From: Candidatus Obscuribacteraceae bacterium
GTDB taxonomy: Bacteria > Cyanobacteriota > Vampirovibrionia > Obscuribacterales > Obscuribacteraceae
Assembly: GCA_044226015.1 (NCBI GenBank)
Contig: JBGAHS010000005.1
Location: 416,001 to 480,000 of the forward strand
DNA length: 64,000 nt
Direction: 5' to 3'
Part shown: piece after piece, positions 1 to 64,000 of the stretch
Layout: each line of letters begins with the position of its first letter
Position numbering within the stretch: position 1 is the stretch's first letter
Notes under the pieces: model-generated
What the model was told of the DNA's origin: nothing
The model's database searches: none
The model's input: only the letters and a program-made list of their open reading frames with translations
Program-made: the position numbers and the translations under genes

Positions 1-2
1 CA

Positions 3-713
3 GAAGTAGCTGAAGCAGCCGGCGCTGATTTTGTATCTGAAGTCGATGCGCAGTCGGAAGATGGTCTTGTTGGTGATGCCGGTGACTCTCAAGAATCCAC
101 GAGAGACATTGAAGCTGCAGCTAATGAGTCTGGAGATGAGTCTGGCAACGAAGAGTCTGGCACCGACGACTCTGCTGACTCTACTCCGCGCAGCGAGAGC
201 GCAGGACCTCGTCCATATGCTCAGCGTCTTTCCACCTCCAGCCCCTACAAGTCTCGTTCATCTGAAGACAGAGAAACTTACAGAGACGATCGCGGTTCGA
301 GAGAGGAACGTGGCAATCGAGAAGAGCGCGGCTATCGTGAAGATCGCGGTTCAAGAGAAGATCGAGGCTATCGAGATGATCGCGATTCAAGAGAAGATCG
401 AGGCTATCGAGATGATCGCGATTCAAGAGATGATCGTGGTCCACGTGGTGGCGCTGGTGGTGGCTTCAGAAAAGCTGAGCGCGAGATAAATGTTCACCTT
501 GGAATAAGCCCTCGCTTGCTAGACCTGGCTAAAGAAATGGCCGAAGAGATGGGGCTTGACCTGCGAGAATATCTTGAGAGATGTTTAGTTCTCGCGCTCA
601 AAGCTCATGCTGATAAACTCGGCTACGCCAAGACCACAACATACGTAACTGAGTTCACTAAAGAGCATACGAAGAAGCCGGAAACTCGTGTTTCCAAGAA
701 GAAGCTCTATTAG
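3..713 (+). CDS. 5'-truncated protein: acidic and Arg/Asp/Gly low-complexity region followed by a C-terminal ribbon-helix-helix-like domain
   Basis: Frame +3 is open from base 3 (EVAEAAGADF...REDRGYRDDRDS...GPRGGAGGGF) into the listed 516..713 ORF. The C-terminus EINVHLGISPRLLDLAKEMAEEMGLDLREYLERCL has a beta-helix-helix pattern. The start lies upstream of the window. Confidence 0.7.
   Translation, partial: EVAEAAGADFVSEVDAQSEDGLVGDAGDSQESTRDIEAAANESGDESGNEESGTDDSADSTPRSESAGPRPYAQRLSTSSPYKSRSSEDRETYRDDRGSREERGNREERGYREDRGSREDRGYRDDRDSREDRGYRDDRDSRDDRGPRGGAGGGFRKAEREINVHLGISPRLLDLAKEMAEEMGLDLREYLERCLVLALKAHADKLGYAKTTTYVTEFTKEHTKKPETRVSKKKLY
350..430 (+). repeat. 36-bp coding tandem repeat (about 2.25 copies) within a degenerate 18-bp periodic tract at about 280-440
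   Basis: ttcaagagaagatcgaggctatcgagatgatcgcga occurs at 350-385 and 386-421, with a partial third copy; it encodes SREDRGYRDDRD. Confidence 0.9.
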
Positions 714-1003
714 GAAAATACTTTGTCAAGGGTGGGAAGATTCACGCGTAGTTTGCTCAAAAGCTGCGACTGTTAAGGATTGTCATTGACCATTTAGGCT
801 GAAGCAGCACCGAAGAAGCTTGATGGAATGCTCTCAACTCATGGTTGTCACGCATTTGCTGCTGAAATGCAGTGCTGCCTTGCCTTAACCGGAACTTTCA
901 GATCTTGGAAATGTGATATAGTTCCTGCTGCGCAAATGTCTTGCGCAGTTTCGTTGTTGAGCTTTAGGCTCGTCAACCGTATTAATTGAATCTGTTCCAG
1001 TCT

Positions 1004-1432
1004 ATGACCAATCTTGCAACTCTAACTGAAGTAGAATTCGCCAGCGAGGATGAATTCAAAGCTATTCTTCCGGCGCTCGAGCGGAAGCAAGGTCCCGCTG
1101 ACCATGAGCTGGATGCTCCTCCTGGCGTAGCCGTGAAAATCAGCGACAGTGTTAGACCTGTTAACGCGAAGACTTCTGGCGAGCTACTGCAAATTCTTGG
1201 CGGACCGCATACATCTGACGCTCATTGGAGAATTGCATGGAGCGAGCTAAATGCCAGGGATGAGTCCGCTGATTCCACCGATACGTTCGTTGTGGGTGGG
1301 CAGCTGTTCTTGCTTTCCTTTATACTTCTTGTTCTCGTCAAAATTCTGTTTTTCAATGGACCTGCCGAGCCTGCCGCGGAGAATCAAATCTCCTCAGCAA
1401 AGTCCGAAGTTTTTCGGTGCATTCTTTTGTAA
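1004..1432 (+). CDS. hypothetical protein with one C-terminal transmembrane helix
   Basis: ORF with hydrophobic stretch FVVGGQLFLLSFILLVLVKILFF; start uncertain (986 or 1004). Confidence 0.55.
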   Translation: MTNLATLTEVEFASEDEFKAILPALERKQGPADHELDAPPGVAVKISDSVRPVNAKTSGELLQILGGPHTSDAHWRIAWSELNARDESADSTDTFVVGGQLFLLSFILLVLVKILFFNGPAEPAAENQISSAKSEVFRCILL

Positions 1433-1458
1433 GTCCTAGTTCAATATGGAGAAATGCG

Positions 1459-2130
1459 GTGAAGATTCTTAGTGTGATTGTTGCCTTGGGGCTGAGCTTA
1501 GTTAGCAATCCGATTTTTGCTGCAAGCCACGAGACATCTCCATATCAACACGGCGTCAACGCTTACTTGAAGGATGACTATAAATCAGCGCTGCCACATT
1601 TCACCGAGGCAGCAAAAACTGATGCTAAGAATCCAAAGGTTCATTATTACCTGGCACTGTGCTATCAGCAAATGGATGATGACAAAAATGCTGCAGCTGA
1701 ATATGAGCTTGCACTTGCTAACAGCAAGGATGCTGCATTTAAGGAGATCGTTGCCGAGCGACTTTTGAGGACGAAACGGCGGCTGGGAACTGCTCCTAAA
1801 CTTAGTTCCGAAGAAAGTGCTCCTCAAGTTGCAAAACATGAGCCTGTTCAAAAGGTCATCTGGTTTTCAACGAACTGGTGCAGTCATTGCAAGAAGTTCA
1901 AAACAGCATGGGAAGCTGCTAAGACAAAGTTCAATAACAAGCTAACGTTTGAACATCTCAATGCAGAAGATCCATCAGCCTGGAAGTCTGTCGAGACTTA
2001 CAAGCCTAAGGCGTATCCAACCCTCGTTTATCTCGACAAGAAAAACAAAGTTATAGAGAACTTCGCTTCTGCACCAAGTAGTGATGAGTTCATCAAGCAT
2101 CTCCAAGACCTTGGGGCTAAGGTCAACTGA
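1459..2130 (+). CDS. exported TPR + thioredoxin-domain protein
   Basis: GTG start after GGAGA; signal peptide VKILSVIVALGLSLVSNPIFA; TPR-like helices (VHYYLALCYQQMDDDKNAAAEYELAL); WCSHC CxxC motif and YPTL cis-Pro loop. Confidence 0.85.
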   Translation: MKILSVIVALGLSLVSNPIFAASHETSPYQHGVNAYLKDDYKSALPHFTEAAKTDAKNPKVHYYLALCYQQMDDDKNAAAEYELALANSKDAAFKEIVAERLLRTKRRLGTAPKLSSEESAPQVAKHEPVQKVIWFSTNWCSHCKKFKTAWEAAKTKFNNKLTFEHLNAEDPSAWKSVETYKPKAYPTLVYLDKKNKVIENFASAPSSDEFIKHLQDLGAKVN

Positions 2131-2158
2131 TCTCCATAATTTCTCCATAGTTTCCATT
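2131..2158 (+). promoter_or_regulatory. putative BaeR-type response regulator binding site (direct repeat)
   Basis: TCTCCATA at 2131 and 2142 (11-bp spacing) plus TTTCCAT at 2151, upstream of the operon that ends in the baeSR-like genes. Resembles the TTCTCCAT-containing BaeR box. Confidence 0.55.
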
Positions 2159-2233
2159 CTCATTACATAGGACTCTCCTAGAGTATGTGTATTGGGTCAT
2201 CGGTATGCCAGCAATTTATGAGGGTACTGACGA

Positions 2234-2506
2234 ATGGAAAAACAACTGGCTGAGCTTATGAAAACACTGAATAAGTCTCAGAAACTGGCAAAACTTGCTG
2301 TGAGCGAAAGCGGTTTCTTATTCGACCCTGAAACAGGGCAGAGTTTTACTCTGAATAAAACCGGGTTAGTCACGCTGAATCAGCTAAAGCGCGGTTCATC
2401 GATTGAAGAAACAGCAAGTTACTTATCTCAGAATTATATGGTCTCGGTCGAAGCTGCGATGAACAGCGTCGAGGCATTCATCTTGCAACTTGGGAGATAC
2501 CTATAA
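2234..2506 (+). CDS. PqqD-family / RiPP recognition element (RRE) protein
   Basis: 90 aa; SESGFLFDPETGQSFTLNKTG followed by three helices (EETASYLSQNYMVSVEAAMNSVEAFILQL), the typical PqqD fold pattern. RBS GAGGG. Confidence 0.85.
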   Translation: MEKQLAELMKTLNKSQKLAKLAVSESGFLFDPETGQSFTLNKTGLVTLNQLKRGSSIEETASYLSQNYMVSVEAAMNSVEAFILQLGRYL

Positions 2507-3612
2507 TGCGTAATTCCAAAGCGTGGAAAAATTATACGGTGGCGGTGACTGGAATGAACGCAAGTCCAGAAAGTCCTGGACCAGGTTTCGCAGTGGCAAG
2601 GTGTTTGAAAGAGCATCCAGAATTCGAAGGTCGAGTCATTGGGCTTGGATATGATGTTCTTGATGCGGGGCTTTATGCGCATCACATTTGCGATGCTGGC
2701 TACCTGGTGCCATACCCGTCGGCAGGACGCGATGCATTGCTAGAGCGACTTCGTGCTGTTCATGCTGTTGAGAAAATTGATGTGATAATTCCCTGTCTGG
2801 ATGCTGAACTTCAGAGCTTTATCGGTTTGAGAAAAGAACTTGAGTCCATGGGAATAAAGATGCTTATTCCGAGTCGAGATCAATTCAATCTACGTGCGAA
2901 GGACCAGCTGGGCAAGTTTTGTGAATCAATAGGTGTGCTTGCACCTGAGAGCAAGACAATTACGAATCCTGCATTCTTTGACGATTGCCACAATCAGGGG
3001 TGGGAATATCCCCTTATTGTAAAAGGCATCTTCTATGATGCGACCATCGCAAGGAATGCTTTTGAAGCCAAAGCCATCATGAATAAGCTGGTAGGGCAGT
3101 GGGGCTACCCGGTGCTCGTGCAGAAAATAGTTCAGGGCGATGAATTCGACTTGTCTGCAATCGGAGATGGGAAATGTCAGATGCTCGGTGCCGTGATGAT
3201 GCGCAAGCGAGCCCTGACAGAGAAAGGAAAAGCCTGGGCGGGAGTGACTGTTGCTGAGCCTGGAATAGCCGAAGTGGCTGGTAAAATCATTCGTGGACTA
3301 GCATGGAGTGGACCGTTTGAAGTAGAGGTCATGCGTACTGCCGACGAGAAGATTTACTTGATTGAGATTAACCCTCGCTTTCCGGCGTGGATTTATCTCA
3401 GTCATGCTGTCGGACGAAACTTGCCAGTGACTTTGCTCAAAGTCATTGCCGGTGAAACCGAACTAGATCTTGCAGAAGAGCGAACAGGAACATTTTTCAT
3501 ACGTCACGCACAGGAGTTGATTGTTAATCTGCCCGAGTTTGAGTCAATGTTGATCAACGGTAGTACAGGTGGATTCTTCGAAGATTCAGCACTGCACCGT
3601 TCAGCAAGTTAG
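2506..3612 (+). CDS. ATP-grasp domain ligase (carbamoyl-phosphate synthase large subunit-like)
   Basis: IDVIIPCLDAE, DKxxL-like AKDQL, YPLIVKG, VLVQKIVQGDE and YLIEINPRF motifs; TAATG overlap with the PqqD gene. Confidence 0.9.
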   Translation: MRNSKAWKNYTVAVTGMNASPESPGPGFAVARCLKEHPEFEGRVIGLGYDVLDAGLYAHHICDAGYLVPYPSAGRDALLERLRAVHAVEKIDVIIPCLDAELQSFIGLRKELESMGIKMLIPSRDQFNLRAKDQLGKFCESIGVLAPESKTITNPAFFDDCHNQGWEYPLIVKGIFYDATIARNAFEAKAIMNKLVGQWGYPVLVQKIVQGDEFDLSAIGDGKCQMLGAVMMRKRALTEKGKAWAGVTVAEPGIAEVAGKIIRGLAWSGPFEVEVMRTADEKIYLIEINPRFPAWIYLSHAVGRNLPVTLLKVIAGETELDLAEERTGTFFIRHAQELIVNLPEFESMLINGSTGGFFEDSALHRSAS

Positions 3613-3636
3613 AAAGTGGAAGAGGAGGAGGCATAA

Positions 3637-5097
3637 ATGGGTTTTGATCAAGATGGAAAAAAGGGGCTCTGGGAGCCACCATATATACAACCACATAAGT
3701 TAGGAGCAATAAACAAGTTTGGGCGCCGTCCGGTAAGAGACAACGTTGCAAGTGAACTCTACGGAGTTCCAGTTCAGGAGCTGATTGAGCGCTTTGGTTC
3801 ACCGCTCTTTGTTTTGAGTGAAGAGAAGCTGCGTGCCAATATTCGAAAAATCAAAAGCGCCTTTGAACAGAGATACACTCTTTCGCAGCATGGCTGGTCT
3901 TATAAGACAAACTATACCAGCGCCGTTTGCCGCATTATGGATCAAGAAGCTTCGCTGGCTGAAGTAGTGTCAAACTTTGAGTATGAGAAAGCTCGTGCTC
4001 TAGGTGTGCCTGGTCACCGCATCATTTTCAATGGACCGAATAAGCCTCGTGCAATTCTTGAGCGTGCTATTGCGGAAGGAGCCTTCATTCAAGCAGACCA
4101 TATGGACGAGTTGCGCCTTCTGCAGACCATAGCTGAAGAACAATCGCGCACTGTTGACATAGGAATAAGAATCAATTTTGACACCGGTTTTACTGAGCCC
4201 TGGAGCCGATTTGGTTTCAATCTTGAAAGCGGACAAGCTCGGGAAGCTGCAAAATTTATTTCGCGAAGCAATAATTTGAGGTTGACGGCTTTGCATTCGC
4301 ACATCGGCACTTTCGTGCTTGAGCCTCGAGCATACGCGGCTCAGGTAAAGATAATGTGCGACCTGATGCGCGAGCTTGAAGGTTTTGCAAACGTCGATAT
4401 TCAATGTCTTGATATAGGTGGAGGTTTTCCCTCTCTTAATGCGCTTCAGAGCATCTATTTGCCGCCAGAGCAGGTTGTGCCCGCAATTACTGAATACGCC
4501 GATGCAATCTGTGAATCGCTACAGCAAGGTATTCGTTATAGAAAGGAACAGGGAAAGGAGCTGCCACGCCTGGTATACGAAAGTGGACGAGCAATGGTAG
4601 ATGAATCTGAGTCATTGATCACATCTGTTGTCGGAACAAAGCGCCTTCCAGATGGACGCCGAGCCGCTATTCTAGATGCCGGTACGAATCTTTTGTTTAC
4701 TGCTTACTGGTACAACCATCCTATAAAACTCACCAAAGAAACTTATGGTGCTGAGGAGGAAACTGTATTGTACGGTCCCCTCTGTATGAATATTGACGTC
4801 GTTCGCAGCAGTGTTTGTTTACCTCCGCTCAATGCTGGAGATCAGCTGATCATAGGTAATGTTGGGGCATACAACAACACTCAGTGGCTTCAATTCATTG
4901 AATATCGACCGAACGTGGTTATGGTTTCTCAGAATGGTGAGTGTCACGTCATCAGATATGCTGAGGATCTATCAGTAATGATGTCGCAAGATTCCATTCC
5001 AGATCATTTGATGCCCAGGCAAATGAAGAAGCTGAAGGAAAGTGGACAGATAGCTATTCTCCGACCAAACTCATCGATGAAAAAGGTCAGGGAGTAA
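3637..5097 (+). CDS. PLP-dependent type III decarboxylase, diaminopimelate decarboxylase-like
   Basis: FGSPLFV, SYKTN (PLP lysine), FNGPNK, SRFG, HSHIGT, DIGGGF, ESGRAMV, GPLCMNID and VGAY motifs; strong RBS GAGGAGGAGG. Confidence 0.9.
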   Translation: MGFDQDGKKGLWEPPYIQPHKLGAINKFGRRPVRDNVASELYGVPVQELIERFGSPLFVLSEEKLRANIRKIKSAFEQRYTLSQHGWSYKTNYTSAVCRIMDQEASLAEVVSNFEYEKARALGVPGHRIIFNGPNKPRAILERAIAEGAFIQADHMDELRLLQTIAEEQSRTVDIGIRINFDTGFTEPWSRFGFNLESGQAREAAKFISRSNNLRLTALHSHIGTFVLEPRAYAAQVKIMCDLMRELEGFANVDIQCLDIGGGFPSLNALQSIYLPPEQVVPAITEYADAICESLQQGIRYRKEQGKELPRLVYESGRAMVDESESLITSVVGTKRLPDGRRAAILDAGTNLLFTAYWYNHPIKLTKETYGAEEETVLYGPLCMNIDVVRSSVCLPPLNAGDQLIIGNVGAYNNTQWLQFIEYRPNVVMVSQNGECHVIRYAEDLSVMMSQDSIPDHLMPRQMKKLKESGQIAILRPNSSMKKVRE

Positions 5098-5100
5098 AAG

Positions 5101-7257
5101 ATGTTTATTAGAAAAATAAATCAAGTGCTTGATGGGTACGGTTCATTTTTCGGTCTTTCGCATCCAGCCTCTCGCCTTTTGATTTTTCTTTGTGCGATTC
5201 TTAATCCCTTCTCTGGAGTTTGTGGAGTATTGGGCGCCATTTCTGTAGTCGCCTGGCGCTCTCTACTCCAGTTCAGAAGTGATACAGAACGAATTGAGAT
5301 AATCAACGGCATTCTTTTGGGCAGCTTGATGGGATCAATGTTTGCCTTCACTCCCGCATCTGTTGCATTGACCTTTTCTGGTGCACTGCTGGTAGTGCTG
5401 TTTAGCGCTGTGTTTTCGGATACTGTGGGAAAGATGTTTCGTCTGCCGCTACTGGGCTTACCCTATTCGGTGGTCGCATTTTTAATCTTGCCTGCAGCTG
5501 CGGCTCTGCATATACAGCATGTGGTTGTACCGGTTCCCCAATGGTTGTTGATTCCCTGTGATGCAGTTTTGCCTCTGGGCGCGATGTACTTCAATGGCAC
5601 TGGTGCTGGTGGCTTGCTCGTGGTGTTAGCATTTTTGCTTTCTTCACGTTACTTAGCTCTTCTTGCACTCTTGTCGAGTGTAGCATCATCCTTGTTTCTT
5701 CATGCGCTGGGTTTGCCTACTGACTCAATACTTTCGCTTGTAGCTCGCATGAACAGTGTTCTGGCTGCGTGTATCATTGGCGGATTGTTCGCTGTGCCTG
5801 GACGCAAGAGTATGGCTGTCTCTGTGGGGGCAGCTGTCTTCGCTGCCGGGCTTACGCTAGCGTTGAATCAGCTGCTATCGGTTTTGAGTCTGCCGGTGCT
5901 GGCGCTTCCGTTTGTGATTGTGACATACATCTCTATGCTCGTTTTCAATTCGCAAAGAGGACCTGCCTGGACTTATTTCTGGTTAAGCACTCCTGCTCTG
6001 CCAGAAAGCAGTCTGGAGTTTATTCAAGTTGCACAAGCTCGTGGAGTTGACTATCGCAGCATTGCCTTGAAGGCGCCGTTCAAAGGTACCTGGCAGGTAT
6101 ATCAGGGCTTTGCTGGAAAGCATACTCATAAAGGTGTCTGGCAATATGCTCTGGACTTTTTTCAAACGGAGGGCGAGAAGAGTTTCGCGGGTGACGGCGC
6201 CCTCTTGAATGATTATCATTGCTTCGGCAAGCCGGTTTTGTCGCCGGCTTATGGAACAATCGTTGAAGTTCAAAATGGAATTGCCGATAATGTACCTGGT
6301 GAAGTTGACACAATCAATAACTGGGGGAATTACATTCTGGTCAGGCTTGATTGTGGTGCCTATGTGATACTAGCCCACTTGAAGCAGGGCAGTGTTAGAG
6401 TAAATGTCGGTTCTCGAGTGATGCCTGGCGAAATGATTGCCAGCGTTGGAAACTCGGGACGTTCGCCACAGCCCCATCTGCATATGCATGTTCAGGAAAC
6501 GCAGTACATAGGTTCAAAGACGATTCCCTTCCACATCAATGGAATAATCAGGCATCTCGGCGACAGGAATGAATACAGCATGAAGGCAAGTCCTGAGGAA
6601 AATGAAGTTCTCAGTGTACCTGCATTGAACGAGGCTCTTAAGCACTCCTTGCGGTTTTGCGTTGGTAATCGCTATGAATTTGAACTTGAAGAAGCCGATG
6701 GCATAGAGCGCAAAGCTCATCTTGAAGTTAGCCTTGATCTCAATGGTCAGTTCTGGCTGAACAGCTCGTCAGGGGCAAGAGTGGCATTTAGCCAATCTGA
6801 TGAACTACTTGCTTTCTACAACCGACTTGGTCCAGATGATACTTTTCTCGACTCTTTTATTCTTGCTGTCAGCAGTACGCCGTTAGTCGAAGGTGCCATA
6901 AGCTGGCAAGACATGGTGCCACGTCGTTTATTAAACAGAAGCTTCTTGACTCGCCTTCAGCAGAATTTGCTTCATCCAATAAGTCCCTGTGCAACCACAA
7001 CATTTAATCGCCGATGGGATAGTACGCTAAAATTATGGCTGCAAACTGCAGAACATCGAGTTGGCGCGAGCAAATTTACGAGTACAGCTCAGATATGCGA
7101 GGCTCAAGGGTTGATGGAGTTCAGTCTTAGTTCGGATGAAAAGATGCTGATGCGGGCGAAGCTGATCACGCTGGGCTTGCGAGAAGATCTAGGCATACCC
7201 GAGTGGTCTTCGAAGCAGCTTTCTGCTCTACCTCAAGCAACGCGGGGAATGAATTGA
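5101..7257 (+). CDS. urea-transporter-like membrane domain fused to an M23 peptidase domain and a C-terminal domain
   Basis: About 10 TM helices in the N-terminal 280 aa (NGILLG, LPLLGLPY, LPVLALPF repeats typical of the UT family). M23 region: HTHKGVWQYALDF, PVLSPAYGTIV, WGNYI, AHLKQGSV, VGNSGRSPQPHLH. Confidence 0.85.
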   Translation: MFIRKINQVLDGYGSFFGLSHPASRLLIFLCAILNPFSGVCGVLGAISVVAWRSLLQFRSDTERIEIINGILLGSLMGSMFAFTPASVALTFSGALLVVLFSAVFSDTVGKMFRLPLLGLPYSVVAFLILPAAAALHIQHVVVPVPQWLLIPCDAVLPLGAMYFNGTGAGGLLVVLAFLLSSRYLALLALLSSVASSLFLHALGLPTDSILSLVARMNSVLAACIIGGLFAVPGRKSMAVSVGAAVFAAGLTLALNQLLSVLSLPVLALPFVIVTYISMLVFNSQRGPAWTYFWLSTPALPESSLEFIQVAQARGVDYRSIALKAPFKGTWQVYQGFAGKHTHKGVWQYALDFFQTEGEKSFAGDGALLNDYHCFGKPVLSPAYGTIVEVQNGIADNVPGEVDTINNWGNYILVRLDCGAYVILAHLKQGSVRVNVGSRVMPGEMIASVGNSGRSPQPHLHMHVQETQYIGSKTIPFHINGIIRHLGDRNEYSMKASPEENEVLSVPALNEALKHSLRFCVGNRYEFELEEADGIERKAHLEVSLDLNGQFWLNSSSGARVAFSQSDELLAFYNRLGPDDTFLDSFILAVSSTPLVEGAISWQDMVPRRLLNRSFLTRLQQNLLHPISPCATTTFNRRWDSTLKLWLQTAEHRVGASKFTSTAQICEAQGLMEFSLSSDEKMLMRAKLITLGLREDLGIPEWSSKQLSALPQATRGMN

Positions 7258-8759
7258 AGATATCGCACAAGTTGCTGTTTATGTTTTTGCTAGTGGCCGG
7301 CTTTGTTGTCGGCCTCATTTCCGTGGCAATTCATTTCAGCATCGCAAACGGCTTCTCTTCGTATCTTGCCAAGTCAGAAATCAAAACTCTTGATTTGATT
7401 CCTTCGATTTTGGCTCAATCTTATGAATCTAGTAATGGCTGGAAGAGTTTTGCCGATCCCAAATTTATGGAGTCAGTGATAAGAGAGAACGAAAATCATA
7501 ATAGTCCTCATCCTGGACCCTTTCCTCCTGATGGAGGTCCGCAGGGGAGTGATTTACAGCTTTCAGCAGAGTTGCCGACATCTTCCGGAATGCTACCTGA
7601 GCAGAAGGAGGAGTTCCCGCCAGCTTTTGAACCACCACCATTTCCTCCGTTTCGAATAGAGCTTTTCAAGCGCATCGGCATTTTTGATGAGAAGAAACAG
7701 CTACTGTGGGGAGAGGCAAAAGCTTTCGACTCCCGAGCCAGCCTGCCTATCATAAGTAAGGGTCAAATCGTTGGCTATGTGAATCTGGCAGCACCAGAGA
7801 AATTGAGTAGAGACCTCGAAAATGATTTTGTCGCTGAACAGAACAAAGCACTTATGGTGGTGGCAGTGCTCTCCTTTGGCTTAGCCACCATTTCTGCAAT
7901 CGTTTTGTCTCGCGATATTGTGAATGCAATTCAAGAATTGGTTCTTGCGACCCGCAGAATGAGTGCTGGTGATCTTTCGCATCCCCTGGATATTGTGAGA
8001 ACCGATGAGTTAGGACAATTAGCGAAAGACCTGAATTTTTTAGCTGCTACGCTCGACCAACATGATAGAGCTCATAAACAGTGGATCGCGGATACTTCTC
8101 ATGAGTTGCGAACACCGGTCGCTGTTTTACGAGCGCAGGTTGAGGCAATACAAGATGGAATTCAGGAACCTAATGAAAAGACAGTATCTATTCTTCACGA
8201 CGAAGTAATGACTCTGGGCAAGTTGATAGACGACTTGTACGATTTGGCAAGATATGATGTGAAGCAGCTGTTTTTTCAATTCGGACCTGTCGAGATTGGC
8301 AGTTTGTTGGCCGAAACAATTGATTCCTTCTCAGAGCGATTTGAAAAGAAAAGGATTCAAGTGCAGGTGTCTGAGCTTTCAAACACTAAGTTAGTAGTTA
8401 ATGCTGATGCTGCACGTTTGAAACAACTATTTGCAAATATCTTGGAGAATTCATTGAGGTATACAAATGAGGGAGGGCGATTAAAAATTCTCTGTAGTAT
8501 GGTGGCAGATTGGGTAAAGGTGTCATTCGATGACTCTGAACCCGGAGTGTCCGAAGATGCGCTTTTGAAAATATTTGAACGATTTTACAGGGTAGAGTCA
8601 TCACGTTCGAGAGTTTATGGTGGAAGTGGACTTGGGCTGTCCATTTCAAAAACAATCGCGGAAGGACATGGAGGAGTGCTGAAAGCTTCTCCCTCGGAAT
8701 TAGGTGGGTTGCGTTTGGAATTTAGTATTCCTGTAGCAGAGGTGAGCAAGAATGGCTGA
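7254..8759 (+). CDS. baeS: BaeS-like sensor histidine kinase (2 TM, HAMP, HisKA, HATPase)
   Basis: TTG start overlapping the upstream TGA; DELGQLA HAMP, SHELRTP H-box, NILENSLRY, FERFYR, GGSGLGL; Pro-rich sensor region. Orthology to baeS is not verified. Confidence 0.85.
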   Translation: MKISHKLLFMFLLVAGFVVGLISVAIHFSIANGFSSYLAKSEIKTLDLIPSILAQSYESSNGWKSFADPKFMESVIRENENHNSPHPGPFPPDGGPQGSDLQLSAELPTSSGMLPEQKEEFPPAFEPPPFPPFRIELFKRIGIFDEKKQLLWGEAKAFDSRASLPIISKGQIVGYVNLAAPEKLSRDLENDFVAEQNKALMVVAVLSFGLATISAIVLSRDIVNAIQELVLATRRMSAGDLSHPLDIVRTDELGQLAKDLNFLAATLDQHDRAHKQWIADTSHELRTPVAVLRAQVEAIQDGIQEPNEKTVSILHDEVMTLGKLIDDLYDLARYDVKQLFFQFGPVEIGSLLAETIDSFSERFEKKRIQVQVSELSNTKLVVNADAARLKQLFANILENSLRYTNEGGRLKILCSMVADWVKVSFDDSEPGVSEDALLKIFERFYRVESSRSRVYGGSGLGLSISKTIAEGHGGVLKASPSELGGLRLEFSIPVAEVSKNG

Positions 8760-9435
8760 AGGGGAAGAGCACATTTTGATTGTGGAGGACGAAACTACAA
8801 TCGCTCAGATTTTACGAGAGTATTTAAGCAAAAATGGCTATAGAAGCACTCACTTGTCAGATGGACTCAATGTGATTGAAACTATAAAGTCTGATCCACC
8901 AGATTTGGTGCTTCTCGACCTTATGCTGCCTGGCAAGGATGGTCTGGAGGTCTGCAAGGAAATCAGGAAGTCTTCGTCCGTTCCTATCTTCATGCTCACT
9001 GCAAAAGTGGAAGAGATAGATCGTCTGTTAGGACTGGAATTGGGTGCGGACGATTATATTTGTAAGCCATTTAGCCCGCGTGAAGTAGTAGCTCGAATCA
9101 AAGCATTATTCCGTCGTATGAAGCAAGCCTCACATCCTGAACCCAAGAAAACTGGTTTTGAAATTGACGAAGCAGAAATGCGAATTTTCTATCAAGGTCA
9201 GCGACTTGATTTGACGCCAACTGAGTTTCGGCTCCTGCGATTGTTCATAAGTAATCCTGGGCGCGTTTATTCGAGGTCACAGTTGCTTGATTTGTGTTAC
9301 CAGCAAGAGCAGCTCATCATCGACAGGGTAATTGATAGCCACATCAAAAACCTTCGTAAGAAGATCGCAAAAGTATTAGACGAGCTTGAAGTGATTCACG
9401 CAGTGTATGGAATTGGATATCGGTTCGAGATGTAA
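8752..9435 (+). CDS. baeR: OmpR/BaeR-family response regulator
   Basis: ILIVEDE, LLDLMLPGKDG, EEIDRLLGLELGADDYICKPFSPREVVAR, DSHIKNLRKK, VYGIGYRF; closely matches BaeR motifs. Confidence 0.9.
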   Translation: MAEGEEHILIVEDETTIAQILREYLSKNGYRSTHLSDGLNVIETIKSDPPDLVLLDLMLPGKDGLEVCKEIRKSSSVPIFMLTAKVEEIDRLLGLELGADDYICKPFSPREVVARIKALFRRMKQASHPEPKKTGFEIDEAEMRIFYQGQRLDLTPTEFRLLRLFISNPGRVYSRSQLLDLCYQQEQLIIDRVIDSHIKNLRKKIAKVLDELEVIHAVYGIGYRFEM

Positions 9436-9462
9436 GCTATCGAATCCGTTAATATACCTGAA

Positions 9463-9507
9463 GCCGCCAGGATGGCGGCGCTCCCAGGCTAGTGGGCGGC
9501 GCTCCCA
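9463..9507. repeat. REP-like palindromic element with a 13-bp direct repeat
   Basis: Hairpin GCCGCCA-GGA-TGGCGGC (9463-9479); GGCGGCGCTCCCA at 9474-9486 and 9495-9507; a related sequence lies at 24528-24596. Confidence 0.6.
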
Positions 9508-9642
9508 CGGACTTGAGCAAATGGTCAAATTGAATTGCATCTTTATGGAATCTTGATGCCACAGGACAAAAGGCACTTCCCGCTTATCCTGGCAGGTTTT
9601 CAGCCATCAGGTTCCATAAGTGCGAATCTATGGTTAGCATTC

Positions 9643-9715
9643 CTTTGCGCTTTATTTATACCTATCTTTGCGCCTTCTTTATGCGTGGCAAAACAATATT
9701 CTCACCTTCTTTATG
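9643..9715 (+). promoter_or_regulatory. putative KdpE-binding T-rich direct repeats upstream of the kdp operon
   Basis: TTTGCG/TTTATA/TTTGCG/TTTATG at 9644, 9655, 9667 and 9678 (11-12 bp period); CCTTCTTTATG repeated at 9673 and 9705. Confidence 0.5.
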
Positions 9716-9916
9716 TGTAAGGGGCTTAAATAGATATTGTTTTCCCCCTTTATTTAAGTGCTCTATGGGCGAATCTGAAGTCTTTTGCATTTTGTCAATT
9801 TCCTTTTCACTGATTGCCTTGAAAACAACGCAAGATTGTCTTGACCGAGTTGCCGATGCCATCGTGAAATCGCGAAACAAATCTGAGTGCCAGACTCAAA
9901 AAAGCAGGTGACTGGA

Positions 9917-10006
9917 ATGAACATTTTTGATGTGATTTATCCCACTCTAATGGTTTTGTTCTTTGCTGGTTGTTCTGCATACGTGAAAGCTTGTGAGCGA
10001 CTTTAG
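9917..10006 (+). CDS. 29-aa hydrophobic kdp-associated small membrane peptide
   Basis: MNIFDVIYPTLMVLFFAGCSAYVKACERL*; RBS CAGGTG; immediately upstream of kdpF; absent from the ORF track. Confidence 0.7.
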   Translation: MNIFDVIYPTLMVLFFAGCSAYVKACERL

Positions 10007-10017
10007 TCGAGCTTGCC

Positions 10018-10107
10018 ATGTCTTTTGATAACACCATTTGTCTTTCTTTTGCGCTGGCGCTGTCAGTGTATCTGTCGTACGCGCTATTGTTTCCCCATAA
10101 ATTTTAG
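10018..10107 (+). CDS. kdpF: K+-transporting ATPase subunit F
   Basis: MSFDNTICLSFALALSVYLSYALLFPHKF*; YLxYALxxPxKF KdpF signature directly before kdpA; absent from the ORF track. Confidence 0.9.
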   Translation: MSFDNTICLSFALALSVYLSYALLFPHKF

Positions 10108-10118
10108 TTGTGAGTCTT

Positions 10119-11909
10119 ATGACCTCTTTTGGATGCTTGCAAATACTTTGTTTTTGTCTTGCTTTGATAATCGCCAGCAAACCACTTGGCTCGTATATGT
10201 ATCGTGTGTTTGAAGGTGCCTCTGGGTTAGAGTTCCGAATTCTTGGTCCCTTAGAGAAACTTTGCTACAAGCTGTTTGGCGTTGATGCGGAAGAGGAAAT
10301 GAGTTGGAGAGAATACGCTCTAGCTCTTTTAGCTTTCTCATTAGTTGGTGGGCTCTTCACTTATTTTGTGTTGCGACTACAAGGCTTCTTGCCTCTGAAT
10401 CCCATGCATTTTTCGACATCCAACGCGCCTTCCTTTGCTAGTTCTATGTCGCCCGACCTGGCGTTCAATACGGCAGTGTCGTTTTTGACGAATACTAACT
10501 GGCAAAACTATTCTGGCGAGAGCACACTTTCCTATTTGAGCCAGATGCTTGGTCTTTCTTATCATAATTGGATTTCAGCAGCTGTGGGAATGGTTGCGTG
10601 TGTTGCTCTTTCTAGGGGCTTTTGCAGGCATTCGGCAAGTACAATTGGGAACTTTTGGAAGGACCTAACTCGAAGCCTGCTCTATATCTTTCTTCCTATT
10701 CTTTTCGTTTATTCACTCTTTCTTGTGTCTCAAGGCGTAATTCAAAATTTTGAGCCTTATACGGTGGTGAAGACTGTTGAAGGCGCATCACAGGTGCTTC
10801 CTCAAGGTCCCGTGGCTACACAAGAAGCAGTCAAAATGCTGGGTGTAAACGGGGGAGGTTTTTTTAACGCGAATAGTGCACACCCGTTTGAAAATCCGAC
10901 TCCAATTTCTAACTTCGTACAGATGCTCTCGATCTTTCTCTTGCCTTCTGCGATGACTTTTATGTTCGGAAAAATGGTGAAAGACACCCGGCAGGGTTGG
11001 GCGCTTTTCGCTGTGATGTTTGCCTTGTTCTTGGCTGGAACACTGTTTTGCTACAACGCTGAGTCATACCCTTCTTCCCAATTTGAGAAGAACAAGATAG
11101 AGACTTCTACAGCTGTACTTGGGGATCTTGGTGGCAACATGGAGGGGAAGGAGCTTCGATTTGGACTTGCAAATTCAGCGCTATTTGCCTGCGTCACAAC
11201 TGATGCTAGTTGTGGGGCAGTAAATTGTATGCATGATTCCCTAACTCCAATTGGTGGTCTAGTAACTTTATTGAACATTCAATTGGGAGAAATTGTATTT
11301 GGTGGTGTAGGCTCAGGCTTATACGGAATGCTGGTATTTGCAGTGATTACTGTTTTCATAGCAGGGTTGATGGTTGGAAGAACGCCTGAATACCTCGGTA
11401 AGAAAATTGAGCAAAAGGACGTGAAGATGTGCATGCTATTTGTGTTGATTGCATGCTTTTCGATTCTCTTTTTTAGTGCTGTTGCTGCTGTTACTGTGTT
11501 GCCACAGAACAGCGTATTGAACGCCTTTGGTCCGCTCTACAGAAATACAGGCAACGCGGGACCTCACGGACTCTCTGAACTGATTTATTGTTTTTCGTCA
11601 GCCACTGGAAACAATGGCTCTGCATTTGCCGGACTTTCTGCAAATACACCGTTTTACAATGTCGCAATTGCAATCGCGATGTTGCTCGGACGTTTTCTCA
11701 TGATGGTGCCGGTTCTGGCTCTGGCGGGAACACTTGCTTCAAAGAAATACACGCCACCCACACCAGGTACTTTTCCTACTCATGGTCCGCTGTTTGTTGT
11801 CCTGCTCATAAGCATCATTTTGATCGTTGGGGCGCTGACATTCTTTCCTGCTTTGACATTGGGCCCGATAGCAGAACATTTTCTGATGCAGTCAAATCGA
11901 CTCTTTTAA
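10119..11909 (+). CDS. kdpA: K+-transporting ATPase subunit A
   Basis: [59 protein letters not shown]; alternative GTG start at 10110. Confidence 0.97.
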
Positions 11910-11919
11910 GGACAGAACA

Positions 11920-14061
11920 ATGGTTGAAACAATTTCAATTACTCCTCAGACCGAGAAAAAGAAGAAGGCTATTCTCAATAACAGGGACGTTCTTAAACGT
12001 GCTGTTTTTGAAGCTTTTAGAAAGCTGCACCCGGCTAACATGGCAAAGAACCCCGTCATGATGGTAGTTGAGGTGGGGTCATTCTTAACAACGGCTTTCT
12101 TTGTTCGAGACTGTGTACAACATGCTAGCTCTGCACCGCTTTTATTTGAGGGACAGATTTGTTTCTGGCTCTGGAGTACTGTTTTATTTGCAAACTTCTC
12201 CGAAGCTATTGCCGAGGGGCGTGGCAAAGCCCAAGCCGATACTTTGCGAAAGAGCCGTAAGGACACAACGGCAAGGCGAGAAATTAAGAAAGGACAGTAT
12301 GAAACTGTAGCGGCTACACAACTTCAGAAGAACGATATCGTTTACGTCGAGGCAGGAGAAATAATACCGAGTGACGGAGACGTCATCGAAGGAGTCGCTA
12401 GCGTCGACGAAAGCGCTATAACCGGTGAATCAGCCCCGGTTATTCGCGAGAGCGGTGGCGATCGAAGCGCCGTCACAGGTGGTACCACAGTTTTGTCTGA
12501 TTGGCTGAGAGTCAAAATCACTGTTCAGCCAGGTGAGACTTTTATGGATCGTATGATCTCTCTGGTTGAAGGCGCAGAACGGCAGAAAACGCCTAACGAA
12601 ATAGCGCTCAATATACTTCTTGCGGGTTTGACTCTAGTCTTTCTGCTTGCGGTGGTGACTCTTTTGCCGTTTTCCCTATTCTCAGTGAGGGAAGCTCAGT
12701 CTGGCTCCGCTCCTGACTCGTTCTCACTAATAGCTCTGTTAGTTTGTTTGATTCCCACGACAATAGGTGGGCTTCTGTCTGCAATTGGAATCGCCGGAAT
12801 GGACAGAGTCTTGCAACATAACGTACTTGCAATGAGTGGTAAAGCTATCGAAGCAGCCGGCGATGTAGATACACTCTTGCTCGATAAGACAGGAACCATC
12901 ACTCTGGGAAATCGGCAGGCGGTAGAGTTTATTCCAGCGCCTGGTGTGAGCATAAATGTTTTGGCTGATGCTGCACAGCTTTCTTCACTTACTGATGAGA
13001 CACCAGAAGGACGCTCTATCGTTGCTCTGGCTAAGAACCAATTCAATCTTCGTGAAAGACAGCTGGCCTCAATAGATGCCGAATTTATCTCATTTAGCGC
13101 TCAGACCAGAATGAGTGGTGTGAATGTTGAAGGCAAAATGATAAGAAAAGGTGCGGCTGATAGTATCTTCAAATTTGTTAAAGAGTTGGGTTTAGCTATT
13201 CCTCGCGAAGTAGAGATGGAAGTAGCCAGGGTTGCTCAAGCGGGCGGAACGCCGCTGGTGACAGCTGACAATCAAAAAGGTGTGTTGGGCGTCATCTATT
13301 TGAAGGATGTCGTCAAAGGTGGAATGAAGGAACGGTTTTCACAGCTTCGTGAGATGGGCATTCGCACCATAATGATTACCGGAGACAATCCGCTAACTGC
13401 CGCTGCAATCGCTTCAGAAGCTGGTGTAGATGACTTTCTTGCTGAAGCAACACCTGAAAACAAAATGCAATTGATAAGGCGCGAACAGGCTGGGGGAAGG
13501 CTGGTCGCTATGACGGGCGACGGTACAAATGATGCTCCTGCACTGGCTGCAGCCGATGTGGGGTTAGCGATGAATTCGGGAACCCAGGCTGCCAAAGAGG
13601 CAGGCAACATGATTGACCTTGATTCTAACCCTACGAAGCTAATCGAGGTTGTACAAATTGGAAAGCAATTGTTGATGACTCGTGGTGCTTTAACTACATT
13701 TTCAATTGCAAATGATGTAGCAAAATATTTCGCTATTTTGCCAGCTATGTTTGCTGCTATTTATGTTCTTCCGGAGACGAATAAAGGTGCTCTCTGGGCG
13801 CTGAATATCATGGGACTTCACTCTCCTCAGTCTGCTATTTTGGCTGCGGTAATTTTTAATGCTTTGATTATCGTCGCTCTCATACCACTTGCTCTGAGAG
13901 GAGTGGCTTATAAGCCCATGAGCGCCGAATCACTCTTGTGGAGGAACCTTCTAGTTTACGGGTTGGGAGGACTGATTGTTCCTTTTCCAGGAATTTGGTT
14001 TCTTGACCAGTGTCTTGTAATTTTCGGACTGGCACCGGCAACGGTGGCGGGAGGTGTCTAA
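11920..14061 (+). CDS. kdpB: K+-transporting P-type ATPase subunit B
   Basis: TGES, LIPTTIG, DKTGT phosphorylation site, [21 protein letters not shown]. Confidence 0.98.
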
Positions 14062-14681
14062 TGTTTCGTCATTTGCTTCCAGCAATAAGGGCAACTATTT
14101 TAATAGCATTACTGACTGGTATCGTTTTTCCAATCTCTGTGACTATCTTGAGCACTGTATTTTTCAATGAGCAAGCCAAAGGTTCATTGATTCGAAATGC
14201 GACTGGCGAAGTCATTGGGTCAAGTCTTATTGGACAAGGATTTTCGCGTCCTGAGTATTTTCATCCGCGTCCGTCGGCGGCAGGCTCTGGTTATGCCGGC
14301 GAGGCGTCTGCAGGCAGTAACTTGGGACCCACGTCGCGAAAGTTGTTTGAAGGGCTAACGGATGACCCCGCAACCGCTGCCAATGAGTCGTTTGATGGCG
14401 TCAAACAATTGAGTGACACCTATAGAACGGAAAATCGTCTTTCTGAAAGTGAGAAAGTTCCGGTCGATGCTGTCAGCAGGTCTGCGTCAGGATTAGATCC
14501 ACACATTTCCTTTGCCAATGCACTCTTTCAATCTCGCCGGGTATCGGAGTGTCGTAAAGTACCAATTGAAAAAATTCGAGCGTTAGTAGAAAGCCATCTG
14601 GAAGGGAGGCAACTAGGTTTTATTGGCGAACCTCGAATAAATGTTCTTCAGTTAAATTTGGCGCTTGATCAGGCAAGGTGA
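14061..14681 (+). CDS. kdpC: K+-transporting ATPase subunit C
   Basis: QAKGSLI, GSSLIGQ, YFHPRPSA, SNLGPT, SASGLDPHIS, NVLQLNLALD; ATG overlaps the kdpB stop. Confidence 0.97.
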   Translation: MFRHLLPAIRATILIALLTGIVFPISVTILSTVFFNEQAKGSLIRNATGEVIGSSLIGQGFSRPEYFHPRPSAAGSGYAGEASAGSNLGPTSRKLFEGLTDDPATAANESFDGVKQLSDTYRTENRLSESEKVPVDAVSRSASGLDPHISFANALFQSRRVSECRKVPIEKIRALVESHLEGRQLGFIGEPRINVLQLNLALDQAR

Positions 14682-14690
14682 TTATAGAAA

Positions 14691-17393
14691 ATGAACCCGC
14701 GTCCCGACCCTGAAGCTCTATTGTTTCGCATCTCACAAAGTGATGCGCACGATAAAAAGGGTCGGCTAAAGATCTTTTTTGGTGCTGCAGCCGGAGTTGG
14801 AAAAACTTATTCCATGCTTGAGGCCGCTCATAAGATCAAGGCTCAGGGGCGCGACGTGCTTGTTGGATTTGTTGAAACGCACGGACGCAAAGAAACAGAG
14901 AGTCTTCTGCTTGGGCACGAGGTTTTGCCTCCGCAACAAGTTGAATACAAAGGTACGTCAATCAAAGAGTTCGATATTGATGCCGCACTGCGGCGAAAGC
15001 CCGAACTCATACTTGTTGATGAGTTGGCTCATACGAATGCTTTTGGTTGCAGGCATGCAAAACGCTGGCAAGATGTTCAGGAACTGCTAGAGAACGGAAT
15101 TGATGTATACACGACACTAAATGTGCAGCACGTTGAAAGTTTGCATGATGTTGTGGCGCAAGTAACTCGTGTCTCTGTTCGTGAACGAGTCCCGGATGTT
15201 TTTCTTGAGAAAGCTCAGGAAATTGAGCTGGTTGATTTGCCACCAGATGAATTGCTGCAGCGTATGCGAGAAGGGAAGGTTTACATCCCCGAAAAAGCAA
15301 AGTCTGCACTCGAGAATTTTTTCCGAAAAGGAAACTTGATTGCTCTGAGGGAATTGGGGCTTCGATATCTGGCAACTCGAGTTGAATCCGATATGGATGC
15401 CTATCGGCAGAGCCATGCAATCAAGCATCCATGGCCAGCTAGCGAGCGAATATTGGTTTGTATTAGTCCGAGCCCGTTGGCTTTTCGTTTGGTTCGAGCA
15501 GGAAAGAGAATGGCCGATGCGTTAAGAGCACGCTGGACTGTCTTGTATGTAGAGGGGCTCAGTAACGGACCTATTTCACGAAGCGACCGAGATTCTGTAG
15601 TTCAAACCTTACGCCTTGCAGAGCAGTTGGGTGCCGAGACAATTGAGCTATCTGGTGTGAATATAGCAGAAGAGATCATTCGCAGTGCTCTCCAATACAA
15701 TGTATCCAAAATAATCATAGGTAAATCTTGTCGCTCAAAGTTGCGCGAAATTATCTATGGAAACATCGTAGATAGCGTCATCAGGCAGAGTGGTGCCATC
15801 GATGTTTATGTAATTACAGGCGATGACTTAGCACCTGTTCCCACTAAAGAGCCCATATTTAGAAATGGTAGTGCACCTGCTTATGATTCTTATCCTCAAG
15901 CGTTTGCTGTCATAATTTTTTTCACGCTTATTGCAAAATGGATGACCAATCACTTTGAATTATCAAATGTCGTCATGTTCTATTTGCTTGGTGTCATCTT
16001 CGTGGCTATGCGCTTCGGGCGGGGTCCATCTATCATGGCTTCCATTTTTAGTGTGGCTGCATTCGATTTTTTCTGTGTCCCTCCCTATTTCACATTCGCT
16101 GTATCAGATACGCAATATCTAATCACATTCATGGTTATGCTTATCGTTGCGCTGATAACGAGCACTCTCATGGTGACCATAAAGGCCCAGGCAGAGTCTG
16201 CTCGCTTGCGTGAGATTCGCACAGCTGCATTGTATTCAATGAGCCGCGACCTTTCATCTGCTCTGGATACAAATAACCTATTGAGCATAGGACTAAAGCA
16301 CCTTTCTGATGTTTTCAATTGTCAGTGTGCAGTGTTCTTGATTGCTGCCAACGGTGAGTTGAAACTGGCGTGCCAGGCGGAAGGAGAACATTGTTTAAGT
16401 GATTTTTCAGAGGGGATTGCATCCTGGGTCGTCCAGAACCGTCAGTCAGCTGGTTTAGGTACAGCTACTCTTCCAGGTGGTTCTGAACTCTATCTTCCAT
16501 TGCTATCTGGTCAAAACTGTATGGGAGTACTTGTTGTTAAGCCGGTTCATAAAGACAGGCTCGGGACCAGTGAGCAATTTAGATTGCTTGAGACTTTCGC
16601 TAATCAAATTTCTTTAGCATGCGGACGCTCAATACTTGCTGATGAAAGTGAGCGGGCTAGATTGCAGGTGAAGACTGAGCAGATGCGAAACTCACTCCTG
16701 AGCTCCGTTTCGCATGATTTAAGAACTCCACTTGCCACCATTGCTGGAGCCGCAAGCAGCATCTTGGAAGAGAAAGAGGTGTTCGACAAAGTTCAGTGTT
16801 TAGAGCTTGTCAGTGAAATCTACTCAGAATCGATGAGGTTGAATCGCCTTGTTTCAAATCTGCTTGAGATGACAAAGCTGGAGTCAAAAACTCTCATACT
16901 GAAGAGGGAATACCTTCCCGCAGATGAAGTTGTTGGAGCTGCGCTGACCTACATGGAAGACAGGTTGGGAGATCATCCCATTGAAACCGATATTCAGCCA
17001 GGGTTGCCACTTCTTGTGGTTGATTCCATTCTGATTCACCAGGTACTAATTAACCTGCTAGAAAATGCTGTCAAATATTCCGATGATGGCAGCACAATTA
17101 AAGTGGGTGCCTATGAACATGACGACGTAGTTGTGTTGTTTGTAGCCGATCATGGTTCTGGTATTCAATTACAGGATAGAGAGAAGGTTTTTGAAAAGTT
17201 CTATAGAGCTGATAACGCGAGGTCAAAAGGTGCAGGATTGGGGCTGGCAATATGCTTTGGCATTGTTGAGGCCCATGAAGGAAAAATATGGGTTGAAGAC
17301 ACCGCTGGGGGTGGTGCGACTTTCAAGTTTACAGTTAAGACCATGCAAGAAAGCAGTTTCTTGCCATCAAGCGAAGAAAATGAGTTGGAGTAG
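14691..17393 (+). CDS. kdpD: osmosensitive K+ channel sensor histidine kinase
   Basis: GRLKIFFGAAAGVGKT, VDELAHTN, Usp domain, 4 TM helices, GAF, SHDLRTPL, GAGLGL. Confidence 0.97.
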   Translation: MNPRPDPEALLFRISQSDAHDKKGRLKIFFGAAAGVGKTYSMLEAAHKIKAQGRDVLVGFVETHGRKETESLLLGHEVLPPQQVEYKGTSIKEFDIDAALRRKPELILVDELAHTNAFGCRHAKRWQDVQELLENGIDVYTTLNVQHVESLHDVVAQVTRVSVRERVPDVFLEKAQEIELVDLPPDELLQRMREGKVYIPEKAKSALENFFRKGNLIALRELGLRYLATRVESDMDAYRQSHAIKHPWPASERILVCISPSPLAFRLVRAGKRMADALRARWTVLYVEGLSNGPISRSDRDSVVQTLRLAEQLGAETIELSGVNIAEEIIRSALQYNVSKIIIGKSCRSKLREIIYGNIVDSVIRQSGAIDVYVITGDDLAPVPTKEPIFRNGSAPAYDSYPQAFAVIIFFTLIAKWMTNHFELSNVVMFYLLGVIFVAMRFGRGPSIMASIFSVAAFDFFCVPPYFTFAVSDTQYLITFMVMLIVALITSTLMVTIKAQAESARLREIRTAALYSMSRDLSSALDTNNLLSIGLKHLSDVFNCQCAVFLIAANGELKLACQAEGEHCLSDFSEGIASWVVQNRQSAGLGTATLPGGSELYLPLLSGQNCMGVLVVKPVHKDRLGTSEQFRLLETFANQISLACGRSILADESERARLQVKTEQMRNSLLSSVSHDLRTPLATIAGAASSILEEKEVFDKVQCLELVSEIYSESMRLNRLVSNLLEMTKLESKTLILKREYLPADEVVGAALTYMEDRLGDHPIETDIQPGLPLLVVDSILIHQVLINLLENAVKYSDDGSTIKVGAYEHDDVVVLFVADHGSGIQLQDREKVFEKFYRADNARSKGAGLGLAICFGIVEAHEGKIWVEDTAGGGATFKFTVKTMQESSFLPSSEENELE

Positions 17394-17397
17394 ACCT

Positions 17398-18093
17398 ATG
17401 GCAGAGAGTCATCAAATTTTGGTTATTGAAGATGAGGTTCCCATCAGGCGCTTCTTACGTCTTGCTCTTATGGATAAAGGCTATCGATTTTCTGAAGCCT
17501 CTTCGGGTAAGGAAGGCTTAGTGAAAATTGCTAACGACCAGCCCGATCTTGTGATTCTTGATCTGGGCTTGCCTGATATGGATGGATTAGAGGTCACCAG
17601 GCAAATTCGCGAGTGGAGTCAAATTCCAGTAATTGTCTTATCAGCCAGGTTGACCGAGCAGGATAAAGTAAATGCTCTTGATTCTGGGGCAGATGACTAT
17701 TTGACTAAACCATTTGGCGTGCCGGAGTTGCTTGCAAGAATTAGAGTCGCATTGAGACATTTCAGGCAAAGTGAGGTGGGTTCTGAACTTTCTGAATTCT
17801 CTTTTGGTAACGTGACAGTGGACTTTGGACGCAGGCTGGTTATGCTTGATGGAAACGAAGTAAAGCTTACTCGAATTGAGTACAAGCTGTTGCAGACTTT
17901 AGTCAAGTATGCCGGTAGAGTTGTGACTCACAACCAGCTCTTGCGAGAAGTCTGGGGAATCAACTTCAATGAAGACAGCAACTATCTTCGTGTTTATATG
18001 GCACATCTGAGGAGAAAGCTTGAGGCAGACTCGGCAAGACCGAAATACCTTGTCACCGAAGCTGGTGTCGGATACAGATTGAAGACGGGATAG
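17398..18093 (+). CDS. kdpE: KdpE response regulator
   Basis: ILVIEDE, LDLGLPDMDG, ADDYLTKPF, YLRVYMAHLRRKLE; follows kdpD. Confidence 0.96.
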   Translation: MAESHQILVIEDEVPIRRFLRLALMDKGYRFSEASSGKEGLVKIANDQPDLVILDLGLPDMDGLEVTRQIREWSQIPVIVLSARLTEQDKVNALDSGADDYLTKPFGVPELLARIRVALRHFRQSEVGSELSEFSFGNVTVDFGRRLVMLDGNEVKLTRIEYKLLQTLVKYAGRVVTHNQLLREVWGINFNEDSNYLRVYMAHLRRKLEADSARPKYLVTEAGVGYRLKTG

Positions 18094-18209
18094 TTAGTTG
18101 CCGCTCCGTACCCGCGCAGCGGTGTCAGATTTTTCCACAAATCTATGGAGCGCCTGGCAGTCCTTTTGAATCTGCTAAAACAGCCCCGCGTTGATTCTCG
18201 GTCTTAAAC

Positions 18210-18506
18210 TTAAGTGGTATGTTCAAGCAAGTCTTTCACTACTTCGAGCTGAAATAGAGTGCTAATGTCTGTACAACAGTCTCTCACTCGCTTTCCTGCT
18301 GGAGTTGAAGATGGTTCCAGTGTTTCCCATTGTTCCTTAGACTTCCATTGAGCGTAGCCTACATATTTGCCGTCCGAGTTGCGGTGAAGGCGAGAACCGA
18401 GTGACTTATACGTTTCTTTGATTTCGATAGTTCTTTCTGTCCATGCCTCTTCAAATTCTTGTTCTTTGCCAGGTATGACTGAGAATGTATAAAACGCGAT
18501 GAACAT
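18210..18506 (-). CDS. antibiotic biosynthesis monooxygenase (ABM) family protein
   Basis: 98 aa; FSVIPGKEQEFEEAW, SLGSRLH, YVGYAQWKS: dimeric alpha/beta barrel pattern. Confidence 0.75.
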   Translation of the reverse strand: MFIAFYTFSVIPGKEQEFEEAWTERTIEIKETYKSLGSRLHRNSDGKYVGYAQWKSKEQWETLEPSSTPAGKRVRDCCTDISTLFQLEVVKDLLEHTT

Positions 18507-18516
18507 CTGTTCTCCC

Positions 18517-19818
18517 CTACTTTTTGTAGACCTTGCCTTCTTTCATGACGAACGTAATTCTTTCCAGTTGGTGAATATCGGTTAACGGGTCTCCATCAAC
18601 TGCCACCAGATCAGCAAATTTTCCAGGACTGATTGAGCCTATGTCCTTTGGCTTTCCAATGAGATCCGCCGACCAAATTGTTGCAGATTGGATTGCTTGC
18701 ATGGGGGACAGTCCATACTTGACCATGTAGGGAAACTGTTTTGCATTCCACCCATGTGGAAAGACTCCAGCATCGGTTCCAAAGGCGATTTTTACACCTG
18801 CCTTCACTGCGCGAGCAAAGTTCTCTCGCTGAATGCGCCCGAGGTCTGACTCATGTTGTTGGAAGTCTTGAGGAATACCTTTGTCTTTCCCCTCTCCAAG
18901 AATGTAGTCATCATCGTAGATGTCAGCCACCAGATAAGTGTTGTTCTTCTTCATGAGTTCGATGCCCTCATCATCAAGGTATGTTCCATGCTCGATAGAG
19001 CTGGCACCAGCTTTGATGGCGTCCTTTATTCCTCGGGCGCTATGGGCGTGTGCTGCAACCTTTAAGCCAAACTTGTTAGCCTCATCGACTGCCGCGTTAA
19101 TCTCTTCTGCTGTAAATTCAGTGGCTGACGGGTTGCTTCCATGAGTAAGAACGGCTCCGGTGGCAATTACTTTAATATGGTCTACTCCGGCATTGGCAAG
19201 GCTTCTAATGCGTTTCCTTACTGTCCATGGGTCGTCTGCCTCTCCGAAATGAAGATCCCAGGGCAGCTGTATGTCTGGTGCTATGCCGGTTACGGCGCCA
19301 CCACCTTTGGTGACGGTTATGTATGCTCCTGCGACGTACATGCGAGGACCAACAACGTCTCCCCTATTTATTGCATCGCGAAGTGCTATGTCGACTAGTG
19401 CTCTATAGCATCCCACATCTCTTACTGTGGTAAAGCCTGCTTCTAAGGTATTCCTGGCGTTTGGAATCGACTCAAATGCTCGCTGGGCTGCTGATTTTTG
19501 GAGTTCCGCCAGAGGGTCAGGGTCAGCTGAGCCAACAAGGTGTGTGTGGCAGTCGATAAGACCGGGTAGCACAGTCTTCTTAGAAAGATCGAGAAGCTCG
19601 GCGTCCGGCGGTGCCTTGAATCCATCACTCAATGCTTTGATTCGCCCGTCTTCTATCAATATTGTTTGATTTTGGAGAACCCTTCCTTGTTCAACATCGA
19701 TTAGTCTTCCGGCTTTGACCGCGATGGTTTTTGCCATCGATGGCGCGGTGAACAGGAACGGAACAACAAGTACACATGTGATAGAAATGAGTATTCTTAA
19801 TTTCTTGTCGAAATGCAC
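18517..19818 (-). CDS. exported metal-dependent amidohydrolase (Xaa-Pro dipeptidase-like)
   Basis: LPGLIDCHTH, GFTTVRDVG, AAHAH, SIEHG, FGTDAGV, GKFADLVAV; probable GTG start at 19818 with RBS AGAGG and a signal peptide. Confidence 0.9.
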   Translation of the reverse strand: MHFDKKLRILISITCVLVVPFLFTAPSMAKTIAVKAGRLIDVEQGRVLQNQTILIEDGRIKALSDGFKAPPDAELLDLSKKTVLPGLIDCHTHLVGSADPDPLAELQKSAAQRAFESIPNARNTLEAGFTTVRDVGCYRALVDIALRDAINRGDVVGPRMYVAGAYITVTKGGGAVTGIAPDIQLPWDLHFGEADDPWTVRKRIRSLANAGVDHIKVIATGAVLTHGSNPSATEFTAEEINAAVDEANKFGLKVAAHAHSARGIKDAIKAGASSIEHGTYLDDEGIELMKKNNTYLVADIYDDDYILGEGKDKGIPQDFQQHESDLGRIQRENFARAVKAGVKIAFGTDAGVFPHGWNAKQFPYMVKYGLSPMQAIQSATIWSADLIGKPKDIGSISPGKFADLVAVDGDPLTDIHQLERITFVMKEGKVYKK

Positions 19819-20040
19819 GTATAGACCTCTTTTATCCGAACGAAAGAAGGCGTTTATTCCTTCCAAGCTCTGTCGCGTCCCACATCGTCTAGCCTTCAGC
19901 ATGACAATCTCAGAAACGCTCGACGCCATTCTAGCATCTGCAAATCTTGCTTCATTGAGACAAAAAATCAATAATATATTCAGACCCACTTCAAGCCTGT
20001 TTGCTAATGCGACAATAGAGCTGAATTTGGGGGAGAAGAT

Positions 20041-21882
20041 ATGAAGTCTTTTGTAAACAAGCATTTGGGAATTTGTCTTAGCTTGAGCCTGCTCTCTTAT
20101 TGTGCGGCTCAATCACAAGCGGCAGTGAGCGAAACTTCGAAGGACTCTCCTGCATTTGCAAGACTCGCAGATCAATTTATGAAGGATTCACTGGCGCTGG
20201 TTCCGTCAACTGCATCGCAAGCCGGCTATCACAAGCACGTTGATAAGGCTGGAAAAGAAATTGAACTGGACGCAGTTTTAGATGATGTAAGCTCTGTTGC
20301 TTATGCAAAACAAAAGACTTTTTATGAAGAATGGCAACAACGACTTCGCAAGGACGCACCTCTAGCCAGTCTTTCCGAAGAAGATGCCGCAGATTGGCGC
20401 TTAATTGATGACCAAATTTCGCTCTCTTTGCTTGAGTTGGACAAAATTCAAAATTATCGGCATAACCCTGCGTTGGTTGTTGAGATGATCGGAAGTGCGC
20501 TGTTTCAGCCACTGACGGAAGATTATGCCCCCAAAGAGAAGCGACTCTCGCACATCATTTCGCGCATTGGGCAAATCCCGAGAGCACTGTCAGATGTGAA
20601 AACGTATCTGAGCAATTCCAATGAGGTATATGTTAAGTCTGCAATCGACGAGAATGATGGAAATATCGAGCTGATTGAAAACACTATCAAAGCAGAGATT
20701 CTGCCCGGTTCAGCTCAGATGCTCGAATATGATAAGGTTGCACCATTAGCGGTGGCAGCTCTAAAGGATTATAAGAAGTGGTTAGAAACCTATCTATCTA
20801 AGCAGCCTTGCGATAGAAGTTGGAGATTGGGCGACAAGCTGTACCAAGAAAAATTTAGATATGTTATGGAGTCAGATCATTCCCCTGCGCAAGTACTTGC
20901 TGATGCTGAAAGTGATCTCAAATCTGTACGAGCTGAGATGCTTAAATTAGCTTTGCCTATGCATAAGAAAATGTATCCTGAACATTCTGAACATTCAGAT
21001 TTGAAAGAGCACGCAAAAGAGAATCAAATAATTGGCGAAGTCCTGAAGAAAATTTCGGATGAACATCCAAAGCGAGAGGACTTACAAAAGGCTATTGAGG
21101 CTGATCTGGAAGGCATTAAGGCTTTTATACGAGAAAAGAAAATAGTGGCACTCAGTGACCGAGATAATCTCAAGGTTGTTCCAACCCCTGTTTTTCAGCG
21201 AGCAGTTCTTTCTGTTGCGGCATTCCACAGCGCACCTGCGCTGAATCCCAAAGCTGAGGCTCAATACTGGGTAACGCCAATCGATAGCTCAGTTAGCAAT
21301 GAAAGAGCGGAATCCAAACTTCGTGAATATAACAACTTTACTCTCAAGTGGTTAACTATTCACGAGGCACTGCCTGGTCATTACATTCAGTTTGAACACT
21401 TGAATGATCTGAAGCCTGAGTGGCGTAGACTGTTGCGTTCTCTCTGTGGAAACGGAGCCTACATCGAAGGATGGGCTGAGTACATAGCTCAAGTTATGAT
21501 GGATGAAGGCTATATGGCGGATGACCCGCGTTTCCGCATGATAATGAAAAAGATTCGCTTGCGCTTGCTCTGCAACGCAATCTTAGACATCAAAATGCAC
21601 ACGCAAAACATGTCTGACAAAGAAGCGCTTGATTTGATGATGGTTGATGGATTCCAAACTCAAGCTGAGGCTGAGGGCAAATTGCGCCGTGCGCAACTGA
21701 CGTCGACACAGTTGCCAACCTACTATGTTGGTGTGCGTGAATGGCTTTCTTTCAGGAAGAAATATCAGGCTGCCGCTGGCGGAAAATTCGATATGTTGAA
21801 TTTTCACAACATGGCGCTCGATGAGGGACCACTATCGGTACCTGCTGTCGAGAAGATCATGATGGATCGTTTGAAGCACTAA
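20041..21882 (+). CDS. DUF885 family exported protein (putative metallopeptidase)
   Basis: Signal peptide; HEALPGHYIQ, YIEGWAEY, YYVG, FHNMALDEG motifs of DUF885. Confidence 0.88.
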   Translation: MKSFVNKHLGICLSLSLLSYCAAQSQAAVSETSKDSPAFARLADQFMKDSLALVPSTASQAGYHKHVDKAGKEIELDAVLDDVSSVAYAKQKTFYEEWQQRLRKDAPLASLSEEDAADWRLIDDQISLSLLELDKIQNYRHNPALVVEMIGSALFQPLTEDYAPKEKRLSHIISRIGQIPRALSDVKTYLSNSNEVYVKSAIDENDGNIELIENTIKAEILPGSAQMLEYDKVAPLAVAALKDYKKWLETYLSKQPCDRSWRLGDKLYQEKFRYVMESDHSPAQVLADAESDLKSVRAEMLKLALPMHKKMYPEHSEHSDLKEHAKENQIIGEVLKKISDEHPKREDLQKAIEADLEGIKAFIREKKIVALSDRDNLKVVPTPVFQRAVLSVAAFHSAPALNPKAEAQYWVTPIDSSVSNERAESKLREYNNFTLKWLTIHEALPGHYIQFEHLNDLKPEWRRLLRSLCGNGAYIEGWAEYIAQVMMDEGYMADDPRFRMIMKKIRLRLLCNAILDIKMHTQNMSDKEALDLMMVDGFQTQAEAEGKLRRAQLTSTQLPTYYVGVREWLSFRKKYQAAAGGKFDMLNFHNMALDEGPLSVPAVEKIMMDRLKH

Positions 21883-21889
21883 CTACTTG

Positions 21890-24370
21890 CTAGTAGAAGA
21901 GTAGGCGGCTTCCAGCAAGGTCTCCGCTATCAACATGTTCAATCTTATACTTGAAATTCTTGAATTGCGCGTCACCGCATTTCTTGTCGGCTGTGTAGCC
22001 GCAGAAGTCTAGCCATGGACCTGGGTAGGCAGCTATATAGATGGACTGCTCGCCTTCGGCCAATAACTTCGCCGGCATAGTGTCTTGGATGACAAAATGG
22101 CTCCAGCTTGCTTTGTTGTAGGGGACGTTTTGTGGTGCCATGTTCAGTACCACTGCCGGGCTTTGTTTGCCTGGCTGAAGTGCCACCACTACTTCAGCTT
22201 TACCATCGTTCTTTCCGACGACATCGCCTTCAACTGTCACCTTCAACCAGCCTGTTTTTGGCAGGCTTGGTAGTTTCGCTACAGCACCTGTGCTTCGAGC
22301 CGCTTTCATATTTACGCGGTTCACTCTAATGCCATCTACAGTTGGGTCTTGAACGTATAAATCAAAATCCTTTGAGACTAAGGACTTTTCGCAAATCTGC
22401 AGTTTTGTCTGTTTGCTTTCGGAGATTGAGTCCCCTTTGTTTGGATTGATGGCAAAGACAAGCCTTATTCGCAGCGACTCTTTCACTGGTTTTCCATCGA
22501 CAATTGAAATGGTTTTGACATTACCAGTTTTGATTGGACTGGGTACTCTCAAGTCAAAGCTGCTATCTGAATTGCAAAGACTGTTTACTGAGAAGTAATT
22601 GACTGCGAGCATATTTCTTTCTGGGTTGAGATCAGCAAATATCCGGCACAGCTCGGCATTGCCTGCGCTCAGCACTATTGAGTTTTCCCCTTCGAGGTTC
22701 AGATAATCAAATGGTATTGATGCTGCTCTCCAGTGCCTGAATTGATCAGTTGAAATTCCAGCAGGATAGCCTAGCGACCTGAGTTCGAAAGATTGCTTGT
22801 ACAGCTCTGACTCAAATGATCGTATGTGCTGAAGCTGAGGAAGTCTGTGTCCGTTTATGCTCAGTACGCCTTTCTCGATTGCGTCATCGCCATCAACGAG
22901 TACGAGTACGTCGGAATATCTTTCCCTCTCGAACGGAATATTTGCGAGGTCAATCTTCTTTTCGACCATCTTGCCTGGAGCAAGCGTGATGGTGCTTTCT
23001 GATTGTTCAAACAATGGAGATAGAGAAGTTCCCTTTGCCAGTAATACTACTAATAGTGCTGATATTCCGACAAGTGGCAAGGTGCCGCGAACTTGTTCTC
23101 TGTTTATCAGGCGTGAAAATATCAGCGAGCCGAAAATCAAAAAGAAAGGCATCGCAGTCATGCCATATCGAGCAGCTGGAGTAAAGAGAATGTAGCAAAA
23201 GTGCGTGGCAATCAAAATCAAGCTAGCATAAGCTGCAACCTGCTGTGGAAGCTCGTGAAACTTCTTGCGTTGCGCTAAGAATGCAAAAATTCCGCTCAAG
23301 CCGAGAATCAAAAGCAATTGTTGCCAGATGTTTTGTGATTGCGGGCTCAGCCCGAAAAAACTCTGTCTGAAATCATTTGCCTGGCGGGTCCACAGAGAGG
23401 ATAGTTTCACCGTAGCCATGCGCACACAATCAAGAGTATGGAACTCCCATTGAGATAAAGGAAACGCATACGGAGATTGATCGTCTTTGCTGAACATTGT
23501 GGTAAGTGGTGGTGCTGGTGATACCAGGCAGCCATCCACCTCTGAGTCCGAACCCATGGCAAGATTGAAAGCAGGGAATCGATTTGCTGTTATTTTTGCC
23601 TGCCCTGTCATCACTTTTGTGTATGCCATCCAAGGAGCAAGCGCAAGAAGAATTCCAAGTCCTGCAATCAGGAAATGCTTCTTTGAAAAACGCAGTTGCA
23701 AGAGTGTTGCTAATGCTGCAGCCGGTAATAAAGCCGGTTTTAACAATGCCACCACACCAGCCAGTATGCCCGCGATTGCTGATCTTAGAACTCGTTTTGA
23801 GCTCACGAGTGAAGTTACAAACAATAGTGTGAAGAGAATAACAGTTGTTTCAGTGTAAAGAATTCCAGACCAGAAAATTGCAGCCGGGTAAAATGCCCAT
23901 GCCAAGCCCGCGAATAAGGCAGCACTTCTTTTCTTGCTAAATACGTAACTTAGATTGAAAATCAACGTGGCTGATAACGCGTGCATAAATGATTGAATCA
24001 TTTCAATAGCACGGCAGTCCTGAATTCCTGGTGCATGTCCGAGCATGGCAAAAATCGAGGCGAAAATCGATGGGAACGCAGGACCATCGACAAGAATTGA
24101 TGTGAGGAAATCGGCGTCTGTTATGAGCTTGAGATCCAGTTTGCCGTGCAATGCGGAAAGCAAGAAATCTGTGATGCGGGCTGTGTCAAAAATGTATTGC
24201 CGCGCATCAAAGCATAGGGTCCGCTTTGGCCCATCAGCTGTGAAATGGAATACTACAGCGCAACACAGAGCCGAAAAGAAAACCAGCGCGGCACAACGCC
24301 ACTGTTCTTTTTTGAGGTTTTTTTCTGCTGCGGACTGCGAGTAGCTTTTGTCAGCTGAAATCGTTTGCAA
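21890..24370 (-). CDS. polytopic membrane protein, GT-C/ArnT-like glycosyltransferase with a C-terminal extracytoplasmic domain
   Basis: FDARQY, GPAFP, AWAFYPAAIFWSGILYTET, ALLKPA, ARYGMT; multiple TM helices. Start uncertain. Confidence 0.7.
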   Translation of the reverse strand: MQTISADKSYSQSAAEKNLKKEQWRCAALVFFSALCCAVVFHFTADGPKRTLCFDARQYIFDTARITDFLLSALHGKLDLKLITDADFLTSILVDGPAFPSIFASIFAMLGHAPGIQDCRAIEMIQSFMHALSATLIFNLSYVFSKKRSAALFAGLAWAFYPAAIFWSGILYTETTVILFTLLFVTSLVSSKRVLRSAIAGILAGVVALLKPALLPAAALATLLQLRFSKKHFLIAGLGILLALAPWMAYTKVMTGQAKITANRFPAFNLAMGSDSEVDGCLVSPAPPLTTMFSKDDQSPYAFPLSQWEFHTLDCVRMATVKLSSLWTRQANDFRQSFFGLSPQSQNIWQQLLLILGLSGIFAFLAQRKKFHELPQQVAAYASLILIATHFCYILFTPAARYGMTAMPFFLIFGSLIFSRLINREQVRGTLPLVGISALLVVLLAKGTSLSPLFEQSESTITLAPGKMVEKKIDLANIPFERERYSDVLVLVDGDDAIEKGVLSINGHRLPQLQHIRSFESELYKQSFELRSLGYPAGISTDQFRHWRAASIPFDYLNLEGENSIVLSAGNAELCRIFADLNPERNMLAVNYFSVNSLCNSDSSFDLRVPSPIKTGNVKTISIVDGKPVKESLRIRLVFAINPNKGDSISESKQTKLQICEKSLVSKDFDLYVQDPTVDGIRVNRVNMKAARSTGAVAKLPSLPKTGWLKVTVEGDVVGKNDGKAEVVVALQPGKQSPAVVLNMAPQNVPYNKASWSHFVIQDTMPAKLLAEGEQSIYIAAYPGPWLDFCGYTADKKCGDAQFKNFKYKIEHVDSGDLAGSRLLFY

Positions 24371-24527
24371 ATGCTTATTTCCCGGATAATCGGAATGATC
24401 TTACGGGATCTACTTGAAATCGTAATTAAGGCGGGATAATTCTTCTCGAAACATAAATCATGTGGCGCCAGCATGCAACGATCTCCGCGCGAAGCCTTCA
24501 GGGGTGCATATTCCCAGTCAAAACAAG

Positions 24528-24596
24528 AGGATGCCGGCGTTCCCAGTTCGGAATCCGGCATCCTGCTTAAGCTAAGTTTAGTGTTAGCGCTCCCAG
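24528..24596. repeat. REP-like inverted repeat related to the 9463-9507 element
   Basis: AGGATGCCGG (24528-24537) / CCGGCATCCT (24555-24564) inverted pair; AGGATGCCGGCGTTCCCAG and GCGCTCCCAG resemble AGGATGGCGGCGCTCCCAG. Confidence 0.55.
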
Positions 24597-24743
24597 GGTT
24601 CTGGGTCGTCGTAGTCGTAGGTAGGTATTGAAATTGGATTGGAGCCATCTCATGGCTGCTAAAACTACGAATAAATAAGACAAAGCTGTTTAGATAAACC
24701 AGAATTAGCTTTGGATGCTCAGAAATTTCGTTAATTCTAGTTA

Positions 24744-26096
24744 TTAGTGGTTCAGTTTACGCGCTGCCTCTTTCAATTTTGAGATTGGAATACTGACTGG
24801 CATCATTGTTCCGTCCGGTCCTTTTAGTTCGAGCTTAACTTTGTCGTTTTCGACGGTTACTTTTGTAGGAACGATTGTTGTCTCCAATTTTCCTATTTGC
24901 ACATTTGCTTTGATGCCAGATATCTTTTCAAGACTAACGGAGTCTTTTTCCTGGTTGAGGCTGGCTGACAAGCTCTTTTCGAGGTCCAGGGACTTGACGG
25001 TTACTGGTATCTTGATCAAGGCATTTTCGTCTGGCTTCGGAGTGAAGTTCAGTTCCACATGCTTTGTTCCTTTCGCTTCCGTGCTGACATCGAATGTGGT
25101 GCCATTTCTCTTGATGCCCATTTTTGAGATATCTTCTGTGCCTTGAAATAGGCGCATCATACCTTCAACCTTTTTCAATGAATCAGGATGCTGCATCAGC
25201 GCCTTCATAGGACTGTTTTCAGGTAAGTGTTGCTCTCGCAAGGTTGTGGTGCTAGTGTGGATTCTGCGTCTCATGTGTAAATCAGAGGTGGTGTTTATGA
25301 ATCCTCCTTGAGCATCTTTTCCAACAAACATAGAACCTGTTTCGCTATGGCGAAGGCGTCCGAGCGGACCCTGCACGGTTCCAGAGAAGCCCTCCATGTT
25401 CGAGATGGAAAAGCCGTTCTGCTGTGGTTTTAAGTCAAAAGATAGATGTGAATCGAGGTGAGTTTGAATTGGTCTGAAACCGCGAACCGAAATATTTGGT
25501 GCCGCTGCGTTTTGCGCTTGCATCAGGTTAATATCGACATGGCTGGAGCCGTTGTTTACAGTAACAGTCGCATCTCTAAGATTGTCCAGCTTTTTAAGTG
25601 CTTCTTTGATTTCAGAGACTGGAGAGGTCGAATCTGTAATTCTGTTGACGATATTGCTTGCGATTTCCTTTTGTTGAAAATCGCGTGGTTGTTGGTTCCT
25701 GCTTGCATCAACTGCTGATTTCCCGGCGGCGTCTTTTGTCGCAGTCACAGTGGGAGGTGATTTGATTTGAGCTTCGGGATTTGCTAACTGATGCGGCGGT
25801 TTCGTTTCTGCGGGCAGAACGTATATTTTGGGTTTGTCATCATCGGCTGATTTGGGTTTGCCTTTTTCGCCTGACTTGTCCGGAGCTTTCGTCTCCTCAG
25901 CTTTCTTTTCCTTGCTATCGAAGGTCTGCAACGATGGCAAACTTTGCGCCTCTGTGCTTTTCGGGGTCAGTGACTTGAAAAAGCCCTGTGCGTCGTTTAA
26001 TAGTTTGAATGCATCAAAGTTAGGACTTTTTTCTGAAGGAGAGTCTTGCGCTTTATCGCTTTCTTCGACCTTCGGGCTTTTTATGTCTTTGTCCAT
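24744..26096 (-). CDS. hypothetical protein (disordered N-terminus, beta-rich C-terminus)
   Basis: Long ORF; probable start MDKDIKSPK at 26096; no recognisable family. Confidence 0.75.
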   Translation of the reverse strand: MDKDIKSPKVEESDKAQDSPSEKSPNFDAFKLLNDAQGFFKSLTPKSTEAQSLPSLQTFDSKEKKAEETKAPDKSGEKGKPKSADDDKPKIYVLPAETKPPHQLANPEAQIKSPPTVTATKDAAGKSAVDASRNQQPRDFQQKEIASNIVNRITDSTSPVSEIKEALKKLDNLRDATVTVNNGSSHVDINLMQAQNAAAPNISVRGFRPIQTHLDSHLSFDLKPQQNGFSISNMEGFSGTVQGPLGRLRHSETGSMFVGKDAQGGFINTTSDLHMRRRIHTSTTTLREQHLPENSPMKALMQHPDSLKKVEGMMRLFQGTEDISKMGIKRNGTTFDVSTEAKGTKHVELNFTPKPDENALIKIPVTVKSLDLEKSLSASLNQEKDSVSLEKISGIKANVQIGKLETTIVPTKVTVENDKVKLELKGPDGTMMPVSIPISKLKEAARKLNH

Positions 26097-26313
26097 GGGC
26101 GTCCCCTGAGCAAGTTGGAGTAATGCTATTTCCGAAGCCGCGCTTCGAGAATAGACCAACCGATCAGAAAAACCCGCCTTCCTGGGTTCATTATTGAACA
26201 GTAATGAAGGTTTGATCAATGTGGATTTGTGCAGTTCGAAAGATTAAACCGTGCAAGTGACGCTGAGCTTCCGAAATGGGAGAATGCTGCAATGGCAAAT
26301 TTGGGAGATAGAC

Positions 26314-27129
26314 ATGAATTGGCTTCGTAAACTCTGTTTTTTGGCGATTATCGCGTCGACTATGTCCGCCAATCTGATGGTCTGCGGAGCTGAATCATAC
26401 AAACCAATTATTGGAATAAACACTGATGTAGACGGTGAAAAGCCTGAAAAATCCTCGGTTAATTCGCAATATGTTGCCGCTGTAAGGAACGCAGGCGGAG
26501 TTCCAATTCTATTGCCCCCCTTATCTGCTCCTGAACTCGATGAAGTACTCACTCATCTTGATGGGGTTTTGATGATCGGTGGGGCTGACTATCCGCCCGA
26601 GCTGTATAAACAAGAACAACATAGCGCAGTTAGCTTGATGAAAAAGAGCCGCTCTGATTTCGATTTGCTGCTGGCCAAACGTGTACTCGGTGCAGATGAG
26701 CAAATTCCAGTGCTCGGAATTTGTGCAGGCTGCCAGGCTCTCAATATTGCGTCTGGTGGCTCGCTGCTTCAAGATATTCCAGCTCTAAAACCAGATTCGA
26801 AGGTTCAGCACTCAAGCCCAGAAGGCTGGAAGAAAGGTTTTAACACTCATGATGTGGAATTTGCAGATAAAAGCAAGTTGGGAAAGATTTTTGCTGCCAA
26901 AGGGCTGACCGTTGTTTCCTCGCACCATCAGTGTGTTGATTCTGCGGCAAAGGGTTTTCTTGTCACAGCGAAATCGCCAGACGGACTAACTGAAGGGATA
27001 GAACGTCAGGGTGACCGCTTTGTTGTTGGAGTGCAGTGGCATCCCGAAAGAGATTTTGAACATAATAAAGCACTCTTTGCCGAGCTGATTAAACAAGCTT
27101 CCGAGTATCATGAGAAGCGAACGAAATAG
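26314..27129 (+). CDS. gamma-glutamyl-gamma-aminobutyrate hydrolase family (peptidase C26, class I glutamine amidotransferase)
   Basis: KPIIGI, AGGVPILLP, GGADY, PVLGICAGCQ (catalytic Cys), SSHHQ, GVQWHPE; N-terminal signal-like peptide. Confidence 0.9.
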   Translation: MNWLRKLCFLAIIASTMSANLMVCGAESYKPIIGINTDVDGEKPEKSSVNSQYVAAVRNAGGVPILLPPLSAPELDEVLTHLDGVLMIGGADYPPELYKQEQHSAVSLMKKSRSDFDLLLAKRVLGADEQIPVLGICAGCQALNIASGGSLLQDIPALKPDSKVQHSSPEGWKKGFNTHDVEFADKSKLGKIFAAKGLTVVSSHHQCVDSAAKGFLVTAKSPDGLTEGIERQGDRFVVGVQWHPERDFEHNKALFAELIKQASEYHEKRTK

Positions 27130-27976
27130 CTCGGGCGATCGCGAATGCATCCCTCCCAATTTCAGGGAGCGCTTTGCTTGTGTAAGTTCAATTTTTCTCT
27201 CTGTCATGTGCATCATGTCAGTTCTGGTGCTGTCGCTGCCAGGTGTGTTGAAGCAGCGACAGGTTCTTGCCAGGCTGGGTGCTGAGCCTCCCGTGATGGT
27301 GTGGGTCTGGGAACGAGCAACTGAATTGAGCTGTATCGATCCACAATCGACAGGGGCTGCAGTCTTGATCTCTACCCTGACCCTGAAAGGGCGAGATATA
27401 ATCAATCGAGGTCGGCTTCAACCTTATGTCATTCCTGATAGTGCCTATAGACTGGCTGTTATTCGAATTGAGCTTGATCAGAGTGATCCACCGGTACTAT
27501 CTGTGGTGCAACGCGATGCGTTGTCCGCGCGTATTTTGCTTGCATTTGCGAAGGTGAAGGCAAATGGGCTGCAAATTGATTTTGATGCGAAATTGCGTGA
27601 ACGTGATTTCTATATGGGGTTGCTTCAAGTTCTCCGAGCAAAGTTAAATCCAGCGGTGCCTCTTTCGATGACAGCTTTATCTTCATGGTGCCTTGATGAT
27701 GTGTGGATTCGAAATTTGCCTGTCGATGAAGTGGTGCCTATGTTCTTCTCCATGGGTGCTGGCACAGAAGAAGGCAAGAAAAGATTGCTCACTGGAAAAA
27801 TTTCGAAAATACCCCAGCGATTAAGTATGGGTTTCTCTGTGGCTGACCGTGAGTTGTTTGAACGTGCGTCCAAGTTGAGTAAGAATGTGTTTTTATTCTC
27901 GTCACAGGGTTGGGGAAATAGCTCCAGTCGAATCGCCCTGAAGAGCCTCACACTGCGTATGAAAAGCCATCATTAG
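27110..27976 (+). CDS. DUF3142 domain-containing protein
   Basis: MVWVWER, GLQIDFDA, LSMTALSSWC, VDEVVPMFFSMG; N-terminal TM helix; start uncertain. Confidence 0.7.
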   Translation: MRSERNSSGDRECIPPNFRERFACVSSIFLSVMCIMSVLVLSLPGVLKQRQVLARLGAEPPVMVWVWERATELSCIDPQSTGAAVLISTLTLKGRDIINRGRLQPYVIPDSAYRLAVIRIELDQSDPPVLSVVQRDALSARILLAFAKVKANGLQIDFDAKLRERDFYMGLLQVLRAKLNPAVPLSMTALSSWCLDDVWIRNLPVDEVVPMFFSMGAGTEEGKKRLLTGKISKIPQRLSMGFSVADRELFERASKLSKNVFLFSSQGWGNSSSRIALKSLTLRMKSHH

Positions 27977-28037
27977 CATCCGAGCCAGTGCTTGTTTCGG
28001 AATCGCGAGCGAACAACAGTTGTGCAAAACTTCTATT

Positions 28038-28580
28038 CTAGTGTGAGGATTTGCCAGCTGAGTGGGATTCGTGGGATGGCGATGATTTAGCCTCAGTGCC
28101 ATTGAGCTTTGTAGCATTGCCATTTTTCACAGGCGTTTGTTTAAGCTCCGCGTTTTGCTTAGGAGTCTTGTTGTCTGTTGCGCCAGACTTTGAATGTTCT
28201 TTATCGGCGTTGTGAATTATTTTTTCGATTTCCGATGGGTGCGCTTTTGCGTAAATCAAAAATGAGTGCAAGTCTCTGAGCCGTTTATCGTCATGGGCTA
28301 GGCTCGTGAATGGTGGCATTTTTCCATTCTTCCTTCCCAGAAATTCCTTCAGCTTGCTGAGGTCATCTGCAATCATGGAATTTTGAATTTCCTTTTCCGG
28401 GTTGACTAGATTGCGTCCAATCAAGTGGCAGATCTCGCAGTTGGTCATGTAGATTTTTTCGCCATGTTCAATGTCTATGGCTTCGTTTTTGCTGGGGCTG
28501 GCGATTGAGGTGAAAGGTGCGGCGAAAAGCAGTGCGGTTGTTGCTGCCAGTGTTATCCTCAAAACATTTTCGCTTGCCAT
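28038..28580 (-). CDS. class I monoheme cytochrome c (cytochrome c6-like) with a low-complexity C-terminal tail
   Basis: Signal peptide; GEKIYMTNCEICH (CxxCH), GRNLVNPEK, NGKMPPF (axial Met). Confidence 0.85.
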   Translation of the reverse strand: MASENVLRITLAATTALLFAAPFTSIASPSKNEAIDIEHGEKIYMTNCEICHLIGRNLVNPEKEIQNSMIADDLSKLKEFLGRKNGKMPPFTSLAHDDKRLRDLHSFLIYAKAHPSEIEKIIHNADKEHSKSGATDNKTPKQNAELKQTPVKNGNATKLNGTEAKSSPSHESHSAGKSSH

Positions 28581-28875
28581 TGGAGTTCCTTTCGAAAGCA
28601 AATTCAGTCACTGTTCCAAGCATAAACTATTAGAAGATGCGGGACCACAAAGATAATTAAGTAGCTGTTAATTTTTGGCTAGCAACAGACTGCGACAACT
28701 ATGCTGAAAAAAACGAGGCAGTAAACAAGCTTATTTAACTTCGAAATTCTTATTTCCACAGAAGCAATTCTCCTCATCATAGTGTTTCACAAAACAGGGC
28801 TAAAATTCCCTGTTCAAGCCATTGTTACTAAACTTTCCCTGCTTTAATAGGCAGGTTGTTGTGGTGCTTCCTAAT

Positions 28876-30357
28876 ATGAAAATAACCAGAGACAAGAGTT
28901 CTTTGAGCTTCTCAGACTGTTTGCACAGCAGCGAGCTCAAGAAGAAGACGTTGTTTACATTACTGTTTCTCGCTTTATATAAGCTCATTTCCTTGATTGC
29001 TGTTCCTTTTATTCCGAAAGAGATTTTGTTGAACAATCCATTTCTCACAAGTAAGTTGGCAGAGATGTACGACTTGTTTACGGGCGGAACTTTGACTTCG
29101 CTTTCAATATTGTCTCTGGGTATAGGTCCCTACATATCAGCATCGATAATTATTCAGCTCTGGAGTAGTGTTTCAGAAAGACTGAAAGCCCTGAAGGAAG
29201 AGGGGTCGAAAGGGCGTGAGAAGCTGCAGCAGATTACCTGGGCACTCGCCTTCGTCATTGCTGTTATTGAAGCTATTGGTCTGGCGAAAACGGTATGTAC
29301 GGCCGCGCTGGCGCCAGGGGCTCCACTGCTGATAATGTTCCTGTCGATTGCTTTGAGTTTGACCCTCGGTGCTGCGATTTGTGTGTTGTTGTCAGAATTA
29401 ATCAGCAAGAAGGGTATTGGCAGCGGTTCTTCATTGCTTATTTGCGTCGGCATAGTGGGGCGTATCCCCATGATGGTGAAGGACACTATCACAGCTTTAG
29501 ATGCACATATTACGTCACCGCTGGCAGTGACAGCTATGTTACTTGTTCTAGCTGCGGCGACCTATGCTGCTGTGCTCATGCAGAAAAGTATGAAGCGCTT
29601 GCTAATCGTTGGTGGTAAAGCCCCCGTTGGTAAGTTGCCTATGCCCGAAAATCATCTGTATCTTCCGGTGAACCCTGCCGGAGTAATGCCAATTATTTTT
29701 GCATCGCAAACACTCTTCTTCTTGCAGATGCTGTCACATTTTGTTGTGGATAAGCTTGCTGCGTTTCACGCAGGTTTGCTTAGCGACAAAATTTGTGGTG
29801 GCGCCTATAGCGCGCTTTCATCAAATCAGATCTACCAAGCCATTGTGCTGTCTCTTTGGGCAGAGAGCAGTAATTTATTCGACTATGGGCACTGGGAGTA
29901 CTATGTTCTTTTTACAATTTTGATTCTCACATTTTCGGTGTTTTACACTGATATTGTTTTGCCGCCCAAAGATATAGCTGAGAATCTTCGCAGCAGAAAC
30001 AAGATCATAGCCGGCGTGCGCCCAGGTAGACCTACGCTCAGCTATCTAAAAAAGACCTGTAAGAAGCTTGCGCTAGTCGGAGCTGCAGCTACGGCGCTAA
30101 TTTCATTGATTCCAACACAGGTTGCTCACCTCACGCAGGTTGAATCATTGTTGGGGTTTGGAAGTACATCCTTGTTTATTCTCACTGGGGTGGTGCTGGA
30201 CACGCAGAGACAGATGATTGCATGTGTCTCTAGTTCAAAGACACATCGTCGTTATTTGTTGACTCCACCGAAAGTTGACAAAGCACTTAACAATAAAGAA
30301 GAGCAATCTTACAGTGACAAAGATAACGACGATGATAGCCTTAAACTTACCGTTTAA
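28876..30357 (+). CDS. secY: preprotein translocase subunit SecY (divergent stand-alone paralog)
   Basis: LFTGG..SILSLGIGPYISASIIIQL, LKEEG, KGIGSGSSLLI, VNPAGVMPIIFA, IAENL...AGVRPG, FGSTSLFILTGV. Confidence 0.92.
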   Translation: MKITRDKSSLSFSDCLHSSELKKKTLFTLLFLALYKLISLIAVPFIPKEILLNNPFLTSKLAEMYDLFTGGTLTSLSILSLGIGPYISASIIIQLWSSVSERLKALKEEGSKGREKLQQITWALAFVIAVIEAIGLAKTVCTAALAPGAPLLIMFLSIALSLTLGAAICVLLSELISKKGIGSGSSLLICVGIVGRIPMMVKDTITALDAHITSPLAVTAMLLVLAAATYAAVLMQKSMKRLLIVGGKAPVGKLPMPENHLYLPVNPAGVMPIIFASQTLFFLQMLSHFVVDKLAAFHAGLLSDKICGGAYSALSSNQIYQAIVLSLWAESSNLFDYGHWEYYVLFTILILTFSVFYTDIVLPPKDIAENLRSRNKIIAGVRPGRPTLSYLKKTCKKLALVGAAATALISLIPTQVAHLTQVESLLGFGSTSLFILTGVVLDTQRQMIACVSSSKTHRRYLLTPPKVDKALNNKEEQSYSDKDNDDDSLKLTV

Positions 30358-30412
30358 TCTGTAAAAATTTTGTTCTGCTAGAATGACCCTTCGCCAAATA
30401 TGGAGAGATAAA

Positions 30413-30988
30413 ATGGCTTTGACAAATTCAACAATGCTGCCACTAGGAACTCAGGCTCCCGACTTCCACTTACCTGATGTGCTGAGTGGAAAAACTATTA
30501 GTCTTGCAAATTTTTCTGGAAAACAGGGACTGTTGGTGATGTTCATCTGCAAGCACTGCCCTTACGTCAAGCACATAGAAAACGAGTTGGCTTTAATTGG
30601 CAGAGATTACGCTTCGAAAAACATTGGTATAGTCGCAATTTCGAGCAATGACGTTACGACTCATCCAGAAGATTCTCCTGAGAAATTGAAAGGCTTTGCT
30701 GAGGCGCTCGCGTTTAATTTCCCGCTTTGTTATGACGAGTCGCAGGCTGTGGCAAAAGCCTACACAGCAGCTTGTACACCCGATTTCTTTTTATTTGATG
30801 CAAACTTCAAGTTGGTTTATCGTGGGCAGCTTGATGAGAGCCGACCCGGAAATGATAAACCTGTTACAGGCAAAGATTTGCGCGCTGCCCTTGATGCGGT
30901 TGCCAGTTCTTGTGCGGTTAATGCTGATCAAAAGCCCAGTGCTGGCTGCAACATCAAATGGAAAGCAGGTTCTGAACCTAAGTACTAA
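30413..30988 (+). CDS. AhpC/TSA redoxin (peroxiredoxin-like thioredoxin family)
   Basis: STMLPLGTQAPDF, VMFICKHCPYV, AACTPDFF, YRGQLDESRP, GCNIKWK. Confidence 0.93.
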   Translation: MALTNSTMLPLGTQAPDFHLPDVLSGKTISLANFSGKQGLLVMFICKHCPYVKHIENELALIGRDYASKNIGIVAISSNDVTTHPEDSPEKLKGFAEALAFNFPLCYDESQAVAKAYTAACTPDFFLFDANFKLVYRGQLDESRPGNDKPVTGKDLRAALDAVASSCAVNADQKPSAGCNIKWKAGSEPKY

Positions 30989-31059
30989 GATGCAATTATC
31001 GAGATGTCGGGCAAGCCTCTGATACTTCGATAAATGTTTCGCCTGACGACAGTTCGCAA

Positions 31060-31090
31060 AAAAAAGCAGTGCTAATTGCACTGCTTTTTT
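31060..31090. terminator. bidirectional intrinsic terminator
   Basis: AAAAAAGCAGTGC-TAATT-GCACTGCTTTTTT between convergent genes. Confidence 0.85.
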
Positions 31091-31108
31091 AATTTCACGG
31101 TTGGAAGA

Positions 31109-31675
31109 TTATTTCTTAGTTGTTGTGCTTGGTTTGCTTGCTGCCGCGCCGGCGTTTTGAAACCCTGTCTGATTTGCCTTCAAATAATCGACGACAAATT
31201 GATTGCTGAGTTCTTCAACAACTGTATCCGGCTTGCCTTTGGTGAAGGACTTTTCTGAGTAGGTCACAGCGCGAATTGCAATTTTAGGGTTGCGTTCTAA
31301 TGTTGCCCACTGCATCACCTTAAGCTCACCAACAGTATGACTGCCGAATTTGTTGAACGAAATTTGTACGATAGCATCGGCGCCTTTCTTCGAAGAAGCC
31401 ATCTTAACCATTGGCTCGCAGCTTATATTGAGTTGCGCCAACTTCGCTCCCATTATTTTTTCGAGAGGTCCAAAATCATGAAAACCGACGACCCGATATG
31501 CGATTGAGCGAATGCCAGTAAGCGATGGCAACATCAAATCTTGCCTGATCGCTCTTCTTTTTGCTGTGACTTCATCAGGACTCATGGGAGGTTCACTTCC
31601 ACTTGCAGCTTGAACCGCTGGCGAGAGAAGTGCCATTAGCAGCGACAGAACACTTAAAGCTTTTATTGCTGACAT
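31109..31675 (-). CDS. exported hypothetical protein
   Basis: Signal peptide MSAIKALSVLSLLMALLSPAVQA; start moved to 31675. Confidence 0.7.
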   Translation of the reverse strand: MSAIKALSVLSLLMALLSPAVQAASGSEPPMSPDEVTAKRRAIRQDLMLPSLTGIRSIAYRVVGFHDFGPLEKIMGAKLAQLNISCEPMVKMASSKKGADAIVQISFNKFGSHTVGELKVMQWATLERNPKIAIRAVTYSEKSFTKGKPDTVVEELSNQFVVDYLKANQTGFQNAGAAASKPSTTTKK

Positions 31676-31832
31676 CGGTAAGTTCCCGTATTGAATGGTG
31701 CGGCTTGCGAGTATATCACCTTGTTTTCCAGTTCCAAAGTTAGGACTGAGCGCGAAATTAAGCTTCAGAATCTTAGACCAAACCTCGATATAATATTGTT
31801 GAGGGTCAAGTTGCTGCCAAGGAGAGCGTACT

Positions 31833-32471
31833 ATGCGCCAGAAAATTTGGATATTGCTTGGGTTGAGTTTGATTGTAGGGTCATTCAATGCAAGTACAAC
31901 ACGAGTTTTAGCTCAAGGAGCTGAAACAGCAGCCGACCAGAGTGCTTTTCAAGATGATGAGGAAATGATGCGTCTCAATGGCGCTCAAGTTAACCAGGTA
32001 CAAGGTGAGGTCATGAGCGCTGAACAGCAAGCTGCGTATGACGATAAGCGAAACCAGGCATACCGTTTGTACGCCGAGAAGAAGGTTCAAGAACTTGAGA
32101 AACTGAAAGCGAGCAATCCTGACAATGCTCGCCAGATAGGTGTTTTGCAGCGCTGGCTGAAGGCAGATGCTGCCATGAGAATGAGAGATCAGCAGACGAT
32201 CAATTCGTTGAGACAACGTCTTGCGAACATCGAGCAGACTCAAAATCAGACGATGACAAATCTCGGCGGCGACGTATCTGCTATGCGAGAAGCCGCTAAT
32301 GATGCGCGAGCTGATGATATGTTCCGTCAGCAAATGTCAATAAACTACTTCAATGAGTTGCAGTCTGAGATGGGACCGGCTAACTGGACCCACTCAAGTC
32401 GCGGACCCAGCTATGGCATGGGCGGCTACGGTTTCAGTGGTGGACAGGCACTTTTCGGTGGGGGCTACTAA
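31833..32471 (+). CDS. exported coiled-coil hypothetical protein with a Gly/Tyr-rich tail
   Basis: Signal peptide, RBS AAGGAG, helical Gln-rich body, YGMGGYGFSGGQ tail. Confidence 0.75.
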   Translation: MRQKIWILLGLSLIVGSFNASTTRVLAQGAETAADQSAFQDDEEMMRLNGAQVNQVQGEVMSAEQQAAYDDKRNQAYRLYAEKKVQELEKLKASNPDNARQIGVLQRWLKADAAMRMRDQQTINSLRQRLANIEQTQNQTMTNLGGDVSAMREAANDARADDMFRQQMSINYFNELQSEMGPANWTHSSRGPSYGMGGYGFSGGQALFGGGY

Positions 32472-32478
32472 GCGTTAA

Positions 32479-33204
32479 ATGCGCTTGATTGAGCGGTTCT
32501 GTGCGGCTCTACTAATTGCCGTTGTCTGCTGCGTGGCTGAGACTCGCGCAGATGATGACCTGGATTTGCCGCGCGTCGTTGTGGCTACGGGCGGACCGTA
32601 TGTTTCGCGCTCGCTCAATATTCAGCGCTTTCACGATGTGATTGATATTCCAAATGAGTATCTCATGCAACCCCTTTCCATGGTTTGCACAGATGGCTCC
32701 ATGAACTCACCTGGTTTCGCCTGGGTGCGTGTTTTCTTGATACCCGATGACAGCGATCAAAATTATCAATCGTCGGCCGAGCCACTAGGAAGAATGCTTG
32801 TTAAAGAGGATTCGTTTCTTTATTCGTCGCGTATCTATCTTGATATGAGTCGTCAATTCAAACCTGGTAGAAACAAGATAATCGTAGAGGGTGCTGGGCG
32901 TCTTGGTGCTGAGTTCAGTTGGGAAATGCGATCAATCGGGCGCCCGAATTTGTCTATGCCTCCACAGTCAGCCACTATTAGTGGTGCCTGGTTCGATGTA
33001 TATGGATCCGGGTTTAGCCTGAGACCTAACGAAAACGTTGTGCAATTGGGTCCAGTTAGTTTGCCTGTTGGGCAATCAAACTTCTCGTCGTTGAAGGTAT
33101 TTGTACCTGAGCAGTTTCCGTCCGGAAACTATGATCTTTCAGTGTCTATAAGGAACTTCAAGAGTCGTGTTGTAAAGGTTCAAGTAGAGAATCCGAAAAA
33201 GTGA
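32479..33204 (+). CDS. exported protein with a C-terminal IPT/TIG-like domain
   Basis: Signal peptide; GAWFDVYGSGFS..ENVVQLG..LKVFVPE..GNYDLSVS IPT pattern. Confidence 0.7.
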   Translation: MRLIERFCAALLIAVVCCVAETRADDDLDLPRVVVATGGPYVSRSLNIQRFHDVIDIPNEYLMQPLSMVCTDGSMNSPGFAWVRVFLIPDDSDQNYQSSAEPLGRMLVKEDSFLYSSRIYLDMSRQFKPGRNKIIVEGAGRLGAEFSWEMRSIGRPNLSMPPQSATISGAWFDVYGSGFSLRPNENVVQLGPVSLPVGQSNFSSLKVFVPEQFPSGNYDLSVSIRNFKSRVVKVQVENPKK

Positions 33205-33222
33205 TTGTGCTAAGATAAGCGC

Positions 33223-33606
33223 ATGGAAGATCCCATTTCAATTATTTATCGCTCTATCAACAGTGAAGATCCCTTCTTCAAGCTGGTTGACGAATTTTAC
33301 GCTGGTGTCGAAATAGACAGCAGAATTCGTTCTCTTTACCCTGAGGATTTGACTCTTTCCAAAAAGCATTTAGCTTTATTCCTCATTCAACGTTTCGGTG
33401 GCAGAGGAACTTACACCGAAGAACGAGGACACCCTAGAATGCGCGGTCGGCATATGCCATTTAAAATTGGCATGAAAGAACGTGATGCCTGGCTGGAGAA
33501 CATGGGTGCAGCGTTGGATAAGGTGCCTGAGTTTGCTCCCTTCAGAGCAGTGCTGGATCACTACTTTGTCGAGTTTGCAACCTTTATGATTAATCAGCCT
33601 GGCTAG
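33223..33606 (+). CDS. glbO: group II truncated hemoglobin
   Basis: LVDEFYAGV, LYPEDL, FLIQRFGG..YTEERGHPRMRGRHMPFKIG..ERDAWL, FMINQ. Confidence 0.93.
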   Translation: MEDPISIIYRSINSEDPFFKLVDEFYAGVEIDSRIRSLYPEDLTLSKKHLALFLIQRFGGRGTYTEERGHPRMRGRHMPFKIGMKERDAWLENMGAALDKVPEFAPFRAVLDHYFVEFATFMINQPG

Positions 33607-33640
33607 CTTGCGCTGAATTAAGTCGCGCACTTAGTCTGAT

Positions 33641-34357
33641 TTAAGTCTCGTCGTCCTTATTGCTAGGAGGAGGACTTTGTGGATTCAGATGCGGCATTCC
33701 ATTCTCGAAGAGTTGCTTCAATTTCTCCATCATCTGGCGTTTCTGCTCGGGTGAAAGATTATCCATCCCAGAACGCGGCATCATTCCTGGCGGCAACATG
33801 CCTGGTGCCATGCGCATATGACGTGCGCTCTCCATCACAATTGGCATGTACTTGATTGCCGCTAGCTCGATGACCTCTGACATCATATCTGGTGCCTGTT
33901 TAATTAGTTTCTTTCCAGTAGAGGACTTAAGAAACTTCAGGAGGTTTTTCATATCAGATTCGCTAAGATGATCTTCCATCACTTTCTTAGCTGTGTCTTT
34001 GCAAAAGCCGTTGGGATCGAGCTTTTCCATAAGCCGCTCTTTGAGTTCTGGAGGCATCTTATCGTGACCAGAGCGACCATCCTTAATGCGTGCTTTCAAC
34101 TTCTCTTTCTGTTCATCGCTCATGTGCGCTTGATCGGCGATTGAGTTTATGACATTGTCCATGCGCTCTTCTTGCTTTTTCTTGAGTTCAGCTTTTTCGT
34201 CTTCTGTCAGCTTCTCAGCTTCAACTGCTTCGATAATTTGAACAGCTGTGGATGAGTTCTTGTTTGATTTTTCACTCTTGTCTTTACTTTTGCAAAATGC
34301 TGGTGCAGTTCCTGCCAGCAAAAAAGCAGATAGCATCAAGGCATTTATTTTGCGCAT
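33641..34357 (-). CDS. exported DUF2059-like protein
   Basis: Signal peptide; HLSESDMKNLLKFLKSSTGKKL resembles the DUF2059 core. Confidence 0.65.
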   Translation of the reverse strand: MRKINALMLSAFLLAGTAPAFCKSKDKSEKSNKNSSTAVQIIEAVEAEKLTEDEKAELKKKQEERMDNVINSIADQAHMSDEQKEKLKARIKDGRSGHDKMPPELKERLMEKLDPNGFCKDTAKKVMEDHLSESDMKNLLKFLKSSTGKKLIKQAPDMMSEVIELAAIKYMPIVMESARHMRMAPGMLPPGMMPRSGMDNLSPEQKRQMMEKLKQLFENGMPHLNPQSPPPSNKDDET

Positions 34358-34396
34358 GTTAAATCTCTCGCTTGGATCTCACGAAGATTATAACAT

Positions 34397-37300
34397 TTAC
34401 GGCATCATCGACTTGAATTCAGCGTATTCCTGCTGATTTCTGGCTGATTGCATACCAATCTGGCACTCTTCTCTTGCATGGTCGTTAAATCCAGCAAGGG
34501 TGTACGCTTTAATCAGCTCAATACGAGCTTTTGTGAAAGCAGGTTGTTGTTGCACAAGGTTTTGAAGAACTTTAACTGCTGCTTCCAGGCGGTTGGCTTT
34601 GACCAATGCTCTACCGTAGTAGTATTGCTCTTCCAGGCTTAGCCCTTGGTTTGCGGCATAGGCAAATTGTGTCGAGGCGCCTACATATTCGCCAGCGCTG
34701 TACAGTGCGTTTGCCAGGTATCTTCTGGCTCGACCATCGCTCGGGTTAGTCTTGACTGCAGCTCTGAGTACCCTTATCGCATAGCCGAGATTTCCAGCCT
34801 TTGCTTGTTCATAAGCCCGTCCAACATAATCTCCAGCGAGATCGGCAGCCGTCAACGGAGTGTCTTCTCCACTTTCATCTTTCAGTGTTCTGGTTCCAGC
34901 TCTAGACTTCATCAATGCAATCGCTTTGTCGGTCTGATCGAGAGCCTTCTGCAGTTTCGCAAGTGGTTTCTTGCTCACTGCTTCTTCCAGGTCTGGTTTA
35001 GCCGGACCATACTGTTTCTTCTGGAAATAAAGCAAACCACGCTCAGCAAACGCTTCTGGTGTTGCAAAATTATGTTCAATTGCTTTTGTTAGTTCATCGA
35101 TAGCTTTGTCAGGATCCTTTTCTTTCAAAAGCAACGCGTTTTGGAAGTGCAGTTCTCCATCGCCAGGACTTAATACAAGCGCTTTATTTAGATAGTCTCT
35201 TCCCTTTGCTGTCTCGCCTTGAGCGATTTTCAGGATTGCAAGTTTCTTAGCAAAATCGACGTTTTTAGGATCGCAAGCAAGAGCTTTGACCAGAGCATTA
35301 GCTTGTTTGTCTTTGTCGTTTGTAGCGTCATAACAGTCCGCAAGCAACGAAAAAATTCTTGCTTTGTCTCCGTCTTCTCGTTTGCTTGCCAGTTCAAGCA
35401 CTTGAGCTGCTGTGTCCCATCGACTAAGCTTCATCAGAGCATCAGCTTTGATCATTAGCGAATTGACGTTGTCTTTGATTTTTATTGCTTTGTCAGCAGC
35501 TTCAATCGCTTCACCATAGTTTTTCAATTCCAGATAGGCTTTGGCTAGAGATTGTGCTGCAGAAAATTCTTCTGGTTTTATTGAGAGAACCTTCTTGTAG
35601 TCTTCGACTTGACGTTTGTAATCCGTTGGAACAGATAATGCATGCCCTAGATATGCTTCCCAGCTCTGAGGATTGGCCGCGATGATGGCTTCGTATGATT
35701 CCTTCGCGCCTTTTAGATCGCCTCCAACAAGTTTGTCTGAAGCCGCAGTCAGAGATGTTTGTCGCTGCGCTGAGTGAAATGTGAAAAAGATGATTGAAAG
35801 AACTATGCCAACGGATGATCCAACGATAATGAAATGTTTGAGCCTCTTATCCTTGAGAATTGAGATCTCTAACTTTGTGTCCTCAATTTGATTCGCGACA
35901 AATGACTTGGCGTCTACTTCGACGCTCTTTCTTACCTGCTCAACAAACAGCGAGCGACTTTGCTCACGCTCTTGCTCAATTTTTGAGCTTTGTCCAGATG
36001 GTGCTGCAGCATTTCCAGAAGCATTCATTGCTCCAGATTTTGCCCGTTGAATTTCTGATGTAAGCTGCGATGTCTGCATCGATTGAGTCAGTGCCTGCGA
36101 CTTCAGTTTGTCGAAGGTTGATTGATGGATAGGTCCTGGAGTTGGCTCTGGTTCCTCTTCGCGTTCAACTTTTACAAGCTCGTTCTTAGGCTTACCAGAT
36201 ATAGCTGCTTCGAGGTCTCTCAAGACTAACGATTGCTGGTAATCTTTGGTGTCTTCCAGATTGACGTCTTCGAAAACTTTCTCATCGCCTTCGCCAAATT
36301 TCTGCCTAACAAATGCTTTGAGTTCGGCTCTTAGAGCCATTCCTAGTGGGTCGCCATCACTGCTCGCTGCTTCAGGCACATATGATTCTGGTGGTTGATA
36401 GGATGAAGTAGAATAAGCGTTATCTCCTGGCGATACAAGTACAAAACCTGCGTTATTTGCCTCTGGAGCCACCTCTAATGATGAATTTCCGAAGGCGGCT
36501 TCCTGCATCGCAGCAAGTTCTCCGTAGCGCGCAAGTTCTTCGTCTACTGGTTCCGCAGATGGTGGCGTTGCTGCCACGTTTTCTGATGGTAACGCTACTT
36601 CACTTGTTTTGCGTTTTGCAACGGGGGTGAGTTCAATCGGCTCTTGCGTGCGTTTTACTACAACTGTTTCGCCTGATCCAGTGGGCGCTAAATCATCAGC
36701 GCGTTTTACTGAAGTTTCAGTAAGCGAAGGCTCCCACGATATTTTTGGTGTCTCCACTTCTTTTGTGGACTTTTTCTCTTTGTCCGCCTTCATGACCTCG
36801 ACGGTTGTCTTTTTTGCCCAGCCCCAAACCTGAGCCAGTCCGTCGAGCAGTGAAGAGCCAGTTTGCTCTTCCATTGCTTTATTAGTTTGCGAAAGAGTGG
36901 TGTCTAGGGCTTTGTTCGTTTGAGACTGCGCTACATCGAAAGCTTTGTTTGTTTGAGATTGAGTTGATTCTGCAGCGGGCGCTATTTCGGCAGTCTTTGT
37001 AAATGGTTCGGAAATAGCCTTGTTAGTTTGTGACTCATCGGGCGCGAAAAGATCCGCAGTTTTGTCACGAACAGGAGGCTCAGCTTTGGCCACTTTAGGA
37101 GCGACCTTCCCCTCGACTTTAGGAGCGACCTTCTCCTCGACTTTAGGAGCGACCTTCTCCTCGACTTTAGGAGCGACCTTCTCTTCGACTTTAGGAGCGA
37201 CCTTCTCTTCGACTTTAGGAGCAACCTTCTCTTCGACTTTAGGAGCAACCTTCTCCTCGACTTTAGGAGCGACCTTCTCCTCGACTTTAGGAGCGACCTT

Positions 37301-37897
37301 CTCTTCGACTTTAGGAGCGACCTTCTCTTCGACTTTAGGAGCGGACTCTGTGCTGGTTTGTTTCTCTAGCGACTCAATGACGCCCTCAGGACCCAAATCC
37401 CAATCCGCGTCATCAATACTTGCGATAAGAATATCCAGCTCATCGCCTGCGCTGGGAGTCGCTTTGGTTGGCGGTGCCGGTAGTTTAGAATCGATTTCAG
37501 GAATTGTATTTCGCTTGCATTTGCGCAATATTTCAATTGTTGGCAAATCTGGTGTTTGCCTCAGCTTATCTAGCAATTCATCAATGCTAATTCCAATAGA
37601 CTGGGCAAGCTCATCTCCCAACAAGCGACTATCCATCTGAATCAAATCGAAAGCACCGCTTTCAAGTTTCATGAAGATTGAAAGTGCTTCAAAACCATTG
37701 AGGGTTGTATCGCCGCTCTGACACTTGGCTCCTGTTATTAGGTTGCCATTTGCTATTCCTATCCACCCAGAGGCTTTAGCCGAAATAATCCTCACCACAG
37801 AGTGCTGAGAAAGGTCCGTTCTCGTGGCGCACATCAGTGCTGGTCTTATTCCGAACTTACTTGTAATGAGACCCGAGGTGAGTATATTAAGGTTCAT
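34397..37897 (-). CDS. large membrane-anchored TPR protein (N-terminal PATAN/DUF4388-like domain, repeat linker, TM helix, about 10 TPRs)
   Basis: N-terminal VVRIIS..SGWIGI..GFEALSIFMKLESGAF; TM helix FIIVGSSVGIVLSIIFFTF; C-terminal TPRs. Confidence 0.85.
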   Translation of the reverse strand: MNLNILTSGLITSKFGIRPALMCATRTDLSQHSVVRIISAKASGWIGIANGNLITGAKCQSGDTTLNGFEALSIFMKLESGAFDLIQMDSRLLGDELAQSIGISIDELLDKLRQTPDLPTIEILRKCKRNTIPEIDSKLPAPPTKATPSAGDELDILIASIDDADWDLGPEGVIESLEKQTSTESAPKVEEKVAPKVEEKVAPKVEEKVAPKVEEKVAPKVEEKVAPKVEEKVAPKVEEKVAPKVEEKVAPKVEEKVAPKVEGKVAPKVAKAEPPVRDKTADLFAPDESQTNKAISEPFTKTAEIAPAAESTQSQTNKAFDVAQSQTNKALDTTLSQTNKAMEEQTGSSLLDGLAQVWGWAKKTTVEVMKADKEKKSTKEVETPKISWEPSLTETSVKRADDLAPTGSGETVVVKRTQEPIELTPVAKRKTSEVALPSENVAATPPSAEPVDEELARYGELAAMQEAAFGNSSLEVAPEANNAGFVLVSPGDNAYSTSSYQPPESYVPEAASSDGDPLGMALRAELKAFVRQKFGEGDEKVFEDVNLEDTKDYQQSLVLRDLEAAISGKPKNELVKVEREEEPEPTPGPIHQSTFDKLKSQALTQSMQTSQLTSEIQRAKSGAMNASGNAAAPSGQSSKIEQEREQSRSLFVEQVRKSVEVDAKSFVANQIEDTKLEISILKDKRLKHFIIVGSSVGIVLSIIFFTFHSAQRQTSLTAASDKLVGGDLKGAKESYEAIIAANPQSWEAYLGHALSVPTDYKRQVEDYKKVLSIKPEEFSAAQSLAKAYLELKNYGEAIEAADKAIKIKDNVNSLMIKADALMKLSRWDTAAQVLELASKREDGDKARIFSLLADCYDATNDKDKQANALVKALACDPKNVDFAKKLAILKIAQGETAKGRDYLNKALVLSPGDGELHFQNALLLKEKDPDKAIDELTKAIEHNFATPEAFAERGLLYFQKKQYGPAKPDLEEAVSKKPLAKLQKALDQTDKAIALMKSRAGTRTLKDESGEDTPLTAADLAGDYVGRAYEQAKAGNLGYAIRVLRAAVKTNPSDGRARRYLANALYSAGEYVGASTQFAYAANQGLSLEEQYYYGRALVKANRLEAAVKVLQNLVQQQPAFTKARIELIKAYTLAGFNDHAREECQIGMQSARNQQEYAEFKSMMP
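37092..37343 (-). repeat. 24-bp coding tandem repeat, about 10.5 copies (APKVEEKV)
   Basis: ACTTTAGGAGCGACCTTCTC(C/T)TCG repeats every 24 bp from 37092 with no spacers. Confidence 0.97.
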
Positions 37898-37950
37898 ATG
37901 CTAGCTTTTTGGTATATACCTATCTTTAATACCACCTGCGATACTGAAGG

Positions 37951-38430
37951 TCAACGTGTATTCACAATCGGGAATGTGTATGTCTGGCTGAATGTGTAAG
38001 ACTGAGTTCCATAGGTGTTTCCAAAAAACTGAGTCGGAGCAAACGGTAGCTTCGCTGTAGATACCACTGTGACTGTGACATATGGCGATGTGTCTTCATC
38101 TGGCGGTGAGCCATTATAGTCTTCATAGACGAGGTTTTGGAGTACTGGAGGAGTCATGAAGGAGTTCGCTGTTTTGAAGGATTGCAATATGCTGTTTACA
38201 ACCTTCGTCGCTTGAGCTTTTGTAGTTGCAAGGTCTGCTTGTGGCTGTGTTTGTGCAGCAGCGCGTGCAGCGTCTCTGGCTGCTCTGTCTGTGATATGAG
38301 CGCATATCACTAGCAGTGACATATAAACGGCGAAGATAGCGAAGATAACCATAAATATCGAACTACATGCCATTTCTACAACGGCACTACCCTTTCTGTT
38401 TCGGGATTGCATTCGCTGAAACGTTCTCAT
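37951..38430 (-). CDS. TadE-like pseudopilin
   Basis: RNRKG/SAVVE prepilin cleavage site with E+5, TM helix, DRAARDAARAAA. Confidence 0.8.
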   Translation of the reverse strand: MRTFQRMQSRNRKGSAVVEMACSSIFMVIFAIFAVYMSLLVICAHITDRAARDAARAAAQTQPQADLATTKAQATKVVNSILQSFKTANSFMTPPVLQNLVYEDYNGSPPDEDTSPYVTVTVVSTAKLPFAPTQFFGNTYGTQSYTFSQTYTFPIVNTR

Positions 38431-38446
38431 CTTAAAATCCTTTTGC

Positions 38447-40297
38447 TTATCCGTTGTATTGTTCACGCACCAATTGCACGAGGTGTCGAGCAATTTTTTG
38501 GAATGCGGCTCTCAAATCCTTACTGTTTGTGACAAGGTGGAAAGTGGCTCCCTGTCCTGAAATCGCTGCAATACCTCCAGTTGAAGGGTTGCTGTTTGTA
38601 GCGTTCAAGATGTCAGTTTCTCCTGGAATAATTGCTGGGTTTGTTGCTAGGCCGATTGTATAAACGGGTATGCCATTGTTTTTTGCATACACAGCAGCTT
38701 GTCGAGCATTTGTCCATACATTGTTGCTGTAAGGACCACCAGATGTAGGCTGTCCATCTGTAAACAGAACTATCGCCTTCACCGCATTGATTCTGCCATT
38801 ATTCTTGATTTGATCCACCGCGGTTTTAATAGCAAGACCTATGTTGGTGCTTCCTTTTGCTACCAACGGACGACTGTTGATACCATCACCTAGCGCTTGC
38901 ACAACAAGGTCATATTGTGTCTGGTTCAAGCCCTTGTCCAGTGGAATAAGTGGCTGAGGAAAGGGCAGATTTTGACCGTAGCCGATGTTGTCATCGTACT
39001 GACGATGGTTTTCAGTCGTATTTTTGTCGGTTCCAACACCATCGTCGAAAGTGACTAATCCAAAGTGAGCGTCGGTGTCATTGTTGATAATCTGTGCGAA
39101 CAAAGCTGTTGCTTCTTTTGCGTCTTGGATAGGTTGTAAGCACTTGTAGGCTTGCTTAAGATAGGCAGCTTTGTACCCTGCTTTCGGCTGAACAGTTATG
39201 GTCGGTGAAGTTGATGCCTTACTTGCATCGAATAGAGCCTGTGAGTCGAGATTTCCTCTTGCTGCCTCTATCAGCGTATCTACATTCGGGAAAGAATAGC
39301 CATCGGAATCGGTGAAACCGTTAAAGTGCTTTTGACCATCAAGGTTTACAACCATGTCAGTAAATATCATCGGGTCGCCATCATAAGAAGGCGATCCGCT
39401 TGGATAGTTGCCTGGTGGTCTGCCATCTTCCGGCACAACGCCACCAGATCGCAGACCTTTACCACCACTTAAATAGGCCTCTGAAAAATGGAGTTTGGCA
39501 AAGTTAGCGCCCGTCTTACTGTCTTCGATTGCTGTTAAATTTTGGAGACCCAAGCCATTTAGCCCAGTTCCTGTTGCTGGGGCGTTCACCAAGTCAAAAA
39601 TGGTGCCTTCGCAATTCATGGTGTTCGTTGTCGGAATCTTGTATACGATTCTTCCTGGAACTCCTGGGTTGCTAGGTGCTGCTGGAAAGGCCGTATCGTA
39701 CTTGCGTTTCCTGATTGAAACTAAGGTCTGGTCATCGATCGATCCTGAAATGTCGAAACATACAACCACATCCAACTGTGGTACGGCACCGTTCGATGCC
39801 GCAACAACAGGTTGTTTTGTTATGCCAACAAACTTCCCGAAGGCTGGAACCATGCCGTAGAATGCCGTCAAGCGAACTACTTTGCCGTTAGGATCGCCCT
39901 CTGGCACAGGTTTAAGCGTGTTTGGATCGAGAAATTCTATGAAAATTTCGCCTTTGAATGCATCTGGATTCTCGTTAAGTGAACCGGCGAAACTTGAGTC
40001 GGTGAGCTTGTTTCCCAGCACAGAATTCTCTTTGAAAATCTTTAGCGCAACTTGTTTTGCGTGTCCCTGTGCAACAGCTGTGTCCTTATTGTCTTGGCTT
40101 GCCAGCGTCGCAACGGCTCCGAGTGCCGCTGCGTCAGCTGCGTTCTTGAGCTGCTGTGATGCGAGATTGGCGCGAGAAACTTCAAACGCAAACATTGCGA
40201 TGAGAGGTAGAACCACCAGACCCAGTACGGTGACCATCATGATGATGCCGGCACCGGACATGTTGCGTTGCTTCAAATTCAATTTCAAGGTCATCAT
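38447..40297 (-). CDS. TadG-like Flp pilus assembly protein with a vWA domain
   Basis: N-terminal TM helix, QLKNAADAAALGA Tad motif, DISGS MIDAS, GSTNIG, VLFTDG, PVYTIG. Confidence 0.85.
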   Translation of the reverse strand: MMTLKLNLKQRNMSGAGIIMMVTVLGLVVLPLIAMFAFEVSRANLASQQLKNAADAAALGAVATLASQDNKDTAVAQGHAKQVALKIFKENSVLGNKLTDSSFAGSLNENPDAFKGEIFIEFLDPNTLKPVPEGDPNGKVVRLTAFYGMVPAFGKFVGITKQPVVAASNGAVPQLDVVVCFDISGSIDDQTLVSIRKRKYDTAFPAAPSNPGVPGRIVYKIPTTNTMNCEGTIFDLVNAPATGTGLNGLGLQNLTAIEDSKTGANFAKLHFSEAYLSGGKGLRSGGVVPEDGRPPGNYPSGSPSYDGDPMIFTDMVVNLDGQKHFNGFTDSDGYSFPNVDTLIEAARGNLDSQALFDASKASTSPTITVQPKAGYKAAYLKQAYKCLQPIQDAKEATALFAQIINNDTDAHFGLVTFDDGVGTDKNTTENHRQYDDNIGYGQNLPFPQPLIPLDKGLNQTQYDLVVQALGDGINSRPLVAKGSTNIGLAIKTAVDQIKNNGRINAVKAIVLFTDGQPTSGGPYSNNVWTNARQAAVYAKNNGIPVYTIGLATNPAIIPGETDILNATNSNPSTGGIAAISGQGATFHLVTNSKDLRAAFQKIARHLVQLVREQYNG

Positions 40298-40831
40298 TTA
40301 GCGCATAAGCCCCTGTGAGTTTTCGAAGTAATTACGTTGGACTACGACCATTCTGTAAGGAGCAGAGATACCTGGAATGTTTGCAAAGAATGGAACGTTT
40401 ATTAGCGGGTCAACATCAGCAGTCAGTGTAACTTCAAGTTGGAAAGTGTTGTCAGCTGTATTTGGGGGGGAGGTGAGCTTACCCGACTGTTTAGTCTGAA
40501 CCTGAGTGTTGATGTTTGTAGTAACAATTTTTGTGGACGTTGAAATGAGGTGGATACCCTGCCACGGAGTTGAGCAGAGTTGTGCAGTGCTCTGAGCCAG
40601 GTCTTTCGCAGATGGCGCATCGGTGCTTCCCACTTCGTATGACCGTGCCTTCGAGGCCGTCAATGTAGCCTGGTTGCAAGCGCTGAATACAAGTGATGCT
40701 CTAATGCCCAGGGAGCAGTAATCTACCATCGGAAAAAACAGTGCCAGCAATATAAGTCCTATAACACCGGGAGCCTCAGCAAGGAAATTACCCTTCCTGT
40801 TTCGTGAATTAGTACGTATCAACATTTTCAT
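40298..40831 (-). CDS. TadE-like pseudopilin
   Basis: RNRKG/NFLAE prepilin motif followed by a TM helix; ATGA overlap with the upstream TPR gene. Confidence 0.75.
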   Translation of the reverse strand: MKMLIRTNSRNRKGNFLAEAPGVIGLILLALFFPMVDYCSLGIRASLVFSACNQATLTASKARSYEVGSTDAPSAKDLAQSTAQLCSTPWQGIHLISTSTKIVTTNINTQVQTKQSGKLTSPPNTADNTFQLEVTLTADVDPLINVPFFANIPGISAPYRMVVVQRNYFENSQGLMR

Positions 40832-41364
40832 GATCTGTTCGGACCTTTCTTTGGATTGACGAGTTCTGATTTTCGAGTTGCTGCCATTTTCGCCAACCAT
40901 TCCAAAGTCGATCTTGTGTCTTGATCGGGATTTTTGCTCAATGCATTGGTCGTAAGCTCTGTGAGTTCGTCAAATTTGCCTGCTGCCAGCAGTGCTTCAC
41001 CGGTTCTCAGAGTATATGTGGGTTTTGATGCATCGAGATTTGCTGCACGCTTTGTTGCTATTGCTGCCTCTGCAAACTTTCTTTGAGCCAAGAGCGCTTC
41101 ACCGTACAGGTAGTGTGCTTCTGCATCGGCTGGAAATTTGTCGGCGAGCTCTTCGAAGACTTTTGCAGCTTCGGGAATTTTATTTGCTTCTAGATAGGCT
41201 CGTCCCAGTTTCTTGCTTGATGCCGCGTCACCATTTTTAGCCTCTTGTTGCAGTTTCATGAATTGTGCGTCGCTGTCGCCAGCATAGGCCAATTGAGGTG
41301 CCACTGCACTCGCTGTGATGATGGCACACAGCAGAGTCAGGGTAACGAAGGTCCGTCCGGTCAT
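40828..41364 (-). CDS. exported TPR protein
   Basis: Signal peptide; AEAHYLYGEALLAQRKFAEA TPR repeats. Confidence 0.8.
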   Translation of the reverse strand: MTGRTFVTLTLLCAIITASAVAPQLAYAGDSDAQFMKLQQEAKNGDAASSKKLGRAYLEANKIPEAAKVFEELADKFPADAEAHYLYGEALLAQRKFAEAAIATKRAANLDASKPTYTLRTGEALLAAGKFDELTELTTNALSKNPDQDTRSTLEWLAKMAATRKSELVNPKKGPNRS

Positions 41365-41579
41365 ACAACTACCTCTCATGGGTGCACACCATCTCTCAGG
41401 TACTGGGGTCCCTATATAAGCAGATACCCAGTTGATCTTGGTTTACTAACATAATCTTGAAGGCAGCTTCAAGATTATCCATAGACTGGAGGAGTTTTGA
41501 AATTAGGGGTTTTCGGTCTATACTTTGCTTGTGACGGAAATTTTTTGTCGTCATTTAAGCATTAAGTTTTTGGGGAAGC

Positions 41580-42773
41580 ATGTCAAATACCGCAAAATCA
41601 GGAAAAGTCGGTGAGCTCTTGTTAGCAGCTGGTTTATTGACCAAGCAAGATTTGAAAGAGGGCATCGATTTGTCGGCAACGCTGGGTCTTCCCATTGGCA
41701 AAACGATGGTAATGTCAGGAGTTCTGCGCGAGAGAACTGTGAGGACTGCGGTTCGAATTCAATCGATGCTCAGGGACGGACTTATCGAGCGAGATACCGC
41801 AGTTAAAGCGCTTGCAAAGGCTGACAAAGAAGGTTTAAGTGTTGAAGAATCTCTCAAATCTTTAGGGCACGAGCCCATATCAGATTCTGATCTCAACAAA
41901 GTCGGACAGTTGCTTTTGGAAGCTAATGTCATTAGTCAAGCTGAACTAAACGAGGCCATCGATCACGCTCGTACGATGGGACTTCCACTTGGACGTGTTC
42001 TTGTTCTAACCGGTAGGGTCAAAGGCAGCGTTGTCTGGTGCTCACTAAACGCACAGATGATGGTTCGCAAGAAGAAACTCGGTCGCCAGAAGGCCGTTAA
42101 TGCCATCAAAGCTGTGCACGAAAAGCAAGAAAACTTCGAGGCGGCTTTGCGCGCTCAGGGCATCGAACACAGTATTTCTGAGCATCGAATGAAGTTAGGC
42201 GAAATACTTGTTCTCTCAGGACTTGTGGGTGAGGAAGATGTATTGGGCGGTGTTGAAGAAGGGGTAATCAAAGAAAGACCCCTTGGTCAAGTACTTGTCG
42301 CTCACGGTCTTTTGAGCAATGAAAGACTTGAGGATGCTTTGAAGTTGCAGGGCATGGCTGATAATAGTGTCGTTACGCCCCTTCAGGCTGTTGATTTGCT
42401 TCGAGCGATTCACAAACGAAATCAATCGCTAGAGCAAGCTTTGGACGACCTTGGCTTGAGTAAGCCCAGCTTGCCTGAGTCTCTCAAACTTGGCGAAATT
42501 TTGAAAATGTGCGGTTGGTTGACCGAGAGTGAAGTCAAAGAAGCAGTCGATCATGCTTCCAAGAATTCAAACATGTTAGGAAATATGCTTGTTTCCTTCG
42601 GTTTCATCGATGAGGCAATGCTTTTCAATGCACTTCGATGTCAGCATCTGGTCAAAGAAGGTTTGATCAGGCGCGACCAGGCAATCGTGGCTTTGCATTT
42701 GAGTCAAAGAAAGCAATGTACTCTGGATAACGCTCTGCTTGAACTTGGTTACACTAAACGCGACGCCAAATAG
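41580..42773 (+). CDS. stand-alone tandem MshEN-like (c-di-GMP-binding) repeat protein
   Basis: Eight xLGxxLxxxGxx motifs arranged in four pairs (KVGELLLAAGLL, PIGKTMVMSGVL, KVGQLLLEANVI, PLGRVLVLTGRV, KLGEILVLSGLV, PLGQVLVAHGLL, KLGEILKMCGWL, MLGNMLVSFGFI). Confidence 0.75.
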   Translation: MSNTAKSGKVGELLLAAGLLTKQDLKEGIDLSATLGLPIGKTMVMSGVLRERTVRTAVRIQSMLRDGLIERDTAVKALAKADKEGLSVEESLKSLGHEPISDSDLNKVGQLLLEANVISQAELNEAIDHARTMGLPLGRVLVLTGRVKGSVVWCSLNAQMMVRKKKLGRQKAVNAIKAVHEKQENFEAALRAQGIEHSISEHRMKLGEILVLSGLVGEEDVLGGVEEGVIKERPLGQVLVAHGLLSNERLEDALKLQGMADNSVVTPLQAVDLLRAIHKRNQSLEQALDDLGLSKPSLPESLKLGEILKMCGWLTESEVKEAVDHASKNSNMLGNMLVSFGFIDEAMLFNALRCQHLVKEGLIRRDQAIVALHLSQRKQCTLDNALLELGYTKRDAK

Positions 42774-42827
42774 CCAGCGCCAAAATTAATCTTGCTGATA
42801 AAGCCAAATCTATGATTTGATGTACTT

Positions 42828-43808
42828 GTGACGCTTTACATTGGGGGCTTTACGAGAACAGTTCGTTCCAATCTGACGTGGGTGCTGGCAGCGTCATTTT
42901 TTATGCTGTCCTCTTTTGACGTGGCTTTAGCGCTGGATTCGACCGCTAACCCAATTGCAGATGGACAGAAATGTTTGGAACAAGGTGATTCGGCTCGGGC
43001 ACTAGAACATTTCAACCTTGCCGCGAGAATGAACCCCGCTTCGGTCGAGGCACACTATGGACGGGCTTGCAGTCTTGCAAAGCTGGGAAGAACTGAAGAG
43101 TCAAATAAAGAATTCAAGCTCACACTTCTTTTGGGACCTTCTGAGGAACTTGCAAAAAAATGCAAGGAAAAAATGACTGTCGCTGAGCCTGCAAAGCGAC
43201 CGCCGATGCATGCTTTGACGCCACCAGCTACGGTGCAAGCCAAAGATGTTGAGTCAAGCATTGGCAAAATACTCTTTCAATCGGAAGAGCACATTAAAGC
43301 AATTCATCGCGATGCTGAAAAGTGTGCCAATGGAATTTATAATGCCCGAACTTCTTCGTTGAATAAAGCACTCGAGCAAGACAAAGCAGACGCTCAGGAA
43401 GAAGCCAGATTAATGCGAGGGCGCGGACGAAGAGGTGGGTTTAATCCCTTTGGAAATGCCTATCTGCAAGAACGGCAGCAGGAAATTCAGTTCGCCTATG
43501 AAAATCGAATGGCGCGTGCGAAAGCTGACTTTCAGCAACGTCGTAGTGAAGCCGAAACCAGAGCCATGGGCATAAAAGCCTCTGCTGAAGGGCTTGAAAG
43601 TCAGATGATTAACAAACCATCTGAAACCAGTGGAGTATATCTAGTTCCTGGAGGAACGAATCTTTATGTCCGCAACTATGGACATTTTGATCCGGTTTTG
43701 CCCGAGCCGCCAGAACCATTGCATGCGATTCCTCTCAAGTTGCCTCAGGTTCTTAAAATGCAGGAAGAGGCGAATAAGTCCAAAGAGTCAAAGAAGAAAT
43801 CACATTGA
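42828..43808 (+). CDS. exported TPR + coiled-coil protein
   Basis: Signal/TM segment; EAHYGRACSLAKLGRTEES TPR; C-terminal GTNLYVRNY. Confidence 0.75.
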   Translation: MTLYIGGFTRTVRSNLTWVLAASFFMLSSFDVALALDSTANPIADGQKCLEQGDSARALEHFNLAARMNPASVEAHYGRACSLAKLGRTEESNKEFKLTLLLGPSEELAKKCKEKMTVAEPAKRPPMHALTPPATVQAKDVESSIGKILFQSEEHIKAIHRDAEKCANGIYNARTSSLNKALEQDKADAQEEARLMRGRGRRGGFNPFGNAYLQERQQEIQFAYENRMARAKADFQQRRSEAETRAMGIKASAEGLESQMINKPSETSGVYLVPGGTNLYVRNYGHFDPVLPEPPEPLHAIPLKLPQVLKMQEEANKSKESKKKSH

Positions 43809-45463
43809 TTGGAAGAATGATGATTTCCAGAACTCAACTAATTACTAGTGCTGTATTATTTTATAGTCTGAGTTATATCTGTCCCTGCCTTGCTGGAACA
43901 GATTTGAACAATGCAATTGGTTTGATTAAGTCTGGGCAGTACCAGAAGGCAATTGAACTATTAGATAAGGGGGTAGATGATGACCCTACCAATGGTGAGC
44001 TTCATTATTGGCGTGGTAAATGTCTTAATGGGTTGGGCAAAAAGACCGATGCAATTTCCGAGTTCAAATTGGCGACTTTGCTAACAACTGATCTCAAGAC
44101 GAAAAATTTATGCAGGTCTGAGCTTACTAAATATAAGGTAGAGATTCCCCGTGGGTCAGTGAATGCGGGCATTTCTCCTAGCAAAAGCTTTCCAACAAGA
44201 CAAGTGGAAAATCAAAAATCAAAACCAGGCAATTCTGATCCAGATGAAGATAAGTACTTCAAGCTATCGAGCAAAAAGTTGGATTGGAATCTAAAAATGA
44301 ATCAGGACTTTGTTCGTTCAATGAGCGAGCGTACTCAAAATCTTGGCAAACTTGCTAGTGCAAGTTCGTGGCGCATGCCACCAAGAGCAATTGGTGGTAT
44401 TCCGAATTTAAGCGTCGATGGTGCGATTTCACGCGGCTCACCTCATCGGACAACTGCTCTCACTGCTGATGAAAGAAAGCTATTGTCTGGAAGCGATATT
44501 GTTATTCTTCTGGATCATTCCGGCTCTATGCAAACAATGGATTGCCCCTCGAATTCCGCAAATCTGGGAAGCAGGTTTACCTGGTGTGTTGAAGAATTAG
44601 TCAGTCTGACCAATGAGCTGGCTTCTTCCTTGCCACATGGTTTTACGATAATACCGTTTGAGAGTAAGCCAGAAGTCCATTTCGTTCGTTCATCAAATGA
44701 ATTATTGAGCGTGCTCAAGTCGCTGAGTGCGGGTGGCGGAACTGACCTTGCCGCCGCTCTAAAACAAGCATTTAAAGTGCATAGTAATCACATAACTCAA
44801 CCACTTCTCATAGCTGTGGTGTCAGATGCAGAAATTGATCTACATTCGTCTGAGCAGGCGATTGTGCAAGCGACAAGAAATTTTCCGTTACCCAATGGAG
44901 TATTTATCACTCTTTTGCAGATCGGTCACCTTGCGGAGATTCACACTTCAGATCAAGTTCACTACCTCGATAATATTGATAGACATGGTGCCGCTTACGA
45001 CGCGTTCAAGGGAATTCCATTCAGTCAGGTTCGTTCTGATGGTTTTGGCAAGGACCTATTGCTGGGACTTCGAGCCAATACATCAGCTGGCGCTGTAACA
45101 GGTAAATTTTCAACGCCTGTTTCGACTCCTAAAGCCGGTGGTTCTGTGCCACCATCAGCCAAAGCGTCCAACAACTCTAGCGCTACTGCAGGTGGTGCGC
45201 CAAGTTCGCTGCAAGAATCTTCTAAAAGAAGCGCAAACGAAGCAAATGCATCATCTCAGAGTGCTTCGCAAGCTCAGCCACAGGCAGGTTCGCAAGGAAC
45301 TGAGTCTGGCGGACCTTCAAGAAAAAATCTCGATTCGAATTCTAACGAGAACGATGGCGGCAACAAGGTCCAAAAGTCCAGCTCGCCCCCGCCCCAATCT
45401 TCAAAGTCATCAACTGTGTTGGACACACCACCTGTGATGTGGACTCCTGACTCCGCCAAATGA
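43805..45463 (+). CDS. TPR + vWA domain protein with a Ser/Pro-rich tail
   Basis: Signal-like N-terminus, TPRs, LLDHSGSM MIDAS, GGTDLAAAL, VVSDAE. Confidence 0.85.
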   Translation: MIGRMMISRTQLITSAVLFYSLSYICPCLAGTDLNNAIGLIKSGQYQKAIELLDKGVDDDPTNGELHYWRGKCLNGLGKKTDAISEFKLATLLTTDLKTKNLCRSELTKYKVEIPRGSVNAGISPSKSFPTRQVENQKSKPGNSDPDEDKYFKLSSKKLDWNLKMNQDFVRSMSERTQNLGKLASASSWRMPPRAIGGIPNLSVDGAISRGSPHRTTALTADERKLLSGSDIVILLDHSGSMQTMDCPSNSANLGSRFTWCVEELVSLTNELASSLPHGFTIIPFESKPEVHFVRSSNELLSVLKSLSAGGGTDLAAALKQAFKVHSNHITQPLLIAVVSDAEIDLHSSEQAIVQATRNFPLPNGVFITLLQIGHLAEIHTSDQVHYLDNIDRHGAAYDAFKGIPFSQVRSDGFGKDLLLGLRANTSAGAVTGKFSTPVSTPKAGGSVPPSAKASNNSSATAGGAPSSLQESSKRSANEANASSQSASQAQPQAGSQGTESGGPSRKNLDSNSNENDGGNKVQKSSSPPPQSSKSSTVLDTPPVMWTPDSAK

Positions 45464-45546
45464 CGGATGAATTTCAAGGAAGAAAATTTGCTAGCTCATG
45501 TGAGCGATTCAACTATAAGATGAATAGACTGCCAAAAACTAAATGC

Positions 45547-46623
45547 TTATTTTGATATCTCATCTAATGCGGTTTTCGCTGGTTTGTTCTCTGGTGCTTT
45601 CTCAAGAATTTTATTTAAGAGTGTCTTTGCTTCGGCCTTATGTCCCGTTTTGTCCAAGAATTTTGCGTAAGCACTTGCAACGCTCGGATCGTCACCTGAA
45701 TATTTCATGGCATTTTGATAAATTGTATCCGCTTCTTTATTCTTGCCTTGCATTGCGAGTAGTTCGGCTAGTCTGACGTGTGCAGGTCCAAACCCCGGAA
45801 AGAGTTTCAACGCTTTTTGCTGATTTGCGATGCCTTCATTGAGATTTTGTGTGGAAGCCCCCGCTCCAGAATAAGCCCAGCCCAGACCAGAAAGAGCACT
45901 GGCTTGAGTTATAGGGTTGCGGTACGCTTTAACTGAATTTGTCTCCATTGCTTTTTCAAAAGGCTCAACTGATGCTGCTTTGTCTCCGTAAGCGAGAAGA
46001 GCATTTCCGAGTGCTAGATGTGTTTCAGGATTTGAAATGTCGAGCTTTACCGCCGCCCGTCCCTGTGCAACTGCTTCTTTGTACCGATCTTCCTTTAGAA
46101 AGATGTTGGACATTCTAATGTGTGGTTCTACTTTTTCCGGTCTCAATTTAGCTGCTGCCTCAAACGATTTGAGCGCTTCTGTATTCTTGCCTGCAGACAT
46201 TTGCGCAATGCCCAGGTCTTTTTTTGATGTGTAACTGTTGGGATTGAGCGCACAAGCTTCTTCTAACATTTTAATTGAATCTGTATATTTCTTTTGATTC
46301 GCATAAATATGTCCGAGGATTTTTCTAGCCCCATAACATTTTGGGTCAAGCTTTATTGCCTGTTCTTCTTCAGCTATAGCTTCTGCGTAATTGTCATTTT
46401 CTGCAAGGCTTGCAAGTGCGGCGCCCAGCTCCATGTGTGCAGTTGCGTTATCTGGATGAGCTTGAATCAGATCGCGCATTAGTGTTGCAGCCTGTCGAGC
46501 TTTTCCCTTATTGAGCATCTCATCTGCTTTAGCAAGAATTGCGTTTTCATCATCGGAGGCAATTGAAACTTGTGTCGCGATTAGGAATGATCCGCACAAA
46601 ACGAATTTTGAAAACTGGCTCAT
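45547..46623 (-). CDS. exported multi-TPR protein
   Basis: Signal peptide and about 8 TPR repeats. Confidence 0.85.
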   Translation of the reverse strand: MSQFSKFVLCGSFLIATQVSIASDDENAILAKADEMLNKGKARQAATLMRDLIQAHPDNATAHMELGAALASLAENDNYAEAIAEEEQAIKLDPKCYGARKILGHIYANQKKYTDSIKMLEEACALNPNSYTSKKDLGIAQMSAGKNTEALKSFEAAAKLRPEKVEPHIRMSNIFLKEDRYKEAVAQGRAAVKLDISNPETHLALGNALLAYGDKAASVEPFEKAMETNSVKAYRNPITQASALSGLGWAYSGAGASTQNLNEGIANQQKALKLFPGFGPAHVRLAELLAMQGKNKEADTIYQNAMKYSGDDPSVASAYAKFLDKTGHKAEAKTLLNKILEKAPENKPAKTALDEISK

Positions 46624-46779
46624 ATCTTCCCTCGCTCACTACGCGCCAATTTTACTACATGAGCTAGCCTTCCTCAAAAGAGTGGTTCCTGATCTTTTTG
46701 CCTACAGAACAGTTGATGAAAAGTTCTATCAGGTTTTGCAAACCTTACCAGATTGATACTCTAGTAAAACAAACTTGGT

Positions 46780-47430
46780 ATGAAAATGACAGCTACAATC
46801 AAGAAACGCAGTTCCAAAATTGACCAGGCTGAAACCGGGCAAATTTCAACACTAACTAAGCTTGTTATTCGAAGCCTCATAACAGGTGTCTTTTTGCTGT
46901 TTTTCAGCTTGCTTTCCTATCTTGCATTTTGGGCTGTGCATTATCGGGAGGCAGCTTCTGCACCACAGCTAATTGATCTCCGGCGTTCGGGCGAAGAAGG
47001 GTGTAAGTGCGTAACTCTCTGTGCGAGTTTAGCTGATAACGAGTTAGGATTTCCTGGTCATGCCTATGTAATTTGGTCACCGAATGCTCGTGTCAATTTG
47101 GAAAATGATTTCTCTCTCGGCTACATGCCAGCAAATTATTGGGACCAATTTCATTCTCTCTACAAAAATGTGCAGGGAGCCGTATTGGAAAATGTTCGCG
47201 GCAATACCCGCAATCTTGATAGATTGACGCTTCTAGTTTCTAATTCTGATTATGAAGAATCCCTCGACTATGCCAGAAAATTCCCCAGTGCGAACTTCAA
47301 GACCGGTGAGCGCGATTGTGTCGCATTCGTGAACTACATGGCGCAAAAATTTCATCTGCGGACATACGATGCAGGCTTCATCTACCCACAAGACTACATT
47401 CGCATTTTGAAAAGTTTGAATCGATACTAA
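46780..47430 (+). CDS. hypothetical membrane-anchored protein (possible permuted papain-like fold)
   Basis: TM helix, then FPGHAYVIW ... ERDCVAFV: His-before-Cys order as in permuted NlpC/P60-type enzymes. Confidence 0.65.
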   Translation: MKMTATIKKRSSKIDQAETGQISTLTKLVIRSLITGVFLLFFSLLSYLAFWAVHYREAASAPQLIDLRRSGEEGCKCVTLCASLADNELGFPGHAYVIWSPNARVNLENDFSLGYMPANYWDQFHSLYKNVQGAVLENVRGNTRNLDRLTLLVSNSDYEESLDYARKFPSANFKTGERDCVAFVNYMAQKFHLRTYDAGFIYPQDYIRILKSLNRY

Positions 47431-47460
47431 ACTTGCGATCTTACTCGTTTGAATGCACCA

Positions 47461-48540
47461 TTACTGGTGGCGTTTGAGAGAGAAATCTCCAAGAACTGCA
47501 GACTGGTATGGCATTACTATCTTTTCAACAGAACTTGTATCTAGCATATAGGTTGGCAGTTCAAGAAGCTCTGGGAATACTCGATTATCGCGAACAGCAC
47601 CTTCAAGATATGAACTTGAATGACCGCCTGTTCCCGAGCGCTTTCCAATCATGCGTACTGCCATATTCAAATGGCGGAATCGCCAGATAGCCATGTACTC
47701 ATCAATGTCGATCAGTCGCATAATTACCTGGAAAGGAGCACGCAAAACAGGATATTCACGAAGCAAGGAAATGATTAATGCTGCCCTTCTAGAGAGCATT
47801 GAAAATTCATTTGGGTCACTCGTCTTCGTGTCGACGATGAAGTAATCGCTAAATTTTGCAGAAAGTGAGTCTTGATCTTGCTCGGGCAATGAATTCTTGT
47901 ACTCTGCCAAATAATCTCGCCACATTTCATTGTACTTTTGTTCATCAAAACCAAAGCTCTGTGCAAAGCGATTTAGCCATGCAATAACGCCATGTCGAAG
48001 GTTTGGCAAATCTTCGATTTCATCGATTGTTTTTCTATCTTCTTTGGAGAAGCCACCGGTCTCTGCGCCGACTTTCTTGTAGTAGTCGCTGCCTTTATCA
48101 ATCGCATCGGTTGACTTATGTCTGGCAGTAGGAGCCAATCCTAGCATTGCTTCGATCATTCTGAACTGTTTGCTCTGAAAGCCAGATGCAGGATTCAAAC
48201 TCTTTCGAAATTCTAAAAAGTCCATAGGCGTCATGGTTTCCAGAACATCGATTTGAGCAATCAAAACTTTCCAGATTTCAACAATGCGTGCCAGCCGTGA
48301 AGTGATGAGTACCATTTCGCCTGAATTGTCATCTATGATGCGAGGCTTCTTTGTCTTTTCGTCCACGAAATGGTAAACGACGCTTTTGAGTTCGAAAATT
48401 ATGTGACGAAACCATAGCTCATAGGCCTGGTGAATCGTCATGAACAGCTGCTCTTCGTGTTTATCGGTAGCAAGGTTACCGAGTGTCATGATTTTTTCTA
48501 CATCGAGATAGTCGTTGTAATAAGGCAGCTTGTTAGACAT
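47461..48540 (-). CDS. kynA: tryptophan 2,3-dioxygenase
   Basis: YNDYL, HEEQLFMTIHQAYELWF, LETMTPMDFLEFR, PASGFQS, WRFRH, RMIGKRSGTGG. Confidence 0.95.
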   Translation of the reverse strand: MSNKLPYYNDYLDVEKIMTLGNLATDKHEEQLFMTIHQAYELWFRHIIFELKSVVYHFVDEKTKKPRIIDDNSGEMVLITSRLARIVEIWKVLIAQIDVLETMTPMDFLEFRKSLNPASGFQSKQFRMIEAMLGLAPTARHKSTDAIDKGSDYYKKVGAETGGFSKEDRKTIDEIEDLPNLRHGVIAWLNRFAQSFGFDEQKYNEMWRDYLAEYKNSLPEQDQDSLSAKFSDYFIVDTKTSDPNEFSMLSRRAALIISLLREYPVLRAPFQVIMRLIDIDEYMAIWRFRHLNMAVRMIGKRSGTGGHSSSYLEGAVRDNRVFPELLELPTYMLDTSSVEKIVMPYQSAVLGDFSLKRHQ

Positions 48541-48603
48541 AAGACTTTCCGCTTTACTGGGGACAGAGCGCAAAGCATATCTCATTGACTTCTGTTTTAA
48601 AGC

Positions 48604-48631
48604 ACAAGAGCCCCGGGGGCGGGGCTCTTGT
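48604..48631 (-). terminator. intrinsic terminator hairpin downstream of the DUF1822-like gene
   Basis: ACAAGAGCCCCG-GGGG-CGGGGCTCTTGT, a perfect 12-bp stem followed by GCTTTT on the minus strand. Confidence 0.75.
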
Positions 48632-48692
48632 CGAGGCGAAGTAAATCCATTGCAGTTGCTACGCTTGTTCGGCGATGCTCAATCTAGGCGGT

Positions 48693-49898
48693 TTAGCCTA
48701 GTTCATGTTCCATTGCCTTCAAAGCTTCAGCAAGCTCGCCAGCATCAAGCAGATTCAATGCTTCGTTAACAGACTCAACTGCTGCTGCTCCGTCACCACT
48801 GCTATGAGTAGCGTAGACTGGCTGCAATGCAAGTTGGCGGAAGCCAAATGCAATTTCGTCAGAGCTTGCATCGATGAAGTTTACAACTCTCTGTCTCTGG
48901 CGTTTGATAACCATTGCAACATCGACAGCGGTTGAATTCTTCACTGAATCTTTAAGCACATCGACAACCGAGCGACCCTTGAAAATTTGCTCGATCAAAC
49001 TCTTCGCTTTATTTAACTGTTCGCCTTTAAGCGAGTGTGCCAGTTCTTCTGAAGCTAGATTTTGCAGCATTTGTTTGCGGAACACAGGCGATTCGATGTT
49101 GCTTCCCAACTGTTCTCCGAGTCTACCGATGCTGTTCTTGATGTCATCTTTGCTTAAGCGTTGAAAACGAACCTTCAATGTTTCAGCCAGACCATCAAGC
49201 TTCTTGTTCCAGACTGATGCATGTGAAAGTGTCTGTCTGACAAATGGCTTAGAAATTCCATATTGCAAGTCAGCCCAGTAGCTTTCGTTATGCAGCACCA
49301 CTTCAAGAAAATCACGTTGTTTAGCAAGCTTCATTTCTTGACGATGACCGCAGAACTGCGCAATGTCTGAAGCGTGAAGCGGAATACGACTGTACTTCAC
49401 ATCGAGTGGGCGAGCCTTTGCTACAACTTCAGCAATTTTGGAAAGGTCGAAGTTGCCGTTAGCCACACGGAAGATCAATCTGTCTTCCTTCTGGCCAGCA
49501 TGCTTGTCTTGCAAATCCCAGTCGCTTTTTGGAACGAAACCAACTACTGAAGCACTGCGGTCTGGGTTGAATGAGACTGCCAGTGTTCCAACCGGCATAT
49601 ATGAGCTGCCTGCGAGAAATCTGGGAATGCTGACGCGACCATCTTCGCCAAGTACGCGCACATCAATTCTGGCTCCGTTAACCACAATGTCGTTTACATC
49701 GAAGGTGGCAACCAGCCTATCTTCTCTTGAGTAAGCGCTGTCTTCTTCAAGTACGAGATCCAACTCTGGGTCGAGTTCCATTATAGCTTCTTGAGCAATC
49801 TGGCGTGCCATTTCCTGGCGCACATCACAACCCGTGGCTCGGCTTCGCAGCTGCGCAAGTTTTACTATTTCAGCTGTTATTGGTAATCCTTTAGTCAT
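48693..49898 (-). CDS. DUF1822-like protein
   Basis: N-terminal DSAYS...FDVNDIVVNGARIDVR...VSIP...GTLAVSF...ASVVGF resembles the cyanobacterial DUF1822 N-terminus; lies directly downstream of a sigma-like gene. Confidence 0.55.
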   Translation of the reverse strand: MTKGLPITAEIVKLAQLRSRATGCDVRQEMARQIAQEAIMELDPELDLVLEEDSAYSREDRLVATFDVNDIVVNGARIDVRVLGEDGRVSIPRFLAGSSYMPVGTLAVSFNPDRSASVVGFVPKSDWDLQDKHAGQKEDRLIFRVANGNFDLSKIAEVVAKARPLDVKYSRIPLHASDIAQFCGHRQEMKLAKQRDFLEVVLHNESYWADLQYGISKPFVRQTLSHASVWNKKLDGLAETLKVRFQRLSKDDIKNSIGRLGEQLGSNIESPVFRKQMLQNLASEELAHSLKGEQLNKAKSLIEQIFKGRSVVDVLKDSVKNSTAVDVAMVIKRQRQRVVNFIDASSDEIAFGFRQLALQPVYATHSSGDGAAAVESVNEALNLLDAGELAEALKAMEHELG

Positions 49899-49982
49899 TT
49901 TCCGATTCTCCGAGCAGTTTCTTATTGATTTGGTAATCGATCTCTCACTTTCCCTTATCTCTAAACTGGGCAGTGGAGAAAA

Positions 49983-51422
49983 TTAGGTGGAACTGATACC
50001 CAAAAAGAATTTTTGTCTCAAAAGATTCCACTGTGAGCATTCTGGTCCAATTGCTTCTTCCAATTCTGCCCAGGTTACAAACGGACGTACCTTGCAAATT
50101 AGGGAGGCAAGATCGTTGTCAATGCCAGTTGCGAGTATATCTTCTAGGCTGCTCTTGTTTACATCGAGCCGTTTTGCATCTTGGGCTCGGCTCTTAACAA
50201 CAGCTCCTCTCTGAAAAAGGTCTGGAAGTTCTGTCTTGCTAATCAATCCTTTGCTGAGAATTTCGTTCAGGTCTTTGAATGGGCGCTCAGCCACAAGTTT
50301 TTGAGCTTTTTCTTTTGTAAGTCCCAGAATATCCTGCATGTCACGAGCTGTTGCCGTGTTTATCTCAAGCGGAACAAAGGCTGCTGTGGCTCCTTTTCCT
50401 TTGAGTTCGGGAATTCTGTTTGGTTTGACGACTCCGTTGTCGATCAATTCTTCGAGATTGTGAAACTGTCTTCCTTTTATTAGGCGTTCGATTTCACCTT
50501 CAGTCATTCCAAGCTGCTGGGAAAGCTCGCGCCGTGAGGCTGTGTTGACATTTACACCTCGTTGCCAGCATTCAGCAATTCCAGGTAGCTGTTTGTATAT
50601 ACGTTGCCTTACCAGGTCAAGTCCTTTGTCCAACAAAACCTGGCAACGAGCTATTCTTCGAGGCATTGTATCTGCCTGTATGCTCAGGCGCTCACAGACT
50701 TCTCTCATAGTCATCTCTTCGCCTGCGACTGAGCTTTCCGTCAGTCCAAGCCCGAAGATGCAATCTACGACAGTTAAAGCGTCACTTGCTGCACCTGGTT
50801 CGCCAAGCATTTGCTTCAGGTGGATTCTGAGTTGATTCAACTGGCTTACTTGCTCAGAGCTTAAGATCTGATTTTCGGGTGTGATTGCGACATCATCAGC
50901 GACTGTGTTGCGTGGGTCATCTTGCTCGGGGTCGAGATTGCAGTCCTGGAGAGTGTTCTTTTCCCAGTTTGCTTCGACCCTGATGAAGTCAATAACCGCA
51001 TTGTGTACTGTTCGCTGAATGTATGCCGGAAGCAATACTTTGAATCCGTCTTCGCTGTTACCCGCCAAATGTTTTAGGAGAACACCTTCCAGCTTTTGAG
51101 AAATCTCAACCGATAAAGATACGCTCTGGCTTTTTTGCTCATCAGCTGCAACATAGCGTTGACTGAGAAAGCGGCGCAAATTCTGGTTGGAACTTAGCAT
51201 TCGTGCCAGAATTGGCTGGTAATAATTGTCCCGGAGCAGTTTTACAAAGGGTTCTCGGCGATCTTCCAGCTTACTCGCTTTGATGAAAATGGCTTTGGCG
51301 CCTACGCGGGAGAGAAAATCTGCCATGTTGGGGCGACTTCCTGCGTCCCAATTTCGCAGCAAAGATTCCCATTCTGGGGCAAACTGAAAAACTTCTCTTA
51401 ACTCAGTAGAACTTGAGAGCAT
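49983..51422 (-). CDS. sigma-70/ECF-like protein fused to three ComEA-type helix-hairpin-helix domains
   Basis: Region-2-like FKVLLPAYIQRTVHNAVIDFIR; TPENQIL; region-4-like FGLG...MTMREVCERL; VNVNTAS, LEINTAT and LDVNKSS...RPF HhH repeats. Confidence 0.75.
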   Translation of the reverse strand: MLSSSTELREVFQFAPEWESLLRNWDAGSRPNMADFLSRVGAKAIFIKASKLEDRREPFVKLLRDNYYQPILARMLSSNQNLRRFLSQRYVAADEQKSQSVSLSVEISQKLEGVLLKHLAGNSEDGFKVLLPAYIQRTVHNAVIDFIRVEANWEKNTLQDCNLDPEQDDPRNTVADDVAITPENQILSSEQVSQLNQLRIHLKQMLGEPGAASDALTVVDCIFGLGLTESSVAGEEMTMREVCERLSIQADTMPRRIARCQVLLDKGLDLVRQRIYKQLPGIAECWQRGVNVNTASRRELSQQLGMTEGEIERLIKGRQFHNLEELIDNGVVKPNRIPELKGKGATAAFVPLEINTATARDMQDILGLTKEKAQKLVAERPFKDLNEILSKGLISKTELPDLFQRGAVVKSRAQDAKRLDVNKSSLEDILATGIDNDLASLICKVRPFVTWAELEEAIGPECSQWNLLRQKFFLGISST

Positions 51423-51775
51423 CGATTACCTGTGATGGTCCAAGACCAAAAGACGAAGTCGTCACTTCGCAAGGAATATTAAACCACAGTGCGACCTTCT
51501 ACACCGGCTTTTCGAGCGCCTGTATCGATTTGTCATGTCTAAGCCACTTGAAGCTGTGGGCTTTTCGGCGCTCAAGAGGATAACGTCAAGTGTTAATCTG
51601 CCTCTTCCTTTAATAACAATTTAGCTTGCTTTTCAGGTTGTTTGTTTCGTTGATATCTATTAGCTCTCTAAAGTGTCCTCAGGTAAAGCGTTTTGGCATT
51701 AATGTCAGAAAAGATTGGCGCTCTATGAGAAAATGCCAGTGATTTGGTGACTACAACGCTGAGGGCGGTTTACAA

Positions 51776-53059
51776 GTGGCTCAGGGACAAAAGTCTCGTT
51801 CCAAAGATGGGTTGGTTCAAAATCCAGCTCAGGTCGGCAATGCGCTCGCCCATGTTCTCACGTCTGAGAATGGAAGAGAAATTGTCTTAGGGCAAGCCTG
51901 GCTTGCAGCACCAGGAAAGCTAATAACTTGTGGGCATGTCGTGGAAAGGTTTGTTGGGGCACCAGCGCATCTGTTCGTCAAGTTCCCTGCCTCTGGCAAT
52001 CGCTATCAGGTGTCCAGGGTGATGCTTCACCCAAGTTTTGTGCGACAACCAGACCAGCTTGTGAAGTTTGACGTGGCAATGATGGAAGTTGCGCTGCAGC
52101 ACCCTGAATCGAGCGCAACTCCGCTGCCGTTTTCGTACGAGCAGGCCTTCACTACCAATCAGACATTATGGGCTGTTAGATATGCTGCGCATCTGGGACA
52201 TTTGAGTGCCGCCCCTCAGCCTCTAACGCAAGATGGTCGCTATCTTGGACCACTTCGAATTCACGACACTTTTCACCTTTTGCATGATTTGCCGCTCGCC
52301 CCGGGCGACTCAGGTTCGCCAATTTCAGATGGAAACAGCATTGTTGCCATCCACTGTGGAGACACAGCGACACTGCCTGGGCTAAATTTGCCAACAACCT
52401 CCATTCGGCTTGCACTCTGGGTCGATGCGCTGAGAGAGCTGGGAATAAATGAAACTGTTCGTGGTGGCAGCGCTCAGCAAGGCAGCAATCCTCTGCCGCA
52501 TGCCATTCTCTCTTTCGTGCTGGCTGCAGCAATAGCCGCCGCTGCCGGCTGGTTCTATTTTTCCTCGCAAGCTAAGCAAGCCTGGGCATTCGATAACCCA
52601 GGGCTGATGCCCGTTAAGGTATCGTTCAATGAATCGATTGAGCAATATGAGTTAAATCAGGATATCGTCATAACGATAACGCCATACTCAAATTGCTACC
52701 TTTTCGCGGTCTCTATCGACAAGGATGGTAATGTATGCGCGCTCTATCCACAGGCAGGTCAGGACAGCAGTGTTTTGCAGAAGGGCGAACAGCGAATAAT
52801 CAACCAGTTTGGAAGAACGAAATTGGCTGCAAACCCGAGTAAGGACATGATGTACATCATTTCCGTGGATGGTGATAGTCCAGGTGGGGCTGATATTGCC
52901 AAGCAAGTTCTCTCAAGTAAGGATTGGCCGCCCAAAGCGGAAGAGGGGCAGCCCTTGTTAATCAAAGGCAAGGAGTTCTTGGACAGAATAAAGGCGCTGC
53001 GTGAGCAGCATCCGGCAGATATTCAGTATTATGGGTTTATAGGACCGCACTCAAAATAG
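51776..53059 (+). CDS. trypsin-like serine protease - TM - DUF4384-like domain
   Basis: ITCGHVV, FDVAMM and PGDSGSP catalytic triad; TM helix AILSFVLAAAIAAAAGWFYF; YELNQDIVI..CYLFAVSIDKDGNVCALYP DUF4384 pattern. Confidence 0.85.
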   Translation: MAQGQKSRSKDGLVQNPAQVGNALAHVLTSENGREIVLGQAWLAAPGKLITCGHVVERFVGAPAHLFVKFPASGNRYQVSRVMLHPSFVRQPDQLVKFDVAMMEVALQHPESSATPLPFSYEQAFTTNQTLWAVRYAAHLGHLSAAPQPLTQDGRYLGPLRIHDTFHLLHDLPLAPGDSGSPISDGNSIVAIHCGDTATLPGLNLPTTSIRLALWVDALRELGINETVRGGSAQQGSNPLPHAILSFVLAAAIAAAAGWFYFSSQAKQAWAFDNPGLMPVKVSFNESIEQYELNQDIVITITPYSNCYLFAVSIDKDGNVCALYPQAGQDSSVLQKGEQRIINQFGRTKLAANPSKDMMYIISVDGDSPGGADIAKQVLSSKDWPPKAEEGQPLLIKGKEFLDRIKALREQHPADIQYYGFIGPHSK

Positions 53060-53184
53060 TTCAGGGAAAAGCAACTTTTTTTGTCGCAACCCCCTAATTT
53101 AAACTGTAATAACGTCTAACTGATGTGCGATAGGAATAAACTGGATTTATGGCTACGCGCAAGACAACTGACAGAGGACCAAAA

Positions 53185-54144
53185 ATGAGACTACGTAACT
53201 TAGTAATGGGCGGTTTGGCATTCAGCCTTGCTTTGCTGCCACAAATGGTACTTGCTGATGAAAAGCCTGCTAATGCAAAGGCTGAGAAGAAAGAAGCTAG
53301 CAAGGAAACTCCGGCTCCAATTAATGAGCTTGATCAAAATCGAAGAGGACGCGGATTTAATTTTGCTCCGATCGTTCCCACCCACGCTGTAGCTGCCCCC
53401 GTCACACACGCTGCTCCGGTTTCGCCGGTAAAAGCGCCAGTGAAGGCTGCTGCGACCTCCAAGCCAACACAAGTTGCTGTTGTGCGGCATCAAATCATCA
53501 AAGCTGTGCCAAAGCAGGTCAAACATGATGTGACTTTGACCGCGAAGCATACCGCCACTCCGACAGTGGTCGAACCAAAGCACAGCCAGAGTGCTGTTCT
53601 CGTCAACTTCAAGCAAGAGGACGGTCCAGTCATCTCTGCCAAGCTCGACAAGGAAGGCACCAGCCCCAAATATAAAGTTGGCGACAAGATGGTTGTTAAT
53701 GTAAGGGCAAATCAAGACTGCAACGTTGTTGTATTCAACTATGATTCCGCTGGAACATTGACCCAGATCTTCCCTAACGACTATCAGCAAAATGGATTCG
53801 TCAAAGCCGGTGATTCAATAGAGATTGGTGGCAGTGATAGCCCCTTCGATTATCAAATCTCGGGCAAGGGCGGACCAGAAAAGGTATTCGTTTATGCCTA
53901 CCCGACGAGTGATAAGGCAGCACCTATAACTCAACTAACCGCAATGGCTCCAATTTCTGGAACTCCTTTCCGAGGAACGGAAATGACCATCGATAAATAT
54001 CGTGATTTGGTCAATAATTCTAAAGTGTTCTTCGCACGTTCTGTGCAAGTAATGCCCAAGAAAGGTGCTCAGTTGGTTAGCCAGGCTCAACCCGCATCTT
54101 CTCCAAACAAGGTAGAGCTTACCTTCTCGGTTGACGCAAAGTAG
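53185..54144 (+). CDS. exported DUF4384-domain protein
   Basis: Signal peptide, Ala/Pro linker, YKVGDKMVVNVRANQDCNVVVFNYDSAGTLTQIFPN...GPEKV. Confidence 0.82.
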   Translation: MRLRNLVMGGLAFSLALLPQMVLADEKPANAKAEKKEASKETPAPINELDQNRRGRGFNFAPIVPTHAVAAPVTHAAPVSPVKAPVKAAATSKPTQVAVVRHQIIKAVPKQVKHDVTLTAKHTATPTVVEPKHSQSAVLVNFKQEDGPVISAKLDKEGTSPKYKVGDKMVVNVRANQDCNVVVFNYDSAGTLTQIFPNDYQQNGFVKAGDSIEIGGSDSPFDYQISGKGGPEKVFVYAYPTSDKAAPITQLTAMAPISGTPFRGTEMTIDKYRDLVNNSKVFFARSVQVMPKKGAQLVSQAQPASSPNKVELTFSVDAK

Positions 54145-54167
54145 AGCGATAGCAAGTCAGTTGTTGG

Positions 54168-54201
54168 AAGACCCCGGGCGTCTCACCGGGGTCTTTCTTT
54201 T
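54168..54201 (+). terminator. intrinsic terminator
   Basis: AAGACCCCGG-GCGTCTCA-CCGGGGTCTT followed by TCTTTT. Confidence 0.85.
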
Positions 54202-54211
54202 GCGTCTGCAC

Positions 54212-55210
54212 CTAATGTGGTGGCAGATTAGAACCAAATCTGACGTGTGATTCGCATAATTCTACTTGATCGTTTATGTTCAATAAATCCGAATTCAAAA
54301 GGTCTACAGAATCCTGTCCAAAGCTTCGTAGCTCATTGTTCTTTGAACTAAGCAAAGAGAGTAAGTCTCGGCTGTCCCAATCATCAAGCTTTGCTGTTGT
54401 GAGATTTCTTGCTTGTTGCAACTCGTGTTGACCTGGCGCAGTTTCCAGGTCTGCAAGTTTTACCTGCTTGGAAAAGGTGCTTGAGTTTACTTTTGCCTCT
54501 TTCATGGTTTGAATGTCGCGGAGAAACTCAATCAAATCTCTAGTTGATTGATGGGCAGTAGTGGTCTGTTCGGGTTTGCAGAACTTAGCTTCAGCCAAGC
54601 TATTTTGGGTCGAAGCTGGCACACGGTGAAGCGATTTTATGCCACTGCCAGCTCCTGCCCTGAACGCCAAAATTCCTACAGGCAAGTTTCCGGCAAAGTT
54701 TCCAATGCTATATCCAAGGTCGTGACCTGCAGCTCGAAGTTCAGTCGGTGTTTTTGCGGTGTTACTCTCTTTGAAAATCCTAAGTCCAGTATTTACTAAT
54801 GGTGCAGTGAAAATGGCTCCAAGAGCTAAAGCGGCAACTTTTCCAAAGGGTCCGGATTGAGCCAGATATCTTGACGCAAAACCGAGCGTCGCACCTATTG
54901 CGGCGTTCTCCACGATAACAGGAACTGGGATTGAAACTCTCTTACCACAGGTTCTCTCGGAGAGTGGAAGAGCAAGTTGGTCCACTCCTACAAGAGCCTG
55001 TCCTAATCCCGCCGGTATTGCCTCAGCACATGCACCAGCAATTATTGTTGAACGGTCTTTCGTTGATGACTCAGTCTTCTCTTTCTGTTTATTAGATTGG
55101 CTCGGAGTGCGCCATGAATAAGAATACGATTCGACAAATTCTTTTTGCAGGGAATTTGTCATCTCAACATGTTGGTTTGATGTGCAACTGAATCTGTCAA
55201 AAGACGACAT
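54212..55210 (-). CDS. hypothetical protein with Gly/Ala-rich hydrophobic helices
   Basis: ORF with RBS GGAG before MSSFDRF; central glycine-zipper-like helices. Confidence 0.65.
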   Translation of the reverse strand: MSSFDRFSCTSNQHVEMTNSLQKEFVESYSYSWRTPSQSNKQKEKTESSTKDRSTIIAGACAEAIPAGLGQALVGVDQLALPLSERTCGKRVSIPVPVIVENAAIGATLGFASRYLAQSGPFGKVAALALGAIFTAPLVNTGLRIFKESNTAKTPTELRAAGHDLGYSIGNFAGNLPVGILAFRAGAGSGIKSLHRVPASTQNSLAEAKFCKPEQTTTAHQSTRDLIEFLRDIQTMKEAKVNSSTFSKQVKLADLETAPGQHELQQARNLTTAKLDDWDSRDLLSLLSSKNNELRSFGQDSVDLLNSDLLNINDQVELCESHVRFGSNLPPH

Positions 55211-55281
55211 TATAAAACTCCAGCTTGATAGGGCAAACATAATCTTGAATTTTGAAATTCACTTGAAAAAGTCTCGCTGAT

Positions 55282-55563
55282 TTGTGCACAGAAAAATCAA
55301 ATAGCACAAACCACGTAGATAACGCAGCAAGTGCAGATCTATCTGCTTCGCTGTGGTCAGCTTCCGAAGCTGGAATAGCACAAGCCAAGTTTGTAGACCA
55401 TCCAAAAGAAGGCTACTATGTGGACAATGGTGTCAGGGCCGATTACGACAAGCGAACGGGAATTCCCTATCGAATCGAGAATGGAAATGGTACTTGTACC
55501 TTTTCATATCCGGGTGGTGGAGGTGAGTACTTTGCGCCTTGCAAGAGCCGGAAGCACAAGTAG
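55282..55563 (+). CDS. small hypothetical protein
   Basis: 93-aa ORF filling the gap and ending at a terminator-like hairpin. Confidence 0.45.
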   Translation: MCTEKSNSTNHVDNAASADLSASLWSASEAGIAQAKFVDHPKEGYYVDNGVRADYDKRTGIPYRIENGNGTCTFSYPGGGGEYFAPCKSRKHK

Positions 55564-55584
55564 ATTAGATCGGTATTCTAACTA

Positions 55585-55619
55585 AAAATATGCTCTGGAA
55601 GTGAGTCAGAGCATATTTT
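55585..55619. terminator. bidirectional terminator-like hairpin
   Basis: AAAATATGCTCTG ... CAGAGCATATTTT 13-bp stem between convergent genes. Confidence 0.7.
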
Positions 55620-55621
55620 CG

Positions 55622-56194
55622 TTAGTTGATTCTGATTGGTTTTCCTGAAATCTCGTAAAGATGCAAGTAGTAAAAAGCAACGATTACGAGAGCATGGGTG
55701 ATTTGACCTGATTGAATCAATTCAGGAATTTGCTCGATTGGTGTTAGGCGAATCTCAATGTATTCGTTTCTGTCGAACTTTGGCTCGATGATTCGTTTAA
55801 CGCCACGAGCAAGAAATGTGTCGCAGTAATTACTCTGGATGGCTGGGTTTGGATGATTTCTTCCAATGTGAATCAGCTCAGAACCTTCGTATCCGGTTTC
55901 TTCAAGAAGTTCTCGTGCCCCAGCGTGCATTGGCGAGGGATCGTCGAAGTCAACCATACCGCCAGGAATTTCGAGCGTGAGCTGTCCTGTTCCGTGCCTG
56001 AACTGTTCAACCAGCACAACTTCGTTATTTTCGGTAATAGGTAACACATTAACCCAGTGTGATGGGTGCAGAACGTAAAAGTGATGCGTGCGCTCTTCCC
56101 CTGCAGGTGACGCAAGGGTTCTGTTTACGGAAAAAACTCGACAATCGGCAATTTTTTCTGATGAAATTGTTTGCCAGTTAAAACGCGCCGGCAT
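55622..56194 (-). CDS. NUDIX hydrolase (ADP-ribose pyrophosphatase-like)
   Basis: VEQFRHG, LEIPGGMVD...AGARELLEETGY Nudix box, NPA. Confidence 0.92.
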   Translation of the reverse strand: MPARFNWQTISSEKIADCRVFSVNRTLASPAGEERTHHFYVLHPSHWVNVLPITENNEVVLVEQFRHGTGQLTLEIPGGMVDFDDPSPMHAGARELLEETGYEGSELIHIGRNHPNPAIQSNYCDTFLARGVKRIIEPKFDRNEYIEIRLTPIEQIPELIQSGQITHALVIVAFYYLHLYEISGKPIRIN

Positions 56195-56402
56195 AATCCC
56201 TCAAATCTGGCATGGCCAGACTTCTAGTATAAGGCCGTTTGAGCCTATTATGCCTAAGTTACAATCTAAAGTTCTGATTAATGATGCGTAGTCGATCCTT
56301 GAATAGCTCTTCCAGTAATACTTTGCCAGGTTCAGGGTTTTCCCTCTAATACTGGAATCTGGTCTTTTGCATAATTGAATTTAGATTCTGGAGTTTGCGT
56401 AA

Positions 56403-57521
56403 ATGAATAAATGTCGACTCGGCGTGGCGCTGTCCGCGACGATAACTCTTTGTATTTCACTTTCGGTTTCCGCCCAAAATGAGAAGTGGCCAGGAGGGTT
56501 TCCGGGTTCAAAGATGGCAATTGAAACGCCTCTCAAACGAATTATTTCTGGTACTCCAGGTACGTATAATTCGAATATGCGCTCCAAATATGGTGCGGGT
56601 TCACTCACCTCTAATACAGTTTCTTCGAAATTCGGACGAAGCGTCAAAACAGGTTATGTCGCATGGCACAATGATATACAGACGGCTCTCGAAGCATCCA
56701 GGAAGTCTGCAAAACCTCTCCTCGTTTTTCAGATGTTGGGCCGATTAGATCAGGAATTCTGTTGAACGAATGCAAGAATGGCGAGAACCGTGTTGTTCTC
56801 TAATAAAGAACTGGCAAAATACATCAATGAAAATTTCGAACCAGTCTGGCAATCAGTCAGAGAAGTTCCTATCGTAAATATCGACTTTGGCAATGGCAAT
56901 ACTGTAAAAAGAACCATTAATGGGAACGTTGCTACGTTCGTCTGCAAGAGCAATGGTGAGGTTCTTGATGTTCTGCCCGGGCTATACAGTCCGGATTCGT
57001 TCGAAAGCAGGTTAGAACAATTGTCTCTATTAAACAAATACATAGAGCAGTTTCCTACAAAAAACGAGGGAGATCTGCTCGCTGGCTATCACCATATGCA
57101 GTACCAGAGGCTCTTGGCTGGAAAAACAACTACAGAGTTTGCAATGAAAAACAAAGCTGACGGAAATTCCCTTATCGTCTTTACCGACAGAACATCATCA
57201 GAGCTTAAGCGATGGCAAGAACCGATCAGTTCCAAGGAGTCTTATCGAACACTTCCGTTCTCAGATAAGTTGGAAGATTGGTCACAGTTGAATGACGACG
57301 TACGTTATAACGAGACAGTTATGCGAAAGCAAATACATAATCGTTTGGAACAAATGCAGAAAGTGAAAGAGCCAGCAACGGTAGCAGGACTGAGCAAATG
57401 GATTTACCGCGAAGTGCTTCACACCGACATTGATGACCCCTACCTTGGTCTGCAAACGGTACTCGACGGAACCTATCCTTTTGAGAAAATGAATCGGGTC
57501 AAACCGCTTGGTGGCACCTAA
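56403..57521 (+). CDS. predicted exported thioredoxin-like selenoprotein (372 aa, Sec at codon 121, CU motif)
   Basis: ORFs 56403..56765 and 56778..57521 are in frame and separated only by TGA at 56763-56765. Read-through gives VAWHNDIQTALEASRKSAKPLLVFQMLGRLDQEFC-U-TNARMARTVLFSNKELAKYINENFEPVW, a continuous thioredoxin-like fold. A SECIS-like hairpin follows. Confidence 0.78.
56766..56800 (+). promoter_or_regulatory. putative bacterial SECIS element
   Basis: Stem GAGAAC (56783-56788) / GTTCTC (56795-56800) with loop CGTGTT; 23 nt lie between the UGA and the loop, and G is the second loop base. Confidence 0.65.
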
Positions 57522-57535
57522 CTTTTGATGCTGTT

Positions 57536-59830
57536 TTATGCCTGTTCTATTGTTGAGTTCCGATGTCGTTCGATTATTGCATCCTTCTGCTTTTCGACAG
57601 ACAAACCTGTTTTCAATCCGAGAACGAACCATCCCAGTGCTAAAATTCCAATTGCGAAAATGGTGTCGCCGATAACTCGAAGCCATCTCAGAATGTTCAT
57701 CAGATCTGTCTGCAAAAACTCTGCTGAGCGCGCATACCACATGCCGTGTTCGGCGCTTGCCCACGTTTGCAAAAGTCCTACGGGAAGCAAGCTAAGTAGC
57801 ACCATAAGCGAGAGTCCAATATTTATTGACCAGAATGAATAAGCTAACATTTTTGTTTTCCAAACATTCCTGCTTGCCAGACCCTTCAGGCAAAAAAGCA
57901 TTAGACCAATTCCAAGCATGCCATAAACACCAAAAAGCGCTGTGTGTCCATGTACAGCAGTAGTGTTCAAACCTTGCATGTAATAGAGAGCAATAGGGGC
58001 ATTGATCAAAAATCCGAACAAGCCTGCGCCGACAAAATTCCAGAATGCAACAGCAACGAAAAAATAAATCGGCCATTTGTAAGCAGCTACCCAATCTCTG
58101 GCATGACTTAGTGTTAGATTCTCATACCCTTCGAATCCTATTAATACCAGTGGTACTACTTCAAGCGCGCTAAAAGAAGCACCCAGAGCTATTATAGCCA
58201 TCGGGGTTCCTGTGAAATAAAGATGATGGAAAGTACCGATGATGCCTCCTGTCAGGAAAATTATGGTAGAGAATAGAACACTCGATGTTGCTGTACTAAT
58301 CGGTAATATCTTCATTCGCGTGAAAAGAAAAGCAATTACTACAGTCGCAAATACTTCGAAAAAACCTTCAACCCATAAATGCACTACCCACCAGCGCCAG
58401 TATTCTGCTATTGCCAGATTTGTCTGCCTTCCCCACATCAGTCCAGCGCAGTAGAACACCGCAATAGCGAGTGACGAAATAAGAAAAAGACCTAAGAGGT
58501 GGCGATTCTCAGAAGGCGTTTTTATTGCTGGCATGAGTGCCCGGCACATTAAAGTCAACCAGAGGAAAAGCCCTACCGCCAGGAATATTTGCCAGAATCT
58601 TCCAAGATCAACATATTCATATCCCTGGTGCCCTAGCCAGAAGTTCATTTCTAGACCCAGGCGTTGTTGCACAGCTAGCCACTGTCCGGTCATTGAACCT
58701 ATAACAATGATAAGTAAGCAGGCGAATAGAAAGTTCACTCCTGCACGTTGAAACTTTGGCTCGCTTCCAGAAACAGCTGGGGCTATGAACAATCCCGTAG
58801 CCAACCATGTGGTGGCAATCCAAAAAATACCCAGTTGTGTGTGCCAGGTGCGGGTGACTGCATAAGGTAGCCAGTTCGCCAGGGGGATTCCATAAAATCC
58901 TGCACCTTCAACACCATAATGAGCTGTGATGGCGCCTAATCCGACCTGTGCAACCAAAAGCGCTCCTGCAGTCCAAAAATATTTCAGCGTAGCTTTCATT
59001 GATGGAGTCGGTTCAAGCGCCAGCAAGGGGTCTTTCTCAGGGACTTCATTCTCCGCTGCTATGTTATGTCGCTGAGCTGCGAAGTACCATGAAAGCGTGC
59101 CAACACCGGCAAGTAGCAGTACAAAGCTAAGCACCGACCAGACGATGATCTCTCCTGTAGGTTGATTGCCTACGAGTTCTTCAGGTGGCCAATTGTTTGT
59201 GTAAGTCACCAATTTTGATGGACGATTGGTACAACAAGCCCAAGATGTCCAGAAAAAGAAGGCATTGAGTTTTTTCATGCGAGCATCATCTTTGATTGCA
59301 TTAGCTGGAATTGCGTATGCATTTCGCAATTTTTCAAGCTCTGGGGCGTTCCCAAATAACTTCGTGTAATGGGTAAAAACATTTTTGATAGCTTCAGCAC
59401 GACGACTGGAAACGGTTAACACCCTTGATTGAAGATCGAGATTATTCGTGCGTAGCTCGTTCTTAACTCGGGTCTTTATTAGTGCTTGTTGCTCATTGTT
59501 TATTTTGGCAAAGCCGTTAGAAAATTCTGCTTGAGACCAGTCGTTTGCCAACCATTCTGCTTCGCGATGCAGGAAATCAGCCGACCAATCAGGTGCAACA
59601 TATGCTCCGTGTCCCCAAATGGATCCGACTTCTTGTCCACCCATCGATTGCCAGATGTTCTGTCCATCTTTGATGTCTTCTGCTGTAAATAGCAGGCTGC
59701 CATCATCTACTTTAACGAGATTGGGAATCGGCGGAGATTGAGCATAAATTTCGACGCCGTAGTATCCAAGCACGGCGAATGACAACACAATAACTATAAT
59801 GAGACCGGTCCAGAGTTTCTTGTAGCTCAC
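57536..59830 (-). CDS. norB: quinol-dependent nitric oxide reductase (qNor)
   Basis: GSIWGHGAYVAPDWSAD, RTWHTQL, QGYEYVDLGRFWQ, WWVVHLWVEGFFE, GTFHHLY, VHGHTAL; GTG start after GGAGA. Confidence 0.95.
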   Translation of the reverse strand: MSYKKLWTGLIIVIVLSFAVLGYYGVEIYAQSPPIPNLVKVDDGSLLFTAEDIKDGQNIWQSMGGQEVGSIWGHGAYVAPDWSADFLHREAEWLANDWSQAEFSNGFAKINNEQQALIKTRVKNELRTNNLDLQSRVLTVSSRRAEAIKNVFTHYTKLFGNAPELEKLRNAYAIPANAIKDDARMKKLNAFFFWTSWACCTNRPSKLVTYTNNWPPEELVGNQPTGEIIVWSVLSFVLLLAGVGTLSWYFAAQRHNIAAENEVPEKDPLLALEPTPSMKATLKYFWTAGALLVAQVGLGAITAHYGVEGAGFYGIPLANWLPYAVTRTWHTQLGIFWIATTWLATGLFIAPAVSGSEPKFQRAGVNFLFACLLIIVIGSMTGQWLAVQQRLGLEMNFWLGHQGYEYVDLGRFWQIFLAVGLFLWLTLMCRALMPAIKTPSENRHLLGLFLISSLAIAVFYCAGLMWGRQTNLAIAEYWRWWVVHLWVEGFFEVFATVVIAFLFTRMKILPISTATSSVLFSTIIFLTGGIIGTFHHLYFTGTPMAIIALGASFSALEVVPLVLIGFEGYENLTLSHARDWVAAYKWPIYFFVAVAFWNFVGAGLFGFLINAPIALYYMQGLNTTAVHGHTALFGVYGMLGIGLMLFCLKGLASRNVWKTKMLAYSFWSINIGLSLMVLLSLLPVGLLQTWASAEHGMWYARSAEFLQTDLMNILRWLRVIGDTIFAIGILALGWFVLGLKTGLSVEKQKDAIIERHRNSTIEQA

Positions 59831-60009
59831 TTCTCTATCTCCACTAACGCGTTGGTTTGAATTAGCATCTGTAGCTATCTGTGGCAAGTGCAGTGGTCGT
59901 CGATGGCATTCAAGTTTCGCCATCATTAGCAATTTCCAATCTTTTAGCAGTCTGCTGCTTCCTGTTTGCGTATAGATGCATGTGTGGGACGCGTAGCGCA
60001 GATGAGGAT

Positions 60010-60711
60010 ATGATGGGCGAATCGCATGATGTTGAAGTGAAACCAGCAGACAGACTTGCAGAGGCGGGCATTGTCCTGGTTCAGCAAGCAGGAATGGCGC
60101 TGGTAAACGATGCCTATCAATTTCCCGTTGTGAGTTCAGGGAAAATTGTCCCTTCTGGTAACGACGGCACTCTCAGCGTGAAGGGTCCTTATGATGAATA
60201 CCTGAAAACGTTCATGAAGCAACGCGATGATGGTAAAACATATTTTGGGACGTGGACTCACACGGACATTCTTGATTCGCAAAAGCAAAAGAATTCTGTG
60301 AAAGACGAAGTGAATGGTGGCGATTTTACGGTTATCTTGGTAAATAATAGGCTCGGCAGCCACACCGACTTCAAAGACGCGAATGGTGACACTCTCTTTC
60401 AAATGGATGGTCAGACTCAATTGACGCCGAAAGATGGTGTTATAAGAGACTCTATCAATGTTCTCTCGGACAATGCCGGAAACTATATGGGAGAAGTACA
60501 TCTGGTTGCGAAGCCAGTTGCTGGAAATGTACTGGATGTGACGGCGCAGTACAGATATCACGATACATATCTTGGCGATGTTGAGTTAGTTATGACTCTT
60601 GATCCGAAAACGAATTACACTTCTGCTGATATTCAAATTGCAAAAAAATGGAATCCACCACCGCCACCACCACCAGTGGCACCTGCTACTGCAACCACTC
60701 CAGCAAAGTAG
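60010..60711 (+). CDS. hypothetical beta-rich protein with a poly-Pro C-terminus
   Basis: RBS GAGG; ends WNPPPPPPPVAPATATTPAK. Confidence 0.7.
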   Translation: MMGESHDVEVKPADRLAEAGIVLVQQAGMALVNDAYQFPVVSSGKIVPSGNDGTLSVKGPYDEYLKTFMKQRDDGKTYFGTWTHTDILDSQKQKNSVKDEVNGGDFTVILVNNRLGSHTDFKDANGDTLFQMDGQTQLTPKDGVIRDSINVLSDNAGNYMGEVHLVAKPVAGNVLDVTAQYRYHDTYLGDVELVMTLDPKTNYTSADIQIAKKWNPPPPPPPVAPATATTPAK

Positions 60712-60712
60712 A

Positions 60713-61876
60713 TCAGTTTGGCGGCAATTCAGCCAGCAAAAGTTTGATGGCATTGCCACCCATTATCTGGCGAATCTGCTCATCTGAAAACCCTTCGTCA
60801 ATCAAAGCTTGAGTCAACAAAATCATATTGGATGCATCAAATGGTACAGTTACAGTGCCATCGAAGTCAGAACCCAGCGCAACATGTTCTACCCCTATTT
60901 TGTTTGCTGCGTACCTAATTGACTTCGCGATTGCTGCCACATCGCTTGCGCCAACGGACGTGGGCCAGAAACCGATACCGATTAAACCGCCAGTTTTTGC
61001 GATTGCCCTGATTTGTTCGTCTGAGAGATTTCTTGGGTTATTACAGACACCCTTTAATCCTGTATGTGAAACCAGGAGAGGTCTCTTGCTGATGTGAACA
61101 GTGTCGTAAATCACTTGCTTAGATGCATGGGCTAAGTCTACTAACATATGCTTTTCTTGCATTAGCCGTATCATGTCTTTGCCTTTAGCGGTCAGCCCTG
61201 TATCATGCATTCCGTGTGCTGAAGCACCAAAGTCATTGTCGAAAAATTGTGTCGGTGCCATCATGCGGACGCCGTTTTCGTAGAAAAGATTGATGTTAGC
61301 CAAATTTCCATCGAGTGCATGAGCTCCTTCGATACCGAGAAAGCCAGCGGTGCATAACTTATTTTGCTCTCTAGTTTTAAGGTAGTTATTCAAATCTGCG
61401 GAGGACTTGATCAGATAGAAGCTGCCTTTTGAATTATCTGAGAATCTTTGCAATTTCTGGCACTGATAAATAGTTCTTTCTTTGAGACTATTCCAGGTTT
61501 GGGGTGGCCATCTCTCGGCGATTGCAAGAAGAGTGATGTCGTCAGAGGCTGCTGTATTCTTCTCAAGTTCAAGATTTGACGGCACTTTCGAAACAATTGT
61601 GAAAGCTTGAAGAGCAAGATTTCCTTCGATCATCCGGGGCACGTCCACGTGTCCTACTTCGTTTTTCACAAGGATGTTGCGGTTCCACAAAAGAGTGTCA
61701 GCATGGAGATCCACGATGATCAGAGTTTTGTGCAGATTCAGTGCGTGAGCACTAATTTCTGAATGCTTGTCTGCACTTATTCTGTTGAAATGCCGTTCTA
61801 CTGCCATTGGCAAGCTGAAGTAGAGCATTAGCAAAACAACAAAAGCAAGAGCCAGGCACAGTCCGATTTTCCGCAC
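60713..61876 (-). CDS. membrane dipeptidase (peptidase M19)
   Basis: IVDLHAD, GHVDVPRM, GIEGAH, VDLAHAS, VSHTG, RNLSD, LGSDFDG. Confidence 0.93.
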   Translation of the reverse strand: MRKIGLCLALAFVVLLMLYFSLPMAVERHFNRISADKHSEISAHALNLHKTLIIVDLHADTLLWNRNILVKNEVGHVDVPRMIEGNLALQAFTIVSKVPSNLELEKNTAASDDITLLAIAERWPPQTWNSLKERTIYQCQKLQRFSDNSKGSFYLIKSSADLNNYLKTREQNKLCTAGFLGIEGAHALDGNLANINLFYENGVRMMAPTQFFDNDFGASAHGMHDTGLTAKGKDMIRLMQEKHMLVDLAHASKQVIYDTVHISKRPLLVSHTGLKGVCNNPRNLSDEQIRAIAKTGGLIGIGFWPTSVGASDVAAIAKSIRYAANKIGVEHVALGSDFDGTVTVPFDASNMILLTQALIDEGFSDEQIRQIMGGNAIKLLLAELPPN

Positions 61877-62055
61877 GAATCACTCCTGAAATGTCGAGGA
61901 GATTATTATTGTAGTTGATTGCGAATAGTCTCTGTAGTCTTCTTTGTGCTGTCATTGAAAGTTCATTTCAGCCGTCATTGAAAGCTCGTTTCCTCAGTTG
62001 TTCTCTGAACAGATATCGGTTGCCTATTCTTTGGCAATCCTATTGTGGGGGGGGG

Positions 62056-62253
62056 ATGGTTGTGATCGAATCGACACCGAATCCAGCGAAGCTCTTTCTA
62101 GGACATGATTGGGCAGAACCAGAACCAATCAGAACCTCATATGTTCACTCAACGCCTACACTGCGTATGCTTGCAAAATCGTTCGAAACCCTGCATTCAC
62201 GCCAGAGCTGGCTGCTTTGCCTGGAGCCAGATTATTTAACCTGGGATGAGTGA
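62056..62253 (+). CDS. small hypothetical protein
   Basis: MVVIESTPNP...LTWDE following a G9 run; weak support. Confidence 0.35.
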   Translation: MVVIESTPNPAKLFLGHDWAEPEPIRTSYVHSTPTLRMLAKSFETLHSRQSWLLCLEPDYLTWDE

Positions 62254-62318
62254 TTACCGTCTTTTAATCTTTCTCCGCGCGTGGTACATAAGGGGTATCC
62301 AGCGGCGGTATTCCAGAA

Positions 62319-63413
62319 TTGCGTAGATTCGGGCTTCTGTTAACTCTAAGTCTCGTTTTTGGCGGGCAATCGTGCCTTGCCGATGACGTTAAATTGTCGC
62401 AACTGCCGCCTCCGCCTCAGCCCTCGATGTATTTGCAAGGTGGCGTACAGCAGACTTATCGGGTTCCAGGTCCCCAGCAGTATCAATATTGTCCACCGAT
62501 GAACGGATTTGCAACGTATCAGCAAGGCTGGTACGCATTGGGCACACAACAGTACCAGGTGGCAGCCGATTACTTCCAGATAGCCGGTGACCAAATGGAA
62601 GCTACCATGGGTCAGACTAAGTTTCTGGCGGAAGCAAGATTCGCTGAAGGTCAAACCAGGAAGTTAATCGGTCAATACGACCGCTCTCGTGATTGCTATA
62701 AACGTGCAATAGCGATATTTGAACAGACTGACCCGAAGAGCTTTTACCTTAATGCTGCAAAGTCTGCCCTTAAGGAAATGCAGCCTAAGTTAGATAAAGT
62801 GCCAGCTCCCAAATCAAACAAGCCTCTCCGTGCTGAGGTCAAGCAGAGTCAGGCTCTCTTAACTCCTATGCCTAACCCTGGGTTTGAAAAGGTTGAAGAG
62901 AATGTGCCGTTGAGTGGCAATGTGACGCAGTTGGATAATGGCGTTGATATCTCCACTTTGCACGACGGTGATTTCTTTAATCGGTCTCGCGGAACCTTAC
63001 CGCAGGCTGCTGGAGTCGATATCAGCGATACATTTTTGAAAGATGCCGTTCATAAGTCATTCTTGAAAATGAATTGCATGGAGACCACCATAGTTGGTGC
63101 CAACCATTACACTGCGAATACTGAGTACAAGGCTCTCCGCTCAAAAGGCAAACCCATTGCAGTTGGCGTAGGAAGCGATTTGTTGTGCCCCACAGCTGAG
63201 TTGAGAATCAACGGTAAGATTTGCAAGGTTCCTATGGATCTTCCGGGCATTTCGCCAAACTCTCGCAACGTTTTGCTTGTCACAGATGACAGACACATTT
63301 TAGCTTTGGACCCTCGAACAAGCGAAGTCTGGAAACTCTGTAGCAACTTTAAGAAGAAGATTCCAGATTTCTGGTGGTGGAAGTTGCAACGTCGCAAGGG
63401 TGCGAAGTTCTAA
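62319..63413 (+). CDS. exported TPR-containing hypothetical protein
   Basis: Signal peptide; AEARFAEGQTRKLIGQYDRSRDCYKRAIAI TPR. Confidence 0.75.
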   Translation: MRRFGLLLTLSLVFGGQSCLADDVKLSQLPPPPQPSMYLQGGVQQTYRVPGPQQYQYCPPMNGFATYQQGWYALGTQQYQVAADYFQIAGDQMEATMGQTKFLAEARFAEGQTRKLIGQYDRSRDCYKRAIAIFEQTDPKSFYLNAAKSALKEMQPKLDKVPAPKSNKPLRAEVKQSQALLTPMPNPGFEKVEENVPLSGNVTQLDNGVDISTLHDGDFFNRSRGTLPQAAGVDISDTFLKDAVHKSFLKMNCMETTIVGANHYTANTEYKALRSKGKPIAVGVGSDLLCPTAELRINGKICKVPMDLPGISPNSRNVLLVTDDRHILALDPRTSEVWKLCSNFKKKIPDFWWWKLQRRKGAKF

Positions 63414-63628
63414 CTAAGTGCTTGTACTTTTGTTCGGAAGCACCAATCATCTTCTTAGAAAACTTTTTGAGTATCTTAGACTCTCCAGTTTGCTCAGCAT
63501 CAGCTGAGCGCAATATGTTATTTCACAACAAAGAGCTGCATAGGAACTTATCCTGTGAGGCTTTGCACGTTGTTCACACGTACTCCGTTGTTAACTAATA
63601 TTAGTTGGCCTACTGGGAGAAAGTTGCA

Positions 63629-64000
63629 ATGGCTGAAAACGGAGTTGAATCCACCAATCGTGTTGTCGAGCATTCATCGGACAGGGGGGGGTCTGATCCA
63701 TTCTCTGAATATCGAATTCCGCAATTCAATGCGCCTGCTCCGGGGCAGGGTGGAACGTTCGTTGAATGGCAGATGGATCGCAAGTGCAGTTCGATGTTAC
63801 ACAGCATGAGCCTGACGGGTGATTTTGTCACCAGCACTGCCAAAGACAATCCTAACATTGTAGTTGCACCTACTGCTCTTAGTCGAATGACCCAGGCAGA
63901 TATCAATCAATGTGCTGCAACAATGCCAGCAACATCTTATTATGCGAAACGCGATGCGAACGGCGATGTGAATTACATAGGATATCGGCGTTCTGCGCCG
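63629..64000 (+). CDS. 3'-truncated hypothetical protein
   Basis: RBS GGGAGA, ATG at 63629; frame open to the window end (MAENGVESTNRVVEHSSDRGGSDPFSEY...). Confidence 0.6.
   Translation, partial: MAENGVESTNRVVEHSSDRGGSDPFSEYRIPQFNAPAPGQGGTFVEWQMDRKCSSMLHSMSLTGDFVTSTAKDNPNIVVAPTALSRMTQADINQCAATMPATSYYAKRDANGDVNYIGYRRSAP

Follow-up and report, generated by a model that had tools for sequence, protein, structure and literature searches.

Proteins of thioredoxin-like fold in which a UGA codon specifies selenocysteine (Sec) and which carry a bacterial SECIS element (bSECIS) in frame represent a kind of selenoprotein that is already well known. Families described in PMC13188914 include the VPGUxxT proteins (NF041383/NF041382) as well as DsbG-like, UGC-TlpA-like and Trx7/PDZ selenoproteins. 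They have UGA-encoded Sec in a thioredoxin-like fold and a hairpin located 3' of the UGA inside the coding region; additionally, according to the same source, Cys homologues exist and gene callers truncate the genes. The bSECIS model, as laid out in section 5 of PMC13188914, comprises a loop of 3-9 nt with G in its first two positions, a stem of 4-16 bp, a distance of 16-37 nt between UGA and loop and an MFE of -7.5 kcal/mol or lower. Adjacent Cys and Sec residues occur in two further systems. In thioredoxin reductase the C-terminal redox centre has the sequence G-C-U-G (PMC12839072), and human selenoprotein N exhibits an S-C-U-G motif with Sec462 and Arg466 (reported in two papers).

Here, we describe a locus that is predicted to share the above mentioned properties of the thioredoxin-like families and belongs to none of those that were compared. 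It is found on the forward strand of the window, i.e. the whole stretch of 64,000 nucleotides that was analysed, in a genome of 8.19 Mb (13 contigs, 92% complete) from a Candidatus Obscuribacteraceae bacterium. At 56757-56768 (+) the window reads TTC TGT TGA ACG. A sequence-only reading had seen in this region two ORFs that share one frame and are split by a single TGA directly after a TGT codon, which is exactly what is present at 56760-56765, and had proposed a read-through selenoprotein of 372 residues. This proposal is corroborated by a single frame of 372 codons, a conserved TGA, the existence of Cys homologues and a constrained hairpin. We therefore regard it as very likely that 56403-57521 is one mis-split gene with its internal UGA read as Sec. 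For the complete reading, namely one gene with Sec at UGA121 under the direction of SelB and a predicted hairpin, and an exported redox product of thioredoxin fold with vicinal Cys120-Sec121, we estimate a probability of about 0.87. The features are compiled in Table 1.

Table 1. Features of the selenoprotein locus (positions refer to the window, except for the paralogues).
Feature	Position	Strand	Remarks
Shine-Dalgarno-like GGAG	56390..56393	+	9 nt upstream of the ATG of the whole gene
Complete selenoprotein gene (very likely), 372 codons and TAA	56403..57521	+	read-through translation; matches to relatives run through the TGA (residues 13-365); full-length Cys homologues
Upstream ORF, 120 aa	56403-56765	+	ends in TGA 56763-56765, right after TGT (Cys120)
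Predicted Sec-type signal peptide, residues 1-24	56403..56474	+	MNKCR, hydrophobic core, V-S-A, then Q25; by inspection
Thioredoxin-fold domain, residues ~80-227	56640..57083	+	predicted structure
Cys120 codon TGT, vicinal to Sec	56760..56762	+	Cys in 21/21 Sec-type orthologues
UGA, predicted selenocysteine 121	56763..56765	+	TGA in 21/21 orthologous loci
Downstream ORF, 247 aa	56778-57521	+	in frame with upstream ORF
Predicted bacterial SECIS hairpin, 6-bp stem GAGAAC/GUUCUC, loop CGUGUU	56783..56800	+	
Conserved C-terminal helical region	57270..57497	+	N-E-x-x-x-R-x-x-I-H ... W-x-Y-x-x-V-L-x-x-D-x-D-D-P-Y-L-G-L
Paralogous selenoprotein genes, same genome	G000 C8:157606, C6:197881		motif G-x-T-U-S-A-G-N-S-L-R-A-V-S-L-S

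The in-frame TGA is conserved beyond the organism under study. A search in 61 related genomes yielded homologue matches in 24 of them, and all 17 strong site-spanning matches (E ≤1.8e-45) hold exactly one TGA. Sixteen of these 17 places, including the window and leaving out G025:C43, were inspected, and without exception the aligned codon is TGA within F-C-U-[T/A]-N-A-R. The Cys codon ahead of it is TGT in ten and TGC in six of these sequences (the window and 15 relatives), and about 128 codons around the site are gap-free in the alignment of 16 sequences. In a second search that covered 201 Pirellulales genomes, full-length orthologues with 41-44% identity were detected in five genomes, each with TGA and with F-C-U-[T/A]-N-A-R (5/5 loci), and stop-free Cys-type relatives in 45 genomes. 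One Pirellulales match also contains TAG, outside the motif-bearing open frame. Altogether TGA is present in 21/21 orthologous loci (16 from the relatives including the window and 5 from Pirellulales), a count in which the relatives are mutually related and not independent. The same TGA and the same hairpin in all 21 loci mean that their coincidence is more than chance.

A 6-bp hairpin with a CGUGUU loop shortly downstream of the TGA had also been suggested from the letters of the window. It was located with GAGAAC at 56783-56788, the loop at 56789-56794 and GUUCUC at 56795-56800, the hairpin beginning 17 nt and its loop 23 nt past the UGA. A loop of 6 nt with G as its second and U as its third base, a stem of 6 bp and a spacing of 23 nt agree with the bSECIS model of PMC13188914, and the MFE of the hairpin, -7.1 kcal/mol, just misses the -7.5 kcal/mol threshold given there; values for the other loci range from -10.1 to -25.3 kcal/mol. 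The 76-nt fold of the window is no better than that of shuffled sequences (z 0.56). In Rfam the region 56600-57000 produced, at E up to 10, a chance snoRNA match only and no SECIS family.

More can be learned from codon usage in this region. At conserved codons of 16 sequences, the choice between synonymous codons has a normalised entropy of 0.21 in the hairpin region (codons +6 to +12, seven in number) as compared with 0.86 for 57 conserved codons elsewhere (Mann-Whitney p = 3.5e-5, hairpin codons against the others, a value that overstates independence as the sequences are related). Synonymous saturation outside the hairpin indicates that divergence was ample, and GCG AGA ACC GTG YTG TTC is essentially fixed across the 16 sequences. 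The five planctomycete genes contain the same 18-nt hairpin apart from a single A to G substitution, which preserves a G-U pair. In an alignment of 32 sequences 187/192 cells of the six core pairs (columns 24-29 with 36-41) are paired; when an optional seventh pair is included, this holds for 90.2% of all 224 cells versus 32-58% after sliding of the 3' partner, and pair 28-37 is A-U in 20 and G-C in 11 sequences. This covariation is essentially one evolutionary event, i.e. the split of two paralogous families, and within the orthologues the stem is near-invariant and overlaps the conserved residues A-R-T-V-L-F-S. Folding and covariation, which had been proposed as a check of the SECIS, thus gave a mixed outcome: synonymous freezing and one compensatory pair were found, whereas the covariation comes down to one event and the fold in the window is weak. 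The hairpin is under RNA-level constraint, and its function is supported by the frozen synonymous sites and the compensatory pair. When the whole genome was scanned for a TGA with a CGTGT-loop hairpin behind it, six matches were returned, of which only the three paralogues look coding; this means that the loop is a trait of the family and not the general SECIS of the organism.

Homologues are abundant, with 1917 matches at E ≤0.001 among 1.84 billion representatives. In an alignment with the query, residue 121 is Cys in 37/41 full-length homologues, and the remaining four (W, S, E and G), all from the short subfamily, suggest that some members can do without the redox residue. Hence, the expectation that homologues of the read-through protein span both halves and carry Cys or TGA at this codon held for the 21/21 TGA loci and 37/41 homologues and failed for four. 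At residue 120, 34 of the aligned spanning homologues carry Ser and 6 carry Cys, Ser being typical of the long Cys-type subfamily, the consensus of which is L-D-E-E-x-S-C-A-N-S-R-F-F-R. Arg at positions +4 and +7 of the site occurs in 42/42 sequences (query and 41 homologues). There is a single conserved Cys or Sec with Ala or Ser at +3, and without Cys at +3 no C-x-x-C motif is formed. A pattern scan with one genome per species showed that at least 592 genomes encode Cys forms, including Acidobacteriota, Planctomycetota, Verrucomicrobiota, Myxococcota and others. Fused or longer forms were not found among the proteins of 1179-3365 aa that were covered by a search for longer members with alignment A3; a search with alignment A4, applied to 544-2000 aa, gave no matches at all and missed even the known bacterial members of 555 and 673 aa, its prefilter being crowded out, so that it carries no information on longer forms.

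This is an apparently uncatalogued, widespread family of predicted thioredoxin fold without a Pfam or NCBIfam model or a sequence-related solved structure. Pfam and NCBIfam returned sub-threshold matches only (Thioredox_DsbH, Thioredoxin_7, NF041383). A profile search in the PDB gave 0 matches at E ≤1, a single-protein search there only chance matches to RCC1 (E >1), and the ESM Atlas, searched with the natural Cys homologue P0018, only unnamed clusters of "hypothetical protein". An initial contig scan with a single protein produced 64 pattern matches, of which 0 were confirmed. Membership in VPGUxxT (NF041383/NF041382) was considered and rejected: the match to NF041383 (E 0.0082) reaches 15.8 bits against a cut-off of 275 bits, and the motif in which Sec follows V-P-G has its counterpart here in L-P-G-L-Y-S-P without Sec or Cys. 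In contrast with VPGUxxT proteins, Sec is situated about 70 residues further upstream, at helix 1 in the motif C-U-T-N-A-R, which does not appear in the accessible part of the selenoprotein table of PMC13188914, a prokaryotic catalogue from 2026. Assignment to Pfam families PF13899 (Thioredoxin_7, 15.1 bits) or PF03190 (Thioredox_DsbH, 16.6 bits) was likewise discarded as both scores lie under the gathering threshold of 27, and only 6/42 family members match PF13899 at E ≤0.01. According to the predicted structure, the thioredoxin fold is shared with proteins of Thioredoxin_7, DsbD-gamma, DsbH and AGR type (PDB 3f9u, 3ira, 7tkv, 2ju5, 3ph9). However, in contrast with the C-x-x-C of Thioredoxin_7 and DsbD-gamma types, the gene product shows C-U-T-N-A and its Cys forms S-C-A-N-S, and compared with these types it possesses a further conserved part at the C-terminus, which is helical and about 140 residues long.

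The AlphaFold2 model, calculated from 42 sequences, has a mean pLDDT of 75.3 and a pTM of 0.71, with pLDDT >90 for residues ~80-240, 83-98 for ~290-350 and <50 for 1-74. Strand 106-112 leads into the loop G-R-L-D-Q-E-F-C-U, and helix 122-131 starts right past Sec121. From this topology we infer that Sec121, placed where the first helix begins, sits where thioredoxin folds have their active site, and the model thereby agrees with the earlier claim that the TGA falls on the redox position. Fold matches for residues 78-227 are of DsbD-gamma, DsbH, AGR and UAS types. By eye, the N-terminus with MNKCR, a hydrophobic stretch and V-S-A before Q resembles a Sec-type signal peptide, and the N-termini of the relatives are likewise basic and then hydrophobic, so that the 372-residue product is likely exported.

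As judged from fold and motif, the protein is presumably a thioredoxin-fold redox protein, and its life cycle may be envisaged as follows. SelB carrying Sec-tRNA(Sec) would bind the hairpin while the ribosome sits on the UGA, and Sec would be inserted at position 121. The Sec pathway would then export the pre-protein, with cleavage after Ala24. In the redox reaction, Sec121 would act as attacking nucleophile, and in the Sec-type subfamily Cys120 would resolve the intermediate as a vicinal selenenylsulfide, in the manner of the C-U pairs of thioredoxin reductase and selenoprotein N, with the invariant Arg125 and Arg128 of the same helix possibly tuning the reaction or binding the substrate. Members of the long Cys-type subfamily with Ser at position 120 and the motif C-x-x-S may function as monothiol enzymes.

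An alternative that retains the selenoprotein assigns to Sec121, together with Arg125 and Arg128, the binding or reduction of a small oxyanion or metal(loid) as in ArsC, and not of protein disulfides. The active site of glutaredoxin-linked arsenate reductase is C-x-x-S-R. The invariant S-C-A-N-S-R-F-F-R of the Cys-type subfamily, with its single Cys, Ser at +3 and Arg at +4 and +7, would fit such a chemistry, as would the missing second Cys in C-x-x-C register and the absence of the vicinal Cys from some homologues. On the other hand, structures of ArsC or Spx type are not among the fold matches listed (DsbD-gamma, DsbH, AGR, UAS), the protein looks exported and arsenic or metal genes were not found nearby. 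This makes an oxyanion substrate rather improbable, albeit it is the strongest competitor of redox chemistry on proteins. Gene context gives further indications. Around the Sec-type genes (20 loci and the window) no conserved neighbour was found. In the neighbourhoods of 79 Cys-type loci, with one locus of an unpublished genome set aside, a gene for a Trypsin_2 protease, mostly with TPR, is located directly downstream in 15/79, mostly in Acidobacteriota going by the record titles, and a response-regulator gene in 12/79 (11 complete of OmpR type and 1 cut by the end of the locus), mostly in Planctomycetota. Each of these two neighbour sets may reflect one conserved synteny. Neighbours such as a DegP-like Trypsin_2/TPR protease and an OmpR-type regulator hint weakly at protein quality control or stress in the cell envelope.

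Near-cognate or reassigned decoding might also place Trp, Cys or Gly at the UGA instead of Sec. One database homologue with W and one with G at the site speak for this possibility. Those two residues could be TGA translated by a gene caller under another code, or real substitutions. In the genome under study TGA terminates 961/3452 long frames and is therefore an ordinary stop, which argues against reassignment. Moreover, the complete machinery for Sec is present: selD scores 366.7 bits, selA reaches 505.7 bits and selB 329.3 bits, the selB match covering positions 2-575 in a model of 581, and all three exceed their curated cut-offs, as does tRNA-Sec (64.7 bits) with anticodon tca according to ARAGORN. 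This answers positively the question, raised with the original proposal, whether selA, selB, selC and selD exist in this organism. Of the 61 related genomes 33 contain selA, among them 23 of the 24 with a TGA-containing homologue, the exception being 65% complete; this incomplete genome is the only homologue-bearing one among the 28 genomes without selA. Co-occurrence of machinery and gene, the RNA-level constraint on the hairpin and Cys as usual alternative residue at the site all disagree with insertion of another amino acid, which we regard as very unlikely.

Two separately translated genes would consist of an exported peptide of 120 residues ending at the UGA and a 247-residue protein starting from the ATG at 56778. 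This ATG indeed lies 12 nt after the TGA in the window, and the 247-aa piece is what gene callers output; hundreds of such pieces are deposited in databases. Most database homologues have 204-293 residues and cover just the C-terminal 60-66% of the query. From ten retrieved homologues eight start just past the TGA position (M-[ARTV]-L-F-S) and two span the site, with S-C and C-C. However, the second ORF had been described as devoid of a convincing ribosome-binding site, and motif inspection of the 25 nt preceding ATG 56778 detected neither GGAG nor AGGA nor GAGG. Residue 126 is Leu in 12/16 Obscuribacterales-type sequences, the window included in the set of 16, which means that a start at Met126 is not conserved. 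Additionally, a split at this point would separate the first strand from the first helix of the thioredoxin fold, and the Cys-type homologues are single proteins over the junction. An arrangement of two genes thus has a slightly lower probability still than decoding as another amino acid. The ORF 56778..57521 is an artefact of gene callers that stop at the UGA and no separate gene, in line with the earlier suspicion that gene callers split this gene: of the best 150 of the 1917 matches 97 are C-terminal pieces that start between query residues 126 and 152, and the other 53 extend across the site.

The base call at 56763, for which a check had been proposed, was confirmed by independent contigs with the same TGA. 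A contig from a 2016 activated-sludge metagenome spans 56300-57600 in one piece at depth 12 and differs from the window at three positions, of which 56690 and 57308 are synonymous by frame and 57363 changes Val to Leu, and the TGA is unchanged; a short contig from a third study also spans the TGA, again unchanged. Among the sequencing runs listed for this locus there was none from RNA. A dead gene, with the TGA as nonsense mutation or assembly error, has practically no chance to be the correct explanation: a lone in-frame stop does interrupt an otherwise continuous frame and one homologue has Trp at the site, with TGG one base from TGA, but TGA stands at the same codon in 21/21 orthologous loci from two phyla, the halves on either side are conserved without gaps and the independent contig of depth 12 agrees, its differences being only two synonymous and one conservative.

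A gene for one predicted selenoprotein is, furthermore, not alone in this genome. The paralogue set comprises the two copies in the genome and nine loci in relatives, i.e. 11 loci. Paralogues show 24-30% identity with the gene over the matched stretch (24-26% for the two copies in this genome) and 16-20% in alignments A3 and A4. Like the gene they have a signal-peptide-like N-terminus and Sec at the equivalent position, and the loop of their hairpin, of CGUGU type, likewise begins 23 nt past the UGA. They differ by T-U without vicinal Cys, by the motif past Sec and by the hairpin sequence GAGRGC-CGUGUC-GCUCUC, in which stem pair 5 is G-C in contrast with A-U in the gene. The view that an exported selenoprotein would be unusual in this lineage had to be abandoned, as selA occurs in 27/36 other genomes of the same family and at least two paralogous exported-looking selenoprotein genes exist. 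A literature search for selenoproteins or selenocysteine in Melainabacteria or Vampirovibrionia found no relevant paper, and the available parts of the deep-Sep and BSepDB papers do not include Melainabacteria, cyanobacteria or planctomycetes.

In a quick tree from 60 core segments all members of the short subfamily cluster together (SH-aLRT 86) in a group that contains 16 Sec forms of relatives, five planctomycete Sec forms and four Cys forms, and this group is set apart from the long Cys forms and the paralogues (SH-aLRT 100). All four Cys forms and the planctomycete Sec forms nest inside the short group, the internal forks of which are poorly supported. This topology and the nearly base-identical hairpin are consistent with transfer between phyla and with switches between Sec and Cys.

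Adjacent Cys and Sec able to form a selenenylsulfide are a feature that the gene product has in common with thioredoxin reductase. In that enzyme, however, C-U resides on the flexible C-terminal tail of a flavoenzyme, whereas here it is predicted at the N-terminus of a helix of a thioredoxin fold. As for selenoprotein N, its vicinal C-U and the Arg at Sec+4 match C120-U121 and the invariant R125, a likeness at the level of the motif only. In contrast with selenoprotein N, which has an EF-hand and an N-terminal transmembrane segment, the gene product lacks an EF-hand match in Pfam and begins with a cleavable-looking signal peptide followed by a disordered linker. Bacterial homologues of selenoprotein N were not found mentioned in the papers listed by a literature search. 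We tentatively put forward, as an idea that is possible though more probably wrong than right, that the family and its paralogues constitute a bacterial branch of the selenoprotein N superfamily, made up of exported proteins with thioredoxin fold, a Cys-Sec centre and invariant Arg at +4 and +7, and that the Sec gene moved together with its SECIS between Vampirovibrionia-type bacteria and planctomycetes. If the link with selenoprotein N were true, these proteins would offer a soluble and tractable bacterial model for the chemistry of a human myopathy protein. Recognition of the family would correct hundreds of split annotations as "hypothetical protein". The locus documents the use of selenocysteine in non-photosynthetic relatives of cyanobacteria and provides an unusually clean example of a SECIS, with synonymous sites frozen and occurrence in two phyla.

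Besides the selenoprotein gene in the window, the same genome carries two paralogous predicted selenoprotein genes (L133 and L134; see the table). Both possess a signal-peptide-like N-terminus and a single meaningful in-frame TGA, which lies within the motif G-K-T-U-S-A-G-N-S-L-R, and in each a hairpin with a CGUGU-type loop starts 23 nt past the UGA. Near selA in this genome a frame was found that matches the SelB model over positions 1-266 only, i.e., the N-terminal GTPase part, with 200.9 bits, under the cut-off. This frame could encode EF-Tu or a truncated SelB-like factor.

Coordinates of the neighbouring and related genes discussed here
Feature	Location	Strand	Remark
Nitric oxide reductase-like gene	window 57536-59932	-	798 residues
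Trypsin_2 serine-protease gene	window 51776-53056	+	3.3 kb upstream of selenoprotein gene
Trypsin_2 serine-protease gene	L036 2194-3384	-	adjoins orthologue on upstream side (one relative)
Sulfatase gene (SGSH_C)	L143 1488-2000	-	convergent with Sec-type selenoprotein gene
Sulfatase gene (SGSH_C)	L146 1482-2000	-	convergent with Sec-type selenoprotein gene
Thioredoxin-like ORF with in-frame TGA	L141 (Pirellulaceae genome, G061 C57) 1018-2667	+	
Paralogue 1 (L133)	G000 C8:156737-157837, outside window	-	~366 codons
Paralogue 2 (L134)	G000 C6:197099-198235, outside window	-	346-378 codons
SelB-like frame	G000 C3:256022-256891	-	405 codons; 2.3 kb from selA
selA	G000 C3:259184-260518		2.3 kb from SelB-like frame

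The selenoprotein gene of the window is convergent with a gene resembling those of quinol-type nitric oxide reductases, whose product combines a NorB cytochrome c-like domain with COX1; the two stop codons are just 14 nt apart. Serine-protease genes of the Trypsin_2 family occur upstream of the selenoprotein gene in the window and of its orthologue in one relative. Downstream of the Cys-type genes, this family is encountered more often than any other, at 15 of 79 loci. At two of the five planctomycete Sec-type loci a convergent gene encodes an SGSH_C sulfatase.

P0123, a close homologue of 314 aa with 46% identity, shows the motif F-C-W-T-N-A-R. The tryptophan at the Sec position may reflect either a gene caller that translated TGA under another code or a true change from TGA to TGG.

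The Pirellulaceae ORF with the motif G-C-V-U-N-N-G-I-T-G-R matches the query weakly (E 1.9e-4) and is a putative third type of thioredoxin-like gene carrying an in-frame TGA.
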